A stretch of DNA of 20,000 nucleotides. Source: Psammoneis japonica. Taxonomy: Eukaryota. Shown one piece after another: positions 1 to 20,000 of the stretch. The stretch's first letter is position 1. Each line of letters opens with the position of its first letter. The translations under genes and the position numbers were made by a program. Location of the stretch: assembly GCA_008632985.1 (NCBI GenBank), contig QPGO01000054.1:238261-258260 (forward strand), given 5' to 3'. The notes under the pieces were generated by a model that did no database searches, had not been told where the DNA came from, and saw only the letters and a program-made list of their open reading frames with translations.

Positions 1-1693
1 TCTCACACTGACAAGAGGGAAAAAAGGAGTTGTTGACACCTGAGAGGTGCAGGCAGAGAGCAGTCAACAGTTTGGCAAGTCAACTGCCCAAAATGACGTT
101 CAAGGCATGCAGAGCTTGCACTGAAATTTGTGTTGAAATGCACACAAATAGAAGAAAGGCCAAATCACACCAAGTTGGTGGGGTGTCTCAAATTCAAACT
201 TCTGGGAGCAGCAACAATGGAAGATTCTTTGCCACACAAAGCAGAGAACTTGAACTGACATTTGGCAGAAGGGGGGTCATTGATGCTGGAGAGTTGTGAG
301 TGGAGTGCAGTCAACAGTTGGGCAAGTTGACCATCTAAGATTGCTCTCAGAGAATGCACGCAGAATTTGTGCTGAATCTTGTGCAGAAACTTTTGCAGAT
401 TTTGGAGAAAATCACAAAGAAAAATGACAAGCAACCAAGCCAAAAGAGCTTGAGGCTAATTGCTTTCTAACACTTTCCAACAATGCTCTGGATTGCCCAT
501 GATGATGAAACAAAGGCACATCCACAGAAGAAGCAGTTGGAAAGAGCAGGTGAGAGCCATCATTGCACCATCAGAGAAAGGCAACATCAGTGCGCCAGAA
601 ATCATGAAAAAAAAACATGGGATGTGTGGCAGAGAGATGATGGCAGAATTGTGACAAGACAAAAAATGGATGGACAAGAGCAGCAGCACCTGGCTGGAGA
701 TCATCTGGAACACTGGCCAAGGTGAGCCTTTGCTCTGGATTGTTGTGGTTTCATTTTGAGATGCAGCACCACACTGTTGGGCTGCACATGCACCCACCTC
801 TGGTTAAAAAAAAAAGATTGCCCCACAGTTGTGTTCATGTGTGAGCAACAACATGCGAGTTTTGTAAAAAGGGATCCCCCCCCTCCTGGTGTGTGCACCC
901 CTGCTGGGTCTGCTGTGTGCCCAATTCACACAACACCACACACACACCAATGTGTCTGCACAGCAGGGGGTCTCACATGTCTCACACATCTGGGGGAGAC
1001 AACTGTTCTGTCACAGAGTTGCCGCCCTGCTGTTTGATGCAAAGGCAAGCTGCAGTCATGACACTCACAAATGCAACACAAAATCAGCGAGATGGTGGTG
1101 GCAGCAGTGCAAAAAAAAATCAGAGGGTGGGGCAGCTTGGTGGTGTGTGCAGAGCAGGTCTCCCAACAAAACAGCATGCAGCCAGTGTTTGCAGGAGACT
1201 TGTTTGTGCAGCAGTTGTGAGAGCCCTGCAAAAGTCATCAAGAACACTGCTTGTCAGTGTGTCCAAATGTGGCATGACATGGTCAACAGTGCACTGAGAA
1301 ACCCAACATGACCATCCAATGAACCACTGTCCAATTGTTGTGTGACAAGCCTCTCATTCTGATTGACAATGCAGTTGTTGATTCACAAACAATCAAGTCC
1401 CACAGTGGGAGATGCTGTTTTTTGTTGTTCGTTGAGCACTGCATTGGATGCAACTTCAAACCACAACATCATGTGGTGTGAAATCATGCACCAGCTTCCT
1501 GTGTGGTTGTGATGTGTGTTTCTGTTTGGCAGTGAAGCCAACACACAAGAACCAAGTGTGGATCCAAGCTTGCACCTCAAGCAACCAGGAGGAGGTGGCC
1601 CAAACCAAACAAAGCAACCCGGAGGCAAGGATTCTCAATTTGCCAAAATCAAGTGATTTTGCCAAATCCAGCTGGCCATCCACCCTGGAGGAC

Positions 1694-3101
1694 TCTGGGC
1701 GGTGGTGGACACAGTTGGAGCATGCTGGACGGCAGGTGCATTTGGACAGAGTGCTGGATGGCAGGCACAGTTGGAGAACCCCAAATGGTGGGCACAGTTG
1801 GAGGATGCTGGACTTTGGGTGCCCAGTTGGAGAGAGTGCTGGGCTGCTGTTGGAGAATGCTGGATGGTGAGTGCAGCTTGAGAATGCTGGATGATGATGG
1901 GCAAAGTTGGAGGATTCTGTCTGCAGGGTGCTTGATGCTGGATGGTGGGTGCAGTTGGAGAGGATGATGGACAGCAGGTGCATTTGAAGGATGCTGGATG
2001 GCAGATGCAGCTGGAGGGTGCTGGGCACACTGAATGGTGGATGCAGCTGGAGGGCTCTGGGTGGCAGGCCCAGTTTGAGGACAAATGATTGCCATTTCAT
2101 CCATTGAGTTTTCAACATTGTTTTTTTTTTTGCTGAATGACCACTTGCATTTGCCAGTGGAAGCACATGCTCCCAACTTTCTTGATTCTCTGCGCTTGAG
2201 CNNNNNNNNNNNNNNNNNNNNNNNNNNTGCATCAATGCTGTTCTCTGATTTGTTCAAGGTCTGCCATGAAAAGCTCAAGCACAAATGTGATTGCAGGTTG
2301 CTTCTGCACACAAGTCAAGAGCTTGTGTGGTTGTTGATTGCCCAATCATGATGGGGAGGCCATGGATTTGTCTCAGGAGAAGGTGGGCCTGTGATCTCAC
2401 CGCAAATGGGCAAGCATGGATGGTCATCCAAATTCGGGAGAAAGCACCGACTAGAGTCATGCATCTGGTCTCAACCATGCACCATCTTGAACTTGTGCTT
2501 TAACGAATTCTGCCATGACAGGCGCAGTTGGGCAAAACTGAGCAAATGAAGTTGGAGCTGAGGCAAGTCAAAGCCGCTGGCACTCTTCTCTGGTCTGGGC
2601 GGTGGTGGACACAGTTGGAGCATGCTGGACGGCAGGTGCATTTGGACAGAGTGCTGGATGGCAGGCACAGTTGGAGAACCCCAAATGGTGGGCACAGTTG
2701 GAGGATGCTGGACTTTGGGTGCCCAGTTGGAGAGAGTGCTGGGCTGCTGTTGGAGAATGCTGGATGGTGAGTGCAGCTTGAGAATGCTGGATGATGATGG
2801 GCAAAGTTGGAGGATTCTGTCTGCAGGGTGCTTGATGCTGGATGGTGGGTGCAGTTGGAGAGGATGATGGACAGCAGGTGCATTTGAAGGATGCTGGATG
2901 GCAGATGCAGCTGGAGGGTGCTGGGCACACTGAATGGTGGATGCAGCTGGAGGGCTCTGGGTGGCAGGCCCAGTTTGAGGACAAATGATTGCCATTTCAT
3001 CCATTGAGTTTTCAACATTGTTTTTTTTTTTGCTGAATGACCACTTGCATTTGCCAGTGGAAGCACATGCTCCCAACTTTCTTGATTCTCTGCGCTTGAG
3101 C
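1694..3101 (+). repeat. Identical 508-bp direct duplication (1694-2201 = 2594-3101), each copy ending at an N gap
   Basis: Line-by-line identity at an offset of 900. A second, diverged duplicate pair lies at 2377-about 2592 and 3274-3503. Confidence 0.9.
1700..2080. repeat. Degenerate minisatellite, unit about 27-33 bp (consensus like CAGTTGGAGGATGCTGGATGGCAGGTG), second copy at 2600-2980
   Basis: CAGTTGGAG/CAGCTGGAG and ATGCTGGATG recur about every 30 bp. The minus strand reads as repeated PxSSxLQLx. Confidence 0.8.
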
Positions 3102-3503
3102 NNNNNNNNNNNNNNNNNNNNNNNNNNNNNNNNNNNNNNNNNNNNNNNNNNNNNNNNNNNNNNNNNNNNNNNNNNNNNNNNNNNNNNNNNNNNNNNNNNN
3201 NNNNNNNNNNNNNNNNNNNNNNNNNNNNNNNNNNNNNNNNNNNNNNNNNNNNNNNNNNNNNNNNNNNNNNNNNGAGAAGGTGGGCCTGTGATCTCACCGC
3301 AAATGGGCAAGCATGGATGGTCATCCAAATTCGGGAGAAAGCACCGACTAGAATCATGCATCTGGTCTCAACCATGCACCATCTTGAACTTGTGCTTTGA
3401 CGAATTCTGCCATGACAGGCGCAGTTGGGCACAATTGAGCAAATGAAGTTATGAAGTTGGAGCTGAGGCAAGTCAAAGTCAAAGCCGCAGGCACTCTTCT
3501 CTG

Positions 3504-3526
3504 CCCCCCCCCCCCCCCCCCCCCCG
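3504..3526. repeat. C23 homopolymer at the boundary between degenerate repeat and normal genic DNA
   Basis: 23 consecutive C; TpA and CpG return immediately downstream. Confidence 0.9.
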
Positions 3527-3669
3527 CGACCCGCCACATTCGAATACGATGGAAATACTGGCGCTTTGCTTTGGCTATAACATTACCTAGATGCTTAAGG
3601 GCTGAGTTTAGATTACGAAGTGCGCAAAAGCAGAATATACATCGGCTTAGGGATAACAGCAATGGGATC

Positions 3670-5247
3670 TCAACGAGAGCACGACCCTCCCGCTGTGTTT
3701 CTTCTCACTCGAGTTGGCGGAGATGTAGTGGCCTCGTGATAAGAAGATGTGGTGCGCATGCCCGGGAATACGCCAGAAGCCGTGGGCCGCACCAAAGCTC
3801 TTCCGCCCGTAATTCTCGACCCGTCAAATGTCTTGTACATGTTGACGACATTATCAGAAATTCCGTCTTCAGCGGTTGCCACAGCCACCACATCGCCGCA
3901 ACGAGAAAAGACCGTGACAGCCTTCTGAGTAAGCCTAAAGCTCCGTGAACTCGTCCTTCGCCGATCCAGATTTACAATGTTGACATAAAAGACGCCATTG
4001 CTCTGAGAGTTCGCGAGAAAGGTCCGTCCATCCGCTGAGAAACCCCATCCAGCACTGCCCCGGATATTTGAGAGATAAAACACTCGACGGTTCTCTTCGA
4101 GATCCCACACAACCACTGTTGTGGGGGAGACAAGCGAAGCTTGGGTAACCATGACAAAATATCGTCTATCCGGCCCGAACCCATACTTTCGTGTTCCTCG
4201 GGATAGAGTATGTCGGTAAATGCTTCGGCCATCGGACTGGCGAATAACGGCGAGGCGCGATCCTGTCACCTCAACACGGTATTGGTCGCCACCGCTGGTA
4301 ACTGGAGCAGTCGGCGGCCTCATAGGCCCAGTTTTGGAGCACTCACAATCCACGCCAGGTTTTGGAGCGTTCACGTCGTATTCCTCTCCCTCTGTTTCTT
4401 CTGGTGGAGAACCAGTACCGCCACTTCCTGGAAGACCAGCAATAGGAGCACCGCCTAATTGTGAAGACAAAGCGTTGTTACGGGATTCTGTGTGCGCTCT
4501 TGTTGTGCTCTCGAATTCATCCGAATCCAGAGACATGCACCAATTATAGTGCTCAAGATGGCTAACACTCCAATCGTGTCCACAATTTCTTCGCCGATTC
4601 GCGTACCCTTGTCGAACAGCAGTTTCAGCATAGGCATCGCAAACGCATCTCTGCAATGCTTGTTGTCGATATTTTTCGCCGTCTTGAGTTAGAAGAACAT
4701 GGCTTCCAAAGAGGCACCACGAGGAATGGTATGCAAATCTTGAGTCCCACTCTGGGCCTTGATATCCACATTCGTACTGGAGGTTCTTGTTATTTTGTGT
4801 CACGGCTTTGCGACTATAACCCTGGCATGCTTGTTCTTGAAAGGCACACAGTAAGAAATCGCTGTTTCGGCGGAGCTCTCCCTGTTGCATGGCGGCAAGA
4901 TTCTTGACTTGCATGCACCAGTCATAGTGTGTTGCCTTTTGCAAGCTCCACACGGGGCCTCCCAAATTTGATCCACACGGCAGGGCTTTCATTCGTCTCG
5001 ATACATCCACTGCCGAATTGGCGTAGTTTTCACAAGGCCTCACCCAGAGCTGGTCTTGGTTTGCATATGGGTTTTTATTGCAGTTGTCAGTCACGCACGG
5101 CAGCTGCAACAGGCGTCGGGATTGCTCCTTCGGTTTCGTATCAGCCGAATGCAACCTCTTCCTACTGATGCGAAGCTGGAAAACAAGGCACACCGCACAT
5201 AGCACGGCGACAACACGAAACATATCTTTTGAGAAGGATCGATTCAT
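3670..5247 (-). CDS. Secreted or signal-anchored protein with three Cys-rich repeats (CxxYxxxAVx...CG...W...HxxWC), a Gly/Pro/Glu linker and a C-terminal beta-rich (propeller-like) domain
   Basis: Long ORF, likely ATG at 5247 (MNRSFSKDMFRVVAVLCAVCLVFQLR, hydrophobic stretch). Repeats CENYANSAV..HYDWC, CQGYSRKAV..HSSWC and CDAYAETAV..HYNWC. YGFGPDRRYF, WGFSADGRTFL and VFSRCGDVVAV resemble propeller blades. Confidence 0.75.
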   Translation of the reverse strand: MNRSFSKDMFRVVAVLCAVCLVFQLRISRKRLHSADTKPKEQSRRLLQLPCVTDNCNKNPYANQDQLWVRPCENYANSAVDVSRRMKALPCGSNLGGPVWSLQKATHYDWCMQVKNLAAMQQGELRRNSDFLLCAFQEQACQGYSRKAVTQNNKNLQYECGYQGPEWDSRFAYHSSWCLFGSHVLLTQDGEKYRQQALQRCVCDAYAETAVRQGYANRRRNCGHDWSVSHLEHYNWCMSLDSDEFESTTRAHTESRNNALSSQLGGAPIAGLPGSGGTGSPPEETEGEEYDVNAPKPGVDCECSKTGPMRPPTAPVTSGGDQYRVEVTGSRLAVIRQSDGRSIYRHTLSRGTRKYGFGPDRRYFVMVTQASLVSPTTVVVWDLEENRRVFYLSNIRGSAGWGFSADGRTFLANSQSNGVFYVNIVNLDRRRTSSRSFRLTQKAVTVFSRCGDVVAVATAEDGISDNVVNMYKTFDGSRITGGRALVRPTASGVFPGMRTTSSYHEATTSPPTRVRRNTAGGSCSR

Positions 5248-5822
5248 GATTGCAGTTCTCGGACGAAGGCAAAAACGCTGAAGCGACAAGTATATACACG
5301 GAAAAGATTGTGCCTTCTGGTAGAGTGAATGTAGACTCTCGGTGATTATCCGCCTTAGCATTCAGTCGTGAGTCATGCTGCTTGTAAAAAAGGACCATTA
5401 CTTTGCAGCAATGCCACGAGTGAAAGAAACGGCGGGAACTACTCTCTCTAGCTAGAGAGCTAGTAGAGATTAGAGAGAGAGTAGAGTGTACCGTACCGCA
5501 CGGACGGCAGCACTTGATAGTCGGTGCCACGACTCAAAGAAAACGCGGTTGCGGGTCCGCGTTAGAATTTCTGTTTCGAACTGCGTGAATTCACAAAAGT
5601 CTCGGTTGGCGTCGCAACCATCGCATTTGGTCAAGAAGAAGCTCTACCCATAGGCCTGTGCTCTGCCGGTAGCTAGAGAGGGTATGCCATAAAGGCTCTC
5701 TCTACTAGAGCAGCAGACAGAGGAGGACAATGGCAGGCAAGGATGTGTCCCAAGGCTTTCTAAACAGTGGCAACGGGGTGGCGCTGCATGCAAATCTGTC
5801 TTAAAAGAAGTCGTCGCCTTTC

Positions 5823-8049
5823 CTAGCCTCTTGGTGGTGGCATGCCTTCAACAGTATTCCACGGTAGCAGGCTTCTCCACAGAACTTCGAGCATTGGTAG
5901 ATCGGGATCAATGACGTTTGTAGGTGGACCGCCAATTTGCAAGAGATTACCTCCAAATCGTGCCCCGGCTTGCTGTTCAAGTAGCTGTTCCCTCCGATTG
6001 TTCCAATCCTGCCGGAGAAATCTAAAGAATCAGTGTTGAAAACAAATGGATAAGACGCTCTTGCGTAGAAAGGGGGAGCGCAGAAACGCCGGGACCGACA
6101 GACGTACCTGTCGTTGGGAAGAACTTACCTGCGTCGATTCGGATCAATAGCTAGAGCTGGCCCAACCAAGTTTGGATCTAGCGGATTTGCATCTGGCGGA
6201 AGCGTCCTAAAACGGTCCTTGTAGTCGTCCGGGTCCACTTTTTTGTATCTGCAAAACGCGGTCTTGATCGAACCTGTTACTGGTGCTCCTAGATTGCAGC
6301 AGTTCTCATAGAGCCACAACAGAACCTTGTTGCTCGACCAAAGCTTGTGGTTTCGATCTACAAAGATTTGAATCATCAAGTCGCACGTGGTGCTGGCACT
6401 ACGGCAGAGGGTGGGGTCCAATTCTTCCTCTTGCGCTGTTGACATTCTGTTACGCAAGTCAACCAACACGGAGGGCCAGTCGGTCTGAAAGGATCGACCT
6501 GTCTTGTCTACTTCATTCTTGTCCAAGAGCATTTCCACAACTTTGGGGAACTTCTGTATCGCTGAGACAAGGGCTTCGCTGGCACGGTCCAATGACACTA
6601 CGTCTGGATCAGAAAGGTGCAAGCGGTGAAGCGCAAGCGCATACGAGTAGGACCAATTCGGCAGGTCTAGCAATTCGCATTGATATTGCTTTTCTGATGC
6701 TGGTTCACGGTAGTGAATTTGAATCTTTGACATTTATGAATATAGAGACAAACAGTAACTTTCGTTAGCAAATTCAGCCACGTGACATCACCCCGCACCC
6801 CACCCCTTCGCTACAATAACTTACCCGTTGACTCTCCACAAGGTCCACAACAAATTGATCGTGAGAGCTGGTCAAAGTGGCAAGTCCATAGTAGTCGAGA
6901 AGCAGCAGGACACCCATTGGGTCGCAAAGTGGATTGAGGGACAAGAGATATCGGGAAACTGCAAGACATGTTCGAATGCAACTTTGTGTGAAGACGTGAG
7001 AAATAAACAACATTAGTTCGTGCAATATATGAAACTTACCCGGCGACACCACTAACTTGAATCAGTCGAAACAATGCATGAAAGTATGACGCATTCTCCT
7101 TCAAATCGTAGTCCATAAAAAAGCTTTTCTTTGAGTCAAGTGGTGTAAAACCAGCCAAGGTTGAACATTCATACACCCACAGACATCGTTTCAGTACGGA
7201 GAGGCCCTCCTGACTCTGGCTCGTTTGGTACAAAACCATGCAGAGTTGAAGGAGTGCTTCCACCACAAAAGGGTGATGTGCTACATAAAGAGCTAAAGCA
7301 TTGACATCGCCGGTTTGTTGGATGCGCTCATAATCTGAAAAGTCTCGTTGATATGTATCTGAGCGAATAAAGGTAAACCATCGCGACAAGTCGACTTCGT
7401 CTTGACCGACGGTTCCTTCCATTGTATACGGCCACGGCAAGGTACGTGGTTCATCCTGATAACTCGTCATGCCCAAGCCTCCACCGATATAATGAGGGGG
7501 GCGCTGTTGTGCCCACTCGTCTCGGGGGGGTCCAAACAATAGTCTCGTTGCACGTCGTTGTGAACGGGATGGTGCACTGTCTTCTGTATCGTTTCCAAGC
7601 AGAGAGGTGCGCATGACATAGTCAATATCTAGATCTCTTGCATCCATACCATTTACAATCACTGCAAACCAAGACGGAATCGAAGGGTCATCCATGGGCG
7701 TAGCTGATGTATTTTTCTTGTCGTGTGTCGCAAACTCAGCAAGAAGGGCATCTAAGTCTTCTTGTTCCTGTGGTTCCTGTTCTTCTTTCGCTAAGGAATC
7801 AGATATTTTCTTCGGTTCTACTTCTGACTCCTGTATCAATTTTTCTGAAGAATCTTCTCCCTCCTCTTCACCGCCATCACCATCACTGACGTCCTCCTCT
7901 GACGAAGACTCTTCGTCTACCATGGCGAGAAAAGCAGCACGTTTTTGCCCCGTCACATTTTCTTCTTCCTCTTCTTCACTCTCGGACTCGAGTTGTCGCT
8001 CAGCAGCTTCTCGCTCCTCCCTCAAACGTCGAATAGCTCTTGAACTCAT
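5823..8049 (-). CDS. TCF25: TCF25/Rqc1 family ribosome quality-control protein; exons 7040-8049, 6825-6981, 6129-6724, 5823-6021
   Basis: N-terminus MSSRAIRRL followed by an acidic tract; HPFVVEALLQL; GCIRTCLAVSRYLLSLNPLCDPMGVLLLLDYYGL; C-terminal LWRSLLPWN. Three GTAAGT donors and AG acceptors join all exons in frame, ending at TAG 5823-5825. Confidence 0.9.
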
Positions 8050-8614
8050 CTTTACGATACTATCGTTTCTTGTTTCAATCAACAACAGCAATGTTCAATG
8101 TGAACGCGGTCCATCGCAGGTCCATCGTCCATCGTCCATTCATCCGGCCGGTGGACGGTGCGCGGCAGCGCGGATGCGCGACTCTGAAGAAATCGTAATG
8201 TTATATTGACTGTATCTATTGCCTTTATATTGCCCGTTAGTACATAACGCTTTACAATATTTAACGTCGTGTACTAAGACATAAAAAGCAACATTATAAG
8301 AAGGTCTTATAATCCATAAGTACGTTTAATCTTGTTTGCATCATTGTTAAATAAATTCTCCTTAAACGGGTTTGTCTTGAAGAATATATTTCTTTTAAAT
8401 AATTACATAATATCAATGTCACTCCATAAGAATGACAATTAGTCCGAATAGATTTTATGTTAAACGACAGTTTCTATCCAAGATCGATGGACTTTAAGTA
8501 CAAAGAAGGGGGGGATCACAAATCCTCGCTTCTCTCGCTTGCATTCATTTGAAAAGTTCATCACAGCGACTTCGCTCTTTGCTCTCATTCTGATTTTTGA
8601 AAAGAGGAGAAGCA

Positions 8615-10545
8615 ATGGTAATATTCAGCAATTGGGTGCAAGTGATTGCATCTGTTACTGCCTTTGCCTGGGTGCCAAGTGCCGCAGGAGTGAGTTTGTC
8701 TCGTGGTGTTTTCTTTGGTACCAGTTACCAGAGGATGCGAAAGATACACATTAATAGTACGCTGCTTTCACTAACTCTGCAATTTTTTCTCTACAACTCC
8801 CAAAAAAGGACAATTCGTATTCTGGTACCCTTACATGTGCCGGAGGATCTGCCGGCACCTATATCAAGGGAGAAGTGGGACACGGTGAAGCTGCATACTG
8901 GAGGGCGAGCCTTGTTGAAGGCGCTTACGCAAAGATTCGCTTTTCCAGCACATCCTGTGGCTTGCGTCCTCTCTTGTCTCTGCATTATGGAGCCGGCCAA
9001 GATCTGGAAGGACAGGAAGTCACCGAAGCGGTCCTGACAACTGGATATCCGAGTCGTTGTGATGGTACAATCACAGACCCAAGGCTGAATCTCGAGCAAG
9101 TTCCTTCGACGGGAGACTATAACATTACGGTGATTGGTGATGGCGATCCTCTCCCAGGAGGTGAACCTTATCAATACAAGATCAAAATCATATCATCCGA
9201 CAAAGACAGTGACGGCGAGGGCGATGCGTGCGATTTATGCCCAAACACGGATATGGATACAAATGTTATGGTTTTGGAACTAGATACGACTGTTCCGAAT
9301 CTGATGGTAGGCGAAGGGTGCTCATTGAATGATTTAATGCCATCTTTCCTTACAACTTGTGCGAGTGATGCCCTTGAGCAAGGTACTGAAGCAAACAGGA
9401 GCCGATTATTCCGGATTTGCATGGCAAACATCTTTAAGCAATACGAAGCTGATGGGCTCATATCTGCCGACGAGCGTCTACTGCTGATGAGGAACGGAGT
9501 GCGAATGATTGACGAGGTAATATTTGATACCGTTACAGGTGGTGAGGGAGGACCAGGTGGCGAGGGAGGACCAGGTGGTGACGCATTTTCATGCACGTGG
9601 GGTCCTAGCTCACAAGAAGAGTGCAAAGCATTGCTTTCGTCTCGACTCCCATATTCGCATGACGAAACCGAGACGCAGAACTCCAACAGGATTGGACATC
9701 GCTGGGTCTTCCTCGGCGACTCCACTACTGCTCGCATGATGCGAAATTCAGCATTGACAAACTATCTTTCACGTGACGCCACGCAGCGACTGCAACTCTC
9801 TTGTCCCGACAAGTACATTTGTGACCGCCGCAGTGTAGGTTCCAACTGCATGTTCAACGACGAGTTTGGATTTGAGTACAGACCTGATTTCGATTGGTTT
9901 CCACCCGACTACGACAACAATGCAGAGGGGCCAGTCGGATATACACCCTATTGTCTTGACTGTTCCGGGTGCATATCCAACTTTGTGATTTGCCAAGATG
10001 GCCAACCAGGTCAACCCTGCGAAAATCTCACTGTTCCAGTGACATACGGTGGATACTTTGCAGTGGAATTTGCGAGAGACGTGGAAATGCAAAGCCCAGA
10101 ATTTGACACCACTCAGGAGCACATCGCCGCCTTCATGAAACGTACCTTCAATTCAGATGCCAGCATCGTCGAGACTTTGGGGTATCCTGTTTGCGTCGTT
10201 AACGTCGGGACTCACGACGGGTTGATTCCAAATATCACGACGCCCGAATTCATCTCCAATGTGGAGTGGTACCTTGGTCTGCTCTCCCCACAATGTGAAC
10301 ACATTATTTACCATGGTGTTGTTGCCCCAGATGGAGATCGGTATCCGGGTCACTCTGACCGCATGTTTCTTTGGAACAACGAAGTAAGGGACTTGCTGAA
10401 AAGTAATCCTGAGTTTAGCAGCAAGTCCACTTATATTGATGTTTTTAACACATCGAAAAACGAAGAGCACGCGGACAAAATTCACATGGCCGCAGAATGG
10501 TACCAAGCCTTCGGAGGTTTCTTTCAGGAACTCATTGAAAATTGA
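8615..10545 (+). CDS. Secreted SGNH/GDS(L)-type hydrolase-like protein with a thrombospondin type-3-like Ca-binding motif; exons 8615-8689 and 8809-10545
   Basis: A 25-codon signal-peptide exon ends at GTGAGT; branch-like CTAAC; the acceptor at 8808 joins in frame to the 8875 ORF. Motifs DKDSDGEGDACDLCPNTD, (GGEGGP)2, WVFLGDSTT (block I), NVGTHD (block III) and DKIH (block V). Confidence 0.8.
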
Positions 10546-10939
10546 ATGTATGCGTCTATTTCATCCGTTTCTTCTGCAATGAGGTTTAATTCTATAAGCG
10601 TTGCTAAATACATACAGTACACTGCATCTCGAAGCAACAGATACCGATGGCTGTGAGCTATCCCAATCCGTAAAGTTGGTTGCCTGAGGAGAATCCTCAC
10701 ATCTAAGACTTTTTTTTTGAGGGTATTGAACTCAACATGTTGGTAGGATACACTTGGACACAGCCCAACAACGTGTCGGTGGGAAATCAAGGAGTGAAAT
10801 TCCAAGCGCTCAAACTTATCAAAACCGAAATCGCTTCTACCCTCTCTTACCCGGAGTCCGAACGCAGTTCACATAGGAATGATGCTACTATGTCCATTTC
10901 TCAATTCAGTTCTTTCGCATCTTGATTTGTTCTTCTCCC

Positions 10940-11180
10940 TTCTATCACGCATCATCTAGACTATGCCTCTGCTGCCTTCCTTTGCAAGAGCGGCGTTGGC
11001 TTCACCGCTCATACTCTGCAACTTCGTCTTTGTTCGTGCCTCCTTTCCCTCTCCCTCTAAAGCATCATCTGAGCCTCAGCTGACGTAACCCTACGGCGTC
11101 GGCTTCACCACTCATCCTTTCCACGTTCCTCCTTGTTCATGGTTCTTTATCTTCCTCTAAAGCATCATCTGGGCCTTCGT
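10940..11180 (-). repeat. Degenerate tandem repeat of about 100-105 bp (2.5-3 units) spanning the GPCR stop codon
   Basis: TCTAAAGCATCATCTG at about 11156 and about 11056; GCATCATCTAG at about 10949; CGGCGT(T/C)GGCTTCACC at about 10991 and about 11094. Confidence 0.75.
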
Positions 11181-12567
11181 TTGCTTCGACTGTAGTCGTG
11201 GTGTTGGCTTCTCTCTCCTCCTCTCCACCTTCATCCGTGTTTGCGCCTTCTGTGTCGTCAGTGGACGAATAGTTGCCATCCTCGTCCGGCCAAATGCTGT
11301 CTGCAAGTGAATTATAAAATTCATCAGACGAGAGGCTATCGCCGTTGCTCATTTCTCCCCGAGGAAGCGAGCCACTCTGTTCCTCGCCGTCACCATTCAT
11401 TACTTCCGACTCGGACTGTGGCGGTTTCGACCGTGACCGCCTGAGAGACGACAGGATGCCCCTGGAGCCTGAATTGGAAGCAAAGTTGTACATCCAACCT
11501 GATGACTCACTGTCACTTGGTTCTCCATCCCCATCCCTTGAACCGCAAGCCTGACAAGTCACAAATCGTTTGACTGCAAAATACAAATCTGGCTTGAGCA
11601 AGGAGAGTGCAGCCGATGTGGCTCCTTGCAAATGTGAGAGTGTCCCACCGACAAAGTGAACCCAACTGGGCATCCATGTCGCCAACATAAACAGTACAAT
11701 CATGTACGGCACCCACATGAGAATAAACACAGCTACAATGCGACCAAAGTATACAACTAACAAGCGGCGTTTGCCCGCCGGTGGTATCAAGCCATGTTTC
11801 CAGACAATGAAGCAAATGTACGTAATGTACAAAATCGGAATACCTCCAAACGCTGGGAAAAAGAAGAGCCAAAAGAAAATAGAAGATCTCCAATCTTGTT
11901 CAACCGGCAGAAAAGCTAAGCCACTTGTCGAAGCGACATAGTGAGGAAACTTGTTGCTCTCGATCAGCCCCAATGCTCCCAAAAATATTGTAAAGACGTA
12001 AATCGCAAGCGCTTGTTTTGTCACGAAACGTATCTTTGGAACTCTGTATCTGCATATTCTATCCGACCCTCTAAGCATTTTGTAGAGCTGCTGTGTAACT
12101 GCTGCGTTAAGCCACATGTTTGATCCAACGCCCCACACGATAAACATCATTTGAAAGTTGCACATGGACGCCACTTGGCTCTTGTTGATCGCATGAATCA
12201 TACAAACAATACCGCAAAGGATCGAATAGACTGCATCAGGAAACATAAGGTACAATAGGTAGACATTGAAGGCCCGCGTTCGTGTACACCGTGATGACAA
12301 GACTCCCAAAAAGATGATGAGGGTGAAGAGTCCAAAAAAGAGTGAAATTACGGCCCAGGCAGTCCAGTACTTCGTGAGAGCACCATCAGAGGGAGCCGCT
12401 AGCAAGTAGTCATAGCGAGTTGAATTCTTGTTCAGTTCCCAAGTCCTCAACTCTGCCGAGCCCTTATTGTCCGTCCGTGCCATTGTCTCTTGTGTGTCGT
12501 TTCTCTCGGTCTCGGCCTGGGTCACTTCTCGGTTGGATGGGAGGAAAAAACGGCGGGAAGGACATTC
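11137..12567 (-). pseudogene. 7-transmembrane GPCR-like gene, separated from its N-terminal codons (17415-17472) by the transposon; possibly a pseudogene
   Basis: Seven hydrophobic segments, FNVYLLYLMFPD after TM1, CNFQ, FILMWVPY in TM6, HLQG..SA...L.KPD in TM7, and an acidic Ser-rich tail. The reading frame is open up to the left TSD. An internal ATG (MARTD) could still be used. Confidence 0.7.
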
Positions 12568-12709
12568 TCATCTGCGAACGGACTGAAAATCTCTACCGTG
12601 TACTGACCGTCGTACGAAGATTTGTCAATCTCCAAATTTCCAAAAAACACAAAAATCATGACCTCGCCCATGGCGTATCAAACTTGGAAGCCTACCACTC
12701 TGTAACTAT
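12568..12709 (+). repeat. Left terminal inverted repeat (64 bp perfect + divergent spacer + 42-bp block)
   Basis: TCATCTGCGAACGGACTGAAAATCTCTACCGTGTACTGACCGTCGTACGAAGATTTGTCAATCT is the reverse complement of 17351-17414. Confidence 0.95.
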
Positions 12710-12803
12710 TAAGAACTGTCTCACAGTACGTTGCTGAGTCGTTATTGATACTACTAAGAATATACTGGTAGCTTCATTTTTGGATTTACGACCAAGTATT
12801 GTC

Positions 12804-14078
12804 ATGAGTAGAGCCATCAAAGTGACAGATGATTTGCAGGTCGAATTTTCGGTCCGACACTCAACTTCTCTCCAATCGAAGTTGTTGAAGCTCGATTTGA
12901 ACGATACCAAGTCGTTGTCGAAGGTTTATCCCGATATATCAAAGTTGGGGGCTACTGTGGCGCTTCCAAAGACAGTCATTGGATGCTCCAGCGACTTCAG
13001 AATCGTGGATCGGAAAATTATTGACTACATCACGCTCGGCAAACAGCATCGAGATTTCGAGAGGGAAAAACTCAAGAATGCACAGCGTTGGGAGAGAGAC
13101 GAATATAGGAAAAATGTAACGAGTTTGATGGAGCAAAAAGAACTTCTCCGAGCGAAAATGACTTCATTGAGCAATGCAGATACAGGCACGGTTACACGCA
13201 CGGATGCACGCTCGTCAATGCCTGAACGAGTGCACCATGCATGGTCTGTCACACCGCCACCCACCAATTCCAGTCGCCCATTGAGTAATAGAGCTCAACA
13301 AGATGCCACAGTTACAGAAGACTCAGTGGCAGCAGCCTCATCTACCGTTGACGAGGAAAGTGACGAGCCACAAATCGCAAAGTTTGTGCGTGATCTCAAC
13401 GAGGCTTTTTTTTTAGACGACGATCCCAGTCTGATCCAACTGCGCAGCCCACGTCCCTCTCGAGCTCACACAATGAATGAGAATGTCAGTCTTTTTTCCA
13501 GTGAGGAAAAGCAACGAGAGCTTGTTGGCAGTGAGGAAGAAGAGCAGCGGAAAAAGAAGCACAAAACTGGAACCAACTCACAGACAATTTGTCAACAAGT
13601 TGACAAAACATCGATGGGAGTGATGCATTCTTCGCTCAAGAGAGTGGCGAAGTGTGTTGGTGCAGTCCAGCATCCTGACCTGGTGGATCGACAACCCAGT
13701 GTCCATGTTGCATGTCTCGTGTTTAGCGAGTTGTGCCAAATGACTGCCGACGGCGGCCAACCCACGTGTGATCGCTCTCGAAAGCCATTTTCATGCATGC
13801 CAGCATCATCAAAGGAGGGAGCAAAGAAGTGCATGAGGGCGTGCGCCAATGCATTTCATTCTTCTGATCAAGAAGAGAGAGAAAAGCATGTTCTTGCTGC
13901 TCCGTTTGCAGGTGGCAAGCTGAAGGATCCCGTTCGAATCTCAGCACGGAAATTGCAAACTGCATTGGAAAGAACTGTTCCAAGTGCCAAGCGCCGAAAG
14001 CAAAGCCTCGCGCGTGCAGTGAGGTCCAGGCGGACGATGCATCGGACGAAGACTCATCAGACAAGGAGAGTTGATTGA
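12804..14078 (+). CDS. Transposon accessory ORF of unknown function (coiled-coil-like segment, low-complexity linker); 3' half hypermutated
   Basis: ATG at 12804 just inside the left TIR; about 424 open codons. Tyr occurs only in the N-terminal part. A possible late frameshift would give the alternative end DDASDEDSSDKES*. Confidence 0.6.
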   Translation: MSRAIKVTDDLQVEFSVRHSTSLQSKLLKLDLNDTKSLSKVYPDISKLGATVALPKTVIGCSSDFRIVDRKIIDYITLGKQHRDFEREKLKNAQRWERDEYRKNVTSLMEQKELLRAKMTSLSNADTGTVTRTDARSSMPERVHHAWSVTPPPTNSSRPLSNRAQQDATVTEDSVAAASSTVDEESDEPQIAKFVRDLNEAFFLDDDPSLIQLRSPRPSRAHTMNENVSLFSSEEKQRELVGSEEEEQRKKKHKTGTNSQTICQQVDKTSMGVMHSSLKRVAKCVGAVQHPDLVDRQPSVHVACLVFSELCQMTADGGQPTCDRSRKPFSCMPASSKEGAKKCMRACANAFHSSDQEEREKHVLAAPFAGGKLKDPVRISARKLQTALERTVPSAKRRKQSLARAVRSRRTMHRTKTHQTRRVD

Positions 14079-14123
14079 CCTTGACCAGTTGTGGCGAGCT
14101 TCATGAAACACACTCTGGGCAAT

Positions 14124-17100
14124 TTACGTGTGCCATTTTCTAGAAATGTGAGGCATGCCATTGCCAAAGCACCACGCTAAAAATTGTCGAGACCGCTGGC
14201 TCAGTCCCTGAGGAGAAAATGCGACAAGCCCCGCACAACATCCCTCGGATGTTTGTGTCAGCCTGACATTGTCGGCAAGGTCCACACCTTCAGATGAGCT
14301 GAACTGGATTGTCTTTTCACTGAAGTCCTTCCTTGCTGCAGTGCTCTTGAATGTGTGCAGATCATGCTTCAGCTCTTCTTGCAGACTGGGGAGAAACCCT
14401 TGGCTGCGGTTGCTTGCCCAGCTCTCTCGACTGGTCTCGATTGCAGCCACACGGTTGTGACTCCAGTTGGGATCCAGCTCCATGAGCTTCTTTCTAGCCT
14501 TGACAACAACACCAATCAAAAAGGTCTTGTTCTGCATGGCCACCTTCTTTTTGGTGCCATCTCCTGCAACTTTCCAAACTCTCTTCGATTTCTTGATGCT
14601 CTCACAGAACTCTTCGTCAATTTTCCCTTCCTTGTGGCACTCGTTGAGCTCCCCCTTGAGCTTTCCAATTTCTCCCACCGCATCCGCTGCCAAACAGACC
14701 CCCTTCTCCAACAGACAATTTTCATCAACAGACACAGAATGCTTCTTGTCAAGATCAAACTGAGCACTTTCCGCATTCTTCAGTGGATCTAGCACCAAAA
14801 GGTCAATGCCATCCTTTCCCTTGGGGAGCCACTTTCTCAATGAGTTTCTTTCTCGCCGGTGAGGCGCACCACCAGTCCGTGAAAAAATCAGCAATTGGCG
14901 ATGCGCATCCCGTGTGATGAGAAAGCACAACACACAAGGCCACAAGCTTCAAGGCCGACAGAAATGTTGCAATGGAGGCAGTTGCTTCAGCTGATTGTAG
15001 CAGCTGCATCACATGATAGAGACGGAGCCACGCCAGAATCAAAGTGGTCATTGGATGCTCTGCCGCTCGCTCAAGCATGTGGTCAATGACATCCACGGCA
15101 CTTGTCTCAATGGCTGCACCATCTTCGGTTGCCCTGCGTTTCTTCTCGACACACTTTCGTGTTGCAGAGAGGCAAATGGCATTCACCATTGCACTGGTCT
15201 CTCGTAGGACGGTCCCTGGATCACCAGGATTCAAGACCCAGTTTAGCTGGGCTTCTGATGTTCGCCACAACGACAAGATGTCAATCAAAAATGCGCCACC
15301 AAAAAGCTGCCCGACAGCTTTCCAGCAAGTCAGCATTGCATGGAAGCCCCCAAGAACAATTGTCAACCCCATGAGTTGGAATGATTCCTTTAAATGGCGC
15401 AGTTTGAACAAATTTGTGCACGGGTCACCGTCCCCACCAAACGCGACCGGAAAATCTTCATGAAGGGGTGCTGTGCCCTTCGACTCTTGCGCCTCTGCCC
15501 AATCAGAATCAAGCACTCGTTCGGAATTCTTGAGTGTTGCATTTTGCTTCTCCTCGCCCATGTCTGTGATGCTGTTGAGTGTGCTGTCCTTGCCAAAATC
15601 GGTGTCAAGTGGTGGCTGCATGGTTGCTTTGTTGATTGAAAGGAAAGTTGAGGTTTCTCCGGGAGCAGAGTTTTCACTTTCGTCGTCAACATCCCCGGCA
15701 TCCTGCCAATCAACTGTCATGGACGTCTCATCAAAGTAAAGTTTTGAATCAAAGTTTTCAATGACTGCCCGTGACATGACTTCATTCCAATGTGGAACGC
15801 CTGGCCAATCAAATTCCGCAGCATGCAACATGACGTGCGCGTCGTGCTCCCTTGGCCATTGTTGCTCTGATTCGCACTCCATCACGGACCAGATCGCCCC
15901 CAGCTGCATCGTTGCCAGGAGTTCCTTGTCAGATTGACAAATTCCTTTTATTCCATCACAGCCAGCAAAATCCTCGTGTTGCCGTTCCTCTTCCAAATCA
16001 TGCTCGGGCTCCCGGCTCAGCACCTCTCGGTCCGGGTTGCTTGGGTCGCAATGCAGTCCGTCTGCAGTGGCTTGCTCGTTGTCGCACAGCAGAGTCACTC
16101 ATTGCACAGTTTGAATGCATCTAACTTTGTTCTTTTTCCCACCTCAAACTTTGTGCCCACAGTTGTCTTGCTGGTCGGTGAGATGGTCGCACTTTGACGA
16201 TTTGGTAAAATCAAATCCTTCCAGAATCCTCTGGTCTGCGAGTTTCTTGTTCCCTCGCCTCACTGTTTGTTTTGTCGTCGCCAGACCGAAACCAGTGAGA
16301 AGAGATGAAACATTGTCAGGCACCGCTTGGGCAGCCAAATGTGAACCGAGCAGGGATTGAATGATGCCACTCGAATTCGAGCTGCTTGCACTCCGCACCA
16401 TGTCCGTCACCACAAACACGGTCTTGAAAAGTCGATTCCATCGCCGACTGCCCTCCAATGCCTCTCCCTTTTCTTCCTCCATTTCTTTTCTTGTTCTTCC
16501 ACACAAGAGACAGAACATAAAGTCATGTGGAAAACTGTCGTTGGACTTTGCAAGCTCTGCAAGCGCTCGCTCGGTGGGGTGCGCAGTCGGGTCGCATCGC
16601 CGCGCAGCAGCAGAGTCGTTGGCAATCATGATGGAATGAAGACGCTTCACCAACCTAAAGAAGTTCCTTTGATTTCCGTCACCCATTTCAGAAGGACTGT
16701 CTTTTGAGAAAATGACACTCTGTAGATCCAGTTTTCCATCTTCTTTCCATCCAACCAAAGAAAGCCCGACAAAATTTGTTTGGTCCTTGAGATTCGTCTG
16801 AAAGTGTCAGACCATGTCCTTTCTCTTACTTGGTTCGGCCATTTCATGATCAGATGTCTTTGATCTCGTCTTTACAACACCATCTTGCCGAGAGCAAGTC
16901 AGAGAACGGCACAGATGCTTGGAGCAAAGGGTGCTGCACTTGGGACAGGTAATTTGGTTGTGTCGTCCAAGACCGGTGCATGCTCCCGCAAAACATTCAA
17001 CACACAGTCGATGATTTTTCCTGCAGAGAATCGTAAAATATACGCTACCTCTCTCGGGTGTCCATCCATTGCACTTACAGCATTCAAAACCGGGTGTTTC

Positions 17101-17196
17101 CGTTGCCGTAGGCTCATCATGCCGACGACGCTTCACATTAGAGGATTTGTGTGATGATCTCAAAGATTGATGTTTTTGCCTTTCACGGCCACTCAT
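14124..17196 (-). pseudogene. Disrupted Academ/DUF6589-like DDE transposase with an N-terminal RING-type zinc finger
   Basis: ORFs 16807-17223, 16144-16758 and 14803-16098 share one frame, broken only by TGA at 16807, 16144 and 16099. RING-like CxxC..CxxxH..CxxC..CPxC; QDN motif; GGDGDP...LTIVLGGFHAMLTCWKAVGQLFGG. Frameshift or deletion near 14825 into the 14124-14945 frame. Confidence 0.75.
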
Positions 17197-17271
17197 TTCA
17201 AACCAGAAAAATTCAATAAGCACTATAGAGAGTGTTCCACGATACTACCAAGTTTCGAGTATCAGATCGTT

Positions 17272-17414
17272 ATAGTTACAGAGTGGTAGGCTTCCAAGTT
17301 TGACACGCCATGGTGGTGCGTCGTTTTTTGGTGTCAAAGTTGAATGTGGCAGATTGACAAATCTTCGTACGACGGTCAGTACACGGTAGAGATTTTCAGT
17401 CCGTTCGCAGATGA
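17272..17414 (-). repeat. Right terminal inverted repeat
   Basis: Reverse complement of 12568-12709, with the same two conserved blocks. Confidence 0.95.
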
Positions 17415-17472
17415 ATTCTGGTGTGCATAGCCCTACTTCCATCGTAAACATGATGTTGTGTAGCTTAGACAT
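17415..17472 (-). CDS. Orphaned N-terminal codons of the GPCR-like gene (MSKLHNIMFTMEVGLCTPE)
   Basis: Removing the element and one TSD joins this ATG-initiated frame in phase with the 11137-12567 ORF. Confidence 0.65.
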
Positions 17473-17662
17473 CAGGGAGGCTTCGGAGAAACCTAAAAAG
17501 ACTGATCAAAACGTATATAAAACAATGAAAAGGTTTATATACGCCCATTCAACGCAGCGAGAAAAAGCCGAAGGCCTTCCGCCCCAGCAACCCGATCGCC
17601 AATCGCCACCGCCAACACGATGACAAGACTGACGCAGCGGGCAATTAAAAGGCCTGAGCAAG

Positions 17663-19189
17663 ATGAACTTTGATTATGGGTTCACATACCTGCGTTCCAC
17701 AAATCAACTCATGCGTGTGATACGATACGTTCTCTTTACAATGCCAGTACTCTTTCCTCACGAACCGTCCTCAGTAGCGTACGGTCTGGGATCAGGGACC
17801 AAACCACCACAACGACTCGTTTTGGTCGGAGGTGGGCATGGGCATGTCCAGGTTATCAAGGCTTTCAATCGCAAGAGTCGACCAGCAAGATTGCAAGTCA
17901 CGCTAATTGATGTACAGAAATCTGCGTCCTACAGTGGAATGGTACCTGGTTGCGTCTCCAAAATGTACACACCTGACGAAACATTGCTTCATCTAGAGCC
18001 TTTGGCGGAATGGGCTGACATTGATTTCATCAACGACAAGGTAATTGATATGGATCTGGAACGCAAGACGCTTCGACTCGAACACACTCTTGAGCCTGTT
18101 CCTTTCGATGTAGTAAGCTTAGACATTGGGTCCGCATCAAGAGGATTGTACGAGACACCAGGTGCAAAACAATTCACGATTCCCACACGACCAATATCAG
18201 ACCTGATTCGCAGAATAGAAGAGGCTGAAGCGCAGCTTGTTAAACAGAAACCATCAGAAGTACGCGTGGTGGTCATTGGAGGTGGTGCAGCGGGAATTGA
18301 GCTATCGCTAAGTATGAAAGGACGATGGAATGACATTATTCCAGGAAAGGTTGACGTGACGCTATTGGATAGCGGAAGCGAATTGCTTCCTAATGAGTCT
18401 CTCGCTTGTCGCGAGAAACTCAAAGAAGTCATGGATGACAAGAACATTGATGTGCGACACCATTGCTATGTGGACCAAATCTGCAAGGACTCGGTTCTTC
18501 TTACGTCGGGAGAACGAATTCAATACACGCATTGCTTATGGGCAACCGGAGCTGGGGCTCATTCTGTCGCGCATCAACTGGGGAAGCGAGGACTCTCAAT
18601 TGATAAGAGAGGATGGATTCGAGTGAACGAGAATTTACAGAGCTTCTCACATCCTTTTGTATTTGCTGCTGGTGATTGCGCTTCAATTGAGGTTCCAGCC
18701 AAACAAGGACCTCCACCCAAGGCGGGTGTCTACGCGGTACGTGCTGGGCCGGTGTTGATTGACAACCTGACAAACTATCTTGAACGGCAGCCACTGGTCC
18801 CGTACAAGCCTCAAGACGACTTTCTAAAACTCATGGTCGTTGGCGACGGCACTGTCCTGGGATTTCGGTTTGGGATCCCAATTCACGGGAAATGGGTATG
18901 GCAGATGAAAGACGCAATCGACCAGCATTTCATGTCTTTGTTCAAACGAGAAAACCTGCCCAACCTAGAGGATGGAGCGCACCTTGTTTCTTCGCAGTAT
19001 GACGCTGAATTTTTCAAGCAACAGGCAGATCCTCTAGATCCTGATGAAGCTGCTCTCTTGTTGCAAAGATCGGATGATGACGTAGACTTCCAGGTCGCCT
19101 GGAAGGTCTTGCGTGACATGACCCAGGACGAAACGTACAGAAACAGGGTGCTGCAAAGACTGGAGGTACCAATGTTAGTTGAAACATGA
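17663..19189 (+). CDS. FAD-dependent pyridine nucleotide-disulfide oxidoreductase of the type found N-terminal to selenide water dikinase (SelD), here stand-alone
   Basis: LVLVGGGHGH, YSGMVPG, FDVVSLDIGS, VIGGGAAGIEL, VFAAGDCA, PKAGVYAVRAGP and WQMKDAIDQHFM. No SelD kinase domain follows. The true start may be ATG 17711 or 17741. Confidence 0.85.
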   Translation: MNFDYGFTYLRSTNQLMRVIRYVLFTMPVLFPHEPSSVAYGLGSGTKPPQRLVLVGGGHGHVQVIKAFNRKSRPARLQVTLIDVQKSASYSGMVPGCVSKMYTPDETLLHLEPLAEWADIDFINDKVIDMDLERKTLRLEHTLEPVPFDVVSLDIGSASRGLYETPGAKQFTIPTRPISDLIRRIEEAEAQLVKQKPSEVRVVVIGGGAAGIELSLSMKGRWNDIIPGKVDVTLLDSGSELLPNESLACREKLKEVMDDKNIDVRHHCYVDQICKDSVLLTSGERIQYTHCLWATGAGAHSVAHQLGKRGLSIDKRGWIRVNENLQSFSHPFVFAAGDCASIEVPAKQGPPPKAGVYAVRAGPVLIDNLTNYLERQPLVPYKPQDDFLKLMVVGDGTVLGFRFGIPIHGKWVWQMKDAIDQHFMSLFKRENLPNLEDGAHLVSSQYDAEFFKQQADPLDPDEAALLLQRSDDDVDFQVAWKVLRDMTQDETYRNRVLQRLEVPMLVET

Positions 19190-19263
19190 TTTAAAATGGA
19201 CGACACTCGACGGTTTTTTTTTTTTTTTTCGGGGAAGAGAATGAAGCCGAACAACTTGCTCGG

Positions 19264-19785
19264 TTAACTGGGTGCTTTTCGTGTTTGCTTCGATTGGTTC
19301 TCAAAAAGTCGTGCTATCTGCTCAGACGATGTGGCTTGTTCGATGTTCTTATCAGGTCTTCGGCGTATGAATCTAGGGAAGCGAAGGGCTACGCCTCTTG
19401 ATGGGTCTGCATTGATCATCCCTGCAGCAGCTTTATGAGCTCGAGATAAACTAAGATCAGCAAACGCCACTTCGAATACTTCCATTGGTTTGAACCAAAT
19501 CGGTGGAGACTCGTTTGTATCAATTAATGCGGGTCGTCGCTCCGAATAGCAGTTCACTCCTTCGACGTGGCCATCCACTTTTTTCGAATCGCCCCCATCG
19601 TCAGAATCAGCCGGATCACCATCTTCCACAACAGCACCTGATGTGGCATCCACCCCATCTTCCTGATCAAGTCCAACTCCATCAGGATACGGAATACCTT
19701 TCATGTAGAAGTCGCGCATAGCTTCGTACATTGCATCTGAAAAGCTCATGCACCTGCTGATCGAACGGAACACTTCGTCGTGATT
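19264..19785 (-). CDS. 3' part of an ATP-dependent DNA ligase I-like gene (OB-fold domain); 5' part not recognisable in the window
   Basis: VFRSISRCMSFSD, PPIWFKPMEVFEVAFADLSLS, GVALRFPRFIRRRPDKNIEQATSSEQI; stop TAA at 19264-19266. Confidence 0.85.
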   Translation of the reverse strand, partial: NHDEVFRSISRCMSFSDAMYEAMRDFYMKGIPYPDGVGLDQEDGVDATSGAVVEDGDPADSDDGGDSKKVDGHVEGVNCYSERRPALIDTNESPPIWFKPMEVFEVAFADLSLSRAHKAAAGMINADPSRGVALRFPRFIRRRPDKNIEQATSSEQIARLFENQSKQTRKAPS

Positions 19786-20000
19786 GGCTGTGATGGGTGG
19801 GACATGACAAGCAAGAAAAGTTAGAAGAAGCAACACAAAATGACAAAGTGAACAACAGGGACAAGATTGTTTTGGTGAACTGCTGCAAGAACTCTTTGTT
19901 CAGACAGCTCAAGTTTCTGAACAAAAAGGCCATCAACAACAGCAACGGCAGGGTTGAAAAGATTGTGCGCCATCCAAAATCAGTGTGCCCCAAGAAAAGA
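19786..20000. repeat. TpA/CpG-depleted segment, probably the edge of another degenerate repeat or TE
   Basis: One TpA and about two CpG in about 215 bp; ligase similarity is lost here. Confidence 0.5.

Follow-up and report, generated by a model that had tools for sequence, protein, structure and literature searches.

RIP changes C to T mainly at CpA and in doing so generates new TpA dinucleotides and stop codons. This C>T mutation has been described in Neurospora and other ascomycetes (PMC2621366, PMC7296669). Directed A:T>G:C hypermutation of nuclear DNA at TpA is known to date from one report only, a 2026 preprint by Mettrop et al. on the unrelated alga Bigelowiella natans (bioRxiv 10.64898/2026.01.13.699255). 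The preprint describes A>G/T>C changes at TpA only, in bounded regions, measured de novo in mutation-accumulation lines. The targets are integrated giant-virus and virophage DNA, TE-type domains are enriched in TpA-poor genes, and the tract rate is given as episodic and raised roughly 1000-fold de novo. It also notes that ADAR and the tRNA position-34 deaminases typically edit an A that has T or U on its 5' side. In one diatom, DNMT5a-dependent methylation and the de-repression of young TEs have been described (Hoguin et al. 2023, PMC9998398); for TpA hypermutation in diatoms, our literature searches turned up no account.

The window analyzed here is a 20,000-nt stretch of the genome of the diatom Psammoneis japonica. 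Homologues of the oxidoreductase encoded nearby agree with a diatom host: among at least 120 of them, the eight with a fully legible organism name all belong to diatom genera. Its left part carries the following features:

1..3503, no strand assigned, tract A, repeat-rich DNA almost emptied of both TpA and CpG
7..420, no strand assigned, a pair of diverged tandem units, each about 247 nt long, recognized by local alignment and by a contig joint in run X1
1694..2072, no strand assigned, minisatellite with a period of 27-29 nt, from TRF rows
1694..3503, no strand assigned, 900-nt tandem unit present in about two copies, broken by N gaps at 2202-2227 and 3102-3273
3504..3525, plus strand, C22 homopolymer at which composition switches, the join itself being putative

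Tract A holds only 10 TpA (o/e 0.05) and 26 CpG (o/e 0.13) in its 3305 called bases, together with 416 TpG (o/e 1.82) and 349 CpA (o/e 1.93). The corresponding o/e values in the 11.6 kb of the window outside tract A and the transposon introduced below are 0.59 for TpA, 0.93 for CpG, 1.16 for TpG and 1.18 for CpA. Leaving out the internally duplicated parts changes little: the remaining 2620 nt contain 8 TpA and 18 CpG, with o/e of 1.87 for TpG and 1.90 for CpA. Between the TA at 865 and the TA at 2452 lies a run of 1587 nt (26 of them N) that is free of TpA, an outcome with a probability of about 2e-28 at the background TpA frequency. These counts bear out the sequence-only reading of this DNA, which had described it as lacking TpA over about 1.6 kb, poor in CpG and saturated with TG/CA.

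An X1 contig that agrees with the window at every letter over 1-1723 runs on for 363 nt past position 1, and the tract extends leftwards by at least this length. The two 247-nt units align with a score of 86, compared with 22.9 +/- 3.3 for shuffled sequence (maximum 42 in 300), and the X1 contig joint in this region jumps back by 226. Positions 1694-1993 and 2594-2893 of the 900-nt unit are identical, and 2377-2553 matches 3274-3450 at 98%; the tails of the copies differ by five substitutions, one of which is TA/TG. An X1 contig over 1694-2623 spans the first N gap and closes the 900-nt unit, at a depth of 100 vs 57 for single-copy DNA. The search for an ancestor of tract A within the window was negative, with purine/pyrimidine-coded local alignments to the remainder scoring 27 and 26 and six shuffles 26-32. 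Pfam searches with 15 ORFs of the tract returned nothing below E = 0.09, and Rfam and tRNA scans of the whole window gave no matches.

A second region of the window has lost TpA as well:

12568..17414, no strand assigned, TIR DNA transposon of 4847 bp, delimited by its TIRs and target-site duplication
12738..14078, plus strand, second ORF of the transposon, straddling the tract edge
13415..17033, no strand assigned, tract B, the transposon core, with TpA erased and CpG lost in part
14803..17244, minus strand, transposase-like frame (814 codons, TGA at three places in frame) with a RING-like start

The transposon is flanked by an intact target-site duplication, ATTC, at 12564-12567 and 17415-17418, and its outer 64 nt (12568-12631 and 17351-17414) are identical. 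X1 contigs pass from host DNA into both of its ends (3538-12595 and 17385-19229), and its X1 depth of 150-270 vs 57 corresponds to 3-5 copies. Within the core (13450-17020) there remain 21 TpA (o/e 0.09) and 152 CpG (o/e 0.69), whereas the element's own ends have o/e of 0.59 and 1.10, so that tract B has lost about 85% of its TpA and only 20-37% of its CpG. An earlier description of an Academ-like element that had shed TpA and kept most CpG thus stands as far as the losses go. Of the Academ label itself only the 4-bp duplication fits, ATTC falling within the 3 or 4 bp given for AcademX target sites (PMC10045372). No XPG nuclease was seen on the transposon's ORFs, which matched no Pfam family even at E = 10; this includes the ORF at 12738..14078. 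A word-based protein search with a transposon ORF also gave no matches.

The transposase-like frame is a pseudogene. An exhaustive HMMER search found 195 homologues at E<=1e-3, the best with about 31-35% identity, and tblastn follows one frame from 17196 to 14830, the C-terminal part carrying on in another. A profile search against the PDB gave RING-like matches at the N-terminus only (best E = 6e-4). Beyond this start the protein appears only distantly related to DUF6589: 41 of 42 homologues matched no Pfam family and the exception hit DUF6589 at 21 bits, under the cut-off, while Atlas leads name DUF6589 and, weakly and by structure, ISKra4-like transposases. None of the listed sequencing runs is annotated as RNA; X2 is cDNA-like, since its contig skips three GT..AG introns. 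X2 showed no cover of tract A or of 13341-17342, which is not evidence of silence.

Several lines of evidence demonstrate that TpA and CpG were converted where they stood. YR steps make up a fraction of 0.243 in tract A and 0.230 in tract B, compared with 0.239 for host DNA and 0.248 for the ends of the element, and in tract A a TA+CG deficit of 0.082 is set against a TG+CA excess of 0.086. Since the YR total of tract A equals that of the host, TA and CG must have been converted in place; the division of its TG/CA into TA-derived and CG-derived shares is inferred from this mass balance alone. Homologous copies disagree in the expected manner: the 247-nt units show 8 paired TG<->CA flips against 0.98 expected (0 of 5000 column shuffles reached 8), and YR columns of the minisatellite vary between copies (TG 6 / CA 5; TG 8 / CA 3; TG 9 / CG 1 / CA 1). 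Such flips are independent resolutions of one ancestral YR site. Together, mass balance and flips uphold the earlier proposal that the two losses converge on TpG/CpA. Pooled YR flank classes do not reproduce the host pattern (r = 0.01 with the host distribution for tract A, 0.54 for tract B), and this stricter form of the mass balance is uninformative.

The direction and site specificity of the change are also evident at the protein level. Six columns of an alignment with up to 150 homologues have Tyr as their majority residue. At these the window reads C, H, C, C, Q and M and never Tyr; Cys is encoded by TGC three times and His by CAT once, so that four of the six have turned into Cys or His. 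Control columns mostly retained their residue (F 5/7, W 4/5, L 17/27). Only 2 of the 925 residues in three tract B ORFs are Tyr, compared with 14-26 Tyr in each host ORF, and all three Tyr of the ORF at 12738..14078 lie in its unmutated first 225 codons, with none in the remainder. The three in-frame TGA of the transposase-like frame face R in 4 of 9, R in 9 of 25 and L in 7 of 16 homologues; two of them thus sit where Arg is the commonest residue.

Other copies of the transposon offer a view of the process. X1 sequence departs from the window by transitions at 149 of 160 differing places and by transversions at 11. Among the events listed, which come from the best-supported 40 of 161 difference rows, 23 of 26 fall at TA- or CG-derived sites. 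The 14 TA-type events comprise 8 TG<->CA doubles and 6 cases of TA vs TG/CA; among the rows listed, three sites have TA in the window and TG in another copy, and three show the reverse. Nine listed differences are of CpG type, and in eight the window has the TG/CA form and the other copy CG. To judge by these sequences, TpA conversion appears to be ongoing and copy-specific. Most TA conversions in the window's transposon are nonetheless common to other copies, and long X1 contigs differ from it by 4, 3 and 8 letters in 317, 355 and 453 nt. At 98-99% identity, most conversions are shared by descent and the erasure is older than the last duplication. The intact insertion therefore gives no date for the erasure, nor can a rapid loss of TpA in absolute time be read from the intact TSD and TIRs.

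Relative rates can nevertheless be given. Per site, the ratio of log-survival between TpA and CpG in tract B is 4.0-9.0, varying with the reference used. Among 250-nt bins, six are low in TpA with normal CpG, and none of the 51 TpA-normal bins is low in CpG; CpG loss is nested, being found only inside TpA-erased DNA. A transversion clock agrees with tract A being the older of the two, with 18 transversions in 157 aligned columns between its 247-nt units against 11 at 160 X1 places for the transposon, a comparison of n = 2 tracts in one window. The sequence-only reading had TpA disappearing first and fast, with CpG decaying later. Its faster TpA loss, the separability of the two losses and the greater age of tract A survive, but the succession of stages does not, as CpG is already down by 20-37% in the young tract B. 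The reduced CpG of tract B relative to the ends, taken with the TG/CA form of the window at eight of nine CpG-type differences, indicates instead that both losses run concurrently in the same territory.

We propose that 1-3503 is old, tandem-repeat-rich, silent diatom DNA that two transition processes have pushed to a compositional end state, a reading to which we assign a probability of roughly 0.65. The first process would be a tract-wise, TpA-specific A:T>G:C hypermutation, yielding TpG from TpA on one strand and CpA on the other. It would act about equally on both strands, show an approximately threefold preference for TA with a pyrimidine after it, and be unable to create any stop codon. 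The second would be decay of CpG to TpG/CpA, 4-9 times slower, and most simply the deamination of methylated cytosine in silenced chromatin. Tract B (about 13415-17033) would then represent the process of tract A with the CpG clock less far advanced. Because TG/CA is the sink of both processes, the YR sum stays constant while TA and CG disappear. The enzyme could be an ADAT/TadA-like DNA adenine deaminase, by analogy with the proposal for B. natans, and a link to methylation or heterochromatin, as well as a function in defence, is conceivable. A broader and tentative extension, to which we would give somewhat less than even odds, is that diatoms possess chromatin-targeted DNA editing, probably ADAT/TadA-like and T-A-pyrimidine-preferring, that rewrites TpA in bounded silenced mobile or satellite tracts and, together with slower methyl-CpG decay, leads to a TG/CA-only end state.

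Alternatively, one deaminase or pathway recruited to the tracts might convert the adenine of TpA efficiently and the cytosine of CpG less so, with no need for 5-methylcytosine. The confinement of CpG loss to the tracts is as compatible with a single enzyme of dual activity as with two processes: no TpA-normal bin has lost CpG, CpG differs between erased core and untouched ends within one transposon, and the B. natans preprint (10.64898/2026.01.13.699255) cites ADAT2 enzymes whose DNA substrates include A as well as C. The six bins with low TpA and normal CpG speak against it, as does the preprint's finding that 230 of 231 B. natans hypermutations fall at TpA, its main text making no mention of CpG. 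The target geometries are also unlike, a 5' T before the A in one case and a 3' G after the C in the other. We consider such a shared enzyme unlikely, though by no means negligible, and retain the two-process reading.

The position of tract A beside host genes raises a different concern. Change-point fits place the edge of tract A at 3416-3545 and those of tract B at 13315-13474 and 16815-17034, so that edges are located to within about 130-220 nt, against host bins with TpA o/e of about 0.4-0.9. The first 250-nt bin beyond the C22 run has o/e of 1.08 for TpA and 0.87 for CpG. The tract could have been mis-joined to the host genes through this run, or could be foreign DNA with a composition of its own. 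The switch falls exactly at a homopolymer, the tract contains two N gaps and a duplicated block, and no contig across 3504-3525 is shown, positions 3468-3537 having been masked in the X1/X2 contig comparison, which thus neither supports nor refutes the join. Against this, the X1 depth of tract A (72 and 100) is near that of single-copy host DNA (57), its YR total is that of the host, and the same signature recurs in a transposon that X1 contigs bridge to host DNA at both ends. A mis-join would, moreover, alter adjacency alone and not the nature of the tract. We regard this explanation as improbable.

The flanks of the surviving sites give the proposed TpA process its context preference. None of the 29 remaining TpA lies in RTAY, compared with 159 of 465 in the background (p = 1.4e-5), and 15 of 29 lie in YTAR, compared with 81 of 465 (p = 5.7e-5). 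Since TpA is its own reverse complement, T>C and A>G are not distinguishable from sequence. It is therefore conceivable that the chemistry is directed at thymine, the T of TpA being oxidized or modified by a TET/JBP-type activity to give T>C, read as A>G opposite. The bases 5-hydroxymethyl- and 5-formyl-uracil, of TET/JBP type, mispair with G and so produce T>C. Change of T to C in R-T-A and of A to G in T-A-Y are inseparable, flank preference included, and strand-coordinated runs of TG/CA are absent (z = +0.43 for tract B, -1.91 for tract A 1-1690, and -0.07 and -0.58 for host DNA). Nothing here, however, points to such bases in P. japonica, and the account of the sole studied analogue proposes adenine deamination; we think a thymine-directed chemistry quite unlikely, and an edited adenine remains our preferred target.

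That tract A is instead a satellite amplified from a unit that by chance had no TA and CG, with no hypermutation at all, would suit its largely tandem make-up (247-nt units, 27-29 nt minisatellite and 900-nt unit) but is very improbable, given that TG<->CA flips between homologous units mark change after amplification, that the non-tandem part at about 500-1690 is erased to the same degree, and that CG persists beside TG and CA in one column, while copies of a unit still differ by TA/TG. Other candidates were rejected: neither TpA specificity nor coexistence with CpG>TpG is expected of GC-biased gene conversion, a bisulfite-type artefact is at odds with the normal C content, and RNA editing of a retro-intermediate does not suit a TIR DNA transposon and a tandem-repeat relic.

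Saturated TpA erasure in a diatom transposon and tandem repeats extends the phenomenon to a major phytoplankton group, and suggests genome-defence or heterochromatin-linked editing with a chemistry opposite to that of RIP. The window adds a CpG decay that is 4-9 times slower and nested in TpA-erased DNA, a preference for TA followed by a pyrimidine, and the disabling of genes by missense (Tyr to Cys or His) with their frames left open. Gene finders and repeat annotation will be misled by such frames. Since transitions are the outcome of both processes, relics of this kind are properly traced and dated with purine/pyrimidine coding and with distances computed from transversions only. If the proposal is correct, TpA loss relative to CpG loss could serve as a two-speed clock for dating silencing, and, with a rhizarian having the same system, the process would be ancient or recurrent across SAR lineages.

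Among known systems, hyper-editing by deaminases (ADAR on dsRNA, APOBEC on viral or retroelement DNA, ADAT2/TadA) shares with this locus the clustering of transitions and the preference for a neighboring base. The changes in P. japonica differ in being fixed in genomic DNA with no RNA intermediate, equal on both strands and free of strand-coordinated runs. Decay of methylated CpG is similar in that a CpG deficit in silent repeats is matched by an excess of TpG/CpA, as seen in eight of the nine CpG-type copy differences and in the two TGA codons at Arg sites, but it is unable to account for the loss of TpA in the tracts.

In RIP, as in the process described here, hypermutation by transitions is specific to particular dinucleotides, disables mobile DNA and leaves a lasting mark on its composition. 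The chemistry and direction of the two are opposite: RIP makes TpA and stop codons, whereas the P. japonica process destroys TpA and would create no stop. TpA is accordingly depleted (o/e 0.05-0.09) and not enriched, and the six-frame stops of tract A are TGA in 96 of 106 cases, compared with 312 of 626 in host DNA, leaving TAA and TAG at 10 of 106. Nor does the extent of mutation follow duplicated sequence. By contig depth, a crude copy measure, the transposon ends (170-273) are repeated at least as much as the core (149-198). As these equally repeated ends are untouched in the window copy, the extent of the tract is not determined by repeat length alone.

The closest likeness is to B. natans, since in both organisms TpA changes to TpG or CpA on either strand within sharply bounded DNA that is not host-like. 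In P. japonica, such changes account for 14 of 26 copy events, 4 of 6 Tyr columns and the flips of tract A, and they are bounded to mobile DNA, with neighboring genes and the transposon ends spared in the window copy. The nine CpG-type events among the rows listed have no counterpart in the B. natans case; the preprint's main text contains no occurrence of CpG, flanking context or trinucleotides (10.64898/2026.01.13.699255). Rates in B. natans were measured directly over time; the copy differences seen in P. japonica are fixed ones. The hosts are a rhizarian and a diatom, the targets in the diatom are a DNA transposon and tandem repeats, and TpA, which is only about halved in B. natans (Rho 0.45), is erased almost completely in the tracts of P. 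japonica.

The first 3503 nt of the window (tract A; 3305 called bases, N gaps at 2202-2227 and 3102-3273) contain 10 TpA (observed/expected, o/e, 0.05), 26 CpG (0.13), 416 TpG (1.82) and 349 CpA (1.93), compared to o/e values of 0.59, 0.93, 1.16 and 1.18, respectively, in host DNA, that is, the window outside tract A and the transposon at 12568-17414. These counts bear out a sequence-only reading that had described 1-3503 as holding a TpA-free stretch, scarce CpG and saturation with TG/CA. No TpA occurs between 865 and 2452, a run with a probability of ~2e-28 at the background TpA frequency, and removal of internal duplicates leaves 2620 nt with 8 TpA and 18 CpG. Both dinucleotides are low in every 250-nt bin of tract A, composition is normal in the first bin past a C22 run at 3504-3525, and a change-point fit places the right edge at 3416-3545. 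The state of tract A is not uniform, since a patch at 2391-2600 (copy at 3288-3503) is richer in CpG (o/e 0.44 vs 0.09 in 1-2201) and includes 2 of the few TpA. Homopolymers lie at two tract edges, the C22 run on the right of tract A and, directly before the TpA-erased core of the transposon, a T9 run (~13405-13413); this match may be a coincidence.

Tract A is for the most part tandem DNA:

Repeats of tract A
Start of tract A: two diverged units of ~247 nt (alignment score 86 vs 22.9 +/- 3.3 for shuffles)
1694-2072: minisatellite with a 27-29 nt period
Within tract A: 900-nt unit, ~2 copies

Independently assembled contigs from a public DNA run, X1, probably of the same sample as the window, match 1-1723 with zero mismatches, reach 363 nt left of the window start, span the N gap at 2202-2227 and complete the 900-nt unit, at depths of 72 and 100 vs 57 in single-copy host DNA. 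No protein domain was found in the tract A open reading frames (ORFs), and purine/pyrimidine-coded alignment of tract A to the remaining window sequence detected no signal; tract A may never have been coding.

The host is a diatom: the best homologue of the neighbouring oxidoreductase is 63% identical, and the 8 homologues whose organism name is fully legible are all from diatoms. A contig from a second public run, X2, passes over 6022-6128, 6725-6824 and 6982-7039, which are bounded by GT..AG on the minus strand and are introns of a Tcf25-like gene; X2 is therefore cDNA-like despite its 'DNA?' label. The same contig continues through a 563-codon ORF (3670-5361) as far as 3593. Between the Tcf25-like gene and a divergent ORF (8758-10545) lies an AT-rich island (8001-8500; GC 0.38, CpG o/e 1.62, TpA 0.94), likely a promoter region common to both. 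A 103-nt tandem repeat of normal composition (10991-11176; 1.8 copies, 79% match) adjoins a GPCR-like ORF.

The sequence-only reading had called the transposon Academ-like; its 4-bp target-site duplication fits that label, which found no other support.

Transposon and its reading frame
12568-17414: terminal inverted repeat (TIR) element of 4847 bp, ATTC target-site duplication, outer 64 nt of the TIRs identical
Within tract B: 814-codon pseudogene frame, RING-like N-terminus, large domain only distantly DUF6589-like

X1 contigs link both element ends to host DNA, and their depth indicates 3-5 copies. As had been claimed, the element has lost most TpA and kept most CpG: in its core (tract B, ~13415-17033) o/e is 0.09 for TpA and 0.69 for CpG, compared to 0.59 and 1.10 in the element ends. 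The 814-codon frame has 195 hits at E<=1e-3 (best ~31-35% identity) among proteins of ~600-1200 residues, a family for which we found no Pfam model. X1 contigs also join left and right element ends on opposite strands (12634/17288 and 12869/17307), and loose contig ends at 12873 and 12907 are common to X1 and X2, which suggests deletion derivatives or fold-back variants elsewhere in the genome.

TA and CG were changed in place. Since the changes in question are all transitions, they should leave the total of pyrimidine-purine (YR) steps unaltered. The YR fraction bears this out, at 0.243 (tract A), 0.230 (tract B), 0.239 (host DNA) and 0.248 (element ends); in tract A the TA+CG deficit (0.082) approximates the TG+CA excess (0.086). 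Homologous positions of the 247-nt units show 8 paired TG<->CA flips, a number reached in 0 of 5000 column shuffles (mean 0.98, maximum 6), and minisatellite columns alternate likewise (TG 6/CA 5; TG 8/CA 3; TG 9/CG 1/CA 1). Such a flip requires two substitutions unless both forms share a TA or CG ancestor, so the repeats of tract A came first, and mutation then acted on each unit separately, on one strand or the other.

Comparison of the window with other X1 contigs gave 161 rows of differences. Of the 40 with the best support, 34 map to the element, where they amount to 26 events: 8 TG<->CA doubles, 3 with TA in the window and TG in another copy, 3 with TG or CA in the window and TA kept in another copy, 9 of CpG type (the window holding the decayed form in 8) and 3 other transitions. 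Long X1 contigs from the element share 98-99% identity with the window, so most TA conversions are common to the copies; tract B was thus erased before the last duplication, and the pristine insertion cannot date the erasure.

With the element ends or host DNA as reference, losses in tract B amount to 85-87% for TpA and 19-37% for CpG, a per-site ratio of 4-9. Tract A has lost ~92% and ~85%, respectively. With TpA at its floor, tract A appears several-fold older than tract B on the CpG scale. Transversions, which neither process touches, agree (18 in 157 aligned columns of the 247-nt units; 11 of 160 differing places in X1). Of the 250-nt bins (80 in total), 6 combine low TpA with normal CpG, and the reverse combination does not occur. 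Of the proposal that TpA is lost fast and first and CpG slowly and later, the difference in rate holds, but not the successive stages: the losses are concurrent and share one territory.

Both strands of tract B were mutated about equally (TG:CA 310:345), and a runs test found no strand-coordinated TG/CA runs there (z = +0.43). R-TA-Y is absent from surviving TpA (0/29 vs 159/465 in host DNA, p = 1.4e-5) and Y-TA-R is enriched (15/29 vs 81/465, p = 5.7e-5), indicating that T-A-pyrimidine, or its equivalent purine-T-A, is favoured roughly threefold. Since no stop codon can arise from TpA>TpG/CpA, frames stay open and inactivation proceeds by missense. TGA makes up 96/106 six-frame stops in tract A and 160/190 in tract B vs 312/626 in host DNA. 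The three in-frame stops of the 814-codon frame are all TGA, two at columns in which homologues most often have Arg, as expected from CGA>TGA. Six Tyr-majority columns read Cys (TGC, three), His (CAT), Gln and Met, with no Tyr; most Phe, Trp and Leu columns are retained.

The direction of change is opposite to that of RIP, and the literature searched held no description of TpA hypermutation in diatoms. TpA-only A>G/T>C hypermutation with a matching signature has been measured in Bigelowiella natans mutation-accumulation lines, where an ADAT2-like DNA adenine deaminase has been proposed (10.64898/2026.01.13.699255); the main text of that preprint mentions neither CpG nor flanking context. As DNMT5a-dependent methylation of transposable elements is known in a diatom (PMC9998398), decay of methyl-CpG would be the simplest explanation for the loss of CpG.

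Follow-up and report, generated by a model that had tools for sequence, protein, structure and literature searches.

Fungal RIP converts C to T, mainly at CpA, which generates TpA and reduces the G+C content. At CpG, deamination of 5-methylcytosine yields TpG or CpA and cannot remove TpA. ADAR prefers a U before the edited A and also edits ApA, while APOBEC gives C-to-T changes.

The closest described system acts on giant-virus and virophage DNA integrated in the genome of the alga Bigelowiella natans, where A:T-to-G:C hypermutation is restricted to TpA (Mettrop et al., bioRxiv 10.64898/2026.01.13.699255). According to this preprint, the two viral regions carry 231 single-nucleotide mutations, of which 230 change A to G or T to C; all of these are stated to lie at TpA. 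They arise de novo in only some lines, with an increase in mutation rate of about 1000-fold, and 324 TpA-depleted coding sequences are enriched in DDE and reverse-transcriptase domains. The authors also compare their system with RIP and discuss ADAR and APOBEC. This preprint of 2026 is the single report of TpA erasure in foreign DNA of a eukaryote found in our literature search, and it supersedes the remark in the initial annotation of the present locus that its author knew of no such system.

Here, we analysed a stretch of 20 000 nt from the diatom Psammoneis japonica (the window). It contains a dead DNA transposon, the interior of which probably bears the long-term footprint of TpA-directed A:T-to-G:C hypermutation of mobile DNA.

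The element and its TpA-poor interior

The whole element measures 4847 nt (12568–17414), as delimited by inverted-repeat arms and end alignment. Its left terminal inverted repeat (12568–12631, plus strand) is 64 nt long and matches the right one (17351–17414, minus strand) perfectly, and the end alignment also gives a second conserved subterminal block. A candidate target-site duplication ATTC (12564–12567 and 17415–17418) was read directly from the sequence and is weak, four letters being able to match by chance.

Dinucleotide counts divide the element into three parts. The left part (12632–13414) and the right part (17034–17350) are normal in TpA and CpG (TpA 1.05 and CpG 1.04 of the flank frequency for 12570–13414; TpA 1.33 for 17034–17414), and the left inverted repeat retains TpA at 12594, 12601 and 12613. 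Between them, the interior (13415–17033) contains 21 TpA against the 143 expected from the frequency in the flanking genes (Poisson P for 21 or fewer, 3e-37). The observed/expected ratio is 0.09 for 13420–16980, compared with 0.49 in the left flank and 0.50 in the right flank, and the flanking genes range from 0.46 to 0.94 per 500 nt window. The initial annotation had counted about 20 TpA by hand in a core of about 3.5 kb and had seen TpA on most 60-bp lines of the flanking genes; both statements agree with these values, with 21 TpA found in 13420–16980. The left edge is sharp, with no TpA at all across 13415–13723, the right edge falls between 16950 and 17034, and outside both edges TpA returns to about one per 20–25 nt. 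The loss is confined to the interior of the element and the neighbouring host genes are spared.

The loss is also restricted to TpA. Relative to the flanks, TpA stands at 0.15, ApA at 0.95, ApT at 0.84, ApG at 1.04 and ApC at 0.82, in line with the earlier observation that ApA and ApT are unaffected. Mutagenesis at WA of the Pol-eta type, which had been suggested as a cause, is at odds with the undepleted ApA. CpG is still common, as had been noted (observed/expected 0.68), but not untouched, since this is 0.81 of the flank frequency. The remaining interior TpA occur in the context YTAR, while RTAY is gone. Measured against the flanks, the interior has lost 122 TpA and 37 CpG and gained 124 TG plus CA, a gain that covers the TpA loss but not both losses combined (159). 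Its G+C content is 0.50, compared with 0.45 and 0.44 in the ends.

On the 20 kb stretch, 201 contigs of run X1 were placed, of which 120 are less than 95% alike to it, and the summed contig depth over the element is four to seven times that of the flanks (a rough guide rather than a copy number). Together these point to diverged copies of the element. Many diverged contigs cover the ends (12568–13414 and 17034–17414) too, and there TpA and CpG are normal. Simple repeat sensing thus fails to explain the pattern, as a process that responds to repeats, or to the element as a whole, would have been expected to strike the ends as well. Repeat targeting, as proposed in the initial annotation, is not supported by this pattern.

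In principle, TA could have been turned into TG or CA by systematic miscalling of modified bases or by a faulty assembly. The assembly contains N gaps and a collapsed-looking tandem repeat (1694–3450), and the sequencing platform is off record. Against this, contigs of run X1 match the interior closely (for example a 453-letter contig on 16365–16817 with eight differences), although run X1 may be the source of the assembly and would then give no independent support for the bases. We know of no error mode that alters every TA on both strands over 3.6 kb, halts sharply inside a gene and leaves the flanks normal, and we give an artefact very little credence indeed.

The broken gene and the direction of change

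The minus strand carries a broken gene (14124–17196) of a transposase-like family of about 1000–1100 residues, four pieces of which match, in collinear order, a profile built from 33 long homologues. It has in-frame TGA codons at 16807–16809, 16144–16146 and 16099–16101, changes frame within 14803–14948 and ends in TAA at 14124–14126; no residue of the window aligns to profile positions 756–928. Approximately the first 54 codons lie in the right part of the element, and the N-terminal piece (profile positions 4–110) spans 17034.

The family search returned 195 proteins at E ≤ 0.001, 85 of them at E ≤ 1e-10, and Asp167, Asp223 and Glu300 are invariant in an alignment of 25 sequences. The fold comparison ranks the P-element transposase of Drosophila first for the 431-residue piece (PDB entry 6p5a, chain A; Z 5.9, r.m.s.d. 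4.8, 212 residues aligned), followed by Hermes of the hAT type (Z 3.8, r.m.s.d. 7.7, 198 aligned), where a Z below 8 can reflect a common arrangement and the folded piece is without the N-terminal part of the core. Foldseek gave nothing at E ≤ 0.001, a sequence search of solved structures gave a single row at E 0.2 that is not a relative, and no Pfam family matches the family at its threshold. Five of the 25 members match DUF6589 below the gathering cut-off of 27 bits (best 21.3 bits, E 1.3e-4), while the window's own piece does not match it. The gene product is likely to be a transposase, and the earlier label is retained at that strength after what is a weak test (the invariant Asp/Asp/Glu, the fold match and the sub-threshold DUF6589 matches).

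The three minus-strand reading pieces in 14124–16806 contain two tyrosines in 925 residues (P = 1e-10 at the family median of 3.1%), in agreement with the two in roughly 870 codons originally noted. Among the best 150 homologues listed the median tyrosine content is 3.1%, and one of the 150 is below 0.5%. In 22 related metagenome loci the homologous coding part has a TpA observed/expected ratio of 0.42–0.73, and none of their 314 one-kb windows falls below 0.3. The homologues are hence not equally poor in tyrosine or TpA, and a family trait is excluded as the cause.

Seven alignment columns have tyrosine in at least half of the 33 long homologues. The window has no tyrosine at any of these, but two His, two Cys, one Met, one Leu and one Phe, whereas it keeps the consensus at 93 of 148 other columns (Fisher p 0.0013); the median tyrosine retention among the homologues is 0.71. 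With a threshold of at least 0.4, and reading through the gene with X at stops, the nine tyrosine columns in the erased part read TGC (Cys) four times, CAT (His) twice, Phe twice and Met once, and Tyr never. One column that is tyrosine in 94 of 100 matches is Cys here. The His- and Cys-rich words that had been read as former tyrosine sites hold only in part: VRCIQT aligns to GYxQxT in the family and GLHC to GIY. Restoring TA reverts eight of the 113 codons that differ from the consensus (six Tyr, one Leu CTA and one Val GTA), and restoring an ancestral CG reverts about as many (seven). A homologue of 338 residues (P0179) has no tyrosine at all and has Cys and His at the two tyrosine columns that it covers.

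The depletion is independent of reading frame. TpA per 1000 codons amounts to 3.1, 9.4 and 7.3 in the three phases, compared with 30.9, 50.9 and 64.3 in nine related loci, and the 709 nt beyond the stop of the gene (13415–14123) contain one TpA. Codon usage is therefore excluded as the cause, a conclusion that the initial annotation had reached from the effect on open reading frames of both strands. That effect is real, but is uninformative because TA reads the same on both strands and every frame opens once TAA and TAG are gone.

TpA in the interior was mutated to TpG and CpA, as had been proposed: the tyrosine columns read TGC and CAT, the homologues are normal, all codon phases and the noncoding tail are depleted, and the gain in TG plus CA roughly balances the loss of TpA plus CpG.

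Selection against TpA, whether through codon usage, RNA stability or avoidance of an enzyme that cuts at or inserts into TA, would draw on some general pressure, which exists in that TpA falls short of expectation across the genome (about 0.5 in the flanking genes). It would have to act alike on three codon phases and on noncoding sequence, abandon conserved tyrosines in a gene with three in-frame stops and a frame change, and leave TpA in the functional ends, and we regard it as most improbable.

An interior imported from, or evolved in, a TpA-poor genome or virus would owe its composition to inheritance, with no editing in this host. The sharp compositional edges within the element and the higher G+C content of the interior are in keeping with such an import. 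The gene, however, runs continuously over the right edge, the replacement of conserved tyrosines by the one-step products Cys and His in a broken gene indicates decay rather than adaptation, TpA is not scarce in any of the 22 related loci and other sequence in the window (1–3450, see below) shows the same loss. This origin is thus quite unlikely.

Erased DNA is nearly without TAA and TAG and gives long false open reading frames on both strands, which gene finders will call as genes. In simulations of equal dinucleotide content the longest frame is 196 ± 41 residues, compared with 431 here. A plus-strand frame of 424 residues (12804–14078) starts in the TpA-normal left part and continues into the erased block, where its tail may be open only through the erasure of TAA and TAG. 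It matches no Pfam family and has no homologue among proteins of 233–742 residues or in the 22 related loci.

Copies of the element and other TpA-poor blocks

Transitions between the window and the other copies are symmetric (242 A>G plus T>C and 222 C>T plus G>A, from window to copy). Editing has thus gone no further in the window copy than in the others, and one old burst that preceded the spread of the copies fits as well as a process still under way. Among the 17 interior differences listed, of 663 in all, one restores TA in the other copies (16576) and five are CA/TG doublets, as would be expected where a single ancestral TA or CG was hit independently. All six homologue residues at 16018/9 are Leu, which fits an ancestral CTA; at 14935/6 Leu is common (31) and Ser is absent from the six most frequent residues, in line with TTA. 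The doublet at 16311/2 leans to CG and the two further ones are uninformative.

A second erased block (1–3450, from dinucleotide counts), which had been overlooked before, continues past the left end of the window. It contains nine TpA against 129 expected (0.07 of the flank frequency) and 25 CpG against 174 (0.14), and its gain of 279 TG plus CA compares with a combined loss of 269 TpA and CpG. A 900 nt tandem duplication and N gaps (2202–2227 and 3102–3273) lie within it, and the ten open reading frames scanned, of 23 listed, match no Pfam family. Deamination of 5-methylcytosine probably accounts for the CpG loss in this block and for the mild loss in the interior; cytosine methylation is reported for Phaeodactylum (PMC6604790). 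A third TpA-free stretch may start at 19823: the last 178 nt of the window (19823–20000) have no TpA and two CpG, which is too short to judge. The summed contig depth is raised in the last bin (19479–20000), where contigs end loosely at 19855 and 19891.

The same chemistry could have acted without a dedicated defence, through a mutator state that arose once or locally (for example an accident of repair or replication, or a bias imposed by chromatin) in the interior of one ancestral copy that was later spread by transposase in trans or joined to unedited ends. Spared ends with perfect inverted repeats, the symmetry of the transitions and the single restored TA among the 17 differences all agree with such an event. 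The process nevertheless appears to recur, given the same erasure in block 1–3450 some 10 kb away, the possible third stretch and an unrelated homologue free of tyrosine; the doublets suggest changes after the copies separated. The preprint on B. natans reports recurrence in 11 of 15 lines and confinement to foreign DNA (bioRxiv 10.64898/2026.01.13.699255). A mutator state without a dedicated defence is therefore an unlikely account, if a less remote one than those above.

A possible mechanism and comparison with known systems

In the reading that we favour, TpA-directed hypermutation, about 85% of the interior TpA became TpG or CpA through A:T-to-G:C transitions at the DNA level, and this would be the long-term footprint of the TpA-specific process that is observed directly in mutation-accumulation lines of B. 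natans. In the simplest chemistry, adenine in the 5'-TA-3' steps of silenced mobile DNA would be deaminated to inosine, on either strand, and the inosine copied as G; a modified T that pairs with G would leave an identical footprint. Ordinary deamination of methylated CpG would be a second process, weak on the interior and strong on 1–3450. The ends may have escaped because the editing tract halted before them, and the present copies would either still be movable by transposase in trans or have arisen by recombination of an edited interior with unedited ends.

As the footprint in the transposon matches the viral one in B. natans, such editing may be more widespread than known. What would be new here is the lineage, a process of this kind being already described in that alga. 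Tentatively, diatoms and chlorarachniophytes, and perhaps much of the SAR supergroup, could share a defence based on TpA-directed DNA adenine editing, in which silenced mobile DNA is rewritten in tracts, with RTAY favoured over YTAR, alongside but separately from CpG methylation, and in which transposons survive as non-autonomous copies if their ends escape. Near-complete erasure in a diatom transposon would, if true, mean that the process is not peculiar to one alga, that ordinary transposons are targeted besides integrated viruses and that erasure can go almost to completion. The retention of YTAR with loss of RTAY and the spared ends are new constraints on any mechanism. Genetic tools exist for diatoms, so the responsible enzyme is open to a search by knock-out and the question is testable.

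The element itself resembles DDE transposons with inverted ends in its perfect 64 nt terminal inverted repeats and weak 4 nt ATTC duplication, and its gene product may be akin to the P-element and hAT (Hermes) transposases, given the weak fold match and the invariant Asp, Asp and Glu of its family. With ADAR and APOBEC the locus shares clustered transitions of the deaminase type in a parasitic sequence, but unlike with ADAR, ApA is unchanged; a route through RNA into the genome is unlikely for an element with inverted ends in which a search revealed no reverse transcriptase. The likeness to RIP lies in transition hypermutation that keeps to mobile or repeated sequence, has sharp edges and destroys reading frames. 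Here, however, TpA is lost, CpA is gained and G+C is raised, and the mutated tract does not coincide with the duplicated tract, the repeated ends being unmutated (with contig depth as a rough guide to duplication).

The system of B. natans, as described in its preprint, is the closest: TpA changes only to TpG or CpA, in mobile or foreign DNA within an otherwise normal nuclear genome, and leaves low TpA with high CpA plus TpG in the long term. There, the host is a chlorarachniophyte and the mutations are seen directly; here, the host is a diatom (a stramenopile) and a footprint is seen in one window. Here a short DNA transposon that ends in inverted repeats is targeted, its depletion is near-complete (0.09, compared with 0.45 in the giant-virus region of B. 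natans), its ends are spared and CpG decay is superimposed. Finally, the survivors here are YTAR, whereas the main text of the preprint gives no wider context (the words 'trinucleotide' and 'flanking' occur in it zero times).

Composition of the element and of the other erased stretches

The transposon (12568–17414) has a length of 4847 nt and a host gene on either side. Inverted repeats are present on both sides of its interior, and when the ends are aligned they share a terminal inverted repeat of 64 nt without a mismatch (12568–12631 and 17351–17414). A second, subterminal block is also conserved between the two ends, and the tetranucleotide ATTC at the borders is a possible target duplication. 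The left neighbour (11137–12483) has a weak 7tm_1 match, while the right neighbour (17663–19189) is assigned to Pyr_redox_2. All homologues of the latter gene with a named source come from diatoms, with 49–59% identity, and the best of the other matches reach 63%. The host is accordingly diatom-like and is not Bigelowiella natans.

The scarcity of TpA in 13420–16980 claimed by the initial annotation is confirmed by a dinucleotide count, which gives 21 TpA and an observed/expected ratio of 0.09, compared with 0.49 in the flank to its left and 0.50 in that to its right. At the left edge TpA occurs about every 24 nt up to position 13414 and is next found only at 13724. At the right edge the final sparse TpA are at 16873 and 16950, and they become dense again from 17034. 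Using the dinucleotide frequencies of the flanking genes, 143 TpA are expected for the interior thus delimited (13415–17033), and a count as low as 21 has a Poisson probability of 3 × 10^-37. The annotation further held that CpG stays common and that ApA and ApT are unaffected. The latter two are at 0.95 and 0.84 of flank frequency, respectively, and CpG is only mildly reduced (observed/expected 0.68, which is 0.81 of flank frequency).

A second erased stretch, missed by the initial annotation, occupies positions 1–3450 and extends past the left end of the window. It contains nine TpA where 129 are expected and 25 CpG where 174 are expected, with TG and CA at 1.4–1.8 times their flank frequency. 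The block holds a 900-nt tandem duplication (1694–2593 and 2594–3450) and two N gaps, and no Pfam family was found in the ten ORFs scanned of the 23 listed. The final 178 nt of the window (19823–20000), with no TpA and two CpG, could mark the border of a third edited repeat. The summed contig depth in the bin 19479–20000 is about 226 compared with 57–61 before it, and loose contig ends are found at 19855 and 19891.

Between block 1–3450 and the element, a 563-residue ORF on the minus strand (3670–5361) is without a Pfam match and shows repeated (H/Y)x(W)C(M/L) motifs such as HYDWCM, HYNWCM and SSWCL. A contig of the sequencing run X2 joins 6021 cleanly to 6129, skipping 107 nt (6022–6128) as would be possible for a spliced transcript. 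Between 6724 and 7040 (positions 6725–7039) the same contig carries 157 different letters. Run X2 could represent assembled transcripts, and for a gene at about 3593–8108 the segment 6022–6128 is a possible intron.

The broken transposase-like gene

On the minus strand of the element, four reading pieces lie in order on a family profile built from 33 long homologues, covering profile positions 4–110, 124–333, 354–755 and 929–1072. In-frame TGA stops are present at 16807, 16144 and 16099, the frame changes within 14803–14948 and profile positions 756–928 have no aligned window residues. The gene is therefore broken. The 431-residue piece identifies 195 relatives at E ≤ 0.001 in an exhaustive HMMER search of a 1.84-billion-protein library, many of them 900–1130 residues long; a word-indexed search with the same piece gave no match among proteins of 237–755 residues.

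Pfam provides no family for the gene pieces of the window, even at E ≤ 10. DUF6589 is matched below the cut-off by five of 25 family members, and the family is without a Pfam home. Asp167, Asp223 and Glu300 are invariant in a 25-sequence alignment. The top fold match for a model of the 431-residue piece (pLDDT 76.5) is the P-element transposase (6p5a_A; Z = 5.9, r.m.s.d. 4.8, 212 aligned), which is a weak match, and Hermes is found lower in the list (Z = 3.8). Foldseek returned nothing at E ≤ 0.001 for this piece, and a sequence search of the PDB returned a single row (E = 0.2). The gene product is likely to be a transposase. Two of the related metagenome loci have candidate inverted repeats, too weak to build on, around the homologous gene (L007, 2836–2859 and 7201–7224; L003, 1771–1790 and 6271–6290). 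These are 20–24 nt long, 85–88% complementary and about 4.4–4.5 kb apart, near the size of the element in the window.

Long ORFs are found in the interior on both strands because TAA and TAG have been erased, examples on the plus strand being 14298–14792 and 15020–15463. In simulated sequence of equal dinucleotide content the longest ORFs reach about 196 amino acids, and gene finders would over-call genes in TpA-erased DNA. The plus-strand ORF 12804–14075 has no match among proteins of 233–742 residues and none in the related loci.

Direction and sequence context of the substitutions

Scarcity of TpA and tyrosine as a property of the whole family is ruled out. Among the best 150 homologues listed, tyrosine has a median of 3.1% and falls below 0.5% in only one. 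In 22 related metagenome loci, found by a search with a six-sequence alignment, the homologous coding part has TpA observed/expected ratios of 0.42–0.73, and none of 314 one-kilobase windows falls below 0.3. The homologues are thus not equally poor in TpA and tyrosine, a possibility that the initial annotation had raised against its own claim. Codon usage is likewise ruled out. TpA per 1000 codons is 3.1, 9.4 and 7.3 in the three phases of the window gene, compared with 30.9, 50.9 and 64.3 in nine related loci, so that every phase is down five- to tenfold, and the 709 nt of non-coding sequence past the stop of the gene contain a single TpA.

The residues that replace tyrosine indicate the direction of change. 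At the seven columns with tyrosine in at least half of the 33 long homologues, the window retains none and has histidine (two), cysteine (two), methionine, leucine and phenylalanine instead, while 93 of the 148 other consensus columns are kept (p = 0.0013). The homologues themselves have a median retention of 71% at these tyrosine columns. With stops read as X, nine tyrosine columns fall in the erased part, where the window has TGC at four, CAT at two, Phe at two, Met at one and Tyr at none. A near-invariant column (tyrosine in 94 of 100 matches) is cysteine in the window. TGY and CAY are the single-step products of TAY through TA→TG and TA→CA. A leucine column (87% Leu) reads CCA, which fits an original CTA, and a valine column reads GCA, which fits GTA. 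Counting against a simple reading, codons that revert to the family consensus do so nearly as often through an ancestral CG (seven) as through an ancestral TA (eight).

Relative to flank frequency, the interior has lost 122 TpA and 37 CpG and gained 124 TG plus CA; in block 1–3450 the corresponding values are −120, −149 and +279. We conclude that in both stretches TpA was turned into TpG and CpA by DNA transitions, and that ordinary CpG decay is overlaid on this, to a smaller extent in the interior and to a larger one in block 1–3450. The process proposed initially, which is confined to mobile DNA and turns TpA into TpG or CpA, is supported by these tests of polarity, codon phase and bookkeeping. 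A homologous protein, P0179, has no tyrosine in 338 residues and carries cysteine and histidine at the two tyrosine-consensus columns that it covers. It may be another TpA-edited copy elsewhere.

The 21 TpA that survive in the interior comprise no RTAY, nine YTAR, eight RTAR and four YTAY, compared with 157, 76, 116 and 102 in the flanks (Fisher p = 6 × 10^-5 for RTAY versus YTAR). All nine survivors in block 1–3450 are TAR and seven of these are YTAR. This hints at a target preference that extends beyond the dinucleotide. The gain in TG is nearly all in NTGY (about +49 versus +6), while that in CA is about +23 for RCAN and +48 for YCAN, contrary to the mirror prediction. A→G change at TAY on either strand consequently fits the survivors and the TG gains but fails on the CA gains. 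The strand bias between TG and CA gains (55 versus 71) is not significant. The undepleted ApA speaks against Pol-eta-type mutagenesis at WA, which the initial annotation had suggested, and also against ADAR-like editing. Hydroxymethyluracil of the kind used by dinoflagellates is a conceivable source of T-to-C changes.

Spared ends, sister copies and known systems

Both ends of the element are spared, with TpA at 1.05 (12570–13414) and 1.33 (17034–17414) of flank frequency and CpG at 1.04 and 1.03. On the right, the erased tract stops within the gene's conserved N-terminal zinc-finger region, so this edge does not join unrelated modules. From the public run X1, 201 contigs align to the window, of which 120 are less than 95% alike, and the summed contig depth over the element is 4–7 times that of the flanks, although contig depth is no copy number. 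Diverged copies of the element therefore exist, and several contig joints resemble internally deleted derivatives. Run X2 gives next to no cover over 13969–16172, from which we conclude nothing, and does align to the ends of the element. The contigs aligned over the spared ends are at least as many as those over the interior. A process that, like RIP, responds to any repeated sequence should have struck these ends as well, and the repeat targeting proposed by the initial annotation is not supported by their sparing.

Comparison of the window with its sister copies gives 242 transitions from A/T to G/C and 222 in reverse, and by this symmetry the window copy has not been edited to a greater extent than the rest. 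Among the 17 interior differences listed (40 are listed of 663 in all), one restores TA in the other copies. Much of the editing may thus predate the spread of these copies. CA/TG doublets are seen at five of these 17 positions, as would arise if a single ancestral dinucleotide had been hit twice independently. For the doublet at 16018/9 the homologue column is leucine in six of six, and for that at 14935/6 leucine is found 31 times with serine outside the six commonest residues, both favouring an ancestral TA. One of the remaining doublets leans towards CG and two are uninformative. It is likely that some edits took place after the copies had separated. In our reading, editing would have arrived as a tract ending short of the ends of the element. 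The present element could represent a non-autonomous lineage that is mobile in trans, or an edited interior may have recombined with unedited ends.

None of the other known processes fits. RIP has a chemistry opposite to the TpA loss seen here, CpG decay accounts for no more than the CpG part of the losses, and for ADAR and APOBEC either the substrate or the base is different. A mutation-accumulation report on Phaeodactylum mentions a GC-to-AT bias and context effects, and its available part has no mention of TpA hypermutation (PMC6604790). The signature, for which the initial annotation knew of no described system, now has a precedent. The accessible text of a bioRxiv preprint on Bigelowiella natans (10.64898/2026.01.13.699255) reports mutation-accumulation lines in which an integrated giant virus and a virophage account for 231 of the 302 single-nucleotide mutations of the nuclear genome; 230 of these 231 are A-to-G or T-to-C, stated to be all on TpA, and the hypermutation is present in 11 of 15 lines. 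The same text describes 324 coding sequences depleted of TpA, among which DDE and reverse-transcriptase domains are enriched, together with 124 clusters of windows that are poor in TpA and rich in CpA plus TpG. Its authors propose, as an untested candidate, an ADAT2-like DNA adenine deaminase. Our literature search found no other report of TpA erasure, and none for diatoms.

The window adds a second lineage with a TpA-erasure footprint, and its transposon is the first to be studied closely for it. The reach of the B. natans phenomenon into a diatom-like genome could open the question to genetics. The footprint is the same as in B. natans and is found here in another lineage and in a DNA transposon, where erasure is much further advanced (0.09, compared with the 0.45 given for the giant-virus region in the accessible B. 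natans text).
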